A stretch of DNA of 52,200 bases, from positions 16,885-69,084 of the forward strand of contig VBHO01000026.1 of the NCBI GenBank assembly GCA_005882045.1, written 5' to 3'. Within the stretch, counting starts at the first letter, position 1. Every line of letters starts with the position of its first letter. Under the pieces are notes generated by a model that saw nothing but the letters and a program-made list of their open reading frames with translations, had not been told where the DNA came from and searched no databases. This stretch comes from Chloroflexota bacterium. GTDB taxonomy: Bacteria > Chloroflexota > Dormibacteria > CF-121. Shown piece after piece: positions 1 to 52,200 of this stretch. A program made the position numbers and the translations under genes.

Positions 1-135
1 GCCACCTTACCGGCCGGTTCGCGGGTTGGCACCTTGTTCGTCGAAGCCGGTGCGCACCGGGCCGAAGTCCCGCTCGTCACAGCGACCACGATCAACGGTC
101 CGGATGCCGGCTGGCGCCTGACGCGCAGTTTCTAG
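1..135 (+). CDS. 3' end of a gene truncated by the window edge; resembles the C-terminus of a D-alanyl-D-alanine carboxypeptidase
   Basis: Frame 1 reads ATLPAGSRVGTLFVEAGAHRAEVPLVTATTINGPDAGWRLTRSF, stop TAG 133-135; similar to the PBP5-type C-terminal domain pattern (P..AG..VG.L.V....VPLV....P...WRL). Confidence 0.45.
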   Translation, partial: ATLPAGSRVGTLFVEAGAHRAEVPLVTATTINGPDAGWRLTRSF

Positions 136-1123
136 CCAGCGCCCCAGTCCGCGGGCTTGATATCGATGCCGTCGGGGACGAACAGCAATCCGTCGGTCCG
201 CCCGCGGCGGTCGTTGATCCCGAACTGCCACACGATCATGTCGGTCTTGGGATCGATGACGATCACCCGGTTGCGAAAATCGTCGTTGAGCGCGATCAGT
301 CCGTTGCTCAGCTCGATCGCGAGTGAGGGATGGTCCAGCATGGCCGGGCCCGATCGGTGGGCGTAGCGCCAGACCGGCTTGCCCTGCCGGGTCATGATCA
401 GGATCTGGCCCGGACGCGAGTAGTCGACGAGCAGAATGTTGCCGTCGGGCAGCATCTGCGCGTCCGATGGATAGTGGATCCCGGGCGCCTGCACTGTCCA
501 GTACCGGGTCCCGTCCCAGCCAAGCTCGCTGACCCAGTCGCCCAGGATCTCGGTCACCAACACGTGGCCGTTTGACAGCGGCGTGTCGCCATTGGGCAGA
601 CCGAAGCTTTTCGGCGGATTGTGCGCGCAGTACCCGGTCCGGCCGAGCTGTGCCTTGATCGCCCTGGACGCCTGGTCGATCAAGATCAATCGGCAGTTGC
701 GGATGTCGGCAACCCCGATGCTGCCGTTCGGCCACATGTAGGCGTCATCCGGGCCGTTGAGGTAGCCCTTGGCCCACCCATGACGTTCCGACACCCCGTA
801 TTGCCAGACGATTCGGTGGCTGGCGTAATCGACCAGGACGATAGCATGCGATTCCTCTTCGTTGACCACGATCGATTTCCCGTCAGGCGCGTAAAACGCG
901 TCATCGGGCCAGCGAAAATGCTGGCCGGGCTGCAGGTCGCCGGGCCGTGGGAACTCCCAGACGGGTCCGGAGTGGCCGACGCCGGTGGCAGCTCCTCAGC
1001 TTGTTGCGCGACCTTCTGCGGTGACGCGGAGGCGTTCGAGTTCGAGCAGGCGGGCACGATTAGCAGCGAGACCAGAATGAGCGGCGTCAGGAGAGCCGGC
1101 CCGCGCCGAGTAACTAGATCCAC
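132..1123 (-). pseudogene. Lipoprotein with NHL/PQQ-like beta-propeller repeats, frameshifted near 965 (lesion or assembly error)
   Basis: GTG 1123 opens a signal peptide ending VPAC (frame of ORF 686..1399). At ~965 the reading continues in another frame as VWEFPRPGDLQPGQHFRWPDDAFYAPDGKSIVVNEE into ORF 132..869, which has repeated PDDA/PSDA..LPDG..LI.D..N.R blades. Confidence 0.7.
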
Positions 1124-1238
1124 GCCGGGGAAGTATAAGTGCCGACCCGATACAGTTCGCCGTTTGCCGCGGGATAAGCCGGGTATAACGATGACGAAAC
1201 CGTTCAAACGTCTCTGATCGAAAGAAAGGAGCGACACC

Positions 1239-2492
1239 GTGAGCATCAATTCGCCGACCTCTGCGCCCGATACCTCCGGCTCGCGCGCGGCGCTCAGGCT
1301 GACCCCACCGGAGCCGGTAGCGGCGATCACCGATGGGGAAGCGGCGAGCATGGTGCGGCTCGAGCCGTCGACCGCCAGCAAGATCGACGCCATCGTCAAC
1401 GGCTACATCGACTCCGTCGCATCGCTCGATCCGCAATCTCCGGACTTCGCGACCAAGCTGAATGCTATTCAGAGCATGGGCGATGACGAGATCCGTCAAT
1501 CGGCGAGTGTTTCCAACCGGCTGCTCGACAAGCCGGTCAAGGCGATGGAGTCGGGGCCCTTCAGCAAGGGGGCAACCGTCTCGAAGTCGCTGGTCGACCT
1601 GCGGCGGACGGTCGAAGACCTGGATCCCTCGCAGCAAGGGCTGCTCGGTCCGAAGCACCTTTTCGGGCTTATCCCGTTCGGCAACCGGCTGCGCGACTAC
1701 TTCGCCCGTTACCAGTCCGCCCAAGGGCACCTGAACGCCATCATCCAGGCGCTCTACCACGGCCAGGATGAGCTGCGACAAGACAATGCTGCCATCGAAC
1801 AGGAAAAGGTCAATGTCTGGGACATCAAAGGCAAGCTCGAGCAGTACGTCTACATGGCGGGCAAGCTCGACGCCGCGCTCGAGGCGCGGATCGACCAGAT
1901 CGGTCAGACCGATCGCGAGCGGGCCAAGGCGCTCCGCGAGGATGGGCTCTTCTATGTTCGCCAGAAGCGGCAGGACCTCCTCACCCAGCTCGCCGTTAAC
2001 GTGCAGGGCTACCTCGCGCTCGAGTTAGTGCGCCGGAACAACCTTGAGTTGATAAAAGGCGTCGACCGGGCGACCACGACGACGGTGTCGGCCCTTCGCA
2101 CCGCAGTTATCGTGGCGCAGGCGCTGACCAATCAGAAACTGGTCCTCAACCAGATTACGGCGCTGAACGCCACGACCGGCAACATCATCGAATCGACGTC
2201 GGTGATGCTGAAGGAACAGTCGGGCCAGATTCAGGAGGAGGCTGGCAGCGCCACCATCAGCGTAGAAAAGCTGCAGGCGGCCTTCGCCAACATCTACGCG
2301 ACCGTGGACATGATCGACGCCTACAAGCTGCAGGCGCTCGACAACATGCAGAAAACCATCGACGCGCTGAGCGGCGAGGTGGTAAAAGCGCAGTCGTACC
2401 TCCAGCGAGCGCACAACGCTCCGCCAACGCCAGCCGTGGGCGCCGGCAGCCGCGGTGAGCTAGCACTGCCGAGCCACCCCGCCTCCTCTTAA
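1239..2492 (+). CDS. telA: Toxic anion (tellurite) resistance protein, TelA family
   Basis: 417 aa helical protein with NNLELIKGVDRATTTTVSALRTAVIVAQALTNQKLVL, typical of TelA/YaaN; RBS AAGGAG before GTG. Confidence 0.88.
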   Translation: MSINSPTSAPDTSGSRAALRLTPPEPVAAITDGEAASMVRLEPSTASKIDAIVNGYIDSVASLDPQSPDFATKLNAIQSMGDDEIRQSASVSNRLLDKPVKAMESGPFSKGATVSKSLVDLRRTVEDLDPSQQGLLGPKHLFGLIPFGNRLRDYFARYQSAQGHLNAIIQALYHGQDELRQDNAAIEQEKVNVWDIKGKLEQYVYMAGKLDAALEARIDQIGQTDRERAKALREDGLFYVRQKRQDLLTQLAVNVQGYLALELVRRNNLELIKGVDRATTTTVSALRTAVIVAQALTNQKLVLNQITALNATTGNIIESTSVMLKEQSGQIQEEAGSATISVEKLQAAFANIYATVDMIDAYKLQALDNMQKTIDALSGEVVKAQSYLQRAHNAPPTPAVGAGSRGELALPSHPASS

Positions 2493-2547
2493 TTCGGGGC
2501 TCTCTTTGCAAGCCCGGCTTTGCTAGGGTGAGAGGGAGGGCTGAATC

Positions 2548-2679
2548 ATGGGATTCACGAGCAAGCCTGTCAGGGTCATCGAAGTGCCGGAGCCGGCTTC
2601 CGAGCCGCTGGTCGCGCCGGAGCGCGAACCGCAGCGCACCGAGCGAGAGGAAGAAGCCCCGGTCACCACGCCGGCGTGA
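2548..2679 (+). CDS. Small Pro/Glu-rich peptide (43 aa), not in the ORF track
   Basis: GGAGGG RBS, ATG 2548, MGFTSKPVRVIEVPEPASEPLVAPEREPQRTEREEEAPVTTPA, stop overlaps the next start (GTGA at 2676-2679). Confidence 0.7.
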   Translation: MGFTSKPVRVIEVPEPASEPLVAPEREPQRTEREEEAPVTTPA

Positions 2680-3272
2680 ACCCTGCCGTCGGGTACCGCT
2701 TCTGGCGGGTCGACCCCGACGACGCCTGGACGCGCGGCCGGCTTCAGTCGCCGGTGGCCGAGACCTTGTGGCCGCCACTGGAGACCCTCGAGGCCGAGTG
2801 CCAGACCCGTCCCGGATTGCGCCTGGCCCGTGCCGGCCTGCATCGGCATGATGAACTCCGGATCTCGCCCGAGCCGAGCTGCAGCTGTGGGATCTACGCC
2901 TATCACGACATCACCCCCATGACCAGGGCGCTGCGCGAAGAGCCCTATATGTTCGGCGGCGCCGTACTCTGCTGGGGCAGGATCGTGATCCATCCCGAAG
3001 GCATGCGGGCCCAGCACGCCCGACCGCTGGCCCTTTGCCGGCCCGAAAGCCCGGGGGTGCAGTTACGAACGGCAGCCCTGCTGGCCGAGGTCACCCGGGA
3101 GTACGCGATCCCGTTGCTCGAGCTTCGTGACCTGGTCGCGTACGCGAGCGAGTTCGGTGCCAGCTACAAGCCCGAACCGGCGCCTCCGTCCCGACGGGGG
3201 TTGGACCGGGTCAAGGATGCGCTGTCGTGGCGCCAGATAGCCCGCCGCCTCGGGAAAGCGTTCGGCGGCTAG
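2676..3272 (+). CDS. Hypothetical protein with GYRxW / C..H..CxCGIYA / WG..V.H..G.RA motifs
   Basis: 198 aa ORF, translationally coupled to the upstream peptide; Cys/His cluster suggests metal binding. Confidence 0.75.
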   Translation: MNPAVGYRFWRVDPDDAWTRGRLQSPVAETLWPPLETLEAECQTRPGLRLARAGLHRHDELRISPEPSCSCGIYAYHDITPMTRALREEPYMFGGAVLCWGRIVIHPEGMRAQHARPLALCRPESPGVQLRTAALLAEVTREYAIPLLELRDLVAYASEFGASYKPEPAPPSRRGLDRVKDALSWRQIARRLGKAFGG

Positions 3273-3281
3273 AAACCCCGC

Positions 3282-4910
3282 TCAGCCGGCTGCTGCACTG
3301 GCGCTCCGCTCCGCCGCGTCCGCTCGGGCCGTTGCTTTGGCGCGGCGCTCGATGAGGAGGCAGCTCAGGGCACCCACGGCCAGCACGGCGATCGATACCG
3401 CGAGCGTCGGCTTGACGGCGTTCACGTAGGCGTTGGCGAAAACATCGTGAAAGAGGCGCTCCAAAGTGGGCGCCAGCGCCGGCGGGACCCCGGCGGGTAA
3501 CTGAGCGCCCGTCTGACCGACCCCCACCTTGAAGCCGCCCGAGGCAGCATGGGAGAAGCCGCTGACGAAGATGCCGCGAAAAGCGGGCGGCACCTGGCTC
3601 GAGTAGGCGACCGCCTGATCGTGCAACTGGGTGGCGAGCCGATTTTGCAAGACGGCGCCGATCACCGCGCTGCCGATCGCGCCGCCCACCTGTCGAACGG
3701 TATTGAGCACGCCTGAGGCCGCGCCGGCCATCTGCGGCCTGACGTTGCGCATCGCGACCGTCGTCAGGGGTGCGAAGGTCATGCCCAGTCCCAACCCGGC
3801 AAGCGCGGCGGGTCCCCAGAAGGTCGCCTGTGTCGCGTTCAGGGAAATCACCAAGACCACGAGCCCCATGCCGGCGGCAAAGAAGGTCAGCCCGGCGACG
3901 AGGATGTATTTCCCGCCAAACCGATCGGACAGGCGGCCGGCGATGGGAGCGACGACCATCGAGACCAGCGACATCGGCACGAAGGTGAGCCCCGCTTTCA
4001 GCGCCGAGAACCCCAGGACCGACTGAAAGAAGAACGTCACTGGGATGAAGAACCCGAGCATGCCAAAAGCCACCGCTGAACTGACCCAGATCGCGATGCT
4101 GAAGTTGCGATTGCTAAAAAGTGAGAGCGGCATCAACGGCTCGGCCTGGAATCGTTCGAAGACGATAAAGACTGCGAACAGCACGACGCCGGCAGCGATG
4201 ATCTCAGGAATCGTGATCGGTCCCCAGATAGCACCCCAGTTGAAGCGCTCGCCCTCAACCAGCCCGAAAATGATGCCGAACAGGCTCGCACTCGCCAGCA
4301 GGACGCCCACGATGTCGAGCCGATGCCGTCGCCCGGGACGAAGGTCGGGCACGACCAGGAGCGCCCCCGCGAGCGCGACCAACCCGACTGGGACGTTGAC
4401 GAAGAAGATCCAGCGCCAGTTGATGTAGGTGACGAGGAACCCGCCGAGCGTTGGTCCGGTGACGGTCGCCACACCGGCGACCGCGCCCCAGATGCCGAAA
4501 GCGGCCCCGCGGCGCTCCGGCGGAAAGATGATGGTGATGATGCTGAGCGTTTGAGGGGTCAGAATCGCGCCCCCGACGCCCTGGAGGATGCGGGCGGCGA
4601 TCAGCTGGTTCCCGTCCTGGGCGAGTCCGCAAAGCGCGGAGGCCACCGTGAAGATCGCCAACCCGAGGGCGAAGAGCCGGCGAGGGCCGAAGAAGTCGCC
4701 CAACCGGCCGGCCGTGATGAGCAAAACGGCGTAGGCGAGCAGGTAGGCGTTGATCACCCAGAGGATCTGATCGAGCGACGAATTGAGGCCCGAGATCATC
4801 GCCGGGATGGCGATGTTTACGATCGTGGTGTCGAGCAGGATCATGAAGAAACCCAGGCTCAGGAACACCAGGACGAGCCATTCGTTCTTTGCTTGTGCGG
4901 GCCTTTCCAT
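3282..4910 (-). CDS. DHA2 (EmrB/QacA) family MFS efflux transporter
   Basis: LDTTIVNIAIP, WVINAYLL, GRLGDFFGPRR, WRWIFFVNVPVG motifs; ~14 TM segments. Confidence 0.93.
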   Translation of the reverse strand: MERPAQAKNEWLVLVFLSLGFFMILLDTTIVNIAIPAMISGLNSSLDQILWVINAYLLAYAVLLITAGRLGDFFGPRRLFALGLAIFTVASALCGLAQDGNQLIAARILQGVGGAILTPQTLSIITIIFPPERRGAAFGIWGAVAGVATVTGPTLGGFLVTYINWRWIFFVNVPVGLVALAGALLVVPDLRPGRRHRLDIVGVLLASASLFGIIFGLVEGERFNWGAIWGPITIPEIIAAGVVLFAVFIVFERFQAEPLMPLSLFSNRNFSIAIWVSSAVAFGMLGFFIPVTFFFQSVLGFSALKAGLTFVPMSLVSMVVAPIAGRLSDRFGGKYILVAGLTFFAAGMGLVVLVISLNATQATFWGPAALAGLGLGMTFAPLTTVAMRNVRPQMAGAASGVLNTVRQVGGAIGSAVIGAVLQNRLATQLHDQAVAYSSQVPPAFRGIFVSGFSHAASGGFKVGVGQTGAQLPAGVPPALAPTLERLFHDVFANAYVNAVKPTLAVSIAVLAVGALSCLLIERRAKATARADAAERSASAAAG

Positions 4911-4946
4911 CGCCTAATTCCTCCGGTTACGACTGCTTAGGATTTC

Positions 4947-4970
4947 TGATACTTTAAAGATCAAAGCATT
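4947..4970. promoter_or_regulatory. AT-rich imperfect inverted repeat between the divergent MFS and MarR genes; probable MarR operator
   Basis: ATACTTT-AAAGATC-AAAGCAT in a 63-nt intergenic gap in an otherwise GC-rich sequence. Confidence 0.5.
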
Positions 4971-4973
4971 CTC

Positions 4974-5441
4974 ATGTCAAACCGCAACTCGAAAGAGCGG
5001 CTGATCGAACAGGCCCTCCAGGAAATCCGAGCCCTGGATGGCGAGCTCGACCTCATGGACCAGGCCATCGCCGACCGCCTGGGGATGAACCGTACGGATT
5101 GCCAGTGTATGGATCTCATCAGCCGGCTGGGGCCCATGACGGCGGGGGAGCTGGCGGATCGAGTTGGCTTGACCGCTGGCGCGATCACCGCGGTGCTCGA
5201 CCGACTGGAGCGCGGCCATTGGATTCGTCGGGTGCACGATACGGTCGACCGTCGCCGGGTGATGGTCTCGCGCGGACAGGCCGGACACGCGAAGATGGCG
5301 CCCATTTTTGCCCGGCTGCGGAGGTCAACGCGCGAGGTCCTTGCCCGTTATTCGGAAGAGCAACTCGACCTGATCGCGGATTTCCTACAGCGCACTGCCG
5401 GCGTCGCCGCCCAACATCGGCAAAGGTTGCGCCGCTCATAA
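4974..5441 (+). CDS. MarR family transcriptional regulator
   Basis: GMNRTDCQCMDLI..GPMTAGELADRVGLTAGAITAVLDRLERGHWIRRVHDTVDRRRV winged-helix signature. Confidence 0.92.
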   Translation: MSNRNSKERLIEQALQEIRALDGELDLMDQAIADRLGMNRTDCQCMDLISRLGPMTAGELADRVGLTAGAITAVLDRLERGHWIRRVHDTVDRRRVMVSRGQAGHAKMAPIFARLRRSTREVLARYSEEQLDLIADFLQRTAGVAAQHRQRLRRS

Positions 5442-5442
5442 A

Positions 5443-5514
5443 CCCCCCACCTCCGCTCGCGCAGGAGGGCTCTCAAATCTCCCTCCCCGCTCGCGGGGGA
5501 GGGCAGCGTGGGGG
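5443..5514. repeat. REP-like composite palindromic intergenic element
   Basis: Hairpin CCCTCCCCGC-TC-GCGGGGGAGGG (5481-5503), a degenerate second copy at ~5450-5469, and outer inverted arms CCCCCAC / GTGGGGG. Confidence 0.55.
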
Positions 5515-5533
5515 CGGTCGCCGAACTCGTAGT

Positions 5534-5578
5534 TTGACAATGGAAGCGGAGTGATACATAGTGAAGCACTTCACTATG
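5534..5578 (+). promoter_or_regulatory. Sigma70-type promoter overlapped by a perfect palindromic operator
   Basis: TTGACA (5534-5539)-N17-CATAGT (5557-5562); perfect inverted repeat CATAGTGAAG-CA-CTTCACTATG (5557-5578) ending on the ATG of the second MarR. Confidence 0.8.
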
Positions 5579-6157
5579 CACTTCTCTGAGATCAAGGGCG
5601 ACTGTCGGTTCAACGGCACGCTGGCCACCGATCGAGCCGGGCGCCTCTACGATAGCCGCTTCCGTCAGGCCATCCGCTCGGCACGCCGGCCTCTCTCCGA
5701 ACGAGAGACGCGCGCGGTTGAGGCCCTGACGGCCTTGCGGATCACCGCCCGGCTAACCCGCCAGCTGATGGATCGGTGGGCGGAGAAACACGGCCTGAGT
5801 GAAGGCCGGCTCCACGTCCTCTTTCGGTTGGCCTCGGCGCCCGACCACCAGCTTCCGCTGGGGGAGTTGGCCGACCAGCTCGAGGTAACCCCGCGGAATA
5901 TCACCGGGCTCATCGATCATCTCGAGCGCGATGGCCTGGTCGAGCGCATCGACGATCCGGCCGATCGCCGCTTGACCTACGCGCGACTGACAGCAGCGGG
6001 TGGGAGGCGCATCGACGGCATGCGCGCCCAGGGGTTGGAGTGGCAGCTCAAGATCGCGGCCGGACTCTCTACCGAAGAGCTCGATCAGCTCCGTCACGCC
6101 TGCTTGCAGCTGATCGAAAACATGACCGGCAAAAGCGTGACCGAGAAGAGCGCATGA
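5576..6157 (+). CDS. MarR family transcriptional regulator
   Basis: GLSEGRLHVL..LGELADQLEVTPRNITGLIDHLERDGLVERIDDPADRR..LTAAG. Start placed at ATG 5576 because the track's GTG 5561 lies inside the -10 box. Confidence 0.9.
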   Translation: MHFSEIKGDCRFNGTLATDRAGRLYDSRFRQAIRSARRPLSERETRAVEALTALRITARLTRQLMDRWAEKHGLSEGRLHVLFRLASAPDHQLPLGELADQLEVTPRNITGLIDHLERDGLVERIDDPADRRLTYARLTAAGGRRIDGMRAQGLEWQLKIAAGLSTEELDQLRHACLQLIENMTGKSVTEKSA

Positions 6158-7812
6158 CAAACGATCCGCAACCGTCGTCGGGTGGCACCGTCGACGCCGG
6201 CGGTCATCTGACAGAGGGCCTGACGCGCTGGGCGACCATCGGGGTGGTCGCGGGGACGATGCTGGCACTCCTCCTGGCCGCGCTCGACCAGACGATCGTC
6301 GGGACCGCGATGCCGCGGATCGTGGCCGAGTTGAACGGCCTCAATTACTACACCTGGGTCATTACGGCCTACCTGGTCGCCTCGACGATCATGGTGCCGA
6401 TCGCCGGCAAGCTGGGCGACCTCTTCGGGCGGAAGCCATTCCTGCTGGCCGGCATGATCGGCTTCGTCGTCGCGTCGGCGCTCTGCGGCCAGTCGCACGG
6501 CATGCTCGAGCTGATCGTCTTCCGAACCATCCAGGGCATCTTTGGCGGCATGCTGTTCGCGACGGTCTTCGCCGTGATCGGCGACCTGTTTCCGCCAACG
6601 CAACGGGCTCGTCTCGCCGGCCTGTTCGGCGCCGTCTTCGGTCTGTCCTCCATCGTCGGTCCGACGGCCGGTGGATACATCACGGACACCTGGGGCTGGC
6701 GCTGGGTCTTCTATGTCAATCTGCCGGTGGGCATCATCGCGGTCCTCCTCGTGGTTGCCACGATGCCGTTCGTGCGCTCATCGGCTTCCCTGCGCGATAT
6801 CGACTTCAAGGGCGCCGCCGCCCTGGTCGCCGGTCTGGTGCCGCTGATGATTGCACTCTCGATCACGCGCGATCATGGGTGGACGTCCCCTGAAGTCCTT
6901 GGACTCCTCGGCCTCGCCGCCGTCATCCTGGCCCTGTTCTTTGTCCTTGAGATTCGGAGCGATCATCCGATCGTGCCCTTCGACCTCTTCAAGAACTCCA
7001 CCTTCAGCGTTTCGATGATCGTCGGTTTTCTCTCAGGCTTCGGCATGTTCGGCACGATCGTCTTCGTCCCGCTCATCTATCAGGGCGTCCTCGGCGTCAC
7101 CGCCACCAACTCGGGTCAGTTGCTGACTCCGATGATGCTCGGCCTTATCGTCGCGAGCACGCTGGTCGGTCAGTTGATGGTGCGCATTCGCCTGTACCGT
7201 TTCCTGGGAACGGCCGGCGTCGCCGTCATGCTGGTCGGCATGTGGCTGCTCTCGCAGGTCACCGTCAGTACCTCGCGCCTTGAAGTGGTCCGCGATATCG
7301 TGATCGTCGGTGCGGGCCTGGGCTCGACCTTCCCCCTCTATCTGACCGCCGTCCAGAGCGCCCTACCACGGAACTTCCTCGGCGTGGCGTCGAGCCAGGT
7401 CCAGTTCTGGCGGCAGATCGGTGGCACCATTGGCACCGCCGTGCTCGGCTCGGTTCTCAGCCAGCGTCTTCCGGTCCACATCGCCGAGCAGGTGGCAACC
7501 CTTCACCTACCGGCGCAGGCGGCGCGGCTGGTCGGCGGCGGCGGAGGCAGCCCCCAGACGCTATTCGATCCGGCGCAGATCGCAGCGAGCCGGGCCAGGG
7601 CGACGAGTGCGCTCGGATCACAGGGCGCGGCGATCTTCGACCAGGTGCTCCATGCGGTCCGCGTGGCGCTGGCGTCGACGTTGCACGAGGTCTTCCTCTA
7701 CGGCGCCGCCGTCCTGATTATCGCGCTGGTTGCAACCGTCTTCCTCAAGGACGTGCCGTTGCGCGCCCGGCAGCCTGCCGGTGAGAACGAAGCGCCGGTG
7801 GTCGCCGCCTAG
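6154..7812 (+). CDS. MDR-type MFS efflux transporter (14-TM)
   Basis: ALDQTIVGTAMP, WVITAYL, GKLGDLFGRK, WRWVFYVNLPVG; ATGA overlap with the marR stop. Confidence 0.93.
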   Translation: MTNDPQPSSGGTVDAGGHLTEGLTRWATIGVVAGTMLALLLAALDQTIVGTAMPRIVAELNGLNYYTWVITAYLVASTIMVPIAGKLGDLFGRKPFLLAGMIGFVVASALCGQSHGMLELIVFRTIQGIFGGMLFATVFAVIGDLFPPTQRARLAGLFGAVFGLSSIVGPTAGGYITDTWGWRWVFYVNLPVGIIAVLLVVATMPFVRSSASLRDIDFKGAAALVAGLVPLMIALSITRDHGWTSPEVLGLLGLAAVILALFFVLEIRSDHPIVPFDLFKNSTFSVSMIVGFLSGFGMFGTIVFVPLIYQGVLGVTATNSGQLLTPMMLGLIVASTLVGQLMVRIRLYRFLGTAGVAVMLVGMWLLSQVTVSTSRLEVVRDIVIVGAGLGSTFPLYLTAVQSALPRNFLGVASSQVQFWRQIGGTIGTAVLGSVLSQRLPVHIAEQVATLHLPAQAARLVGGGGGSPQTLFDPAQIAASRARATSALGSQGAAIFDQVLHAVRVALASTLHEVFLYGAAVLIIALVATVFLKDVPLRARQPAGENEAPVVAA

Positions 7813-7819
7813 CTGGGCT

Positions 7820-9220
7820 TTACTTAATACTCGGCGGCGTCACCGCCGTCCACGTCGCGCCGCCGTCGGTCGACCTGACCAGCCTGTCGGCGCCGACCTG
7901 CGACCAGATGGTTCTGGCATCGATGTAGTTCCAGGGCGCCAGGCTAAAAGTGAGCCCGCTCGCCAGCACCTGGCGCGTGCTCCACGTCTTGCCCGCGTCG
8001 AAGGTTTCGGTGAGATCTGGTCCGCTCGACAGCAGCCAGTGGCGAGCATCGAAGAAGAGCGCGCCGCCCTCCTGGAGCCCGCCCGGAGTCTGCCGAAGGT
8101 CGCCCCAGGTTCGGCCGCCGTCGTGCGACTGCAGCATATAGCTGTGCATCCAGCCCTGCGTCGTCGGCGGTTGTGACGGATCGGGCCGGAAGGTCGGCGG
8201 CGGTCCATTCACCTCGAATTCGAGCAGGCCATCTTTCCCGAAGAACACCGGTGACTCGAGCCGAACGTCGTTGGCGGCGGCCTCGGCTGGCAGCGGGAGG
8301 TCAATCGGGGCCCATGTTTGTCCACCATTGTGGGTCGACCACAAGAGTGCTGTCGGAGGCGTGAAGGGTATCGGCTTTCCACTCGCATCCCAGCCGTAGC
8401 TCTTGGATTGCGATGCGGCCAGCCAGCCGGTCTGCGGATCGGTGAAGGAGAAATTGCCCAGCCACGCACCGGATGGCAGTGTCCCGACGGTGCTCCAGTG
8501 CGTCCCGCCATCGCTGGTGTATTGGATGGGCTGCGGCGTCGCGCCCCGAACGCTCGCCAGGATGCGCCAGCCCTCCATCTCAGTAAGGAAGAAGCTGGTG
8601 CCGCCGATCGCGGCCCAGTCGGTCGGCCGATCGACGAGCTGCCAGTGTGCCCCGCCGTCCTGTGTCCTGTACGTGCGATCGATCATGTTGGACGATCCGG
8701 GAGCCCCTTGGACCTTGGAAGGCGGCAGTGTCGAGGGGACGTTTTCGACCAGCTCGCCGTCCTTTGCATTCCAGAAGTGGAATGACCCGATGCCGGACCC
8801 GTCCGGGATCCGGAACTGCTCGTGCCAGGTCTTCCCGCCGTCGGTCGTGTTCATCAGGACCGTCGGCCCGTTGTGCACGTAGAGCTGGGCGATGATCCAG
8901 GCAGTGTCGGCCGATACGTACTGCGCATCGACGATCGAGTAGCTGGCGGCGGGTGGATGCAGCCCGCCGACGCCGAATGGTAACCCGGCCGGCAGGGCCA
9001 GCTCGCCATGGGATACGCGAACGCCAACTGTCGCAACCCCGATGGCAAAGGCCGCCAGGACGACGGCGGCGGTCTGCAGTGCCACGCGACCGCGATGCGA
9101 AGCAGGCTTGCGTGAGCTGCTTGGGATCGCTTGGAGGACGCGTACCACAAGGTCCGGACTCGGCACTTCGTAGTCGGTCAGGACGTCGTGGCGGATCGCG
9201 GATCGCGCTGAGGGTTTCAT
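7820..9220 (-). CDS. Putative anti-sigma factor: single TM helix plus extracellular BNR/Asp-box beta-propeller (Ycf48-like)
   Basis: Repeated T.DGG.TW motifs (TTDGGKTW, TQDGGAHW, TSDGGTHW, THNGGQTW, SHDGGRTW, STDGGATW); ATGA-coupled to the ECF sigma gene. Confidence 0.8.
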   Translation of the reverse strand: MKPSARSAIRHDVLTDYEVPSPDLVVRVLQAIPSSSRKPASHRGRVALQTAAVVLAAFAIGVATVGVRVSHGELALPAGLPFGVGGLHPPAASYSIVDAQYVSADTAWIIAQLYVHNGPTVLMNTTDGGKTWHEQFRIPDGSGIGSFHFWNAKDGELVENVPSTLPPSKVQGAPGSSNMIDRTYRTQDGGAHWQLVDRPTDWAAIGGTSFFLTEMEGWRILASVRGATPQPIQYTSDGGTHWSTVGTLPSGAWLGNFSFTDPQTGWLAASQSKSYGWDASGKPIPFTPPTALLWSTHNGGQTWAPIDLPLPAEAAANDVRLESPVFFGKDGLLEFEVNGPPPTFRPDPSQPPTTQGWMHSYMLQSHDGGRTWGDLRQTPGGLQEGGALFFDARHWLLSSGPDLTETFDAGKTWSTRQVLASGLTFSLAPWNYIDARTIWSQVGADRLVRSTDGGATWTAVTPPSIK

Positions 9221-9771
9221 GTTGGGTTCTCCTTGCTGGGATCAAATTCGAGTCGAAGACGCCCGACAGCTCGGTAAAGGCGGGCCCGCGCCGCCCCGGT
9301 CGAGATGCCGGCGACCGCCGCAACTTCCTCGAGCGGCAAATCAAGCCAGTAGAAGAGGTAAAGGAGCAGGCGGTCCGACCGCGACAGACCGGCAACTGTC
9401 TGCCGCAGATCGGAGGCGGTGATCGCCGACTCGTCGCTCCCCTGCGGTGGTCGGACCTGATCGAATCGGAGGACCGACCACCACCGCCCCCGCTGAAGAG
9501 AGCGACACTCGTTCGCGACGATCGTCAGGTACCACGCCCGAAACCCACCGCGCTCGTTCCGGAAGCTCGCGAACTTGTTCCACGCCTTAAAGGTCGCCTC
9601 CTGGACTGCGTCCTCGGCTGCCATCTTCTGGCGGAGCATGGCGAAGGCGAGCCGGTAGGCCGGCTCAACCAGGGGCGTGATCAGCGAATCAAAGCCGGTG
9701 CGATCCGCCGCTTCGCGCGCGTGGCTCAGCTTGTCGCCGGGTATCTCGGCGGCGACCTCGTTGCGGACGAT
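9217..9771 (-). CDS. ECF-family RNA polymerase sigma factor (probable ATC start)
   Basis: AEDAVQEATFKAW..FRAWYLTIVANEC (region 2) and DLPLEEVAAVAGISTGAARARLYRA (region 4). The frame is open upstream of ATG 9639 (FDSLITPLVEPAYRLAFA) up to ATC 9771, 7 nt after AAGGAG. Confidence 0.88.
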   Translation of the reverse strand: MVRNEVAAEIPGDKLSHAREAADRTGFDSLITPLVEPAYRLAFAMLRQKMAAEDAVQEATFKAWNKFASFRNERGGFRAWYLTIVANECRSLQRGRWWSVLRFDQVRPPQGSDESAITASDLRQTVAGLSRSDRLLLYLFYWLDLPLEEVAAVAGISTGAARARLYRAVGRLRLEFDPSKENPT

Positions 9772-9817
9772 ATGCGGTCTCCTTTTCTGCCAGGCAGCGC
9801 GGTGGTGCTAACTGTAT

Positions 9818-9844
9818 GACGCGCCAGCCGTGAGCCGAGTTACA
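9818..9844 (-). promoter_or_regulatory. ECF-type promoter upstream of the sigma gene (probable autoregulation)
   Basis: Minus strand TGTAAC-N17-CGTC, matching the general AAC / CGT ECF promoter pattern. Confidence 0.55.
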
Positions 9845-9867
9845 TCGCGGCCGCCGGCGCCGAGCGA

Positions 9868-10362
9868 TCAGATTCCGGTGTCCACCGGTTCGCTCGGGAT
9901 ATTGCCTGCGACGAGATCAGCCAGGAAGTGGCCGAGCCGGTGAGGCGCGAACTCATCGTCTGATGTTTGGACTTCGCTGGCCGTCCACCAGCGGTGCTCG
10001 CCCATGAAGTTGCGTTCGAAATCATCCCAACCGCTGACATCGACATCGTGCTGCTCGACGCGAACGAGATAGAAACGCTCCCGTTGACGCGTGGCCTCGC
10101 CCGAGTGAGGCATCGGAAATACGTGTTCTCGTACCCAGATCAGGGGACCGATGTCAGCCGCGACGAGGCCACATTCTTCGGCTAGTTCTCGCCTCAGCGC
10201 GTCGGTCGCGGATTCGCCGACCGCCACGCCACCGCCTGGAGTGATCCAGAAGTGCCGCGCCCGGGTGTTGTCTTGGAACGCCTTGAAGAGCAGGACGCGG
10301 TTGTCGCGATCGAGGACCACCGCACGGACCGCCTCGCGAAGTGCCGGCTCCCGGTCCGGAAT
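9868..10362 (-). CDS. NUDIX hydrolase (start uncertain: ATT 10362 or GTG 10320)
   Basis: Nudix box GGGVAVGESATDALRRELAEECG; N-terminal strand REAVRAVVLDRDNRVLL. Confidence 0.85.
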   Translation of the reverse strand: MPDREPALREAVRAVVLDRDNRVLLFKAFQDNTRARHFWITPGGGVAVGESATDALRRELAEECGLVAADIGPLIWVREHVFPMPHSGEATRQRERFYLVRVEQHDVDVSGWDDFERNFMGEHRWWTASEVQTSDDEFAPHRLGHFLADLVAGNIPSEPVDTGI

Positions 10363-10366
10363 CGGT

Positions 10367-10612
10367 CTACTGGCCCTCGCTGACCTCGTAGATCTCGTTC
10401 GCGGGATGCCCCGCCTTCGTGTGGACGGCCGCGACCGCCTCCTTGTTCGGGCCGGTCGCAAGGCAGAAGACCTTTCCCGCCTTGGAGTCGAGCCAATAGC
10501 GTACGTACTCCACTCCGGTACCCTTCTGGGCCTCGAGATCTTTCTTATGGGCATCGGCGAGCTGCTGTGGCGTAACGTGCATTCCCTCGTGTACGTCCAT
10601 GAATGTCGGCAC
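10367..10612 (-). CDS. DUF4242 / SCO4226-family nickel-binding protein
   Basis: MPTFMDVH..AHKKDL..YVRYW..GKVFCL..GPNKEAVAAVH..AGHPANEIYEV; RBS GGAGG. Confidence 0.85.
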   Translation of the reverse strand: MPTFMDVHEGMHVTPQQLADAHKKDLEAQKGTGVEYVRYWLDSKAGKVFCLATGPNKEAVAAVHTKAGHPANEIYEVSEGQ

Positions 10613-10689
10613 CTTGCTACCTCCTGTTCCCCTTGACCGTTGTCGGTGGACACATGGTAGGACCTCGGCGACCTAAGCTGCTGAACTGA

Positions 10690-12348
10690 GTGAATGACGA
10701 CGCCGAGGTAATCGTTGTTGGGGGAGGCCTTGCTGGGCTGGTTGCCACGGCAGAGCTCGCGGACGCAGGTCGCCGCGTCATCCTGCTGGAGCAGGAACCG
10801 CAACCCTGGCTGGGCGGGCAAGCGTTCTGGTCGTTTGGTGGCCTCTTCTTTATCAACTCTCCGGAGCAGCGGCGGCTTGGCCTTCGCGACTCCCACGAGC
10901 TGGCGACCAAAGATTGGATGGCCACGGCCGGCTTCGATCGAGCGGAAGACGAGTGGCCACGGAAGTGGGCCGAGTCATATCTTGCGTTTGCGGCAGGCGA
11001 GAAGCGGTCGTGGTTGCACGCCCAGGGTGTTCGATTTTTCCCCATCGTGGGTTGGGCCGAGCGACGAGCCGATCCCCTGGCCGGTCCAGGGAATTTGGTT
11101 CCACGCTTCCACGTCACCTGGGGCACCGGCCCAGGCGTGGTGGCACCGTTCGAGCGGCGCGTGCGCGACGCTGCGGCTCGAGGTCGGGTGACGCTGATGT
11201 TCCGTCATCGAGTTGATGCCCTGACCGTCCGGGGCGGCGCCGTTGACGGCGTGCACGGTGCGATCCTCGACGCGAGTTCGGTCGGGCGGGGGAGACCAAG
11301 CTCGAGGACTGCGATCGGGGAGTTCGAGCTGCACGCACCGGCCGTCATCGTGACGTCGGGAGGCATCGGCGGGAACCACGACCTGGTTCGTGCGGCCTGG
11401 CCTTCGCGCCTGGGGACTCCGCCCCGCCACATGCTGACCGGGGTGCCGGCCCACGTCGACGGCCGGATGCTCGCGATCACGGAGGCCGCAGGGGGATCGG
11501 TGATCAACCGCGATCGCATGTGGCATTACGTCGAGGGAATCCAGAACTGGAACCCAATCTGGCCGGGGCATGGCATCCGGATCCTGCCGGGACCCTCATC
11601 GATGTGGTTCGATGCCGTCGGCCATCGCCTGCCGGCACCATTGTTCCCGGGCTTCGACACATTGGGAACGCTGGCGCACCTGCGCACGACCGGCTACGAC
11701 TACTCCTGGTTCGTGCTGACGCAGCGAATTATCAAGCGCGAGTTCGCGCTCTCCGGCTCCGAGCAGAATCCCGACCTGACGAATAAGGATGTCAGGCTGC
11801 TCCTGCAACGCGTGGTCTCGAAGTCCGGACCCGCGCCGATTGAGGCGTTCAAGCAACACGGTGCCGACTTCGTGGTGGCGAACAACCTTGATGACCTCGT
11901 TCGCGGCATGAACGCCCTGACCGACGAGCCGCGCCTCGATGCCGCCAGGCTGAAGCGTGAGATCGTCACCCGCGACGACGTGATCAGCAATCCCGCGACC
12001 GAGGACGGACAGATTCGCGCGATACGAGCCGCGCGGCGCTACTTCGGTGACCGGCTGATCCGGGTCGCCCAGCCGCATCGGCTGTTGGATCCGACCGCCG
12101 GTCCTCTGATTGCGGTTCGTCTCCAGATCTTGACACGCAAGACGCTGGGCGGCCTGCACACGGATCTCTCTGGTCGGGTGCTTCGCACGGACGGGACGCC
12201 GTTGCCCGGTCTGTACGCTGCGGGCGAAGTCGCCGGGTTCGGCGGTGGTGGCATGCATGGATACCGGTCGCTGGAAGGAACGTTCCTTGGCGGTTGCCTT
12301 TTCTCTGGACGGACGGCCGGCAGGGCCCTCGCCGCCGTTGTCGCCTAG
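10690..12348 (+). CDS. FAD-binding dehydrogenase (KsdD/fumarate reductase flavoprotein-like)
   Basis: GGGLAGLVA Rossmann motif, GGQAFWSFGG, RFHVTWGTGPG, TRKTLGGL, GLYAAGEVAGFGGGGMHGYRSLEGTFLGGC. Confidence 0.9.
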   Translation: MNDDAEVIVVGGGLAGLVATAELADAGRRVILLEQEPQPWLGGQAFWSFGGLFFINSPEQRRLGLRDSHELATKDWMATAGFDRAEDEWPRKWAESYLAFAAGEKRSWLHAQGVRFFPIVGWAERRADPLAGPGNLVPRFHVTWGTGPGVVAPFERRVRDAAARGRVTLMFRHRVDALTVRGGAVDGVHGAILDASSVGRGRPSSRTAIGEFELHAPAVIVTSGGIGGNHDLVRAAWPSRLGTPPRHMLTGVPAHVDGRMLAITEAAGGSVINRDRMWHYVEGIQNWNPIWPGHGIRILPGPSSMWFDAVGHRLPAPLFPGFDTLGTLAHLRTTGYDYSWFVLTQRIIKREFALSGSEQNPDLTNKDVRLLLQRVVSKSGPAPIEAFKQHGADFVVANNLDDLVRGMNALTDEPRLDAARLKREIVTRDDVISNPATEDGQIRAIRAARRYFGDRLIRVAQPHRLLDPTAGPLIAVRLQILTRKTLGGLHTDLSGRVLRTDGTPLPGLYAAGEVAGFGGGGMHGYRSLEGTFLGGCLFSGRTAGRALAAVVA

Positions 12349-12369
12349 GGCTTTAGATAGGATTCCGCG

Positions 12370-13116
12370 GTGGCTACCACCGAGCTATCGGCATACCCCG
12401 GGGAGGGCTTCGAACCTCGGCTCATCGAGCGCTTCGTCAGCCTGCGCAACAAACGCGTCCTTGAGATTGGCTGCGGAGACGGACGGCTGACGTTTCAGTA
12501 CGCACCGCACGCATCGTCGGTCCTGGCCATCGATCCCGATCGACCCAGTATTGACGAGGCCCTCTTTCAGCAGGGTGAGGGTGGCGCGCCCAACATCGAC
12601 TTTCGACTGGGCTCGATCGAGCGCCTCACCAGACCCGGTGCCCCGTTTGATGTCGCGTTGTTTAGCTGGTCGCTTTGATGAATCGCGCTCAGGGGCATGG
12701 TCCATGCCCTCCGGCGAGCGGGTGGCTACCTCCGTCGCGGCGGCATGCTCGTCAGCATCCGACCGCACCGCACCTGGCGGCCTTCCATCGCCATCGTTGC
12801 CGGGCGGTCGCGGGTCCCCGTGGCGACGCTGCTGAACACCGCCTTTGAAGTCAACCTCGCCGCCGCGGAATCGGCTCTCGAACGTGTTGTCGACGAAGGC
12901 TCGTTTACCTTGGCTGGCGCCCAAGCTGCGCGATACCGCATCTATCTCGCCCGTCCGTCGCAGGTCCGGACCTACCTCGAATTGATCAACCCGCCTCGTC
13001 CGCGGTTTCCTCGCGGCGGCCGGGCCAGGCTGAATGCGATGTGGACCTCGGCGCCGCGAGGCGCACGCATCGAAGTGACGGAGTCGCTCATCGTGAACGG
13101 GCTCCGTCGTCCGTAA
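12370..13116 (+). CDS. Class I SAM-dependent methyltransferase, probable tandem-selenocysteine (UU) selenoprotein, 248 aa
   Basis: ORFs 12370..12678 and 12697..13116 are in the same frame, separated by TGA TGA ATC GCG CTC AGG GGC. Joined: VLEIGCGDGR..VLAIDPD..FDVALFSWSL-UU-IALRGMVHALRRAGGYLRRGGML, a complete methyltransferase fold; SECIS-like hairpin follows. Confidence 0.8.
12686..12720 (+). promoter_or_regulatory. Putative bacterial SECIS element
   Basis: Lower stem CGCTC/GAGCG, upper stem GGGCAT/ATGCCC, apical loop GGTCC, starting a few nt 3' of the TGA TGA codons. Confidence 0.7.
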
Positions 13117-13124
13117 CTGGGAAG

Positions 13125-13853
13125 ATGGCGTTGCCAATGCCGGCTGTCAAGCGGATCGATTTCGGCTATTTCGTGCGGCCCGCCGAAGAGACCGGCACCG
13201 GCAAGGCCCGCGTCGAAGGCGTACTTGGCTACGTCATCGACCACTCGGCCGGCGCGCTGCTCTTCGATACCGGCCTGGGGGAGGGGAGTGCTGAGGTCGA
13301 TGCCCATTACCGGCCCGTCCGGCGGCCGCTACCCGAGGCACTCCATGACGCCGGGATTGGCATCGGAGATATCCGTTGGGTGGCGAACTGCCATCTGCAC
13401 GTCGATCATTGCGGCGGCAACCCGGCGCTCAGTGGCCGCCCCATCTTCGTGCAATCGGGAGAACTCCTGCAGGCGCGAACGGCCACGGATTACACCCTTC
13501 CGCACCTGATTGACTTCGACGGCGCCGACTATCGCCAGCTCGCTGGCGAGACCGAGATTCTGCCAGGCGTTCTCGTGATCCCGACCCCGGGGCATACCGG
13601 CGGGCACCAGGCGATCGCGGTCCGGGGCAATGATGGGACCGTCGTCCTCGCCGGCCAGGCGCGCAACACCGCGTTCGATTACAGCGCCGACCAGCTAGCG
13701 TGGCGCGCGCGTCAGGAGGGCCGCGTCGACGATCCCGCGCTCAGCTACCGGCCGTGGATCGAGCGGCTTCAATCGCTCGATCCATCGCGGATCGTGTTTG
13801 CGCACGATTACGCCGTGTGGGAGCCGGCGCGCGATTCCTTGACGAAGCCGTAG
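13125..13853 (+). CDS. Metallo-beta-lactamase-fold hydrolase (N-acyl homoserine lactonase-like)
   Basis: LLFDTG, HLHVDHCGG, TPGHTGGHQ, FAHD motifs. Confidence 0.88.
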   Translation: MALPMPAVKRIDFGYFVRPAEETGTGKARVEGVLGYVIDHSAGALLFDTGLGEGSAEVDAHYRPVRRPLPEALHDAGIGIGDIRWVANCHLHVDHCGGNPALSGRPIFVQSGELLQARTATDYTLPHLIDFDGADYRQLAGETEILPGVLVIPTPGHTGGHQAIAVRGNDGTVVLAGQARNTAFDYSADQLAWRARQEGRVDDPALSYRPWIERLQSLDPSRIVFAHDYAVWEPARDSLTKP

Positions 13854-14173
13854 GCGGCCCTGGCAAGGGCGACCCAGGGTGCCTGACCGGGGCTGATCGA
13901 AATCCATTGCTTCATCAGCCGCCCGTGCCCGGGGTCGAAGTACGTGCCGACCCGGGCCGCGACCAGTTCGTCCACCCGCTGCCTCGGAAGCTTGACCACG
14001 AGCTTGCCCCTGACCAGCATCGCGAAGATCTTCCCGTTGACGCTGAGGACGTTGCTCGAGCTGAACATCTTCCCGCGGCTCACGGTTCGATCCTTGGCGA
14101 AAGCCGTGACGACCGGCGCGAAGCTGTCCGGGACAAGGGCGGGGTCCTTGGTCGATTTCTTTGAGGCAGTAAT
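13808..14173 (-). CDS. TfoX/Sxy N-terminal-domain family protein (probable ATT start)
   Basis: GKMFSS..LSVNGKIFAML..LVVKLP..RVDEL..FDPGHGRLMKQW. The frame is open from ATT 14173, which overlaps the upstream TAA (TAATT). Confidence 0.75.
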   Translation of the reverse strand: MTASKKSTKDPALVPDSFAPVVTAFAKDRTVSRGKMFSSSNVLSVNGKIFAMLVRGKLVVKLPRQRVDELVAARVGTYFDPGHGRLMKQWISISPGQAPWVALARAAYGFVKESRAGSHTA

Positions 14174-15591
14174 TAGAGGACCAGCGCCATCGGACTCTGT
14201 AGCAACCGCTTGACTTCCTGCAAGAATTGGGCTGCCGTCACCCCGTAGAAGACCCGGTGGTCGACTGAGAGCGTCACCCGCATCCGCTTCCCCGGCACCA
14301 CCTGACCATCCTTGACGACCGCTTTGTCCTCGATCGAGCCGATCGCCAGGATGCCCGAGTCGGGCGGATTGATGATGGCGGTGAACTGGTCGACGTCGTA
14401 CATGCCAAGGTTCGAGATGCTGAAGGTATTGCCCATGTAATCCTGCGCCGCGGCCTTGTTCGCACGGGCTCGTTCGATGAGCTGCTTGGACTCGGTGGCG
14501 ATCTCTTTGAGCGATTTCTGATCGGCGTTGCGCAGCACCGGGACGATCAGCCGATCGGGCAGGCCGACCGCGATGCCGATGTTGACGTCGCGCTTTCGCT
14601 CGATGCGACCGTCGGCCCAGGAGGCGTTGACCTCGGGGAACTTCGTCAGTGCCAGCGCGACCGCCTTGACGATCAGGTCGTTGATACTGATCGACTCAGA
14701 CTTCTCGACCGCCTCGTTGAACATCTGGCGGAGACGCACGGCATCATCCATCGCGATCTCCGACGTGACGTAGAAATGCGGCGCCGAGAACATGCTCTGG
14801 GCGAGACGCATCGCGACCGTCGACTGGAGCTTGGTGAGCTCGACGACCTCGACCTCTCCGGTGGGACGTGCGGCCGCCGGCCGCGTCTCGCGGGTGGCAG
14901 CTGCCGGGGCCGCCGCAGCCGGCCGTGCTTCGCCCTTTTGCTGGGCGGCGGCTTCGACATCTTCTTTGGTGATCCGTCCGCCCGGGCCGGTGCCCTGCAC
15001 GCGGCGCAGGTCGACCCCCTGTTCTTCGGCGAGGCGCCGAGCGACGGGGGAGACCCGCTGGCGCTCGCCGTCCGATTGCTCGGTGGGACGGCGGATGACG
15101 TTCAAGGCAGCCTGGGCTGCCGCACCGACTTCGGTTCGGTCATCCGGTCCGCCATGCGGGTATTGCTCGCCGCCGGCGTCGGCGGCCGTCTGCGCGGCTG
15201 CGGCCACGGCTCGATCCGCCTGCGCCACATGCGACGCAGGCGTGGTGGACTGGGGCTTCGGCGCTTCCGCCGTGGCCGGCTTGGCGCCTTGCTCCGGCGC
15301 GGCGGCCGGCGCCTGCCCCTGCGGCTCTGCGGGTGTCTGGGCCGACGGAGCCGAGGCACCATCGCCAATCTCGGCGATCACGGCGCCGATGGGGGCGCTC
15401 TCGCCCTCGGGCACCACGATCTTGCTCAGCTTGCCGGAGGCGTACGCCTCGACCTCGATGTTGGCCTTGTCGCTTTCGATCTCGACCAGGGGCTCGCCCT
15501 TCTTGACGTCCTCGCCCTCTTTCTTGAGCCAGCGCAGGATCTTGCCGGTCTCCATCGAGTCCGACAAGCGCGGCATTTGAACGCTGGCCAC
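14173..15591 (-). CDS. pdhC: Pyruvate dehydrogenase E2, dihydrolipoamide acetyltransferase (in frame with E1 beta in this sequence)
   Basis: Lipoyl domain (V)ASVQMPRLSDSM..ESDKAN, E3-binding domain SPVARRLAEE..GTGPGGRITKEDV, catalytic domain ending DHRVFYG. Confidence 0.9.
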   Translation of the reverse strand: MASVQMPRLSDSMETGKILRWLKKEGEDVKKGEPLVEIESDKANIEVEAYASGKLSKIVVPEGESAPIGAVIAEIGDGASAPSAQTPAEPQGQAPAAAPEQGAKPATAEAPKPQSTTPASHVAQADRAVAAAAQTAADAGGEQYPHGGPDDRTEVGAAAQAALNVIRRPTEQSDGERQRVSPVARRLAEEQGVDLRRVQGTGPGGRITKEDVEAAAQQKGEARPAAAAPAAATRETRPAAARPTGEVEVVELTKLQSTVAMRLAQSMFSAPHFYVTSEIAMDDAVRLRQMFNEAVEKSESISINDLIVKAVALALTKFPEVNASWADGRIERKRDVNIGIAVGLPDRLIVPVLRNADQKSLKEIATESKQLIERARANKAAAQDYMGNTFSISNLGMYDVDQFTAIINPPDSGILAIGSIEDKAVVKDGQVVPGKRMRVTLSVDHRVFYGVTAAQFLQEVKRLLQSPMALVL

Positions 15592-16539
15592 GATCACGTC
15601 GGCCTTGCCGGGGAAGACGATCTTCTCCAGCCGCTTGTTGTACGGTGCCGGCACTTCGGCGGCGCCGATCCGCGCCACCGGGGCATCGAGGTAATCGAAG
15701 GCCTCCTCGTAGACGCGCGAGGCGATCTCCGAGCCGACGCCGTAGGAGCGCCAGCCCTCTTCGACGGTGATCAACCGGCTGGTCTTCTTGACGGACTCGA
15801 TCACGGGGGTCATGTCGAGCGGCCGCAGCGCCCGCATGTCGACGACCTCGGCGCTGATGCCTTCCTTCTCGAGTTCGGCGGCGGCGTCCATGGCGACGAT
15901 CAGCATGCGCGAATGGGCGCAGATCGTGATGTGCTCGCCGGGGCGCTTCACCTCGTTCTTGTCCAACGGCACCAGGTGCTCCCCATCGGGAACTTCGCCT
16001 TTGACCGCGTAGGTGCCTTCGTTCTCGATGAACATCACGGGATTGTCGTCGCGGATGGCGGACTTCAGCATCCCCTTGGCGTCGGCCGGGGTCCCCGGGG
16101 CGACGACCTTCAGCCCGGGCACATGGGCGAACCAATTCTCATGGCTGTGCGAGTGCTGCGCCCCCAACTGGTGCCCGCCGCCGCCCGGGGTGCGGATCAC
16201 CAGCGGCACCTTGGTGCCGCCGCCGAACATATAGCGGATGTGCGCGGCGGCGTTGACCACCTGGTCCATCGCCACCATGATGAAGTTGACCGTCATCATC
16301 TCGGCGACTGGCCGCAGTCCCGACATCGCGGCACCGATCGCGGTGCCGATGATGATCTCTTCGGCGATCGGCGTGTCGAGTACGCGCTTCTCGCCAAATT
16401 CCTTCATCAGGCCGCGGGTGACTTTGAATGATCCGTCGTAGAGGCCGATGTCCTCCCCCAGCAGGAAGACGGCCTCGTCCCGCTTCATCTCCTCTCGGAG
16501 CGCCTGGTTGAGGGCGTCGCGCATGGCAAGGATGGCCAT
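15592..16539 (-). CDS. pdhB: Pyruvate dehydrogenase E1 beta subunit (no stop codon; runs into E2)
   Basis: ALREEM..VFLLGEDIG, RVLDTPIAE, GLRPVAE, GAQHSH, EVVDMRALRPLD, FDYLDAPV. Confidence 0.92.
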
Positions 16540-17555
16540 CAGCTCGCTACCTCGTCGGCGTAGACGTCGCGGTAGAGGTCCTTAGGATCGGGCTCCGGGC
16601 TCTCCTCGGCGAACTTCACCGCCTCCTCGACCTGGGCGGTGACCTCCTCGTCGATCTTCTGGATCTCCTGGTCGTCGAGCATCTTCTGCTTCTTCATGTA
16701 GTCGCCGAGGCTGAGGATGGCGTCGCGCGTCTGCCACTCCTTGATCTCGTCCTTGCCCCGATAGGTATCGGGGTCGGACATCGAATGGCCGCGGTACCGG
16801 TAGGTCAGGCATTCGAGCAGGCTGGGCTCGTGTTTCTCCCGGGCCTGGGCCACCAGCTGGTCGGTGATCCGGCGCACTGCCAGCACGTCCATGCCGTCGA
16901 CCCGCTCGCCGGTCATGTCGTAGGCGCAGGCCTTCTTCCAGATCTCGGTGACCGCCGAAGCGCGGCTGACCGCCGTGCCCATTCCATAGAGGTTGTTGAC
17001 ACAGACGAACACGATCGGCAGGTGCCACAGCTTGGCGACGTTGAGCGACTCGTGAAAAGCGCCGATATTGGTAGCGCCGTCCCCGAAGATGCTCATCACC
17101 ACCTCGTCCTTTTCCTCGTAGTTGATGGCGTAGGCGCTGCCGCAGGCGATTGGGAGGGCCTGGCCGACGATGGCGTAGCCGCCGTAAAAGCGATGCTCCT
17201 GGCTGAAGAGGTGCATCGACCCGCCCCGGCCACGCGAGGTGCCGGTCTCCTTGCCGAAGAGCTCGGCCATCACCGCCTTCGGATCGATCCCTTTGGCGAT
17301 AGCGTGGCCATGCTCGCGGTACGTGCTGTACACGTAGTCCGTGGGGCGGAGAGTCGAGATCGTGCCGACGATGGTCGCCTCCTCGCCGATGTTGAGGTGG
17401 CAGAAGCCGCCGATCTTGGCCGCCTGGTACATCTCGGCCGTCTTCTCCTCGAAGCGGCGGATCAGCAGCATCTCGCGATAGAGCGTCAGAAGGGTGGCTT
17501 TGTCCGTCAGCGCTTCCTTCGATGGACTGCCGGCGGGGCGCTGTTCGACCTTCAT
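16539..17555 (-). CDS. pdhA: Pyruvate dehydrogenase E1 alpha subunit
   Basis: IGGFCHL, YREHGH, GRGGSMH, TPP motif GDGA..NN, YRYRGHSMSDP. Confidence 0.95.
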   Translation of the reverse strand: MKVEQRPAGSPSKEALTDKATLLTLYREMLLIRRFEEKTAEMYQAAKIGGFCHLNIGEEATIVGTISTLRPTDYVYSTYREHGHAIAKGIDPKAVMAELFGKETGTSRGRGGSMHLFSQEHRFYGGYAIVGQALPIACGSAYAINYEEKDEVVMSIFGDGATNIGAFHESLNVAKLWHLPIVFVCVNNLYGMGTAVSRASAVTEIWKKACAYDMTGERVDGMDVLAVRRITDQLVAQAREKHEPSLLECLTYRYRGHSMSDPDTYRGKDEIKEWQTRDAILSLGDYMKKQKMLDDQEIQKIDEEVTAQVEEAVKFAEESPEPDPKDLYRDVYADEVAS

Positions 17556-17645
17556 GATGACTCCTGGAATCTCAGTGGCACGGACCGGTGCAAAATCTCT
17601 TCTATTGTATCTATAGATGATTTCTATGGGACCCCTGGCGAGCCA

Positions 17646-18764
17646 TCAGCCGAGGGTTAGGAGAATTATCGGCTGGGACTTTCCCCGCACGACCGATGGC
17701 CCCAGGCGCCGCAGCGGCACAGTCCCGTTCAGGCGTGATGCGGTTGCTTCGGAGAGGATGCAGTCCACCTCAAAGCGTTTGCAGAGACCTTCCAGGCGCG
17801 AGGCCGTGTTGACGGTGTCGCCGACAGCCGTGAAGTCGCTGCGGCGGCTGATGCCGACTGCCCCGAGGACCACTTCGCCCGTATGGATGCCGATCCCGAA
17901 TCGAACCGGTTCGGGCTGGCCTTCGTTGAGGGTCGCAAAACGCCCGCGGATGGTGCGCGCTGTCTGAACCGCGGGCAGAGCTCCTGCGGTGGGCTCCTCC
18001 ATAACACCAAAGATTGCCATCAGGCCGTCGCCTAGAAACTTATCAAGCATCCCGCCGTTCTCGAACACGGACTCCGCCATCGCTCCTACGTAACGGTTGA
18101 GGTACTCGACCAGGTCGGTCGGCACCAAGGTGTCGGCCAGCTCGGTCGAGCTACGAAGATCGGCGAAAAGCACGGTGACCACCCGTCGCTCACCTCCGAG
18201 AGCGAGCCTGTCGCCCGCCAGCACGCGCTCCACCGCTTCGCTGGCCAGGAACCGCTCGAGCCCGCGCCGACGTTCAAGCTCGGCGAAGCTGGCTCGGAGA
18301 CGGGCGTTGATGCTGGCGTAGATCGAGAACACCAGAAGCACGGCGGCGGTTGTCGCTAATGCGATCAGCGGGACCCATGTGGCGGTCCATTTCCACAGCA
18401 CGGGCCCCACCAGGAAGGGGCTCAGGACGAACCAGATGGGGAAGAAGGCGGCTAACACGGCCACCCCGCTCAACCCGCTCAAGACCACCGGCGGTGGCAG
18501 CGTGGGGAACCGGCGCATCGCGGCGGTGCCAAAGAACCGGAGAACGATCGCCGCGACTAGTCCGCAGGCCAGGTTGCCAACCGGCGCTACGAGAAGCATC
18601 CACCATGGGGAAGACAGACCGGTCGCTGCTCCGACCGTAGCGATTAGGGCACCGTTCAGCACGCCGAAAATGGCGATGGCGAGCGCATAGGGCAGCTGAC
18701 CACGAAACGAGGTGACCTGATAGCCCGAGCGGATATCCGTCTCGCGCAGCAGGGGACCTGCCAT
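17646..18764 (-). CDS. Membrane-anchored class III adenylate cyclase
   Basis: N-terminal TM helices; VTVLFADLRSST, DKFLGDGLMAIFG, GIGIHTG, FTAVGDTVNTASRLE. Confidence 0.9.
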   Translation of the reverse strand: MAGPLLRETDIRSGYQVTSFRGQLPYALAIAIFGVLNGALIATVGAATGLSSPWWMLLVAPVGNLACGLVAAIVLRFFGTAAMRRFPTLPPPVVLSGLSGVAVLAAFFPIWFVLSPFLVGPVLWKWTATWVPLIALATTAAVLLVFSIYASINARLRASFAELERRRGLERFLASEAVERVLAGDRLALGGERRVVTVLFADLRSSTELADTLVPTDLVEYLNRYVGAMAESVFENGGMLDKFLGDGLMAIFGVMEEPTAGALPAVQTARTIRGRFATLNEGQPEPVRFGIGIHTGEVVLGAVGISRRSDFTAVGDTVNTASRLEGLCKRFEVDCILSEATASRLNGTVPLRRLGPSVVRGKSQPIILLTLG

Positions 18765-18791
18765 CAGGCTGACAGGCTAGCCGCTAGATCG

Positions 18792-19190
18792 CTAGGCGCC
18801 AGCCGTTCCGTTGGGGGTAAAGCCCTTTTGGGCGTGGCGCGCGGTGACGACGGTCTTGATGTTGCCGCGGACGTTGAAGTCGCCGACGACCTCCATGTAG
18901 CGAGGGTCCAGCAAGGCGACCAGGTCGTCGAGGATCCGGTTGACCGCCGCCTCGTGGAAGACCTCCTCGTCGCGGTACTTGTTGATGTAAAGCTTGAGCG
19001 ACTTGAGCTCGACCAGCTTTTGGTCGGGGATGTAGCGGATGCGGATGGTGGCGAAATCCGGGAAGCCTGAATCGGGCGCGAGGCAGGTGAACTCCGGGAT
19101 AGTGAAGTGGATCTCGTAGTCGCGTTCCGGCTTGCTATTGGGAACCGCCTCGAGGGTCGACTCCGCAATCATCTTCGCGCCGTATTTCAT
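18792..19190 (-). CDS. queF: QueF-family (preQ1 synthase, unimodular) protein lacking the canonical catalytic Cys
   Basis: [16 protein letters not shown], QueF motif [18 protein letters not shown]. Confidence 0.85.
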
Positions 19191-19236
19191 GCCATCAATG
19201 CTAACGCCGCGCTACCGGCCGTCTCAACGATGCGCC

Positions 19237-20292
19237 TCAGGGCGTGACAGTGAAGGCAATGCGTGAGCTGGTGACGGTGCCGTCGCCGCTGGTGACCTGG
19301 ACGATGTAGTCCTGGACGACACGGCCGGCCGGCACCTTGACCGTCAGCGTCGACGCGTTCACCAGCGTGGGCTCCAACCCGTCGAAGCCGCCGCTCGGGC
19401 TCGCCAGCGGAATGAATGAGACGCGAAGGGCGTTGCCGTCGATGAAGCCGCTGCCCTGGATCGTTACCAGCACGACTTGCGCCGCCGAGGCGCGGGCAGG
19501 GCTGACGGACTGGATGCTCGGTCCGGCAGACGGTGCGCTGGTCGTGTCGGTCCCGCGCAGGACCAGGTCGCCTGGCAACGGGGCAAGCGGGACCGCGGTG
19601 CCAGCCTGGCGTCGCCATTGCGGGATGTCCGTCAGGGCGACGGTGACGGGCAAGGCCCGCCCGCTCGCCATCAGGATGCCCACGACCTTGCCGCCCGGGC
19701 CCACGATCGGCCCGCCGATGTTGCCGGGCAGGATATCGACCCGCAGCGTCAGTTGGGTATCGCTTCGGTTGAGCACAACGGCTGGGGTCGCTGTGCGCAG
19801 GTTGACGACCTTGGGACTCGCCAGCAGCACCACCGGGTCATCCACCTGGAGACCCGCGGGATCGCCGAATGCCAAGGGGGTGCCGTCATTGCTTGCTCGG
19901 ACGAGCGCGATCCCCAGGTCGGCGTCGATCCCGATGAGGCGCACCGAGTGTGAGCCGCCGGTGTTGTCGACCAGGCGGAGGCCGGCGCTGCCGGTGACGA
20001 CGCTGGCCACGGTGAGGAAGTCACCCTGCGGATCGATGAGAAATGCCGTGGCGAAAGACTGGTCATTGACGATCGTCATCACGCCCTGGAGGTCGCGGTC
20101 GAGCTCTTCGGGCAGCAGCACGGCGGATGGCGGGGCGGTGGGAGTCGGCGTTGCCACGGGCGTGGGACCCGGCGGCACCGCACTCAGCCATTGGCCGGCC
20201 TTCGGCAGCAGGACCGCAATGCCGACCAGCACGAGCGTGATGACCAGCGCCGCGAGCGCCTGGTCCAGCCGGCTCTTCGGAAGACGGGTCAC
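19237..20292 (-). CDS. Membrane-anchored trypsin-like (S1C) pseudoprotease with C-terminal IPT/TIG-like domain
   Basis: TM helix, Pro-rich linker, TAFLIDPQGDFLTVASVV, GIDADLGIAL, PGNIGGPIV; C-terminal PSIQSVSP..VTIQGSGF..LTVKVP. Confidence 0.75.
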   Translation of the reverse strand: MTRLPKSRLDQALAALVITLVLVGIAVLLPKAGQWLSAVPPGPTPVATPTPTAPPSAVLLPEELDRDLQGVMTIVNDQSFATAFLIDPQGDFLTVASVVTGSAGLRLVDNTGGSHSVRLIGIDADLGIALVRASNDGTPLAFGDPAGLQVDDPVVLLASPKVVNLRTATPAVVLNRSDTQLTLRVDILPGNIGGPIVGPGGKVVGILMASGRALPVTVALTDIPQWRRQAGTAVPLAPLPGDLVLRGTDTTSAPSAGPSIQSVSPARASAAQVVLVTIQGSGFIDGNALRVSFIPLASPSGGFDGLEPTLVNASTLTVKVPAGRVVQDYIVQVTSGDGTVTSSRIAFTVTP

Positions 20293-20356
20293 GGTGATTC
20301 AACGAAGGACCGCGGCGCTTTCTTGGGCGCGGCCGGTTACCGATATATTCATGACG

Positions 20357-21499
20357 ATGCGGCTGCGGAATACGGAAACGGGTGTGGTGCAGCCGCTGGA
20401 GCCCACCTACCGGCCGGTCCGTGTCTACGTCTGTGGCATCACCCCCTATGACACCACCCACCTCGGGCACGCCTTCACCTACGTCGCCTTCGACGTGCTC
20501 GTGCGGGCGCTGCGGGCCGGCGGACAACCGGTCCGCTACGTCCAGAACGTGACCGACGTCGACGACGACATCATCCGCCGAGCGCGCGAGCTGAGCACCA
20601 CCTGGGACCGGCTGGCGTCCACCGAGACCGCCCTCTATGAGGCGGACATGGCGGCGCTTAACGTGCGGCCGCCCGATGTGTTCCCCAGGGCCAGCCAGAC
20701 GATTCCGAAGATCATCGACCTCGTCCGCGTACTCGAGGCGCAGGGACATGCCTACCACCGAGACGGCAACGTCTACTTCCGTGTGGGCAGTGTCACCGAC
20801 TATGGGCGCCTCAGCCGGCTCGGTCGCGAGGAGATGATCAAGCTGTCGGCGCAGCGTGGCGCCGATCCGGACGACCCACGCAAGCAGGACCCGCTGGATT
20901 TCGTGCTCTGGCAGGCCAGCGCGCCGGACGAGCCGCGCTGGGAGTCCCCATGGGGCGAGGGACGACCAGGATGGCACATCGAGTGTTCGGCGATGGCGCT
21001 GGAACACCTCGGCGATCAGCTGGACGTGCATGGCGGGGGTGCCGACCTGATCTTTCCCCATCACGAAAGCGAAATCGCGCAGTCGGAGTCGGTCACCGGC
21101 GTCCGGCCGTTCGCCCGCATCTGGGTGCACGTGGGCATGCTGAGCTACCAGGGCGAGAAGATGAGCAAGTCGCTGCGCAACCTTGTGCTCGTCGGCGACC
21201 TGCTTCGGCGCTACGACGCGGACAGCATCCGGGTGTTGTTGCTTCGCCATCACTACCGCGAACCGTGGGACTACACGGAGGACCAGCTGGAGGACGCCGC
21301 CGGGTGGACCCAGCGATTGCGGCAGGCGGCGCTCGGCCCGGGGGACAGCAGGGGGGACAGCCCGCGGGCGGTCCGGGCGGCCCTCGAGGACGATCTCGAC
21401 ACGCCGCGCGCCCTTCGTCTGCTCGAGGATGCGGTCACCGGCGGCGACGGCGGCTGGCGAACCGCCGCGGATCTTCTGGGGCTTCGACTGCGAGCCTGA
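20357..21499 (+). CDS. Cysteinyl-tRNA synthetase paralog, MshC-like cysteine ligase
   Basis: YVCGITPYDTTHLGHAFTY, QNVTDVDD, GRPGWHIECS, HGGGADLIFPHHE, KMSKS; ~380 aa with no anticodon-binding domain. Confidence 0.85.
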   Translation: MRLRNTETGVVQPLEPTYRPVRVYVCGITPYDTTHLGHAFTYVAFDVLVRALRAGGQPVRYVQNVTDVDDDIIRRARELSTTWDRLASTETALYEADMAALNVRPPDVFPRASQTIPKIIDLVRVLEAQGHAYHRDGNVYFRVGSVTDYGRLSRLGREEMIKLSAQRGADPDDPRKQDPLDFVLWQASAPDEPRWESPWGEGRPGWHIECSAMALEHLGDQLDVHGGGADLIFPHHESEIAQSESVTGVRPFARIWVHVGMLSYQGEKMSKSLRNLVLVGDLLRRYDADSIRVLLLRHHYREPWDYTEDQLEDAAGWTQRLRQAALGPGDSRGDSPRAVRAALEDDLDTPRALRLLEDAVTGGDGGWRTAADLLGLRLRA

Positions 21500-21506
21500 G
21501 GAAACG

Positions 21507-21537
21507 AAAAAGGCGCCCGGGTGGCGGGCGCCTTTCT
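21507..21537. terminator. Bidirectional intrinsic terminator between convergent genes
   Basis: AAAAAGGCGCCCG-GGTGG-CGGGCGCCTTTCT. Confidence 0.8.
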
Positions 21538-21558
21538 CAAATGGGGGGAGGGAGCGAG

Positions 21559-22077
21559 TTAGTCGTTTCCTTCGCGCTCGGTCGAGCGGACTTCCGGTTT
21601 CTCGGTGTCCTGCTGCTCGACATCCTGCTTCTCGACGTCTTGCTTCTCGACGTCGGTCTGCTTCGCTTCGGGCTGGGTGGACTCAGCCTTCAGTTCGGCA
21701 ATCGCGGCAGTGTACTCCGCTGTCAGGTTCGCGATCGATTGGCATGCCTCATCGACGATGGCGGTCAGCTGGGCGCTAACAGCCCTGGCGTCTTTCTCGC
21801 CATCTTCGTCGGCGTTTTCGGCGGCCAGCTCGTCGATGCTGCTGTTCGCCTCAGCCGTAATTTCAGCGAGGCCGATCGTGGTCTCGGCATTGAGGTCCTT
21901 GGCCTCGGTGGCGGCTTCACCCGTTAGGGTCGCAGGGTCGGTCAGCACGACCGTGGCTGCGCAGGTCGCAATGGCGGCCTTGGCTGTCGCGGGCGTAAAG
22001 TCGGCAAGGCCCGCCACACTTGTCCACAGTGCGAGGCCGCCGGCAACGATCAGTGCGCCGAATACGTTTCGCTTCAT
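21559..22077 (-). CDS. Secreted acidic hypothetical protein
   Basis: Signal peptide MKRNVFGALIVAGGLALWTSVAGLA; Ala/Glu/Asp-rich helical body with two Cys; repeat tail. Confidence 0.75.
   Translation of the reverse strand: MKRNVFGALIVAGGLALWTSVAGLADFTPATAKAAIATCAATVVLTDPATLTGEAATEAKDLNAETTIGLAEITAEANSSIDELAAENADEDGEKDARAVSAQLTAIVDEACQSIANLTAEYTAAIAELKAESTQPEAKQTDVEKQDVEKQDVEQQDTEKPEVRSTEREGND
21601..21660 (-). repeat. 15-nt coding tandem repeat (DVEKQ-like x4)
   Basis: CTCGACRTCYTGCTT-like units encoding QTDVEKQDVEKQDVEQQDTE. Confidence 0.7.
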
Positions 22078-22188
22078 GCACTCTTATACGCACGCGCTGA
22101 AGCCCATATTCGTAACGATGTCGCGCCCAGGTGACGCCCGGGCTACACGGCGCTGATGAGCGCGCTCCGGCGTGGAAAAGCGCGCGCG

Positions 22189-22608
22189 TTAGGGGATGCG
22201 ATGAACCCGCGGTAACCCTGGCGGGGGGAATGCGGGCAGATCGGCCGGGCCGCGGCGTTCGAGCTCCTCTCGTAAGGCCGCGGTCTCGAGCACCAGCCGC
22301 TCGACATCGATCGTCATGCAGCTTGGCCGGTAGGGCTCCAGCTTGGCGAGTCCATGGCCGAGCTTCGCCACGGCCCCGCGCCAGTTACCGCGCCGCCAGT
22401 GATAGAAGCCGACCCCGACCTGCAGGATCCCCTGGTAGAGGTAGCGAACCGCGTCCGGCTCGTGGATCCAGATGCCCTCGAGCGTCTCGTGCTGCTCGAA
22501 AAACTCTTGCTGGTTGAACTCGTCGATGCCATGCAGAAGGGCATCGGGTGGGGCGCCATCGCATCGGGCGGTGCGGCGGGGCGCCGTCTTTTTCGGGTGG
22601 ACGCTCAT
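22189..22608 (-). CDS. DUF309 domain protein
   Basis: GIDEFNQQEFFEQHETLEGIW..YQGILQVGVGFYHWRRGNWRGA. Confidence 0.85.
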   Translation of the reverse strand: MSVHPKKTAPRRTARCDGAPPDALLHGIDEFNQQEFFEQHETLEGIWIHEPDAVRYLYQGILQVGVGFYHWRRGNWRGAVAKLGHGLAKLEPYRPSCMTIDVERLVLETAALREELERRGPADLPAFPPPGLPRVHRIP

Positions 22609-22633
22609 CGGGGTATCTCCCGATGGGCAACCG

Positions 22634-23860
22634 TCACGCCGAGCTCTGGTTGTTGGCGAGCGAGACCTGGTTCTCATCGCCGTCGGGCGATGCGCCCGGC
22701 AACTCCAGATAGAAGGTTGTGCCCTTACCCTCGAGGCTGTTCGCCCAGGCGCGTCCACCATGCGCTTCGGCAACCCGACGAAGGAGATAGAGGCCGAGGC
22801 CCTGCCCACGCTCGGGTTGCTGGTCGGCGAGCGGAGCGAAGAGTTCCTGCAGCCGATCGGCCGACGTCCCGGGGCCATCGTCTTTCACGATCAGTTGATA
22901 ACGGTCGTGGCTCGCCTGCCGCAGGCGAAGTTGCACCACGGTGGCGCTCCGCGCGTGCTTGAACACGTTGTGGAGCATCTCGTCGAGCGCGGCCTCGAGC
23001 AAGGTGGCGTCGCCCCACACGTCCGTCTGTGTGTCGAGCTGGAGGCGCAGCTCCATACCGACGCCGGCCATCCGCTCGGTCATGCGCCGCGCCGCTTCCT
23101 GGGCGACGGCGACGAGTGAGACCCGGACGGTGAAAGCCAGTTCGAGCGGGAGACGAGAGAGCAGGAGCACCTGGTCCGCGACCCGCATCAGGGTCTCCGA
23201 TTGCTGGGCGAGGCGCTGGGCGACAAGCGGCATCTCGTTCGCGGGGACCTCATTGTTGCGCAGCCGGTCGGCATAGCCGCGGAGGATGGCGAGCGGCTCC
23301 TTGACCTCCTGCGACGCCAGCCGTACGGCCGAGACGGGCGTCCGCGATTGGCCGTTGGTGGGCGTCGATTGCTCCTGCAATCGGGGGGCGAGCAATCCGG
23401 CCACGACCAGCAGCAGATCCTGGTCGTCAGGGGAATAGACTCGCGCGCCTTTGCCCAGCACGGCAAGGGTTCCTGAAAGCTCCCCCATCTTGCCGTGCCA
23501 GTTGGTGCCGAGGTAGCTCACGATGCCCAACTGCGCCCGCATCTCCAGGCTCTTGAATGGCTGACGCTTACCCGCATCGCGAACATTGAGGACGCCACCT
23601 TCGACCTCCTCCTCGACGCTCGCGAACGTCGACTCCAAAGGCAGGCGCAAGCCGGGCTCGATAGCGGGGCCGCTCTCGACGACCGCAGCCATGATCTCGA
23701 GCGTCTCGTCATCGATCTTGCCGAGAAAGGCGGCCCGGCCATCGAGCGCCTGGACCAGGCATGACAGGGCATGATCGACGAGATCGGGAAGGGGCCGATC
23801 GAGATTGGCGACCACCAGGCGGCGGACCACGCTCAGCGAGGACTGGGGGTCAGGGCTCAT
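22634..23860 (-). CDS. GAF-domain sensor histidine kinase-like protein (phospho-acceptor His absent)
   Basis: GAF (LGIVSYLG..GTLAVL), HisKA-like ASQEVKEPLAILRGY, HATPase N/G1/G2 boxes HNVFKH, DDGPG, GQGLGL. Confidence 0.85.
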   Translation of the reverse strand: MSPDPQSSLSVVRRLVVANLDRPLPDLVDHALSCLVQALDGRAAFLGKIDDETLEIMAAVVESGPAIEPGLRLPLESTFASVEEEVEGGVLNVRDAGKRQPFKSLEMRAQLGIVSYLGTNWHGKMGELSGTLAVLGKGARVYSPDDQDLLLVVAGLLAPRLQEQSTPTNGQSRTPVSAVRLASQEVKEPLAILRGYADRLRNNEVPANEMPLVAQRLAQQSETLMRVADQVLLLSRLPLELAFTVRVSLVAVAQEAARRMTERMAGVGMELRLQLDTQTDVWGDATLLEAALDEMLHNVFKHARSATVVQLRLRQASHDRYQLIVKDDGPGTSADRLQELFAPLADQQPERGQGLGLYLLRRVAEAHGGRAWANSLEGKGTTFYLELPGASPDGDENQVSLANNQSSA

Positions 23861-23930
23861 GAAGGGGCGCCCTCGGTTATACCAGTAAGCGGCCCCGGTG
23901 TGGAAAGGCGGCGTGCCATGTTCTTAGAAT

Positions 23931-24818
23931 TTGCCAGCATTGGCTGAGGTATCCAACGGACGCGCGAACCTGCACCTGCACACCATCTTCAGTGACGGTG
24001 AACTCGAGCCGGCCCAGGTTGTGGAAGCCCATGTCGCCGCCGGCTTCACTGCCATCGCGCTAACCGACCACGACACGCTGGCGGGGATCGACGCGCTTGG
24101 CCGCCTCGAGGGACGTCGGCTGCGGATGATTGCCGGCGTGGAGCTGTCAATCGAAGATGAGCCGCGCCGCGGGCTGGTCGACGTACATCTACTCGGCTAT
24201 GGCTTTACCGTCGGCGATCGGCGGTTGCGGCGCCGGCTGCACGAAGCCAGCGAGGCGCGCGAGGCGCAGAAGGTAGAGACCGTCCACCGCCTGGCGGCGG
24301 CTGGATTCAAGGTGACCTGGGATGACGTGCGAGTGCGGGCGCGCGGCAATGTGGGGAAGCCGCACATCGTCGCCTCGATCGAAGCGTCGCAGCCGGGTGT
24401 CGTCCGCGAGGAGCTCTACGCCGCGATGGGACCCGGTGGTGCGGCCCACGTGCCGCGGACAAAAGAGATGTCGCTCGACGAAGGGGTCGACTTGATCGCC
24501 ACGGCTGGCGGCGTCACCGTGCTGGCGCACCCCGGCGTCTACCGGCATGTGCCCGACCTCGAGGTGTTGTTTCGCACCTGCGCCGTGGCCGGCGTCCTGG
24601 GACTGGAGGTGACCTATCCCCAGGCACCCGATGATCCCTACGGGCCGAAGAGCGTGGCCTTGATGGAGCGCTTCGCCAAGGTGGCGGCGTCCTATGGATG
24701 GGTCGCGACCGGCGGCGACGATTTTCACGGGCCCCAGGTGACGCCGCTGATTCGGCTGGCGGGCTGGACGGCGACGCCGGCGACCTGCGTCGACGAGCTC
24801 CTCGCCCGCCGCAGCTAA
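23931..24818 (+). CDS. PHP-domain metal-dependent phosphoesterase (TrpH/YciV-like)
   Basis: LHLHTIFSDG, ALTDHDT, GVELS, VHLLGY, VLAHP, TGGDDFHG. Confidence 0.9.
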   Translation: MPALAEVSNGRANLHLHTIFSDGELEPAQVVEAHVAAGFTAIALTDHDTLAGIDALGRLEGRRLRMIAGVELSIEDEPRRGLVDVHLLGYGFTVGDRRLRRRLHEASEAREAQKVETVHRLAAAGFKVTWDDVRVRARGNVGKPHIVASIEASQPGVVREELYAAMGPGGAAHVPRTKEMSLDEGVDLIATAGGVTVLAHPGVYRHVPDLEVLFRTCAVAGVLGLEVTYPQAPDDPYGPKSVALMERFAKVAASYGWVATGGDDFHGPQVTPLIRLAGWTATPATCVDELLARRS

Positions 24819-26239
24819 CGGGTCGTCAGGAATCGCGTAATCGCTTCGACGACCGCATCGGGCCGGTCGAGCGGAAGGAAATGCCCACCCGGGTCGATGA
24901 CCTCGACCGTCGAGTTGCGGAATTTGCGCTCGAGAACCTCCGCCCAGCGTGGCTCGAGGAAGGCGTCGTTCGCGCCCCATAGGATCAGGGTCGGTGTCTC
25001 GATCTCCTCGATATGCTTCGAGCGCCCGACGAGGTCGCGGTTGTTGAGCGCCCGCGCGGCTCGCAGATAGGCGCGGCGGCCGCCAATATCCTGGAAGGGT
25101 CGCGTCCATTCATCGACGACCTCATCGGTGACGCGGCCCTCCGAGACCATGCCCTTCTGGAGTCCCTCCCGCAAGCCCTTGCGCATGTCGATGTTGACCA
25201 TGATCTGGTCCCAAGCCGGCTCTTTCAATCGCGCGATCACCGGTACCGGCCAGTTGTTGTCGACCGCGCTATCGATCAAAATCAGCCGGGCCACGCGGTC
25301 TGGTTCGTCGACCGTCATCAACTGCGCCACGCCCCCGCCAATGTCGTGGCCGACCACCGCGGCCTGGTGCACGCCAATCGTTTCCATGAAGGCGACGATG
25401 TAGCGCGCTTGCGCCGCGATCGAGAGGTCGGCGTCGAGCCGCTTGTCGGAATCACCGTAGCCGAGCAGGTCGGGGGCCATCACATCGAAGGTTGTGGAGA
25501 GCGGATCGATGACGTCTCGCCAGAGGTAGGACGAGCTGGGGATTCCGTGTAAGAGCACCAGGGGCGGGCCCTGTCCCTGGCGGATGTAGGCGATGTCGCC
25601 TGCGAAGGTTCGGATCTTCCGCTTGCTTCGTGCGAGCGGCGCCATCGTGATGAGCTCGGTCGTCATCGACGGCGAAACGGTCGGCGTCGAGGCGCGCTCG
25701 AGAGGTGATGGCGGCGCGGCGAAGCGGGGCGGTGGCTCGGCGGTCACGGCGGGCGCGGTCTGGGGTGGCGCGGCCGTCGGTGCCACCGGTTGGGTGGCGC
25801 GGCGGGGCAGGATGATGTTCGTCGAGCTGGCGCGCGCAATCAGCTGGTTCTGCTGGTCCAGGACATCGGCCTCGGCCACCGTGACTTGCTGGCCGCGCTG
25901 CACCACCCGGCCGATCGATCGCAGCATGCCTGAATCGGAGGTGACCGCCCTCAAAAAGTTGACGTGGAGCTCCGCCGTGGTGAAGCCCTCACCTGGCGCC
26001 AGCGTGCTGAAGACCGCGAACCCCATCGCACTATCGGCGAGCGAGGTGATCGCCCCACCGTGCACGGTGTTCATCGGGTTGTAGAGCTCGCTGGTCGATG
26101 GCATCTCGAAGGTGGCGCTGCCATCGGCCACCGCGATGAAGCGCATGTTGAGCAGCCGCACGTAGGGCGGGGGAGGGGCCGCACCACGCAGAGCGGCTTC
26201 GAGCAGGTCACGGCCGGACGGCTCCGCCGGTGCGGCCAT
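24815..26239 (-). CDS. Fusion of a PaaI-family hotdog thioesterase and an alpha/beta hydrolase
   Basis: NTVHGGAITSLADSAMG..TTAELHVNFLR; Pro-rich linker; LLHGIP, DLLGYGDS, GHDIGG, GGHF. Confidence 0.85.
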   Translation of the reverse strand: MAAPAEPSGRDLLEAALRGAAPPPPYVRLLNMRFIAVADGSATFEMPSTSELYNPMNTVHGGAITSLADSAMGFAVFSTLAPGEGFTTAELHVNFLRAVTSDSGMLRSIGRVVQRGQQVTVAEADVLDQQNQLIARASSTNIILPRRATQPVAPTAAPPQTAPAVTAEPPPRFAAPPSPLERASTPTVSPSMTTELITMAPLARSKRKIRTFAGDIAYIRQGQGPPLVLLHGIPSSSYLWRDVIDPLSTTFDVMAPDLLGYGDSDKRLDADLSIAAQARYIVAFMETIGVHQAAVVGHDIGGGVAQLMTVDEPDRVARLILIDSAVDNNWPVPVIARLKEPAWDQIMVNIDMRKGLREGLQKGMVSEGRVTDEVVDEWTRPFQDIGGRRAYLRAARALNNRDLVGRSKHIEEIETPTLILWGANDAFLEPRWAEVLERKFRNSTVEVIDPGGHFLPLDRPDAVVEAITRFLTTR

Positions 26240-26452
26240 CGCCACGCCATTGTACGGCCGGGCCACCACCCTGAGCACCTGAACGGTTTTGGTCTCTCCG
26301 TGACGCGACTTTTGGTTACGGCGCCCGCGTAACGGCCGCGTGACGGTCGTGTGATACATCGTCGCGCCGATGCAAGCCATCGTCACTAAGAACAGTTGGT
26401 CTTGTGTAGGCCGCGTCGACCTGCAATTAGGGGAAAGAAAAGGGGGACTTTT

Positions 26453-27412
26453 CTGAAGTACGCTGCGCCTCGATTTGCAACACATTCCGCTGTGCTGCTG
26501 ATGGCAGCTGCGATGCCTTGGGTCGTCTTCCATGTGCCGGTCGGCGCCTCCCCCGCGATGGCCGGCGCCAGCGTCCCCGGTGTTGCCCTGGCGCAAGCGC
26601 CCTTCGGCCGCGCGGTCGACGGCATCGGATGGTCCATGAGTGGCTCGCTGGTCGTTCCAGCGCTCCCGGCAACCCCTCCCGCGGAGAAGCACCGCGACAT
26701 CATCTATTACTCGGCGGTCGACGGCGACACGCTCCGGGCCCTGGCGTCGAAGTACGGCTTGTCGGTCAATACGCTCCTCTGGTCGAACCCCAAGCTGGTT
26801 GACCGATTGACGGCCGGCCAGGAGGTCATCATCCCGCCGGTGGACGGCGTCCTGGTCAAGGTCGCGGCCAACGACACGGTGACCTCCCTGGCGCAGAAGT
26901 ACCGCGCCGAGTCGGACGCGATCATCGAGTTCAACCTGCTGCGCCATCCCGAGACGTTGCCGCTGGGCGAGTACGTGATGGTGCCGTACGGTGTCGGCCC
27001 CGAACCGGCGTCCGTACCGCAGCCGACCGCCCAGACCATCAACGCGGGCAAGCGCTCCTGGTACGTCACGCCGATCTACTCCAACGGAGGGGCCAGCTAT
27101 CCCTTCGGCCAGTGCACCTGGTATGTCAACACCCGGCGGCCGGCGCCCTGGGGCGGCAACGCCTGGCAATGGTTTGGGCGTGCGCGCGCCTACGGACGGC
27201 CTGAAGGGCCCACCCCGCGAGTCGGCGCCATCATGGTGACCTGGGAGTCACCCTACTGGGGCCATGTCGCTTACGTCGAGCAGGTCTACGGCGACGGCAG
27301 CTGGCTGGTCTCGGAGATGAACTACGCGAGCCCGTCGGGCGGCGGCTGGGGACGGGTCAGCTACCGCCACGTCATCCCGGGCACCATTCCGCTGATCGGC
27401 TTCATCTACTAA
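26453..27412 (+). CDS. LysM + CHAP cell-wall hydrolase (start uncertain; CTG 26453 follows an AGGGGG RBS)
   Basis: Two LysM repeats ([29 protein letters not shown]); CHAP motifs [31 protein letters not shown]. Confidence 0.88.
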
Positions 27413-28703
27413 ACCTCGGCAAGCTCTTCGATCACCCGTCCAACCGCCAGCAGGCGGGCTTCGTCCATCGATTGCCCCACAACCTGGAGGCCGACGGGAA
27501 GGCCGCCCGCGCGGCCGAAGGGCACCGATAACGCCGGCAGTCCGGTCAGGTTGAAGGGCGCGGTCAGCCGCACCAGGGCGCCATCGACCGGCTCCTCGCC
27601 GGAGCGCCAGCGCGCTGTGCGATCACCGATGACGGGCGCGGTGATCGGCGTCGTGGGCAGGAGCAAGACGTCGACGTCCTGGAAGACTCGCTCCAGGGCC
27701 GCCCGAAGCCGGCCTCGCACGCGCTGCGCCAACACGTAGTCGGCGCCGGCGACCAGGGCGCCAAGCTGCAAACGGATCCGAACATCGGCGCCGTAGGCGC
27801 GCGGCCGGGTCCGGATCCAGCGGCTGTGGACGGCGCTGGCCTCGGCGCGAAGCGTCACCAGCTGGGTCGCGACCGTCCACTCCATCTCCGGAACCGTCAC
27901 CGAGCGAACCCGCAGCCCCCGGCGCCGCAACCCGGCGGCCGCGGCGTCAACCTGGTGCGATACGCGCGGCTGCACCTTCTCGACAATCGGTCCTTGCAAG
28001 ACGCCCACCCGCAGGCCGCGGGTGGCTGCTCGCCGTGCCGCCCGTCCAGCCTCCACGCCGGTCAGCACATCCAGCAAGAGACCCGCGTCGGCGACGGTCC
28101 TCGCGAGCGGACCGGCGTGGTCGAGCGACCACCCGAGCGGGATGGTCCCGTCCAGGGGAATCGCACCGAACGTGGGTTTCAGCCCGACGCAACCGCAGAG
28201 CGAGGCCGGGACCCGGATCGAACCACCGGTGTCCGATCCGAGGGCGCCGGCACAGAGCCCGGCCACCACGGCGATCGCCGAACCCCCGCTCGACCCCCCC
28301 GGGCTGCGGGTGGGGTCGTGTGGGTTGCGGGCCACGCCCCACCACGGGTTGGCGGTGCTGACGCCATACGCAAACTCGTGAAGGTTGGTCTGGCGGGAAC
28401 CCAGTCCCGCAGGATGCGCGACCCGGCGGTCGTCCTGATGCCCCGCGTCGCAAACAGGTCTTTGACCGCGATGGGCACGCCGAGGAGGGCGCCGGCCTCA
28501 CCTCGTGCCAGCCGCCGTTCCGCCCGCCGCGCCTCCCGCCGAGCTCGCTCTCCGGGAAGGGTGATAAAGGCGCGCAAGCCGCTCGCCTGTTCGATCCGGC
28601 GGCTGTAGGCGTCGACCAGATCCAAAGGCGACACCTGGCGCCGGCGGAGCGAGCGGGCGATCTCGACCAGCGGCGCCGTGGTCAGCGCCTCAACTGGCGT
28701 CAT
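27409..28703 (-). pseudogene. Amidase-signature (GatA/AtzE-like) enzyme, frameshifted by a short deletion near 28392
   Basis: N-part ..[25 protein letters not shown] joins out of frame to (K)[28 protein letters not shown]; the usual ~20 intervening residues are missing. Confidence 0.85.
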
Positions 28704-28851
28704 CCCAATCCTCAGGCGGCATCGCCGCTCTCAGTTGTTCGACCAGTCCCAGGTACCGCTTCCAGGCCGGCAGCAGGTCGGTCACGTCCCGGGCGGTCAG
28801 GCGAAGCCCGGCGGCTCGAGCGGCGGCCGCCAGCCGTTCCCTCTCTGTCAC
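28690..28851 (-). CDS. Small amidase partner peptide (GatC/AtzG-like, 53 aa), not in the ORF track
   Basis: GTG 28851, 6 nt after CATACT; MTERERLAAAARAAGLRLTARDVTDLLPAWKRYLGLVEQLRAAMPPEDWDDAS; overlaps the amidase start. Confidence 0.6.
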   Translation of the reverse strand: MTERERLAAAARAAGLRLTARDVTDLLPAWKRYLGLVEQLRAAMPPEDWDDAS

Positions 28852-28921
28852 CGGCACAGTATGCAATCCGTGGTGGTTCGCCGGTGATCGACTCCATCAT
28901 TACTTGCGAGTGCGAAAAAGT

Positions 28922-28951
28922 TTGACAAGAGTGATTCCCCCGCCCTAAGCT
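28922..28951 (+). promoter_or_regulatory. Sigma70-type promoter for the 29041 gene
   Basis: TTGACA-N18-TAAGCT. Confidence 0.55.
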
Positions 28952-29040
28952 GGCCACTGCCGCTTACCGGCTCTTGGGGAGGCGCAGGGTGGCGGTGGCG
29001 ATGCCGTTCATCCAACTTTATTGCTGAGGAGCCCGAAACA

Positions 29041-30462
29041 ATGCTGCTTGTGGAAGTCCGCCGCCTCGACGTCGCCCCCAACACCGACCAGTTCTGGACC
29101 CTCGTTTCTCGCATCAACGGCCCTGAGTTCATGGGCGTTCTCTACCGGGCGCGCGAAGCCATCTTCGACAGCGCCGGGATCAGCTTCACACTCGACTTGC
29201 TGAACAAGTTCCTCCAGTTCGACGTGACCAAGAGTTGGTCGGCGTCCGACGAGGGAGAGCTCTTCATGGGATCGGCGCCGGTGGTCGGCTGGCTGCGGGT
29301 CCGGCGCCCCGGATCCGCCACCTTGCGCGAGCTACGGTCGGACGACGTCCATTTCATGGAGCTCGAGCATGCCGCGAAGCCGGCGTTCATCGAAGTCGGC
29401 ATGGCCTACCGTGCCGGTACCGAGAAAATCCGCACCGACTTCCTGAAGCGCGTGCGCACCGCCACGCAGGAGGCCCTTGGCCAGGAGGTTGGCACCCCGT
29501 CATCATGGCCGGTGCTGGCCCCGGTGGGCAGCCACAACTTCGATGCCATCCGTAAGTCCCGTCAATCGATCAACGAGGCGACGGCGGAAGAGAACCAGGC
29601 CATGGCCGCCTTCACCACCCCTGAGATCCGGGCGCTCATCCGCGATCTCGAGCGCGTTGGATCACTGACCGTCTCGGACCTGCCGAAAGTGCTCGGCGAG
29701 GCCCAGGGAACGGCGGTCGCCGGGCGGCTCGGCGAGCTCCGGCAACTTGGCCTGATCCAGTCGGAGTACGTAATCGTGTGCTCGCGCACCGGCAACGCTG
29801 TGCTGCGCACCGACGACCCCAACAAGCTGCAGAAGATGGCGCCGGACTGGATGAAATGCGCCTGCGGCCGGCCGCTCAACGAGGAGCGGGTCGACCAGGT
29901 GATCATGCCGACCGAGCGTGCCACCGCCCTCAACGACAAGGGTCGCTGGATGACGACGCTCGCGACCGCCATCCTCCCCAAGCTGGGCATCAGCCGCGAG
30001 CAGGTCATCATCGAGGCCGGCCCGCAGGGCACCGATATCGTGCTCGACCTCAGCGGCGACCTCGTGCTGGTCCAGCTCAAGGATCGCGAGTTCAACCTGG
30101 CGGACGCCTACGCGTTCAATGCCAAGATTTCGCGCATCAAGGCGGCCGAAGGCGTGATCGTCAGCAATGAAGGTCTGTCGGGCGATGCCAAGAAGCTCGT
30201 TCAGGAGGAGCTCGGTCCGCAACGGGCACGGATCACGGATCCCTTCCGCATCTCGTTCGTGGAAGGTGTCCAGGGTCTCGAGCACGAGCTCGGCCGCGTC
30301 GTTGAGCGCCGTCGCCGCCAGTACTTCCTGCGGGCGCTCGGCGACCTGGCGACGATTCAGGGGCTCAACATTGGTCAGCTGGCGCTGGCGAAGGTCGAGG
30401 CCGGTGGCCGCGCCGGCAAGGAGCTCGCCGTTACGCCGGAGGCTGTCCCTGCCGAAGCCTAG
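29041..30462 (+). CDS. Hypothetical protein: winged-helix-like region, Zn ribbon and C-terminal restriction-endonuclease-like domain
   Basis: LGELRQLGLI; CSRTG..CACG; TDIVLDLSGDLVLVQLKDREF followed by GVIVSNEGLSGDAK; RBS GAGGAG. Confidence 0.7.
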   Translation: MLLVEVRRLDVAPNTDQFWTLVSRINGPEFMGVLYRAREAIFDSAGISFTLDLLNKFLQFDVTKSWSASDEGELFMGSAPVVGWLRVRRPGSATLRELRSDDVHFMELEHAAKPAFIEVGMAYRAGTEKIRTDFLKRVRTATQEALGQEVGTPSSWPVLAPVGSHNFDAIRKSRQSINEATAEENQAMAAFTTPEIRALIRDLERVGSLTVSDLPKVLGEAQGTAVAGRLGELRQLGLIQSEYVIVCSRTGNAVLRTDDPNKLQKMAPDWMKCACGRPLNEERVDQVIMPTERATALNDKGRWMTTLATAILPKLGISREQVIIEAGPQGTDIVLDLSGDLVLVQLKDREFNLADAYAFNAKISRIKAAEGVIVSNEGLSGDAKKLVQEELGPQRARITDPFRISFVEGVQGLEHELGRVVERRRRQYFLRALGDLATIQGLNIGQLALAKVEAGGRAGKELAVTPEAVPAEA

Positions 30463-30522
30463 GTAACGCCGACTTTGGGTTCGCATGGGGAAAACTGAAA
30501 CGCGCGCGCGTACTGTTAGAAC

Positions 30523-30714
30523 ATGCGAACCCTCAGTCTCGTTGTAGGCGGAATAGCCATCCTGGCCGGCGTCGTCTGGATCCTGCAAGGCTCGGGTGTG
30601 CTGCCAGGCAGTTTCATGACCGGCCAACGGATGTGGCTCATCATCGGCATCGTCGTCGCCATTATTGGATTGGCGCTGGCTTACAACGGGATGCGCCGAC
30701 CCGCCAGCCGCTAA
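30523..30714 (+). CDS. Small two-TM membrane protein
   Basis: GVVWILQGSGVLPGSFMTGQRMW flanked by hydrophobic helices; TACTGT 6 nt before ATG. Confidence 0.8.
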   Translation: MRTLSLVVGGIAILAGVVWILQGSGVLPGSFMTGQRMWLIIGIVVAIIGLALAYNGMRRPASR

Positions 30715-30718
30715 CCGC

Positions 30719-32143
30719 TTGGTCCGTCACCGCCCACTGATCACCGGCCTCGGGGCCGGGGTACTGGCCCTGGGGGCCGACTACCTGGCCCACGCGCTCT
30801 TCGCCGTGCCGTTGCTCCCGGAGCAGGCGGGCTTCTTGCTCCTCAAGGTGTTGCCCCTGTCCACCTTCGAGAACCTGCTCAAGTTCCTGGGCGTGCTCGC
30901 CCGGCCGCTGCTGCTCCTGGCGGTCACGGTCGTCATCATTGCGCTCTACGGCGCGGCGGCGCTGGTCAGTGCCCGGCTGTTTGCGCGCGTCTACGTGGCG
31001 GTCGTCACCGCGCTGGCGGCGGTGGTCGGCGCCACCGTTGCCTTCATGGCCTTCTCGCCCGGCGATGCGGCGATCGGCGTCGTGGTCGAGGTCCTGCTGC
31101 TCGCGGCGACCATCCCGCTGGTCGATCGCGTCATCGACGGGCTCGCGTCGGCGAGCACTGCGAATGAGGACCGCCGCATCCTGCTGCGCAACCTCTTTTA
31201 TGGCGCGGTCGGGATCGCCGTGCTCGGCATCGGCTACGCCAACGTGCGACGGTTCACGACGGCGCTGGCGATGCGCGAGGGGAGCCGAGCCGCGAGTGAA
31301 GTGACCGACGTCAACGACTTCTACGTGGTCTCCAAGAATCTTGGCGGCGACCCGGTGGTCGATGCCTCGACCTGGCGGCTCAACCTCCCAACGCGATCGC
31401 TCACCTATGAGGAGCTGCTGGCGATGCCCGCGCAACAGCAGGAACTCACGCTGGAATGTATCAGCAACGATGTGGGCGGCACGCTGATCAGCAATGGGAT
31501 GTGGAAAGGGCCCCGGGTCACCGACGTGCTCGCGCTGACCACCGTGCCCTCGGACGCGGTCTGGATCCTGATGGAAAGTGCCGACGGCTACACCGAGAGC
31601 TTTCGGCTGCGCGAGCTGACGCCCGACCACATCCTCGCGACCCATCTCAATGGAGCGCCGCTGACCCCGCAGCACGGCTTTCCGGCCCGTTTCCTTTTTC
31701 CGGGCCATTACGGGATGAAGCAGCCCAAGTGGGTGACGCGGATCCGCTTTTCCGCCAGCGACCAGCCGGGGTACTGGGAGAACAACGGCTGGGACGAGCG
31801 CGCGATTATCAAAACGATGTCGCGCATCGACCGGCCCGCCGATGGCGCCGCGCTGGCCGCGGGGTCGATCCAGTTTGGTGGCATCGCGTTCGCCGGCTCC
31901 CGCCGGATCAGTGCCGTTGAGCTGAGCTGGGACGGCCGCACCTGGCAGGCAGCGGATCTGCACGCCGAGTTCGCTCCCAACGCCTGGCGCTTCTGGCAGC
32001 TGACCGCCAACCTGCCGGCGGGACATTACAAGGTCACCGTCCGAGCGCGCGATGGCGAGGGAACATTACAAACGTCGAAGGTCACGGGCACCCTTCCCAA
32101 CGGCGCCGACGGCTACCACAGCGTCACACTCGATCTCGCGTAG
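30719..32143 (+). CDS. Membrane-bound sulfite-oxidase-family molybdopterin oxidoreductase
   Basis: N-terminal TM helices; FYVVSK, TLECISN (Mo-ligand Cys), NGMWKG, HGFPARFLFPGHYGMKQPKW, GYWENNGW, C-terminal Ig-like dimerisation domain. Confidence 0.9.
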   Translation: MVRHRPLITGLGAGVLALGADYLAHALFAVPLLPEQAGFLLLKVLPLSTFENLLKFLGVLARPLLLLAVTVVIIALYGAAALVSARLFARVYVAVVTALAAVVGATVAFMAFSPGDAAIGVVVEVLLLAATIPLVDRVIDGLASASTANEDRRILLRNLFYGAVGIAVLGIGYANVRRFTTALAMREGSRAASEVTDVNDFYVVSKNLGGDPVVDASTWRLNLPTRSLTYEELLAMPAQQQELTLECISNDVGGTLISNGMWKGPRVTDVLALTTVPSDAVWILMESADGYTESFRLRELTPDHILATHLNGAPLTPQHGFPARFLFPGHYGMKQPKWVTRIRFSASDQPGYWENNGWDERAIIKTMSRIDRPADGAALAAGSIQFGGIAFAGSRRISAVELSWDGRTWQAADLHAEFAPNAWRFWQLTANLPAGHYKVTVRARDGEGTLQTSKVTGTLPNGADGYHSVTLDLA

Positions 32144-32147
32144 CGAA

Positions 32148-32175
32148 TCTCAGCCGCTTCTCAGGGCGACTTCAG
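32148..32175 (+). promoter_or_regulatory. Direct repeats with 11-bp period; probable OmpR/PhoB-family response regulator site
   Basis: TCTCAG-N5-TCTCAG-N5-CTTCAG upstream of the apbE operon. Confidence 0.6.
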
Positions 32176-32262
32176 CCAGATTCGCAAGGAGCCTTTTACC
32201 GTAAGGTTCGAAGGCGCCAGAAAGGCATGAATCGCCACGTTGTATCGGGCAGGGAGAGGAAG

Positions 32263-32436
32263 ATGTCCTCGATCACGACGCTGAGGTGGGCGTCGACGTT
32301 AGGCACGCTGCTGCTGGCGTTGCTGGCTGGCGGCGTGGTCGCCACTTCCCCCAAACCCTCCCAGGCACCGCTGCACCCTTCGGTCACGCTGCTTCCGAGC
32401 GATGCCACGGTCCAGAGCAAGAGCTATGTCTCGTGA
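32263..32436 (+). CDS. Small exported/membrane-anchored peptide (57 aa)
   Basis: RBS GAGAGG, hydrophobic segment TLGTLLLALLAGGVVA, Pro/Ser-rich tail; overlaps the apbE start. Confidence 0.6.
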   Translation: MSSITTLRWASTLGTLLLALLAGGVVATSPKPSQAPLHPSVTLLPSDATVQSKSYVS

Positions 32437-33292
32437 ACTCGCGTCCCGACACTTCAGTGCGCTGGGCTCGACCTGCGAGCTGCTGACCCTTGGGGTAGGC
32501 CAAGCGGCGCTCGAGCGTTGCGAGCAGCGGGTGCGTGAGGAAGAAGCTCGCTTCACGCGGTTCGTCACGGACAGCGAGCTCGCCCGACTGAACGCCGGCG
32601 ACGGCCGCTATGTTCCCGTGAGCCCGGAGATGTTTGCCATGCTCGAGGCGGCACTCTGGGCGTATCAAGAGAGTGGGGCATTGGTCAACGCCGCCATCCT
32701 TCCCGCGCTGACGGCGGCCGGCTACGACCGCCCTTTCCGTCAGGGCCTAACGCATCCCGGATCAACCGAGCCCATGCAGGTTCCAGGCCTGCCAGAAGTC
32801 CTGATTCTCGACGCGGCCACCCGCTCGGTCGCGTTGGCCCCGGGAGCGGCACTCGACCTGGGTGGGATCGCCAAGGGGGCGCTCGCTGACCTCCTCATCG
32901 ATGAGCTTGGTGACGATGCGGTCTGCAACCTCGGCGGCGACGTCCGCGTGCGCGGCAACGGGCCCGAGGGCGACGGCTGGCACATCGGGCTCTGCGATCG
33001 CTCGGCCGTGGCGGTGCGAGATGGCGCCGTCTGCACCAGCGGCACCACCCGGCGTCGCTGGGGTCAGTCGATGCATCACCTGATCGATCCCAAGACGGGC
33101 ATGCCGGTCAAGACCGATCTGGCCGAGGTCTCCGTGATCACCGACTGCGCCTTGCGCGGCGAGGTCTACGCAAAATGCGCAATGTTGCTAGGCGCGTCCG
33201 CCGGTCTCGCCTTTCTCGAGTCGCGCGGCGTTCGCCACGCGGTCATGCCGGCGGCCGGTAACGGCGACGGTCTCCTTCCGGCTGCTGCGTGA
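32426..33292 (+). CDS. apbE: FAD:protein FMN transferase (ApbE family), no signal peptide
   Basis: FSALGST, FTRF..DSELARLN, LDLGGIAKG, NLGGD, VCTSG, HHLIDPKTG. Confidence 0.9.
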   Translation: MSRELASRHFSALGSTCELLTLGVGQAALERCEQRVREEEARFTRFVTDSELARLNAGDGRYVPVSPEMFAMLEAALWAYQESGALVNAAILPALTAAGYDRPFRQGLTHPGSTEPMQVPGLPEVLILDAATRSVALAPGAALDLGGIAKGALADLLIDELGDDAVCNLGGDVRVRGNGPEGDGWHIGLCDRSAVAVRDGAVCTSGTTRRRWGQSMHHLIDPKTGMPVKTDLAEVSVITDCALRGEVYAKCAMLLGASAGLAFLESRGVRHAVMPAAGNGDGLLPAAA

Positions 33293-33834
33293 GCCTCGAC
33301 CAGCTGCTCTGGCTGACGTCACGCGCGTCGGCGCTTACCGCCTTCTTTATTTTGGCGGCGACGCTCGTTACCGGCCAGGCGTTGCGCAGCGCCATGTTCG
33401 AAGGCGCCGTGCGCAATCGGGACCTGTCGAACCTGCACCGCTTCCTGACTGTCTGCTGGGTGCCCTTCGTGGCGCTGCATGTGCTGGCGATGATGCTCGA
33501 TGCGGTGGCGCGAATCGGCCCGCTCGACCTCGTGATTCCCTTTCGGGTCTCCTACGCGGCGCTGCCGATCGGGCTGGGAACGATCGGCTTCGACCTCCTT
33601 CTGATCGTCACCGTCACCGGCTACCTGCGAGGTCACCTCGACCCGGCCGCGTGGCGATGGCTGCACCGGCTGTCATATGTGATGTTCGGGGTCTTTCTCT
33701 TGCACGCCTTGCTGGCGGGCACCGACTTCGCCCGGCCCGTCGTGCTCGCTCCGGCAGCCGCCGTGGTGGCCTTCATCGCGATCACGAGCCTGGCTCGCCT
33801 GATCTTCGGACGCCTGAAGGCAACCTCCGGTTAG
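33289..33834 (+). CDS. Ferric-reductase-like / MsrQ-like transmembrane cytochrome b
   Basis: LWLTSRASA, LHRFL, LHV, WRWLHRLSY, LLHALLAGTD (four His heme ligands). Confidence 0.85.
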   Translation: MSLDQLLWLTSRASALTAFFILAATLVTGQALRSAMFEGAVRNRDLSNLHRFLTVCWVPFVALHVLAMMLDAVARIGPLDLVIPFRVSYAALPIGLGTIGFDLLLIVTVTGYLRGHLDPAAWRWLHRLSYVMFGVFLLHALLAGTDFARPVVLAPAAAVVAFIAITSLARLIFGRLKATSG

Positions 33835-33850
33835 ACTCGCGCTCACAAGC

Positions 33851-34624
33851 GTGGTTCCATGGCGTCGGGCGATCACCTTCGTGCGTGCGGTCGACGAGCG
33901 TGCCGCCGAGCAGGTCGTTCCCTTTCGCTGGGGCCGCGCCCTGATCCACCGGCGCCTCGAGCTGGTGCATGATCTCAACTACTTGATCGTGGACCGCGTC
34001 GATGGCGCCGACGTCGGGGCGCTCACCGCCGAAGCCAATCGGATCCAGGGCGAGGCCGGCATTGCGCACCGTCGCGTCAACGTCGACGACCAGGCCGCCG
34101 CGGACCGCCTCATGCCTTCGTTTGCGGCGGCCGGCTACCAAGCGGAGCGTTTCGTCGTGATGGTGCATCGTCGGTCTCCCGGTCGGCAGGTCGACACCAG
34201 CGGTGTGCGGGAAATCGACTGGACGCAGTTGCGCCCAGCCCGTGAGCTCGAGTTACGGCAGCAGCCCTGGGCCGTGGCGGCGGCGCCAGGTCTGGTTACA
34301 CAGATCCTCGCCAAGCACGAGCTCACCGCGAGCCGCATTCACACGCGCTACTTCGGGGCGACAGTCGACGGCGGCATCGTCTCGTCCTGCGAGCTTCGTA
34401 CCGAGGGCGGCGTCGCACAGATCGAGACGGTGGAAACGCTCGAAGCCTACCGCCGGCGCGGGCTCTCGCGCGCGGTCGTCAGCGCGGCACTCGAGGCCGC
34501 CAGCGGGTACGGCTTTGTCTTCCTCGTCGCCGACGCCAACGACTGGCCCCAGGAGTTCTATCGGCGGCTTGGCTTCGACGAGGTCGGCATCGAGTCGCGA
34601 TTCTTGCACCTGCCCGATGGCTGA
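33851..34624 (+). CDS. GNAT-family acetyltransferase
   Basis: VETLEAYRRRGLSRAVV motif A; FYRRLGF. Confidence 0.85.
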   Translation: MVPWRRAITFVRAVDERAAEQVVPFRWGRALIHRRLELVHDLNYLIVDRVDGADVGALTAEANRIQGEAGIAHRRVNVDDQAAADRLMPSFAAAGYQAERFVVMVHRRSPGRQVDTSGVREIDWTQLRPARELELRQQPWAVAAAPGLVTQILAKHELTASRIHTRYFGATVDGGIVSSCELRTEGGVAQIETVETLEAYRRRGLSRAVVSAALEAASGYGFVFLVADANDWPQEFYRRLGFDEVGIESRFLHLPDG

Positions 34625-35255
34625 CGATCCTTCACTCAGCGCGGGCTGGGAAGCAGCGGCGCACGACTGGGCGAAATGGGCGCGCGCGCCCGGGAATGAC
34701 AGCTACTGGCGGTTTCACAGGGAGCCGTTCTTCTCGCTGTTGCCCCGACCCGGGCGGTTAACCATAGATATCGGCTGCGGCGAAGGCCGCGTTGCCCGCG
34801 ACCTCAAGGCGCTCGGGCATAACGTGGTGGCGGTCGATGTCTCACCGACCATGGTCGAGTACGCGAAAGCCGCCGACCCCTCGATGAAGGTGCTGGTTGC
34901 CGATGCGGCCCGGCTGCCGTTCGACGACAGTGCCGCCGACCTGGCGGTTGCCTTCATGTCGCTTCACGACGTCGAGGACATGCCTGGGGCCATCCGCGAG
35001 GCGGGCCGCGTGGACACCTCGTATCTCGAGTCCCATCGGTACCACGATTCGATCGAGCGGGCGGGTTTACGGATGACCTTCAACAGCCGCCATTGGCCGC
35101 TGGAGGCGTATTTTCGGGCCCTTTAGAGCAGCGGCTTCGTGGTCGAGGCGCTGACCGAACCAACTGTCGACGAGGGATCGATTGCCGAGCGCGCAGACCG
35201 CGCCCGCTGGCGGCGGCTCCCGCTCTTTCTCGATGTCCCAGCCCGCAAACGTTAG
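34617..35255 (+). pseudogene. Class I SAM methyltransferase with an internal deletion (~35012) and an in-frame TAG (35124-35126)
   Basis: IDIGCGEGR, VAVDVS, DAARLPF, AIREAGRV|DTSYL (LxPGG segment missing); the frame continues past TAG as SSGFVVEALTEP..RWRRLPLFL to TAG 35255. Confidence 0.75.
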
Positions 35256-35312
35256 GCTGAAGGCGCGTCGGCGATTGCTTTCGGCAGCGAGGCCAATCCC
35301 AGGAGGACTGCG

Positions 35313-35648
35313 ATGCGTGTCATGGAGGTCGTCAACGAGGCAAAGGGTGCGATGCGGGCGAGCGAAGTCTTCGGCACGCCCTATGAGAGGAACGGCATTA
35401 CCATCATTCCCGCCGCGAGAATCGCGGGCGGCGCGGGTGGGGGTGGGGACCAGCAGAATCCGCAGGCGGGCGGGGTGGGATTTGGCGTGTCCTCGCGACC
35501 GGTCGGCGCCTTCGTGATCAAGGGTGGGGACGTCAGGTGGCAGCCGGCCCTCGACCTGAATCGGGTCATCCTGATGGGCCAAGTGGTCGCGATCGTCGCG
35601 CTGCTGACCGCTCGGGCAATCGTGAAGGCGTCGACGAAGCGCCGCTGA
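35313..35648 (+). CDS. YtfJ/GerW-family protein
   Basis: VFGTPYERNGITIIPAARIAGGAGGG..GFG..RPVGAFVI..VRWQP; RBS AGGAGG. Confidence 0.85.
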   Translation: MRVMEVVNEAKGAMRASEVFGTPYERNGITIIPAARIAGGAGGGGDQQNPQAGGVGFGVSSRPVGAFVIKGGDVRWQPALDLNRVILMGQVVAIVALLTARAIVKASTKRR

Positions 35649-36898
35649 TGGCCAGCCCGACCACCATCGACCTCGACCTCCAATCCGTCCGGAGGCAGTT
35701 TCCGGCGCTCGCCCTGAAGATCGAGGGACAACCGGTTGTGTACCTCGATAATCCTGCCGGCACGCAGGTGCCCCAGCGGGTGATCGACCGCACCGCGGAA
35801 TACTGGCGCACGATGAACGCCAACCGTGGCGGAGCGTTCGTTACCAGCGAGCAGACGGACGACTTGATCGCTCAGGTTCGGCAGGCGGCCGCGGTCTTCC
35901 TCAACGCGGCCTCGGCCGACGAGATCGTCTTGGGTCCCAACATGACGACGCTGACCTTCGCCGTCAGCCGGGCCATCGGGCGCGAGCTGCGCCCGGGCGA
36001 CGAGATCCTGGTCACGCGACTCGAGCACGATGCCAACGTTTCGCCGTGGCTGGCGCTGCAGGAGCAAGGCGTCATCGTGCGCTTCGTCGACATCGCGGTT
36101 CCGGAGTGCACGCTTGACATCGAAGACTTCGAGCGCCAGCTCGGCCCGCGGACCCGGTTGGTCGCGGTGACCCACGCCTCCAACGCGGTCGGCACCATTC
36201 CGGACCTGGCGGCGATTTCTCGAGCCGCCCACGCCGCGGGCGCCTGGGTCTGGGTGGACGCCGTCCACTACGGCCCGCACGGCCCGATCGACGTGCGCGC
36301 CATCGACTGCGACTTTCTCGTCTGTTCGAGCTACAAGTTCTACGGGCCGCACCAGGGCCTCCTCTACGGCCGGCGCGAGCTGCTCGAGCGGCTCCGTCCC
36401 TACAAGGTTCGTCCGGCGAGTGACGAAGGCCCGAGCCGATGGGAGACCGGCACTCAAAACCACGAGTGCCTCGCCGGCATCCTCGGCGCCTTTGAATACC
36501 TGGCGGACCTCGGTGGGTCGGATCGGCTGGTTCGCACCGCGCTGGAAGCCGCCATGGTCCGCATTCAAGGCCACGAGCGGGCCCTGGCGGCACGGCTGAT
36601 CGACGGCCTTCAGCAAATCAAGGGCGTTCAGATCTATGGGATCACCGACCCCGAGCAGCTGGACCGGCGCGCGCCGACGGTGTCCCTGACGTGGTCGCCG
36701 CATCGCCCTGAGGACTTAGCCCGCTGGCTCGGAAGCCATTACGTGTTCACCACGCATAGCGATCACTATGCGACCGAGTTGATGAACCGGCTGGGTCTCG
36801 CGGAGCAGGGCGGCACGCTGCGCATCGGGGTCGCCCACTACAACACCGCGAGCGAAGTCGATCTCGTCCTGGAGTTGCTCGCCGGCTACCGTCCGTAG
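35648..36898 (+). CDS. Cysteine desulfurase-like PLP enzyme (class V aminotransferase, VC1184 type)
   Basis: VRRQFPAL, YLDNPAGTQVP, LEHDANVSPW, HASNAVGT, VDAVH, CSSYKFYGPH, ETGT, HYNT. Confidence 0.9.
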   Translation: MASPTTIDLDLQSVRRQFPALALKIEGQPVVYLDNPAGTQVPQRVIDRTAEYWRTMNANRGGAFVTSEQTDDLIAQVRQAAAVFLNAASADEIVLGPNMTTLTFAVSRAIGRELRPGDEILVTRLEHDANVSPWLALQEQGVIVRFVDIAVPECTLDIEDFERQLGPRTRLVAVTHASNAVGTIPDLAAISRAAHAAGAWVWVDAVHYGPHGPIDVRAIDCDFLVCSSYKFYGPHQGLLYGRRELLERLRPYKVRPASDEGPSRWETGTQNHECLAGILGAFEYLADLGGSDRLVRTALEAAMVRIQGHERALAARLIDGLQQIKGVQIYGITDPEQLDRRAPTVSLTWSPHRPEDLARWLGSHYVFTTHSDHYATELMNRLGLAEQGGTLRIGVAHYNTASEVDLVLELLAGYRP

Positions 36899-36902
36899 CC
36901 GA

Positions 36903-37736
36903 TCAGATACTGATCAAGAGAACCCCAGCCAGGGCCAGGACGATCCCGAGCTGTTGCAGCCGGGCCATTCGCTCCCCGAGCACGATTCGAGCCAGGATGA
37001 CCGTGGCTACGGGGTAAAGCGACGACAGAATGGAGACGATGCTCAGGAGGCCGACCGTGGTCGCAAAGGCGAAGAAGACATCGGCCGAAACATCGAGAAC
37101 GCCGACGGCAAACAGGGATGGCACGTCGGCTCGCCCAACCTTGAGGCGCGATCGGAACGCCAGCCCCAGGAGCAGCAGCGCCAGCACGCTGCCGGTTCGT
37201 GTCGCGAGCACACCCCACACGGGATCGGGCCGGCTCGCATAACGGATCGCCACCAGGAACACGCCGAACGCCAGCGCCGCCAGCAGCGCCAGGCCCACAC
37301 CGGGTACCAGCTTGCCTCCTGCCTGCGGCCGCCGATCGAAGGCCAGCAGCGCGATCCCGGCGAGGGTCACGACGATGCCCCCGAACTGCAGGACGCTTGG
37401 TCGTTCGCCCAGCAGCAAGCCAACGATGATCGGGACCACCGGTCCGGTCGCCGCAATCGTTGACACCACGCTGACCACACCGATCGCCATCCCGCGATAG
37501 GCAGCCGACAGGCCGACCAGGCCGACCAGCCCGGCCACGACGCCGGCCACGATCCAGGGGCCGGGCGCGATCGGGACGCCGCGGATGATGACGATGGCGG
37601 CGATCAGCAGGAGTGTCGGCGGTTGGGAGACGAACAGCACCGCGAAGGCGCCCAGGCGCCGGGTTTTGAAGCCGCCGATGAAATCACCAACGCCCCAGCT
37701 CAGGCTGGCGGCCAGCGCCAGCAGGACGGCCGTCAG
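36903..37736 (-). CDS. EamA/DMT-family transporter (probable CTG start)
   Basis: LALAASLSWGVGDFIGG, LLLGERP, LSSLYPVATVILARIVLGER; CTGA overlap with the upstream stop. Confidence 0.88.
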   Translation of the reverse strand: MTAVLLALAASLSWGVGDFIGGFKTRRLGAFAVLFVSQPPTLLLIAAIVIIRGVPIAPGPWIVAGVVAGLVGLVGLSAAYRGMAIGVVSVVSTIAATGPVVPIIVGLLLGERPSVLQFGGIVVTLAGIALLAFDRRPQAGGKLVPGVGLALLAALAFGVFLVAIRYASRPDPVWGVLATRTGSVLALLLLGLAFRSRLKVGRADVPSLFAVGVLDVSADVFFAFATTVGLLSIVSILSSLYPVATVILARIVLGERMARLQQLGIVLALAGVLLISI

Positions 37737-38824
37737 TCGGCGACCCGACGAACGGCGGTCCTGGTCAGGAGATCGCCAAGCCGCTGACGGCGGCGATTGC
37801 GCAACACCACAACGGCATCGATCGGCCACAGGGGGAAGGCGACGCCGACCAGGTTGCGCACGGCCGCCCGCCACCACCCGGGCACGCCCTCATTGGGTCC
37901 GTACACCGAGATGCCCATCAGCGTCTTGCCGATCGTCTGGCCGGTACGCGCCTCGATGGGGACGCGATACACGAGGGCGATAGCGGCCAGCAGCAGCAGG
38001 CCCTGCGGGTCGAGGACGATCTCGGTACTGTCCAGTCCGGATACCGCCGTCAGGATCAGGAGCGCGACCGTGAACACAATGGCCAGGTCGATCAGGCCGG
38101 CCCATACCCGGCGCACCAGCGGATATTGACGCCACGCGCTGGCGCGGAAAATCGCCGCGTCGATCGTGTCCGCCAGATCGCGGCGCACACCTAACACGAT
38201 CGGGTCCAGGGCTGAAAGCGCGCCGCGGCGTGCCAGCCAGCGCACCGAAAGGATGAGCGCGAGCGCGGCGAGGACCGTCACGGCGATGACGAAAAATCGG
38301 TGCTCGGCCCGGTGGAAGAGCCGGACGGCGGGCTGGCCGGCCAGCGCCCCGAGCCCAACAAAGATTGCGAGGTACACGACAACCGATGGAATCAGGCCCG
38401 CGGCAAAGGTGAGGCGAGGTATCTGGCTGACGCCCGCCACCTGGGTCGTGCTGATACGCAGCCCGGGAATCAGCCGGCCAATGAAAACCGCCAGCGGCCC
38501 ACGACGCCGGAGCAGGCGGGTCGCTCGTTCGAGCGCGGGTCGGAATCCCAACGCGTCCGCCGCCTTCAAAAGGGCAGGCCGACCGACGGCCGCGAAGACT
38601 TCGCGGCCAAGCATGGCGCCCAGCACGGTAGCCGCAAGGAGCGCGGCCACCATCGGAACCGGCTCCACCGTATCGCTGGCGATCGCGATCCCGGCGATGA
38701 TCAGGAGCAGGTCGCCCGGCGCGAAGGGGACTGGGATCCCGGTTTCTTCGATGAAGACGATGCCCGCGATCACGGCGATCAAGAGGTCGCCGCTCAGGCT
38801 GGCGATCGAGGTAATGGGGTTCAT
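37733..38824 (-). CDS. DedA (VTT) domain fused to an RDD domain
   Basis: FIEETGIPVPFAPGDLLL, FIGRLIPGLR (DedA); RRVWAGLID, GQTIGKTLMGISV, RQRLGDLLTRTAV (RDD). Confidence 0.85.
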   Translation of the reverse strand: MNPITSIASLSGDLLIAVIAGIVFIEETGIPVPFAPGDLLLIIAGIAIASDTVEPVPMVAALLAATVLGAMLGREVFAAVGRPALLKAADALGFRPALERATRLLRRRGPLAVFIGRLIPGLRISTTQVAGVSQIPRLTFAAGLIPSVVVYLAIFVGLGALAGQPAVRLFHRAEHRFFVIAVTVLAALALILSVRWLARRGALSALDPIVLGVRRDLADTIDAAIFRASAWRQYPLVRRVWAGLIDLAIVFTVALLILTAVSGLDSTEIVLDPQGLLLLAAIALVYRVPIEARTGQTIGKTLMGISVYGPNEGVPGWWRAAVRNLVGVAFPLWPIDAVVVLRNRRRQRLGDLLTRTAVRRVAD

Positions 38825-38977
38825 TCGGCGATCGTGGGGCTGGGGTCGAAGCCGTGATCCCGAAACGGAATCCGTAACGTCGCCCACGTCCGCACGGGGT
38901 TTGAGGCTAGCAGGTGGCGGCCTGCAAAGCGTCATGCGGGACGTAAGGCTCCGCTGTTACGTTGGCGTCACCGAATC

Positions 38978-40492
38978 ATGCGCGAGCCATCATCGCCGCG
39001 TAACCCGCTGTCAGCCTTCCATCGTCCGCTGGTGGCCCTGCTCGCCGCTACCGGCCTGGCGCTGGCCGGTCTGCCGACGATTCCGGTCCTGGCCACATCC
39101 AACCAGGCGCACCTCGATCGCGAGGTCCTCAAGGCGATGCAGGCCGGGCGTTCGATCAACGTCATCGTGGTCGCCCGCGGCGATCTGAACGTCCTGGAGG
39201 CCGATCTGCGGCGGTCTGGTCTGAAACGCACGGTGCGCGTCCCGATCGCACACGGGGTCGCCGTCCAACTCACACCCGCGTTCATCGACCGCTTCCGCGC
39301 CGACGCGAACGTCGCCCGCCTCATCTACGACGCTCCCGTCAGGCTTACCGATACGCCCTTCAACCCGACAGCACTTGCAACGGCGTACCCGGCGGTGGTT
39401 GACGCTCTCCCGGTCTGGAGCAACCCGCTGGCGCCGCTCACCGGACAGGGGATCGGGATCGCCGTGATCGACAGCGGCGTTGCGTCGCATCCGGACCTGG
39501 CCAATCGCGTGATCGTCAGCCAGAACTTCAATCCGAACGTCATTGGCAACGATGACGCCTACGGCCACGGCACCGCGGTCGCCGGCATCATCGCTGGTAA
39601 TGGCACCGCCGGCCTCGGACAGTACATCGGTGTCGCGCCGCAGGCGAACCTCATCAGCCTGCGGGTCAATGACGGCACCGGCGGTGCGCCCACCTCGGCG
39701 ATCATGAACGCCATTCTGTGGGCGGTCGTCAACCGGAATACCTACAACATCCGCGTGATCAACTTGTCCTTGCAGGCATCGGTGCAGGAGTCCTACCGCA
39801 CCAGCCCCATCGACGCGGCCGTGGAGTATGCCTGGCTGAAAGGACTCGTCGTGGTCGTCGCCGCCGGCAACAGTGGGCCCAACAGCGCGCTCTACGCGCC
39901 GGCGAACGATCCGTACGTGATCACGGTGGGCGCGACCGATGACCAGGGCACCGTCGTGACGACCGACGACACGCTGGCCGGTTTTTCGAGCTACGGTGTG
40001 ACCCAGGACGGCTTTACCAAGCCAGACTTCGTCGCGCCCGGCCGGCGCATCATCACCACGCTCGCCCCCAACAGCAGTTTCGCGCTGAACTACCCGAGCT
40101 TTCTGGTCGGTTCGCAGTACATCCAGCTCAGCGGCACCTCGGTGGCGGCCCCGGTCGTCAGCGGCGTCGCGGCGCTTTACATCGAGAGCAATCCGACGGT
40201 GCGCCCCGGACAGCTAAAGGGCGTGCTCCTGGCAACCGCTAATCGGCTGGGAGTCGCCGGTAGCGGCGCCGGGTACCCGGACGCCCAGCATGCGATCACC
40301 TATATCGGCCTGGTCGGGAATGCCGATCACGGCCTGGATCCGAACGACTACCTGAAGGTCCTCTACATGGCGGCGCACAGTCTGACGGTGCTGCCCGTCG
40401 TCTCCTGGGACAGTGTCTCCTGGGACAGCGTTTCCTGGGACACGGTGTCGTGGGACAGCGTCTCATGGGACGCGGTGAGCTGGAGCAACTAG
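38978..40492 (+). CDS. Secreted S8 (subtilisin, AprX-like) serine peptidase with a C-terminal Trp-repeat tail
   Basis: Signal peptide, prodomain, AVIDSG, GHGTAVAG, AAGNSG, SGTSVAAP; ends in six VSWxx units. Confidence 0.92.
   Translation: MREPSSPRNPLSAFHRPLVALLAATGLALAGLPTIPVLATSNQAHLDREVLKAMQAGRSINVIVVARGDLNVLEADLRRSGLKRTVRVPIAHGVAVQLTPAFIDRFRADANVARLIYDAPVRLTDTPFNPTALATAYPAVVDALPVWSNPLAPLTGQGIGIAVIDSGVASHPDLANRVIVSQNFNPNVIGNDDAYGHGTAVAGIIAGNGTAGLGQYIGVAPQANLISLRVNDGTGGAPTSAIMNAILWAVVNRNTYNIRVINLSLQASVQESYRTSPIDAAVEYAWLKGLVVVVAAGNSGPNSALYAPANDPYVITVGATDDQGTVVTTDDTLAGFSSYGVTQDGFTKPDFVAPGRRIITTLAPNSSFALNYPSFLVGSQYIQLSGTSVAAPVVSGVAALYIESNPTVRPGQLKGVLLATANRLGVAGSGAGYPDAQHAITYIGLVGNADHGLDPNDYLKVLYMAAHSLTVLPVVSWDSVSWDSVSWDTVSWDSVSWDAVSWSN
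40400..40489 (+). repeat. Six 15-nt coding repeats: VSWDS VSWDS VSWDT VSWDS VSWDA VSWSN
   Basis: 90 nt immediately before the stop; Val and Ser codons vary synonymously between units. Confidence 0.9.
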
Positions 40493-40494
40493 CC

Positions 40495-41208
40495 ATGGCC
40501 AGGGGTCGACTCTCGGCCGCCGCCCTCGCCTACATCGTCGGCGTCAGCGTTGCCGCGGTCGCGGCTGCGCTGATCTTCTGGCGCAGCGAGGGTCCCGCGG
40601 CCAGTTCTGCCGTCTTCGCCGTCCTCGTCGGTCTGGGCATGCTGGCGCACGCCTACCCAGTGCAGGGGTTCCGTCACCAGGCCTACCAGGTGACCTTGCC
40701 CTTCATCGTTGTCGCGGGCGCCATCTTGAACGCCTGGCAGCTTGTGGCGTTCATCGTCCTGATCCACGTGGCCGAGCAAGCCCGGCTTCGCCGGCGGCTC
40801 CACATCCAGTGGTTCAACGTCTGCAACTACTTCGTCAGCGCGGCCGTGGCCGCCGCCTTCTACCACCGGGCGACAGCGCTTCTCCCGGATGGCGCTCTCG
40901 GTCAGGTCGCCGCCGCCCTGGCGGCGGGCTGTGCCTTCGTCACGCTCAACCGGGTTCTGCTGGCCGGGGTGCTGTGGCTTGGCCGCGGCCTGTCGCCGCT
41001 CGCCTCGGGGCTTTTCCAGCCGGAGTTGCTGGCCGCCGACCTGATCACCGTCTGGATCGCCGGCCCAATGCTGGTCCTCACGCTGGAGGCAGGCCCCTGG
41101 ATGATCCTCGCCACCGCGGGCCCGCTGTTGCTGGCGCGCCTGGCGCTGTCGGCGATGCTGGCACGACGCGAGGCGCAGGTGCAGCCGGTCGAGGCAAGGG
41201 CCGCGTGA
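40495..41208 (+). CDS. Stand-alone multi-TM membrane sensor domain, paralogous to the N-terminus of the downstream cyclase
   Basis: Shared motifs: YPVQGFRHQAY / FKVKSPKHQSY, IQWFNVCN / IQAFNVAN, FVTLN / FVGLN. Confidence 0.8.
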   Translation: MARGRLSAAALAYIVGVSVAAVAAALIFWRSEGPAASSAVFAVLVGLGMLAHAYPVQGFRHQAYQVTLPFIVVAGAILNAWQLVAFIVLIHVAEQARLRRRLHIQWFNVCNYFVSAAVAAAFYHRATALLPDGALGQVAAALAAGCAFVTLNRVLLAGVLWLGRGLSPLASGLFQPELLAADLITVWIAGPMLVLTLEAGPWMILATAGPLLLARLALSAMLARREAQVQPVEARAA

Positions 41209-41213
41209 GGTCG

Positions 41214-42440
41214 ATGAACGATCTCCCGCGCGCGGCGCGGATTTATGTCGTAGCCGTGCTCGTGGCGGCGGTAATTGGCGGCATCGCCGGAATTCTGCTG
41301 GCGCCGCCGCGGCTAGATCGGCTGCCAGTCGCCATCGTGCTCCTTGTGTGCGCGACGATCGCGCAGCAGTTCAAGGTCAAGAGCCCCAAGCACCAGTCCT
41401 ACTACACAACGACCGTCTTTTTCTTCGCCGGGGCCGTTCTCCTCCATCCGGCCTACATCATCGCCATCATCCTCGCCGCCCACGCCGTGGAGTCACTCCG
41501 CGTGCGCTACCGCTGGTACATCCAGGCTTTCAACGTCGCGAACTTCGTGCTTTGCTCGATCGCCGCCGGCGCGATCGCTGGCATTGGCCAGCCAACTGAG
41601 CCTTCGAGCACAGGAGGCGCCGCCTTTTACGTGGCGCTCGCGGGGCTGACGTTTGTTGGCCTCAATCACTTTCTGACGGCCCTGGTGATCATGTGGGCGC
41701 GCGGCGTCTCGATTGCGCGCGCCGGCACCATGGATTGGGAGAACGTGGGGACCGACCTCGCGTTGATGTCGGTGGGCGCGCTCGGATCGCTACTCTGGCT
41801 CAAGAATCCCTGGCTGGTGCCGCTTTGCCTCGGCCCACTGTTCTTGATCTACCGATCGCTGCTCGTCCCGAGCCTCAAAGAGGAGGCGCGGACCGACCCG
41901 AAAACCGCGCTGGCCAATATGAAGCACTGGAACCAGCTGGCGCAGGCAGAGGTCGAGCGCGCCCGTCGTTTCGGCCGTCCCCTCAGCGTCGTGCTCGCCG
42001 ACTTCGACTTGCTCCGCGACGTCAACAATCGATATGGCCACCTGATGGGCGACCAGATGATCCGGCGGGTGGCCGACGCGATCCGAGCGTCGCTGCGCGA
42101 GTACGATGTGCCGGCCCGTTTCGGCGGCGACGAATTTGCCGTCCTCATGCCGGAAACCACGCTCCCCGAGGCGATGGCGGTCGCCGAGCGAATCCGACGC
42201 GAGGTCGAGTCGATCGTGCTCAAGAGCGGAGAGGGCTCGGTCCCGGCGAGTGTCAGCATCGGGGTCGCGCTGTTCCCCGCACACGGACGAACTGCGTCGG
42301 ACCTGCTGGCCGCAGCCGACCGCGCCGTCTATCAGGCCAAGGCGCTGGGTCGTAACCGCGTCTGGGCGTTTGCCGAGCGCGAGGACGAGAACATGCGGCC
42401 GATCATCGTCACGGCGCCCTCGAGGCGCGAGGCGAGTTAG
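41214..42440 (+). CDS. Membrane-bound diguanylate cyclase
   Basis: TM sensor region; TDPKTALAN, VNNRYGHLMGD, I-site REYD, RFGGDEF, ADRAVYQAKALGRN. Confidence 0.93.
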   Translation: MNDLPRAARIYVVAVLVAAVIGGIAGILLAPPRLDRLPVAIVLLVCATIAQQFKVKSPKHQSYYTTTVFFFAGAVLLHPAYIIAIILAAHAVESLRVRYRWYIQAFNVANFVLCSIAAGAIAGIGQPTEPSSTGGAAFYVALAGLTFVGLNHFLTALVIMWARGVSIARAGTMDWENVGTDLALMSVGALGSLLWLKNPWLVPLCLGPLFLIYRSLLVPSLKEEARTDPKTALANMKHWNQLAQAEVERARRFGRPLSVVLADFDLLRDVNNRYGHLMGDQMIRRVADAIRASLREYDVPARFGGDEFAVLMPETTLPEAMAVAERIRREVESIVLKSGEGSVPASVSIGVALFPAHGRTASDLLAAADRAVYQAKALGRNRVWAFAEREDENMRPIIVTAPSRREAS

Positions 42441-42443
42441 GCG

Positions 42444-42737
42444 CTACTTTTTTGGCCGCCGGCTGCCGCGTCGGTCGCCGTGCGCGCGCATGAAGGTGTA
42501 AGTCTTTTCTGCGGCATAGCCTTTTTGCACGGCGTCCTGGATGCGCGGCCAGAACTCTTCCTTGACCCAGTTGCGAGCGATCAGCACCTCGACACCGGCC
42601 AGTCGAAGGTCTCCTTTCTCGAGGTCGGAGGTCGTATCGCCACGTTGCAGGGCGCGCACCGCATCGAGGCTGAGGTTCGGAAGGAGCCATGCGCTGGGAA
42701 TGAGGACCTCGGCCTGGCCACGCCCCTCGTCTGGCAC
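42444..42737 (-). CDS. Hypothetical protein (97 aa)
   Basis: Fills the gap between convergent and divergent neighbours; TATAGT 6 nt before GTG. Confidence 0.6.
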   Translation of the reverse strand: MPDEGRGQAEVLIPSAWLLPNLSLDAVRALQRGDTTSDLEKGDLRLAGVEVLIARNWVKEEFWPRIQDAVQKGYAAEKTYTFMRAHGDRRGSRRPKK

Positions 42738-42756
42738 GGAGCAACTATAAACGGGA

Positions 42757-42806
42757 GAGGCGGCTACATTACCGCCGCCTTTTCCACGCCGGAGGCGGCT
42801 ACATTA
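42757..42806. repeat. 15-bp exact direct repeat in a divergent promoter region
   Basis: GAGGCGGCTACATTA at 42757-42771 and 42792-42806. Confidence 0.8.
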
Positions 42807-42816
42807 TGCTGCTGAC

Positions 42817-43242
42817 GTGTCAGTGCTGAAAACGCTCCACGTGTTCGGAGCGATCTTTCTTCTCGGTGGTGTCACGACGCATGCTTTGCTCCGGCCGATG
42901 GCGGCACGTGCGGCCGACGTGGCGCAACTGGCGCTCTACGAGTTCGCCTGGCGCGTGCAGCTGGCCACAGTCTATGTGGGCTCGGCGTTGGTGTTGATCA
43001 CCGGCCTCCTATTGTGGATCGGGCACTTCAAATTGTTCACCGGGTGGCTTCTGCTTGGCGTATTGCTCTACGCGGCGGCAATGGGTCTGGACGGGGCTTT
43101 TCTTGCCCCCAACCTTCGGCGGGCTCGCACGGCGGCGGGCGAGGCGTCCAGCGCGGTGGCGGGCGCGGCCATGACGGTGCAGCTGGTCGCCTGGCTGCTG
43201 CTGGTCGTCGTCGTCTTTCTCATGGTGGCGCGGCCCTTCTAG
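42817..43242 (+). CDS. DUF2269-like four-TM membrane protein
   Basis: LKTLHVFGAI..LVLITGLLL..GWL..VFLMVARPF. Confidence 0.75.
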   Translation: MSVLKTLHVFGAIFLLGGVTTHALLRPMAARAADVAQLALYEFAWRVQLATVYVGSALVLITGLLLWIGHFKLFTGWLLLGVLLYAAAMGLDGAFLAPNLRRARTAAGEASSAVAGAAMTVQLVAWLLLVVVVFLMVARPF

Positions 43243-43250
43243 CTATTCCG

Positions 43251-43862
43251 ATGGCGCCGCTAGGACCAGTGACGTTGACCGGGAAGCACATCCGGCTCGA
43301 ACCAATGCGGCCGGCGCATACCGCCGGGCTGCTCGAAGCCGGGCGCGCCAGCCAAATCTGGGAGTGGATGCCGAACCGTCCGCTGGAGCCGCCAGCGATG
43401 GAAGGCTGGCTAAAGAAGGCGATGCAGGCGGAGTCGTCGGGCCGGGAGTATCCCTTCGTCGTGATCCTCATCCCGAGCGGCCGGCTGGTCGGCAGTACGC
43501 GCTATCTCGATGTCCAGGAAGATGACCGAGGGGCCGAGATCGGCTGGACCTGGTACGCGCCCGACACCTGGGGCGGTGTGGTGAACCCCGAGGCGAAGTA
43601 TTTGTTGCTGCGCCACGCCTTCGAGGACTGGGGCGCCATCCGGGTGGCGCTCAAGACCGATATCCGCAACCTCCACTCGCAGGCCGCCATCAAGAAGCTG
43701 GGCGCGAAGTACGAGGGGCTGCTCCGCAACCAACGGATCCGTCCCGACGGAAGCTACCGCGACACGGTGGTGTTTTCCGTCACCGACCGCGAGTGGCCGG
43801 CCGTCAAGTCGCGGCTCGAGCAGCGCATCGAACGGGTCAGTCCTCTGGGAAGAGTGACATGA
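43251..43862 (+). CDS. RimJ/RimL-type GNAT acetyltransferase
   Basis: VGSTRY, EIGWTWY, NPEAKYLLLRHAFE, RVALKTD, NLHSQAAIKKLGAKYEG, RDTVVFS. Confidence 0.9.
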   Translation: MAPLGPVTLTGKHIRLEPMRPAHTAGLLEAGRASQIWEWMPNRPLEPPAMEGWLKKAMQAESSGREYPFVVILIPSGRLVGSTRYLDVQEDDRGAEIGWTWYAPDTWGGVVNPEAKYLLLRHAFEDWGAIRVALKTDIRNLHSQAAIKKLGAKYEGLLRNQRIRPDGSYRDTVVFSVTDREWPAVKSRLEQRIERVSPLGRVT

Positions 43863-44163
43863 GCGGCGGGTTTTGCGAACGGCTCTTGCGCGACGAGCGC
43901 CGCGCGCCGCCTGGCAGGACCAGCAGCGTTGGCTCCTCTTTGCGACGCGCCCGATAGCCGCTGGCCACCCGGGCCGCCGCCGCCTGGACGGCCCCGATCA
44001 TCTCCTGCGCCGCCACCTCGGGGCTGCGCAGGGACTGCTCCTCGAACGGCACCAGCTCGCTGATGCAGATCTCCCGCTGCGGATCGACGATCACGACGGC
44101 GACAAAGGGCTCCTCGGACCGGATGCTGGGATGGATATCTGACCACGGAATGACATTGCCCAT
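43837..44163 (-). CDS. Hypothetical protein (108 aa)
   Basis: ATG 6 nt after TAGGCT; lies downstream of the AAA ATPase gene on the same strand. Confidence 0.55.
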   Translation of the reverse strand: MGNVIPWSDIHPSIRSEEPFVAVVIVDPQREICISELVPFEEQSLRSPEVAAQEMIGAVQAAAARVASGYRARRKEEPTLLVLPGGARRSSRKSRSQNPPLMSLFPED

Positions 44164-44169
44164 GACGCG

Positions 44170-44202
44170 AGCCTAACCCCTCGTTTTGACAGCTGTCTGT
44201 CG
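44170..44202 (-). promoter_or_regulatory. Leaderless promoter with a GACA-N6-TGTC palindrome next to the -10 box (candidate WYL-regulator site)
   Basis: Minus strand CGACA-GACAGC-TGTCAA-N10-TAGGCT-N6-ATG. Confidence 0.5.
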
Positions 44203-44214
44203 CAGCCGCCCGGG

Positions 44215-47200
44215 TTAAGTCGTCGAGACTTCTTCTTCGATCGGATCGGGGCTGGACCCGTTGGCCGGCGTTTCCTCGGCGGACGCGAGGACGACGGATG
44301 GCCCTGGCAGGCGGATGATGGTCCAGTCGTCGCTCTTCTCGACGCGGTCGGCGAGCGTCTCATCCTTGGAAAAGAGGATGACCTGATGGTCGAGGCGGCC
44401 GAGCTCGTCCATCGCGGCGCGCAGTCGGCGGCGATCCGCGTGCACCAGCGCCTCGTCGAGGAGCAGGGGAGGTGGCTCCGCGTTGCCACCGATGATCCGC
44501 GCCAGCGCCAGACGCTCGAGTAAGTAGATCAGCGACCTGGTGCCGAGGCTCAGGTTGTCGACATCTTTATATGCCCGCTGGTCCTGGGTCTTGACGGAGA
44601 GCGCGAGGTCTTCTCCGATCCGCACGTCGCGGTAGCGACCGTTCGTAATCGGGGACAGCTGGCCCTGCAGCTGCGACTTGAGGCGCGGGATCACGGCGCG
44701 CCGCACCGACTTGGCCGCCGCCTCCAGTGTCTCGATCGCGAGGTCGTAGGCGTGCGCCTCCGCCTCGAGCTCTTGCAGCTGTTCGCCGATGGTGGCAATC
44801 TCCTCCTCGAGCGCGGCGACATCGCCGATCTGCGTCAGCCGATCGTTCAAGAGCTCCTCCGCGCGAGCCCGTTCCTCCTGGGCTCGCTCCTTGACGTCAC
44901 GGTGTTGATCGCGCTGCCGTTCGAGCTCGGCCAGGGGGAGCGCCGCGAACTCGGCCGCCCGCGCCGGGTCGACGCTTTTGCCCACCTCGCCCAGCTGGCG
45001 GGTGAGGTCATCGACGAGCTGGCGAAGCGATCCCGCCTCGTCCGCGGTGACGCCGCCTCGCTGCGACTCCAGCTCGGCCAGTCGAACGCTCGACGTCCGG
45101 TAAGCCTCGGCGTGACTGACCGCGGCCTCCCACGCCACGGCCGCGCCCTCCATATCGGGATCGGTAATGCCGGCCCGCGTGTAGATCGCCGCCAGCTGGC
45201 GGGTGTACTCATCGGCCTTGGCGCGCTCGGCCATCGAGCGCTCGCTCGGAGCGCGAAGTTGCGCCAGCTGGGCGTCGAGCTGCTCGATTCGGGTGCGAAC
45301 CTGCTGCGCCTGGCGCTCGGCCTCGCAGCCGGCGATAAAGTCGCGTGCCGCGCCCAGCGCCTCGCGCCGGTCGAACCCGAGCCGGTCGAGCAAGCTGTGC
45401 AGCTGCTGCCGCAGCGATTCCCGTCGCTGGTCCATTTCGGTTTCAGCTCGCGTCGCCTCCAGCGAGCGCTGGCTCGCAGCGTTCCAGGCGAGGCTGTCCT
45501 GGGCCAGCGACTCCACGTCCCCGGCGGTCGCCTCGACCGCCTCCTCGGTGGGAGCCGGCTGAGAAAGACCCCAGGATCCCACCAGCTCGCGCAGGGTTCG
45601 ACCGGCGATCTGCGCCCGCTCTTCCAACTCGGTGGCCTGCCGATCCAGCTCGAGGCGGGTGGCGTCGTAGCGGACCTTCTGCAGGTGCTCGACAAGCGCC
45701 TGCTGCAGCTCGCCGGAGCTGCGGACGCCCCACGGCTGCAGGATCTCCCGGCGCCTGACGCGAGCCTCGTCTTTGGCCCGAAGGCGGCGGTCGACCTCTC
45801 GGACCGCGGCGCCGCGAACCCAGATGCCGATGCCGGTCGACAACACGCCCATGCCAAGCAGGAAGAAGGCGGCTCCGCTAAGCGGCAGTGGCATATTGCT
45901 CTGCAGCGCGAGAAAGGCGACCAGGATCGCCATCGCCGTGAGCAGCAGGCCGCCGAGCATGGCGCCCAGGAAGGTGCGCTGCCGGCTGCGGGCGCGCTCG
46001 GCCATCGCCTCCTCGCGCCGCATGGCCTCCTCAGATTGCTGGCCTGCCTTGATGACGTCCGGAACTTCTCGGTAGCGCGCGATATCGTGCTTGAGCTGCT
46101 CCAGCCGTGGGGGCAGCTCGGCACCCGCGCGCTGGCGCGCTTCAGTGGCGACATTGTGGCGCTCGCGCCATTCCGAGTAGACACGCTGGAACTCCATCTG
46201 CCGGGCAGGCCAATCGAGGCTCTGGCCGATCAAGCCCGGATGACGCTCGGCGATCCGGCGCGCCTCTTCGGCGGCCGTCTGGGCCCGCAGATGGACCTCG
46301 GGGGCCTGGGCATCGGCCACATTGAGTGAGGTCAGCAGTTCACGGCCTTGCGCGTCCGATTCCAGCTTGGCGCGCTCGGCCTCGAGCTGCTGCACCTGCG
46401 CGGCGTTCTCCGCGGCTCGGCGTTCGAAGTCTTCCTGCGCCTCGCGGGTTGCTCGTAGGTGACTGCGCAACTCCTGGAGCTCGGACTGCCGGTCGAGGGG
46501 GAACATGGCAAAGCGCGTGTGATCCTCTTGTCTCGCCCGCTCGTCCGTGATCGCCCGCTCGAGTGTTTCGACACGCTCCAGGCGATGACGGGCCTCGTCC
46601 AGGCGGGAGCCGAGGACGGCAGCGTCGAGCAATTGGACCACCGCCAGCTCCGCCTCGGTCAGCGCCGACACGGTCTCGCGCTTCTGTGCCAGCTCGTCGA
46701 CGGCGCTGCGAGCCTGGCGGGCGGCCGTGAGCTGCCGCTCCACGTCGGAGAGCCGGCTTTCGAGGTCGTGCAGCGGGCCGGTGCGGCCGCGCGGCTTTCC
46801 GATGCGCTGCGCCCGTTCCTGACGGAGCCGATCGAGCACGGCTTGCGCGGTCCGGTCGGGATGCGCCGAGTCCGCCAATGCCACGATCGCTTCCTTGATG
46901 CTGCCGGCGTCCTCGAGACGCAACACCTCGCTGCGCGAGATGCAGGCGGTGTTGGTGTAGATGTCGCGGCTGATGCCGAGCAACTGCCGTCCAATCTGGA
47001 GCCCACCCCAGGGGTCGCGCTCGAACCGGTCGTTCAGCTCCGCGCCGTTGGCGAGGTCGAGCACCCGAACCGCGTCGGCGTCGAGGTCGCGCTCGACGCG
47101 TAGCCTCGAGCCGTCGTCCAGCTCGAATTCGAGCGCGAGCCCGAAGCCGCCACCCTCCCACGGCCGCCAGCGATCGGTGCGCTCGACGATTGCGGATCGG

Positions 47201-47364
47201 CGGTCGCCGGACTCGAGACCGTAGAGGCCGGTCACGATCGCTTCCTGCAACGTCGACTTCCCGGCTTCGTTCGGCCCCACCACAAGGTTCATGGCAGGAC
47301 CGAAGTGCAGGTCCATACCTTGCAGGGTGCCAAAGCCTCCGATCTCGATGCGCGTCAGGCGCAT
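44215..47364 (-). CDS. Rad50/SbcC-like (YhaN-type) coiled-coil ATPase with two central TM helices
   Basis: Walker A GPNEAGKST, long coiled coils, hydrophobic hairpin FLGAMLGGLLL..GIGIWV, signature LSLGT, Walker B LLLDEALVHAD. Confidence 0.88.
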   Translation of the reverse strand: MRLTRIEIGGFGTLQGMDLHFGPAMNLVVGPNEAGKSTLQEAIVTGLYGLESGDRRSAIVERTDRWRPWEGGGFGLALEFELDDGSRLRVERDLDADAVRVLDLANGAELNDRFERDPWGGLQIGRQLLGISRDIYTNTACISRSEVLRLEDAGSIKEAIVALADSAHPDRTAQAVLDRLRQERAQRIGKPRGRTGPLHDLESRLSDVERQLTAARQARSAVDELAQKRETVSALTEAELAVVQLLDAAVLGSRLDEARHRLERVETLERAITDERARQEDHTRFAMFPLDRQSELQELRSHLRATREAQEDFERRAAENAAQVQQLEAERAKLESDAQGRELLTSLNVADAQAPEVHLRAQTAAEEARRIAERHPGLIGQSLDWPARQMEFQRVYSEWRERHNVATEARQRAGAELPPRLEQLKHDIARYREVPDVIKAGQQSEEAMRREEAMAERARSRQRTFLGAMLGGLLLTAMAILVAFLALQSNMPLPLSGAAFFLLGMGVLSTGIGIWVRGAAVREVDRRLRAKDEARVRRREILQPWGVRSSGELQQALVEHLQKVRYDATRLELDRQATELEERAQIAGRTLRELVGSWGLSQPAPTEEAVEATAGDVESLAQDSLAWNAASQRSLEATRAETEMDQRRESLRQQLHSLLDRLGFDRREALGAARDFIAGCEAERQAQQVRTRIEQLDAQLAQLRAPSERSMAERAKADEYTRQLAAIYTRAGITDPDMEGAAVAWEAAVSHAEAYRTSSVRLAELESQRGGVTADEAGSLRQLVDDLTRQLGEVGKSVDPARAAEFAALPLAELERQRDQHRDVKERAQEERARAEELLNDRLTQIGDVAALEEEIATIGEQLQELEAEAHAYDLAIETLEAAAKSVRRAVIPRLKSQLQGQLSPITNGRYRDVRIGEDLALSVKTQDQRAYKDVDNLSLGTRSLIYLLERLALARIIGGNAEPPPLLLDEALVHADRRRLRAAMDELGRLDHQVILFSKDETLADRVEKSDDWTIIRLPGPSVVLASAEETPANGSSPDPIEEEVSTT

Positions 47365-47392
47365 GAACGGCTCACCACGTAAAGGCTAAACG

Positions 47393-48487
47393 TCATTCGT
47401 CGAAGGCATCGAGCGCAAGCTGCAGCGCCCGACCAACCGTCTGTTCCTCCTGGCGTGATCCCTGTTTGTGATCGACGAGCTTACGAACCATTTCTCCACG
47501 GCTTGTGAACTCCTGGGTCGCCGCCTCGAGGTCGTGCGAGACTCGAGACTGGTCGCGGAACTCGAGATAGGCGAAGCCATCACTGCACTCGGTCGAGAGC
47601 GCCTGGGGATCGATGATCAGCGACCGGGTCCGTTCCCCGACCAGCGTCGCCCGGATCACCGCGCCGTCGAGGTGTTTGCCCTCACGGATCGCGAGGATGG
47701 CGTCGCGTACGTGCTCGGGGCTCGTCATGCCGGTGATGTCGATCGTCTCCTGGGCGAACTGGCGCTGATTGATGTCCTCGAGCAGCACGTACACCGCGCC
47801 ATCATCCTCGATCGTCACCAGCGCGGTGCAATGCCGCCCGGTTTCATTCCAGCCCAACGGCTCCGGACTCCCGGGATAGGTCAGCGGTCCGCTGGTGCTC
47901 GCCTCGTGATAGTGACCGAGGAGCGCGTGACGGAACCCGGCTTGCTCCACCTGGCTTGGCAGGATCGGCTTGTAGGGCGTCACGCTTTCAGGCACCTGGC
48001 TCATGTCCGAGGCGTGCAACAGGAGGAGATGCGTGCCCTCATCCTGCCGGATGAAATCCCGCAGTGGCGCCTCCGAAACGTCGGGGCGCATGAAGCCGGC
48101 CGCCCAGATTTGGACATCACCGTAGCGGTGGGGGCGCAGATCGTCGTGCGTCGCGATCGTGACGTTTTCCGGCCAGCGCAGATATCGGTAGGGCGAGCTG
48201 GGCACCGCTGGATCCGCGTGACCGGGGGCGATCAGCACCGGCAGGCCGGCGCTGCCCAGGGTCTGCGTCAGGAAGCTGGCGGTGTCGCGAGTGACGTGAT
48301 CCTGCTCGAAGAGATCGCCGGCGCACGTGATCAGGTCGACCTGCGCCTGGTGGGCGCGCTCGACGATCCGCTGGAGGGCGGCGCGCAGGTCGCCGCGACG
48401 GCGTTGCGCGCCAACGCCGTAGAGGCGCTCGCTCGCGAAGGATCGGTCGAGATGCAGGTCAGCGAAATGGAGCAGGCGAAGGGCCAC
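47393..48487 (-). CDS. Mre11/SbcD-like (YhaO-type) metallophosphoesterase
   Basis: LLHFADLHLD, AGDLFE, APGHAD, LLLHAS, LGHYH, YPGSPE. Confidence 0.9.
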   Translation of the reverse strand: MALRLLHFADLHLDRSFASERLYGVGAQRRRGDLRAALQRIVERAHQAQVDLITCAGDLFEQDHVTRDTASFLTQTLGSAGLPVLIAPGHADPAVPSSPYRYLRWPENVTIATHDDLRPHRYGDVQIWAAGFMRPDVSEAPLRDFIRQDEGTHLLLLHASDMSQVPESVTPYKPILPSQVEQAGFRHALLGHYHEASTSGPLTYPGSPEPLGWNETGRHCTALVTIEDDGAVYVLLEDINQRQFAQETIDITGMTSPEHVRDAILAIREGKHLDGAVIRATLVGERTRSLIIDPQALSTECSDGFAYLEFRDQSRVSHDLEAATQEFTSRGEMVRKLVDHKQGSRQEEQTVGRALQLALDAFDE

Positions 48488-48553
48488 AAATCCCCCGTAA
48501 CCACGCGAATTGTGCCTGGCGCGATGGCATATGCGAGCGCGAAATCAGCGCCC

Positions 48554-48590
48554 ATTATAGAACGAGGGCTGAATTTATTCCGAATCAGCC
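48554..48590. promoter_or_regulatory. -10 box for the nuclease/ATPase operon with an adjacent inverted repeat
   Basis: TATAAT on the minus strand (48554-48559); GGCTGA-N12-TCAGCC (48567-48590) covering the expected -35 region. Confidence 0.45.
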
Positions 48591-48626
48591 GGCGTAGCGA
48601 CAGCAGCGCCTAAACTGAGCGACGAA

Positions 48627-49592
48627 GTGGGCTCGTTCGAGAAGGGGGACCGGGGTGCGCGCATCCTCAAAATCCAGACGCTCCTTCAGGGCAACCCGCG
48701 CGGTTTGACGACGGGCGAGATCGCCCGCCGGACCGGCGTCAACCCTCGCACCACCTATCGCGACATCAAGGCCCTGGAGGCCATGAACGTCCCGGTCTAC
48801 GAGGAGGCGGGGCGGATCGCCATCGACCCTAACTACTTCATCGCACCGGTCAAATTCACGCTGCGCGAGGCGATGGCGCTCCTGATGGGCGTCCGCCTGA
48901 TGTCCCGGCACAGCGACGAAGCGGACCCTGATGTCGCCGACGCCTTTACCAAGCTGGCGGCGGTGCTGCCCACGCCGGTCGCCGAGTACGTACATGCCAC
49001 CGTTCGTCAGATGGCGGCGCGTCCGCCCAACCCCGTCTATTCCAGGGTGCTCCAGACCGTCGCGCTTGGCTGGGCCGGTCGCAAGGTGGTGCGCATCTGG
49101 TATCCAAGCGCGGATCACGCCGTCAAGCCCCGGCTGATCGAGCCTTACTTTCTCGAGCCATCGCTGATTGGACACAGTAGCTACGTCGTCGCGCGCGATC
49201 GCGGGTTGGGAGAGATGCGGACCTTCAAGCTGGAACGCATCACCCGGGCCGAGCCCATGACCGAGACCTACGCGATCCCGGCCGACTTCGACATCAACAG
49301 CTACCTCTCGGGGGCCTGGGGGATCTATCACTCCGGCGAGCCAGTCGAAGTCAGGCTGCGGTTTTTCCCGCCCGCGGCCGGCAGGGTCAAGGAATCGACC
49401 TGGCATCCATCACAGAAGCTCAGCGATGGGCCGAAGGGCTCGGTGAACCTGACCGTCACCGTCACCGGGACCGTCGAGATCACCCCCTGGATCCTCGGCT
49501 GGGGCGATGCGGTGGAGGTTATCGCACCGAAAGAGTTACGCAAGAAGATCGCCGAGGCTGGCGCAAAAATGGCGGCGCGCAACAAGGGTTGA
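48627..49592 (+). CDS. HTH-WYL-WCX transcriptional regulator (PafC/YafY-like)
   Basis: HTH EIARRTGVNPRTTYRDIKAL; WYL RLIEPY..SYVVA..MRTFKLERI; WCX WILGWGDAVEVIAPKELR. Confidence 0.93.
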   Translation: MGSFEKGDRGARILKIQTLLQGNPRGLTTGEIARRTGVNPRTTYRDIKALEAMNVPVYEEAGRIAIDPNYFIAPVKFTLREAMALLMGVRLMSRHSDEADPDVADAFTKLAAVLPTPVAEYVHATVRQMAARPPNPVYSRVLQTVALGWAGRKVVRIWYPSADHAVKPRLIEPYFLEPSLIGHSSYVVARDRGLGEMRTFKLERITRAEPMTETYAIPADFDINSYLSGAWGIYHSGEPVEVRLRFFPPAAGRVKESTWHPSQKLSDGPKGSVNLTVTVTGTVEITPWILGWGDAVEVIAPKELRKKIAEAGAKMAARNKG

Positions 49593-49603
49593 GGAGGACG
49601 ACG

Positions 49604-49969
49604 ATGGACACATTTCAGGCGGTATCAAGGTTGAAGCCGGCACGCATCTGGGACGGCGTGGTGGCGCGTCCGCTCCACGCCGAGCGGCTAACGATTGGAT
49701 TCGTCGACATCGACCCTGGTGTGCTGGTGCCCGAGCATCGACATGACAACGAGCAGGTCGGGTTTGTGCAGCGTGGTTCGGTGACGATGACGATTGCCGG
49801 TCAGGCGCGCGAGCTCGGGGTGGGGGAGACCTACTCCATTGCCGGCGGGGTGCCTCACTCCGCCAAAGCCGGCGCCGATGGTGCGTCGGTGGTGGACGTC
49901 TTCGCCCCCGGTCGGGAAGACTGGAAAACGGCGCCGACCGTCGAGCCCTTCGCCGGTCGCTGGCCCTAA
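49604..49969 (+). CDS. Cupin-domain protein
   Basis: VPEHRHDNEQVG..IAGGVPHS..VDVFAPGRED; RBS GAGGAGG. Confidence 0.88.
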   Translation: MDTFQAVSRLKPARIWDGVVARPLHAERLTIGFVDIDPGVLVPEHRHDNEQVGFVQRGSVTMTIAGQARELGVGETYSIAGGVPHSAKAGADGASVVDVFAPGREDWKTAPTVEPFAGRWP

Positions 49970-50748
49970 AACAGGCCGCCGTACTCCCCGCCGTCCACCG
50001 ACAGCGTGGCTCCGGTGATGAAACTCGCGGCGTCGCCGGCGAGGAAAACAACCGCGGCCGCCAGCTCATCGGGGCGTCCGTGCCGGCCGAGCGGGATGTT
50101 ACGGATGCTACGCGCGGTGAACTCGGCGGGATCAACGCCGAGCTTGATCGCCTGACCTCGATTTTCTTCCTTGATTCGATCGGTTTCGAAGCGGCCGGTC
50201 AGGATCGAGTTGACCCGAACGTCGGGCGCGGCCTCCCTGGCGAGTGTCTTTCCCATCGCGACCACGGCCGGGCGTAGGGCGTTCGACAGCACGAGATTGT
50301 CGACCGGCTGATGCGCGGCGATCGACGTGAGGTTCACGATGGCGCCGCGGCCGCGCCGCAGCGCGGCAAGCGAGGCGCGCGTCAGGCGAACGGCGCTCAT
50401 CAACACCAGGTTGATCGCCTCCGCCCACGCGGCATCGTCCAGCTCGGCCACGCTGCCAAGGATCGGCCCCCGCGTGTTGTTGACGAGCACCTCGAGGCCG
50501 CCGAGGGTCGCGATCGCCCACTCGACCAGGTCGCGGCACTGGTCAGCCTGTCTGAGATCGGCGACTCGTGCGACGACGTCATGACCCTCCTCACGAAGCG
50601 CGTCGGCGGCGGTGCGGATGCGCTGCTCATCGCTCGAGGAGATGACGACGCGACAACCCTCAGCGGCCAGCGCCCGGGCGGACGCAAATCCGAGGCCACG
50701 GCTGGCTGCCGTCACCAGCGCGCGCCGTCCTCTCAATCCCGTTTCCAC
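49966..50748 (-). CDS. Atypical SDR oxidoreductase (BKR-like)
   Basis: ALVTAASRGLG, LVNNT, LSNALR in place of YxxxK, IPLGRHGRPDE, VDGG. Confidence 0.9.
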   Translation of the reverse strand: METGLRGRRALVTAASRGLGFASARALAAEGCRVVISSSDEQRIRTAADALREEGHDVVARVADLRQADQCRDLVEWAIATLGGLEVLVNNTRGPILGSVAELDDAAWAEAINLVLMSAVRLTRASLAALRRGRGAIVNLTSIAAHQPVDNLVLSNALRPAVVAMGKTLAREAAPDVRVNSILTGRFETDRIKEENRGQAIKLGVDPAEFTARSIRNIPLGRHGRPDELAAAVVFLAGDAASFITGATLSVDGGEYGGLF

Positions 50749-50772
50749 GGGCCAAATACTAGAGTGCGCTAC

Positions 50773-50982
50773 CTAGGCAGCGGCGCGAGGCTGCTTACCG
50801 CAGGCGGGACACGGCGTGCCCGCTTTCAGCTCGGCACGCTTGAAGGCGTGCCCTCCGCAATGCGGGCAGAGGGCGCCTGGTCGCAGCGGCTGGGCTTGCG
50901 CGGCCTTCTGCATACGCTCGCGCAGGTGACTGTCGTCTTCTTTTTCGATGAAGCGCGGGTCGGTCGGCGTCTGCGTGCTCAT
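50773..50982 (-). CDS. Small zinc-ribbon protein
   Basis: CPHC..CPAC; ATGA-coupled to the upstream gene. Confidence 0.7.
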   Translation of the reverse strand: MSTQTPTDPRFIEKEDDSHLRERMQKAAQAQPLRPGALCPHCGGHAFKRAELKAGTPCPACGKQPRAAA

Positions 50983-51725
50983 GCGGCCTTCAACGCTCCC
51001 GGTTCGAGGGCCCCGGGCCGAATGTGCTCAGCAAGCTTGATGCCGATGACTTCCGGATGCAGGTCGATGCCCCGCTGGAAAGGGTGCACGCTCAGGATCG
51101 CCGGCACGCGCCGGTTGCCAATCTCGACCTCGAGCACGCGACCATGCAGGGTCGTCATTGACGCCCATCCGTCCCAGGTCCGCATGGTACGCCACCACAG
51201 GTGACGCGCCACGGGTCCACCCATGGCGACGATCGCCTGCGGCGCGATTCGCGCCAGCAGGCTTTGCAGGTGGCGATCGACGCACTGGTTGAGGGCCGCG
51301 TCGGTGACGCGGTCAGGGTTGTCAGTCACGCAGCGAACCGCCCAGGTATGAAAGGCCGAATCCAGAACGTCGCGCTTGTCGAGCTTTTGGCCCATCCGGC
51401 GGCGGGCGGCGAGCAGCACCGCGCGCACGAACTGAAAGTAGGGTTGGGGAGTATCCGCCGTCATGTGGTGCTCGAGCCGCGCTTCGTGGTCGAGCCACTC
51501 GTTGAATGCCTCGTTGCTGGCGCTTGCCGTGTCGAGCGGGCTGGGGCTGATGAAGACGATCGGCGCCTCCGGATTGCCGAATCCCACCTGCGGCCGCCGC
51601 AGCGGTTGCGCGAGTCGTTCGCACGGGCTGTCGGTGCCCCGGTCGGACTCCGCGATCGCGCACCCATGCAACCGCTTGAGGGCGTCCGAGCCGAAGAACT
51701 GCAGGTACTGCTGGCCCTTGCTCAC
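50979..51725 (-). CDS. Divergent uracil-DNA glycosylase superfamily protein
   Basis: GFGNPEAPIVFISPSP, TWAVRC, NQC..HL..IAPQAIVAMG, SVHP. Confidence 0.7.
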   Translation of the reverse strand: MSKGQQYLQFFGSDALKRLHGCAIAESDRGTDSPCERLAQPLRRPQVGFGNPEAPIVFISPSPLDTASASNEAFNEWLDHEARLEHHMTADTPQPYFQFVRAVLLAARRRMGQKLDKRDVLDSAFHTWAVRCVTDNPDRVTDAALNQCVDRHLQSLLARIAPQAIVAMGGPVARHLWWRTMRTWDGWASMTTLHGRVLEVEIGNRRVPAILSVHPFQRGIDLHPEVIGIKLAEHIRPGALEPGALKAA

Positions 51726-51828
51726 GCTGTTTGAAACGACGCGGAGTGATGGTCGAAGCTTGCGCCCCAGCCATCGCCGACAGCGTCGCCACGCGGCCTT
51801 TCCACACCGGCCGCTTAAGATTTCTCCA

Positions 51829-52142
51829 ATGGCAGCGATTCCGGCCGTCGCCTCGAAGCTGACGGCTCGAAGCCCTACCTACTCGATGTCCGCGAACCCT
51901 GGGAGTATCTGGCGGGCCATGTACCTGGGGCTCAGCTCATCCCACTGGGGGAGCTGGAGCAACGCGTTTCCGAAGTGCCACGGGACCGCGAGGTGCTCGC
52001 CATCTGTCATAGCGGTCAACGCAGCCTGGCGGCGGCCGGCTATCTCCAGCAGCTCGGTTACACCGCCATCAGCAACGTCGACGGCGGCACGGCTGCCTGG
52101 ATCGAACGCGGCTATCCGACCGAAGGGTCATCCGCCAGCTGA
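51829..52142 (+). pseudogene. Single-domain rhodanese (sulfurtransferase), frameshifted near 51845; not in the ORF track
   Basis: ATG 51829 (MAAIP) 7 nt after TAAGAT; a second frame from 51846 gives LLDVREPWEYLAGHVPGA..ICHSGQRS..NVDGGTAAW, stop TGA 52140-52142. Confidence 0.8.
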
Positions 52143-52200
52143 AGCTGCGTCGCATCGAAGCGCCTCACCACCCCGGAGCGCACCGACTGCGCGAGTTGCG

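Follow-up and report, generated by a model that had tools for sequence, protein, structure and literature searches.

The main result of this analysis is that a subtilase with a tail bearing Trp at every fifth residue is genetically linked, in distant bacterial lineages, to a membrane sensor module and to c-di-GMP enzymes. This linkage supports the view that the protease and the membrane sensor/c-di-GMP genes form one functional unit, and it points to an undescribed protease-plus-sensor signalling unit that recurs in distant soil bacteria. We consider a protease-sensor feedback module to be the best reading of the data, and put its probability somewhat below even.

On the forward strand of the analysed stretch of 52,200 nucleotides (the window), the subtilase gene (P0002, 504 aa, 38978..40492) is followed by genes for a stand-alone MASE9-like membrane protein that has no output domain (P0001, 237 aa, 40495..41208) and for a diguanylate cyclase (P0003, 408 aa, 41214..42440). 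The stop codon of the protease gene (40490-40492) leaves a 2-nt gap to the ATG of P0001 at 40495, P0003 starts 5 nt past the P0001 stop, and the three genes are most likely expressed as a single transcript. A promoter and terminator scan gave nothing useful, and the window, searched against Rfam with E values up to 1, yielded a chance miRNA-like match and no riboswitch.

P0002 matches Pfam Peptidase_S8 (PF00082; 172.3 bits for a cut-off of 21.8, E 1.9e-50) over aa 156-428 (39443..40261, + strand), and its catalytic residues D165 (IDSG), H197 (HGT) and S388 (GTS), together with the oxyanion N298 (GNSG), are invariant in an alignment of 53 sequences. The single hydrophobic segment found by a hydropathy scan is N-terminal (aa 19-37) and is read as a signal peptide, which would make P0002 a secreted protease. 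After this segment come a propeptide-like region, then the catalytic domain and last the Trp-repeat tail. The AF2 model has a mean pLDDT of 80.3, and the closest solved relatives, 9ues and 3afg (E ~1e-47), correspond to the catalytic domain only. We also considered a mycosin of type VII secretion (TIGR03921) and rejected this identity, the score of 170.3 bits lying below the equivalog cut-off of 278.75.

P0003 is a predicted diguanylate cyclase that would make c-di-GMP. Its MASE9-like membrane domain (aa ~1-215) precedes a GGDEF domain (aa 222-384, 41877..42365, + strand) that matches PF00990 (133.8 bits, cut-off 23.8, E 6.3e-39) and NCBIfam TIGR00254 (154.8 bits, cut-off 37.4, E 1.6e-45). The active-site GGDEF motif (aa 304-308, nt 42123-42137, + strand) is intact, as is the RxxD inhibitory site five residues upstream (REYD, aa 295-298, nt 42096-42107, + strand). 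P0001, which has ~6-7 hydrophobic segments in a hydropathy scan, aligns with the N-terminus of P0003 at 30% identity over 194 aa (E 1e-15).

On profile comparisons, the S8-linked membrane module is a divergent MASE9 domain (PF20972). P0001 itself scores 14.8 bits (E 0.028), below the 24.3-bit cut-off, a search of the window's own genome for MASE9 gave no match at E up to 0.01, and three of nine members of subfamily A1 match, with a best E of 0.0016. Two S8-linked relatives exceed the cut-off (L129, 27.3 bits; L176, 25.0 bits), and the orthologue of the stand-alone protein in G191 reaches 24.3 bits, a marginal score that counts neighbours in frame. The window proteins are tied to the above-cut-off relatives by profile, since the A1 and A2 modules align in hhalign with a probability of 95% (E 2.5e-8). 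The A4 module is weakly related by this method (probability 23% against A2 and 5% against A1), and its probable kinship to A1/A2 rests on the double match of L051, to A4 (4.9e-33) and to A1 (3e-9), and on a shared R/K-x-x-F-N motif recognised by eye. The nearest ESM Atlas clusters, in which 15-46% of members carry MASE9, provide a lead only. MASE9 is described as having eight membrane segments, two of which form a short intramembrane hairpin (bioRxiv 10.1101/2021.11.05.467447). At the S8-linked loci the module is N-terminal in HD-GYP, GGDEF or GGDEF-EAL proteins, and the stand-alone form, P0001, represents an architecture beyond such N-terminal fusions.

The tail of P0002 (aa 475-504, 40400..40489, + strand) consists of six Trp-centred pentapeptide units, VSWDS (units 1, 2 and 4), VSWDT (unit 3), VSWDA (unit 5) and VSWSN (unit 6), and Tandem Repeats Finder detects its DNA as 4.9 copies of period 15 with 81% matches. 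The units differ synonymously, as seen from the varied codons for Val (GTC/GTC/GTT/GTG/GTC/GTG) and for Ser (TCC/TCC/TCC/TCG/TCA/AGC). These differences, the 2-nt spacing, the intact D/H/N/S set, the intact GGDEF and RxxD motifs and the paralogy of the two membrane domains had all been reported in a preliminary description of this DNA, with which our results agree. The tail is more than a chance repeat, given that it is kept by 120 of 121 homologues with identities as low as 65%, and comprises exactly six units in 114 of them. Within the family it hardly varies, even though identity over the remainder of the protein goes down to 65%, and homologues retain unit-specific residues, unit 5 ending in A and unit 6 having S or G for D. 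W477, W482, W487 and W492 are invariant across the 53 sequences, including homologues at 33-44% identity; the tail sequence varies between lineages.

The AF2 pLDDT is 78-82 over aa 471-490, with the first three units at ~80, and falls to 41 in the tail; DSSP assigns short helical turns to four of the six units of this model, and no strands. The fixed length, the unit-specific conserved differences and the pLDDT of the first three units make the tail look like a folded structural element rather than a string of releasable peptides. P0002 gave no match to the pentapeptide-repeat families PF00805 and PF01469 at E up to 0.01; the VNWGS tail of a relative (L045) matches PF01469 (32.7 bits for a cut-off of 26.4, E 6.7e-8). 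The isolated 17-unit NSWSG tail of another relative folded with a mean pLDDT of 43.5, which is unusable. Prediction of a complex between P0001 (47-row alignment) and the C-terminal 69 residues of P0002 (53-row alignment) scored 0.00 and gave no answer, and these two runs without controls count neither for nor against binding.

Within the window's own family, the three genes have been gained and lost together. The protease is present in 24 of 41 genomes (23 of 40 without the unpublished genome G423) and both membrane genes occur in exactly those 24; judged from their coordinates, all three stand side by side on one strand and in one order in 23 of these genomes, and G440 is fragmented. Within one genus, 16 of 27 genomes have the cassette, always as a unit. 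Because related genomes are not independent, co-occurrence within the family overstates the number of events.

Outside the family, we compared 17 S8 loci with a period-5 Trp tail, a small cross-phylum sample drawn from Chloroflexota and Actinomycetota and ascertained through the protease or the tail. A signal-transduction gene lies directly downstream in 15 of the 17. Eleven of these genes encode GGDEF, EAL or HD-GYP domains, three have other outputs, HisKA-HATPase (G064), class III cyclase (G068) and GAF-SpoIIE (L119); in G016 the downstream gene is cut by a contig end. Two tail-bearing loci, G343 and the Gaiellaceae locus L069, have no signalling neighbour, and G055 contains an A1-type membrane-GGDEF gene with no S8 gene beside it. 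Membrane-module profiles match 13 of the 17 downstream proteins, and the outputs carried by the same module vary (GGDEF, HD-GYP, GAF-GGDEF-EAL, kinase). As a control, a GGDEF domain or the module was found within 1.5 kb in none of 16 S8 loci lacking a period-5 tail. In the reverse direction, the class contains 10 loci with Pfam MASE9: a Trp-tail S8 gene lies upstream of all three that the A2 profile recognises, and of none of the seven that match none of the profiles (0/7). The protease-then-sensor order recurs, amid different flanking genes, in records of Actinomycetota and in no fewer than nine additional families of Chloroflexota.

Across phyla, the type of tail goes with the subtype of sensor: xxWSG tails (G009, G058, G083, L051) pair with the A4 module and GAF-GGDEF-EAL, and V/A/L-x-W-D/G/N/T tails pair with A1/A2 modules, including the VSWTD tail of the Gaiellaceae locus L129. 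The preliminary description had raised such covariation of repeat and sensor and had expected the same membrane domain with GGDEF, HD-GYP or kinase outputs, all of which occur at the tail-S8 loci. Its core inference, that of one functional unit, depended on a linkage that proves to be strongly conserved across genomes, both within the family (all three genes adjacent in 23 of the 24 genomes that have them) and outside it (15/17). Period-6 Trp tails (GGDTWT, GGQTWT; G002, G015) were examined as members of the same module and set aside, there being no signalling gene downstream.

A DNA pattern scan of the genome collection could detect only TCN-encoded Ser-Trp repeats and returned mostly off-frame Pro/Ser/Trp repeats; of the 80 loci fetched from the matches listed, only five encode a real tail protein. 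A phylum-wide pattern of five Trp codons with period 15 was swamped by off-frame simple repeats, so its counts are unused and it served only as a pointer to locus G343; the unpublished genomes G173, G272, G344 and G145 appear in the table of this pattern only.

A riboswitch of the c-di-GMP-I class is found upstream of the S8 gene in five relatives (G009, G058, G061, G046 and G343), among which G343 has the riboswitch yet no signalling gene beside the protease; two family relatives searched have none. Such riboswitches show that c-di-GMP acts on the protease gene, and a simple output model is enough to account for this control.

Our working hypothesis is a loop between protease and sensor. The exported protease would stay at the cell surface, and its Trp-rich tail, as a fixed structural element, would bring it to the membrane interface. 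The MASE9-like module, with hardly any extracellular loops and a presumed mode of sensing inside the membrane, would read the presence or the processing state of the protease and set the activity of the attached diguanylate cyclase, and the output-less paralogue probably pairs with the cyclase membrane domain as a co-sensor or modulator. In turn, c-di-GMP would govern production of the protease, by riboswitch in some lineages and, in the window, via co-transcription or another effector. That the tail contacts the membrane module or is sensed by it is, in this scheme, an inference. We suggest only tentatively, and regard as rather doubtful, that the tail is the cognate input of a MASE9-type sensor subfamily, in a self-monitoring circuit that has spread as a cassette through Chloroflexota and Actinomycetota. 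If true, the circuit would have interchangeable outputs, namely c-di-GMP synthesis, c-di-GMP breakdown, a histidine kinase and a PP2C phosphatase.

A simpler scheme is that the subtilase is an effector under c-di-GMP control, for instance an enzyme for remodelling biofilm matrix or cell surface. The cyclase or phosphodiesterase next to it would then supply or drain the signal locally, the membrane domain would sense something unrelated to the protease, and the tail would keep the protease attached to the cell wall or to matrix polysaccharide, or else be a small beta-helical stabilising element. Such a scheme, which we hold to be possible and not particularly likely, is consistent with the c-di-GMP-I riboswitches directly upstream of S8 genes at five related loci, one of them without a signalling neighbour, and with a tail of fixed length that is modelled with fair confidence. 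It leaves unexplained, however, why the same membrane-module subfamily is the partner at 13 of 17 loci, why a kinase, a PP2C phosphatase or a class III cyclase replaces the c-di-GMP enzymes while the protease stays, and why tail type follows sensor subtype across phyla. The riboswitches before related tail-bearing proteases also give indirect support to the alternative put forward in the preliminary description, that of a matrix or solenoid element under c-di-GMP control.

That description had preferred the self-release of an xSWD peptide, in which the protease cuts its own or sister tails into several identical pentapeptides, which would diffuse, serve as an autoinducer for the receptor pair and so set c-di-GMP. 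The conserved linkage to a membrane sensor family upholds part of this proposal, and lineage-specific tail sequences would be expected of signalling specificities. Subtilisins favour large hydrophobic P1 residues, so that cutting after each Trp is chemically plausible. The release mechanism itself is not favoured by our data and seems improbable to us: the six units fixed in 114 of 121 homologues, with unit-specific conserved substitutions, are not interchangeable copies, the first three are modelled at pLDDT ~80, and the near-invariance of the tail amid drift to 65% identity is unlike pherotype-style diversification. Moreover, MASE9-type modules are described as having very short outer loops (Galperin and Chou, bioRxiv 10.1101/2021.11.05.467447), which makes them ill suited to a peptide ligand in solution. 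Finally, the strongest counts come mostly from one family of related genomes, as they would if the neighbours were co-inherited by descent and adjacency had no functional meaning. We judge this very improbable in view of a gene order that persists amid differing flanks in Actinomycetota and at least nine other families of Chloroflexota, of a cassette always whole in 16 of 27 genomes of one genus, and of the lack of such a neighbour at all 16 control S8 loci.

For most membrane sensor domains of c-di-GMP enzymes, MASE9 included, no input is known. A partner gene that remains beside one sensor subfamily while the output domain changes is a concrete, testable lead to that input. Our analysis also defines a recognisable subtilase clade, with the Trp-every-fifth-residue tail as its hallmark. 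The clade has two links to c-di-GMP, namely neighbouring enzymes and upstream riboswitches, and these suggest a role of secreted proteolysis in sessile/motile or matrix decisions. The lineages concerned, Dormibacteria-like Chloroflexota, Acidimicrobiia and Thermoleophilia, belong to poorly studied soil phyla.

The preliminary description knew of no characterised system with this layout, and a full-text literature search, with subscription journals outside its coverage, agrees, in that it found neither the tail nor the protease-sensor pairing described; the sensor domain itself belongs to a described family. MASE9 is a multi-pass domain, N-terminal on HD-GYP, GGDEF and GGDEF-EAL proteins, and shares with the S8-linked modules promiscuous outputs and a conserved FN-type motif; the accessible part of its description mentions no partner protein, stand-alone form or ligand (bioRxiv 10.1101/2021.11.05.467447). 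In contrast to that family, the window proteins are sub-threshold, the S8-linked modules form subfamilies of their own (A1, A2 and A4), and canonical MASE9 genes of the class have a protease neighbour in 0 of 7 cases. As in GEMM-I riboswitch regulons (RF01051, RF03167), relatives of the window protease are preceded by these elements, whereas the window has no riboswitch and its tie to c-di-GMP is the co-transcribed cyclase.

Pentapeptide-repeat beta-helix proteins (PF00805, PF01469), such as MfpA and Qnr, resemble the tail in their five-residue period and in hydrophobic residues at the centre and at position -2 (V/A/L-x-W in the tail), whereas the tail has Trp for the central Leu/Phe and its six units would make ~1.5 coils. 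In the Rap-Phr systems of Bacillus, the nearest precedent for a released-peptide model, S8 proteases release pentapeptide signals from precursors that have small genes of their own, and cytoplasmic Rap proteins sense the peptides after import; in the window, by contrast, the protease itself carries the repeats, in a fixed number, and is partnered by a membrane domain. The LapD-LapG system of Pseudomonas couples a secreted/periplasmic protease to an inner-membrane c-di-GMP signalling protein, with a Trp-dependent contact at the outer face. LapG is a cysteine protease (family C93) and LapD a degenerate GGDEF-EAL receptor with a periplasmic domain. The resemblance, a protease paired with a membrane c-di-GMP signalling protein, is one of analogy and not of homology, the window having instead an S8 subtilase and an intact cyclase on a polytopic MASE9-like module.

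The subtilase gene of the window (38978-40492, forward strand; 504 aa) is the first of three tightly packed genes that form an operon-like cassette at 38978-42440. A gene for a polytopic membrane protein of 237 aa, without any further domain, starts 2 nt after its stop codon and is followed, 5 nt further on the same strand, by a gene for a 408-aa protein in which a membrane domain precedes a GGDEF domain. The subtilase belongs to the S8 family (Peptidase_S8, Pfam E = 1.9e-50), with the catalytic Asp165, His197, and Ser388 and the oxyanion Asn298 all intact, and the 408-aa protein belongs to the GGDEF family, with intact GGDEF and RxxD motifs. The only hydrophobic segment of the subtilase lies at its N-terminus and is presumably a signal peptide. 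Its C-terminus reads VSWDS VSWDS VSWDT VSWDS VSWDA VSWSN, with units about 81% alike at the DNA level and differing mostly by synonymous changes, and the membrane domains of the second and third genes are paralogues (30% identity, E = 1e-15). The preliminary description of this layout, of the catalytic residues, the tail, and the paralogy, is borne out in every part. Near-identical proteins bear public database names that indicate Dormibacteraeota-like bacteria. Only about 42 nt separate the start of the protease gene from a divergent gene (37733-38935, reverse strand) that fuses a VTT (DedA-type) membrane domain to an RDD domain; in G017 and G128, which are related genomes, a DUF885 gene occupies this position, and conservation of the cassette therefore does not extend to its upstream flank. 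On the other side, a 1049-aa ORF (44215-47364, reverse strand) has a P-loop ATPase-like start and a hydrophobic segment at its center, along with long charged stretches that resemble coiled coils, and a similar ORF comes after the cassette in G017.

The three genes are inherited together. Within the family of the window, the protease occurs in 24 of 41 genomes (23 of 40 without the unpublished genome G423), and these 24 genomes, but none of the other 17, also carry both membrane genes. Coordinates place the genes in the order S8, membrane-only, membrane-GGDEF in 23 of the 24 carriers, the remaining assembly being fragmented. In the genus of the window, the cassette is patchy (16 of 27 genomes) but moves as a unit.

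Linkage extends beyond the family. Seventeen loci with a period-5 tail were ascertained there through the protease or the tail, counting G046, whose tail is masked by N, and in 15 of them the next gene downstream, on the same strand, is one for signal transduction. Its product is a membrane-GAF-GGDEF-EAL protein in G009, G058, G083, G046, and an Acidimicrobiales record (L051), membrane-HD-GYP-PAS-GGDEF in G053 and G110, and membrane-HisKA-HATPase in G064; in a Frankiaceae record (L119), it is membrane-GAF-SpoIIE-HATPase_c_2. Two genes follow the protease in G040 (membrane-GGDEF, then GGDEF-EAL) and in G061 (membrane-HD-GYP, then membrane-GGDEF). Single proteins with MASE9-like modules on either side of GGDEF are found in a Gaiellaceae record (L129:6429-9230, forward; membrane-GGDEF-membrane-HD-GYP) and at locus L095 (6325-9288, forward; membrane-GGDEF-membrane-HisKA-HATPase, then a receiver gene), and in both, the two genes that stand apart in G061 appear to have fused. 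Contig ends cut the downstream gene in G068 (class III cyclase domain) and G016 (membrane module). The tail-bearing S8 genes of G343 and locus L069 have no downstream signaling neighbor. None of 16 S8 loci lacking a period-5 tail has GGDEF or the membrane module within 1.5 kb, a control made rough by short flanks. In G040, TadE/G-like and DUF7305 genes of Flp-pilus type lie just upstream of the subtilase (L036:8519-12657, reverse), which hints at a surface-structure context.

The membrane partners of the tail subtilases appear to form one family, a divergent MASE9 (PF20972), membership being reached through relatives of the window's protein. The profile of the GGDEF-linked module (A1) and that of the HD-GYP-linked module (A2) align with 95% probability (E = 2.5e-8); the GAF-GGDEF-EAL-linked module (A4) aligns weakly to both, and L051 bridges them by matching A4 at 4.9e-33 and A1 at 3e-9. 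Together, the three profiles match 13 of the 17 downstream proteins of the outside-family tail loci. Pfam MASE9 scores 14.8 bits on the window's protein, below its cut-off of 24.3, and several relatives are likewise subthreshold; two S8-linked proteins exceed it (L129, 27.3 bits; L176, 25.0 bits), as does, marginally, the G191 orthologue of the stand-alone membrane protein, and the ESM Atlas provides a further lead to MASE9. Three of the 10 MASE9 loci in the class match A2, all with a Trp-tail S8 directly upstream; this S8 is absent upstream of the other seven, which match no A1, A2, or A4 profile. In G055, an A1-type membrane-GGDEF gene follows a kinase and regulator pair rather than an S8 gene.

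A Trp-repeat tail marks out a clade of subtilases. In a 151-genome sample of the phylum, the nine strongest matches to the protease other than itself all carry one, eight of period 5 and one (G002) of period 6. The period-5 units differ by lineage (VSWDS, ASWGS, LNWDS, MRWDQ, VAWNS, and ASWTN); weaker matches in the same sample bear NSWSG, GQWSG, and LTWDL tails, VNWGS, STSWN, and QTAWD are further types, and a scan of the genome collection added at least five more (KSWSG, VSWTD, TSSWS, NSWYG, and ASWSS) on proteins with a Pfam-confirmed S8 domain. A separate period-6 type, GGDTWT or GGQTWT, is found on subtilases (L046:6253-7938, reverse; L047:3344-5260, forward) that end in VYVSYINL or VTFVSFVNL, and neither gene has a c-di-GMP gene directly downstream. 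In G002, a divergent GAF-SpoIIE gene lies on the other side of the period-6-tail subtilase. In G046, the expected repeat region of the subtilase gene (L049:3453-5006, forward) consists of N. The repeat itself has probably led to an assembly gap or to masking there, so draft genomes may contain Trp tails that are incompletely assembled.

The tail is kept by 120 of 121 subtilase homologues, compared down to 65% identity. Six units are the rule, with 114 homologues having exactly that number; of the others, two have four, three have five, and one has eight. Judging from the alignments, the units are not interchangeable; the fifth ends in Ala in most homologues, in the sixth, Ser or Gly replaces the Asp of the other units, and four tail Trp are invariant even when homologues at 33 to 44% identity from other families are included. 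In an AlphaFold2 model of the subtilase (mean pLDDT, 80.3), confidence is 78 to 82 at residues 471 to 490 and drops to 41 at the end, and DSSP assigns short helical turns to four of the six units.

The preliminary description proposed looking for covariation of repeat and sensor, and it is found, qualitatively. xxWSG tails (NSWSG, GQWSG, and KSWSG) pair with the A4-GAF-GGDEF-EAL protein in two families of Chloroflexota, one of which belongs to the class of the window, and in one Acidimicrobiales record; V/A/L-x-W-D/G/N/T tails pair with A1/A2 modules, including the Gaiellaceae record, whose VSWTD tail is close to VSWDS. Tail type tracks sensor subtype, not taxonomy, in a qualitative relationship uncorrected for common descent of the whole cassette.

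Regulation provides a further connection to c-di-GMP. Five relatives (G009, G058, G061, G046, and G343) carry, directly before the tail-bearing S8 gene, an Rfam aptamer of the c-di-GMP-I class (c-di-GMP-I or c-di-GMP-I-GGC) that scores above the gathering threshold (L018:1057-1139, L022:1058-1140, L035:2074-2159, and L049:3348-3436, forward; L045:9707-9791, reverse). In G009, coordinates leave 17 nt between the aptamer end and the first start codon of the S8 frame, and G343 has the riboswitch yet is one of the two loci lacking a signaling neighbor. No c-di-GMP-I riboswitch was detected in the window at E values up to 1 or in the two family relatives searched. In the riboswitch-bearing lineages, the protease is subject to control by c-di-GMP.

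According to these riboswitches, the protease stands downstream of c-di-GMP, as would be expected if it were only an effector governed by the second messenger, a reading that we regard as possible but rather unlikely. The output domain varies (cyclase, phosphodiesterase, kinase, or phosphatase) while the protease stays, which puts the protease on the sensor's input side, as do the almost exclusive use of one sensor subfamily and the tail-sensor covariation. Both placements fit a closed loop, and a protease-sensor feedback loop is our most likely working model, held tentatively. The exported protease would stay at the cell surface, where its Trp-rich tail could reach the membrane interface and be read by a sensor whose outer loops are all but absent; the sensor would set the cyclase, and protease production would then receive c-di-GMP feedback. 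GGDEF enzymes act as dimers, and the output-less paralogue, a separate gene only in the window's family among the loci examined, may pair with the membrane domain of the cyclase.

The preliminary description had instead suggested that the subtilase may free copies of a short xSWD peptide from its own tail, to be sensed by the membrane receptor pair that sets c-di-GMP. Given the individuality of the units, we consider this released-pentapeptide reading improbable. Chance adjacency of protease and sensor genes is very hard to reconcile with the joint presence and absence of the three genes and is the least probable reading by far.

In the preprint describing MASE9, the domain is a promiscuous membrane sensor found in HD-GYP and GGDEF proteins; its outer loops are very short, its ligand is proposed to bind within the membrane, and it has no known input (Galperin and Chou, bioRxiv 10.1101/2021.11.05.467447). 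The cassette gives a direct experimental handle on this orphan type of sensor. In the full-text literature, with subscription journals and supplements outside coverage, no Trp-repeat or Trp-rich subtilase tail and no pairing of a subtilase with c-di-GMP was found. The cassette is real and conserved, and it is a variant of a protease coupled to second-messenger signaling by a mechanism that is proposed, not proven. It resembles LapD-LapG, in which a membrane c-di-GMP protein controls a protease, and Rap-Phr, in which pentapeptides are released by an S8 protease, and its tail recalls pentapeptide-repeat beta-helices, in each case by analogy and not by homology.
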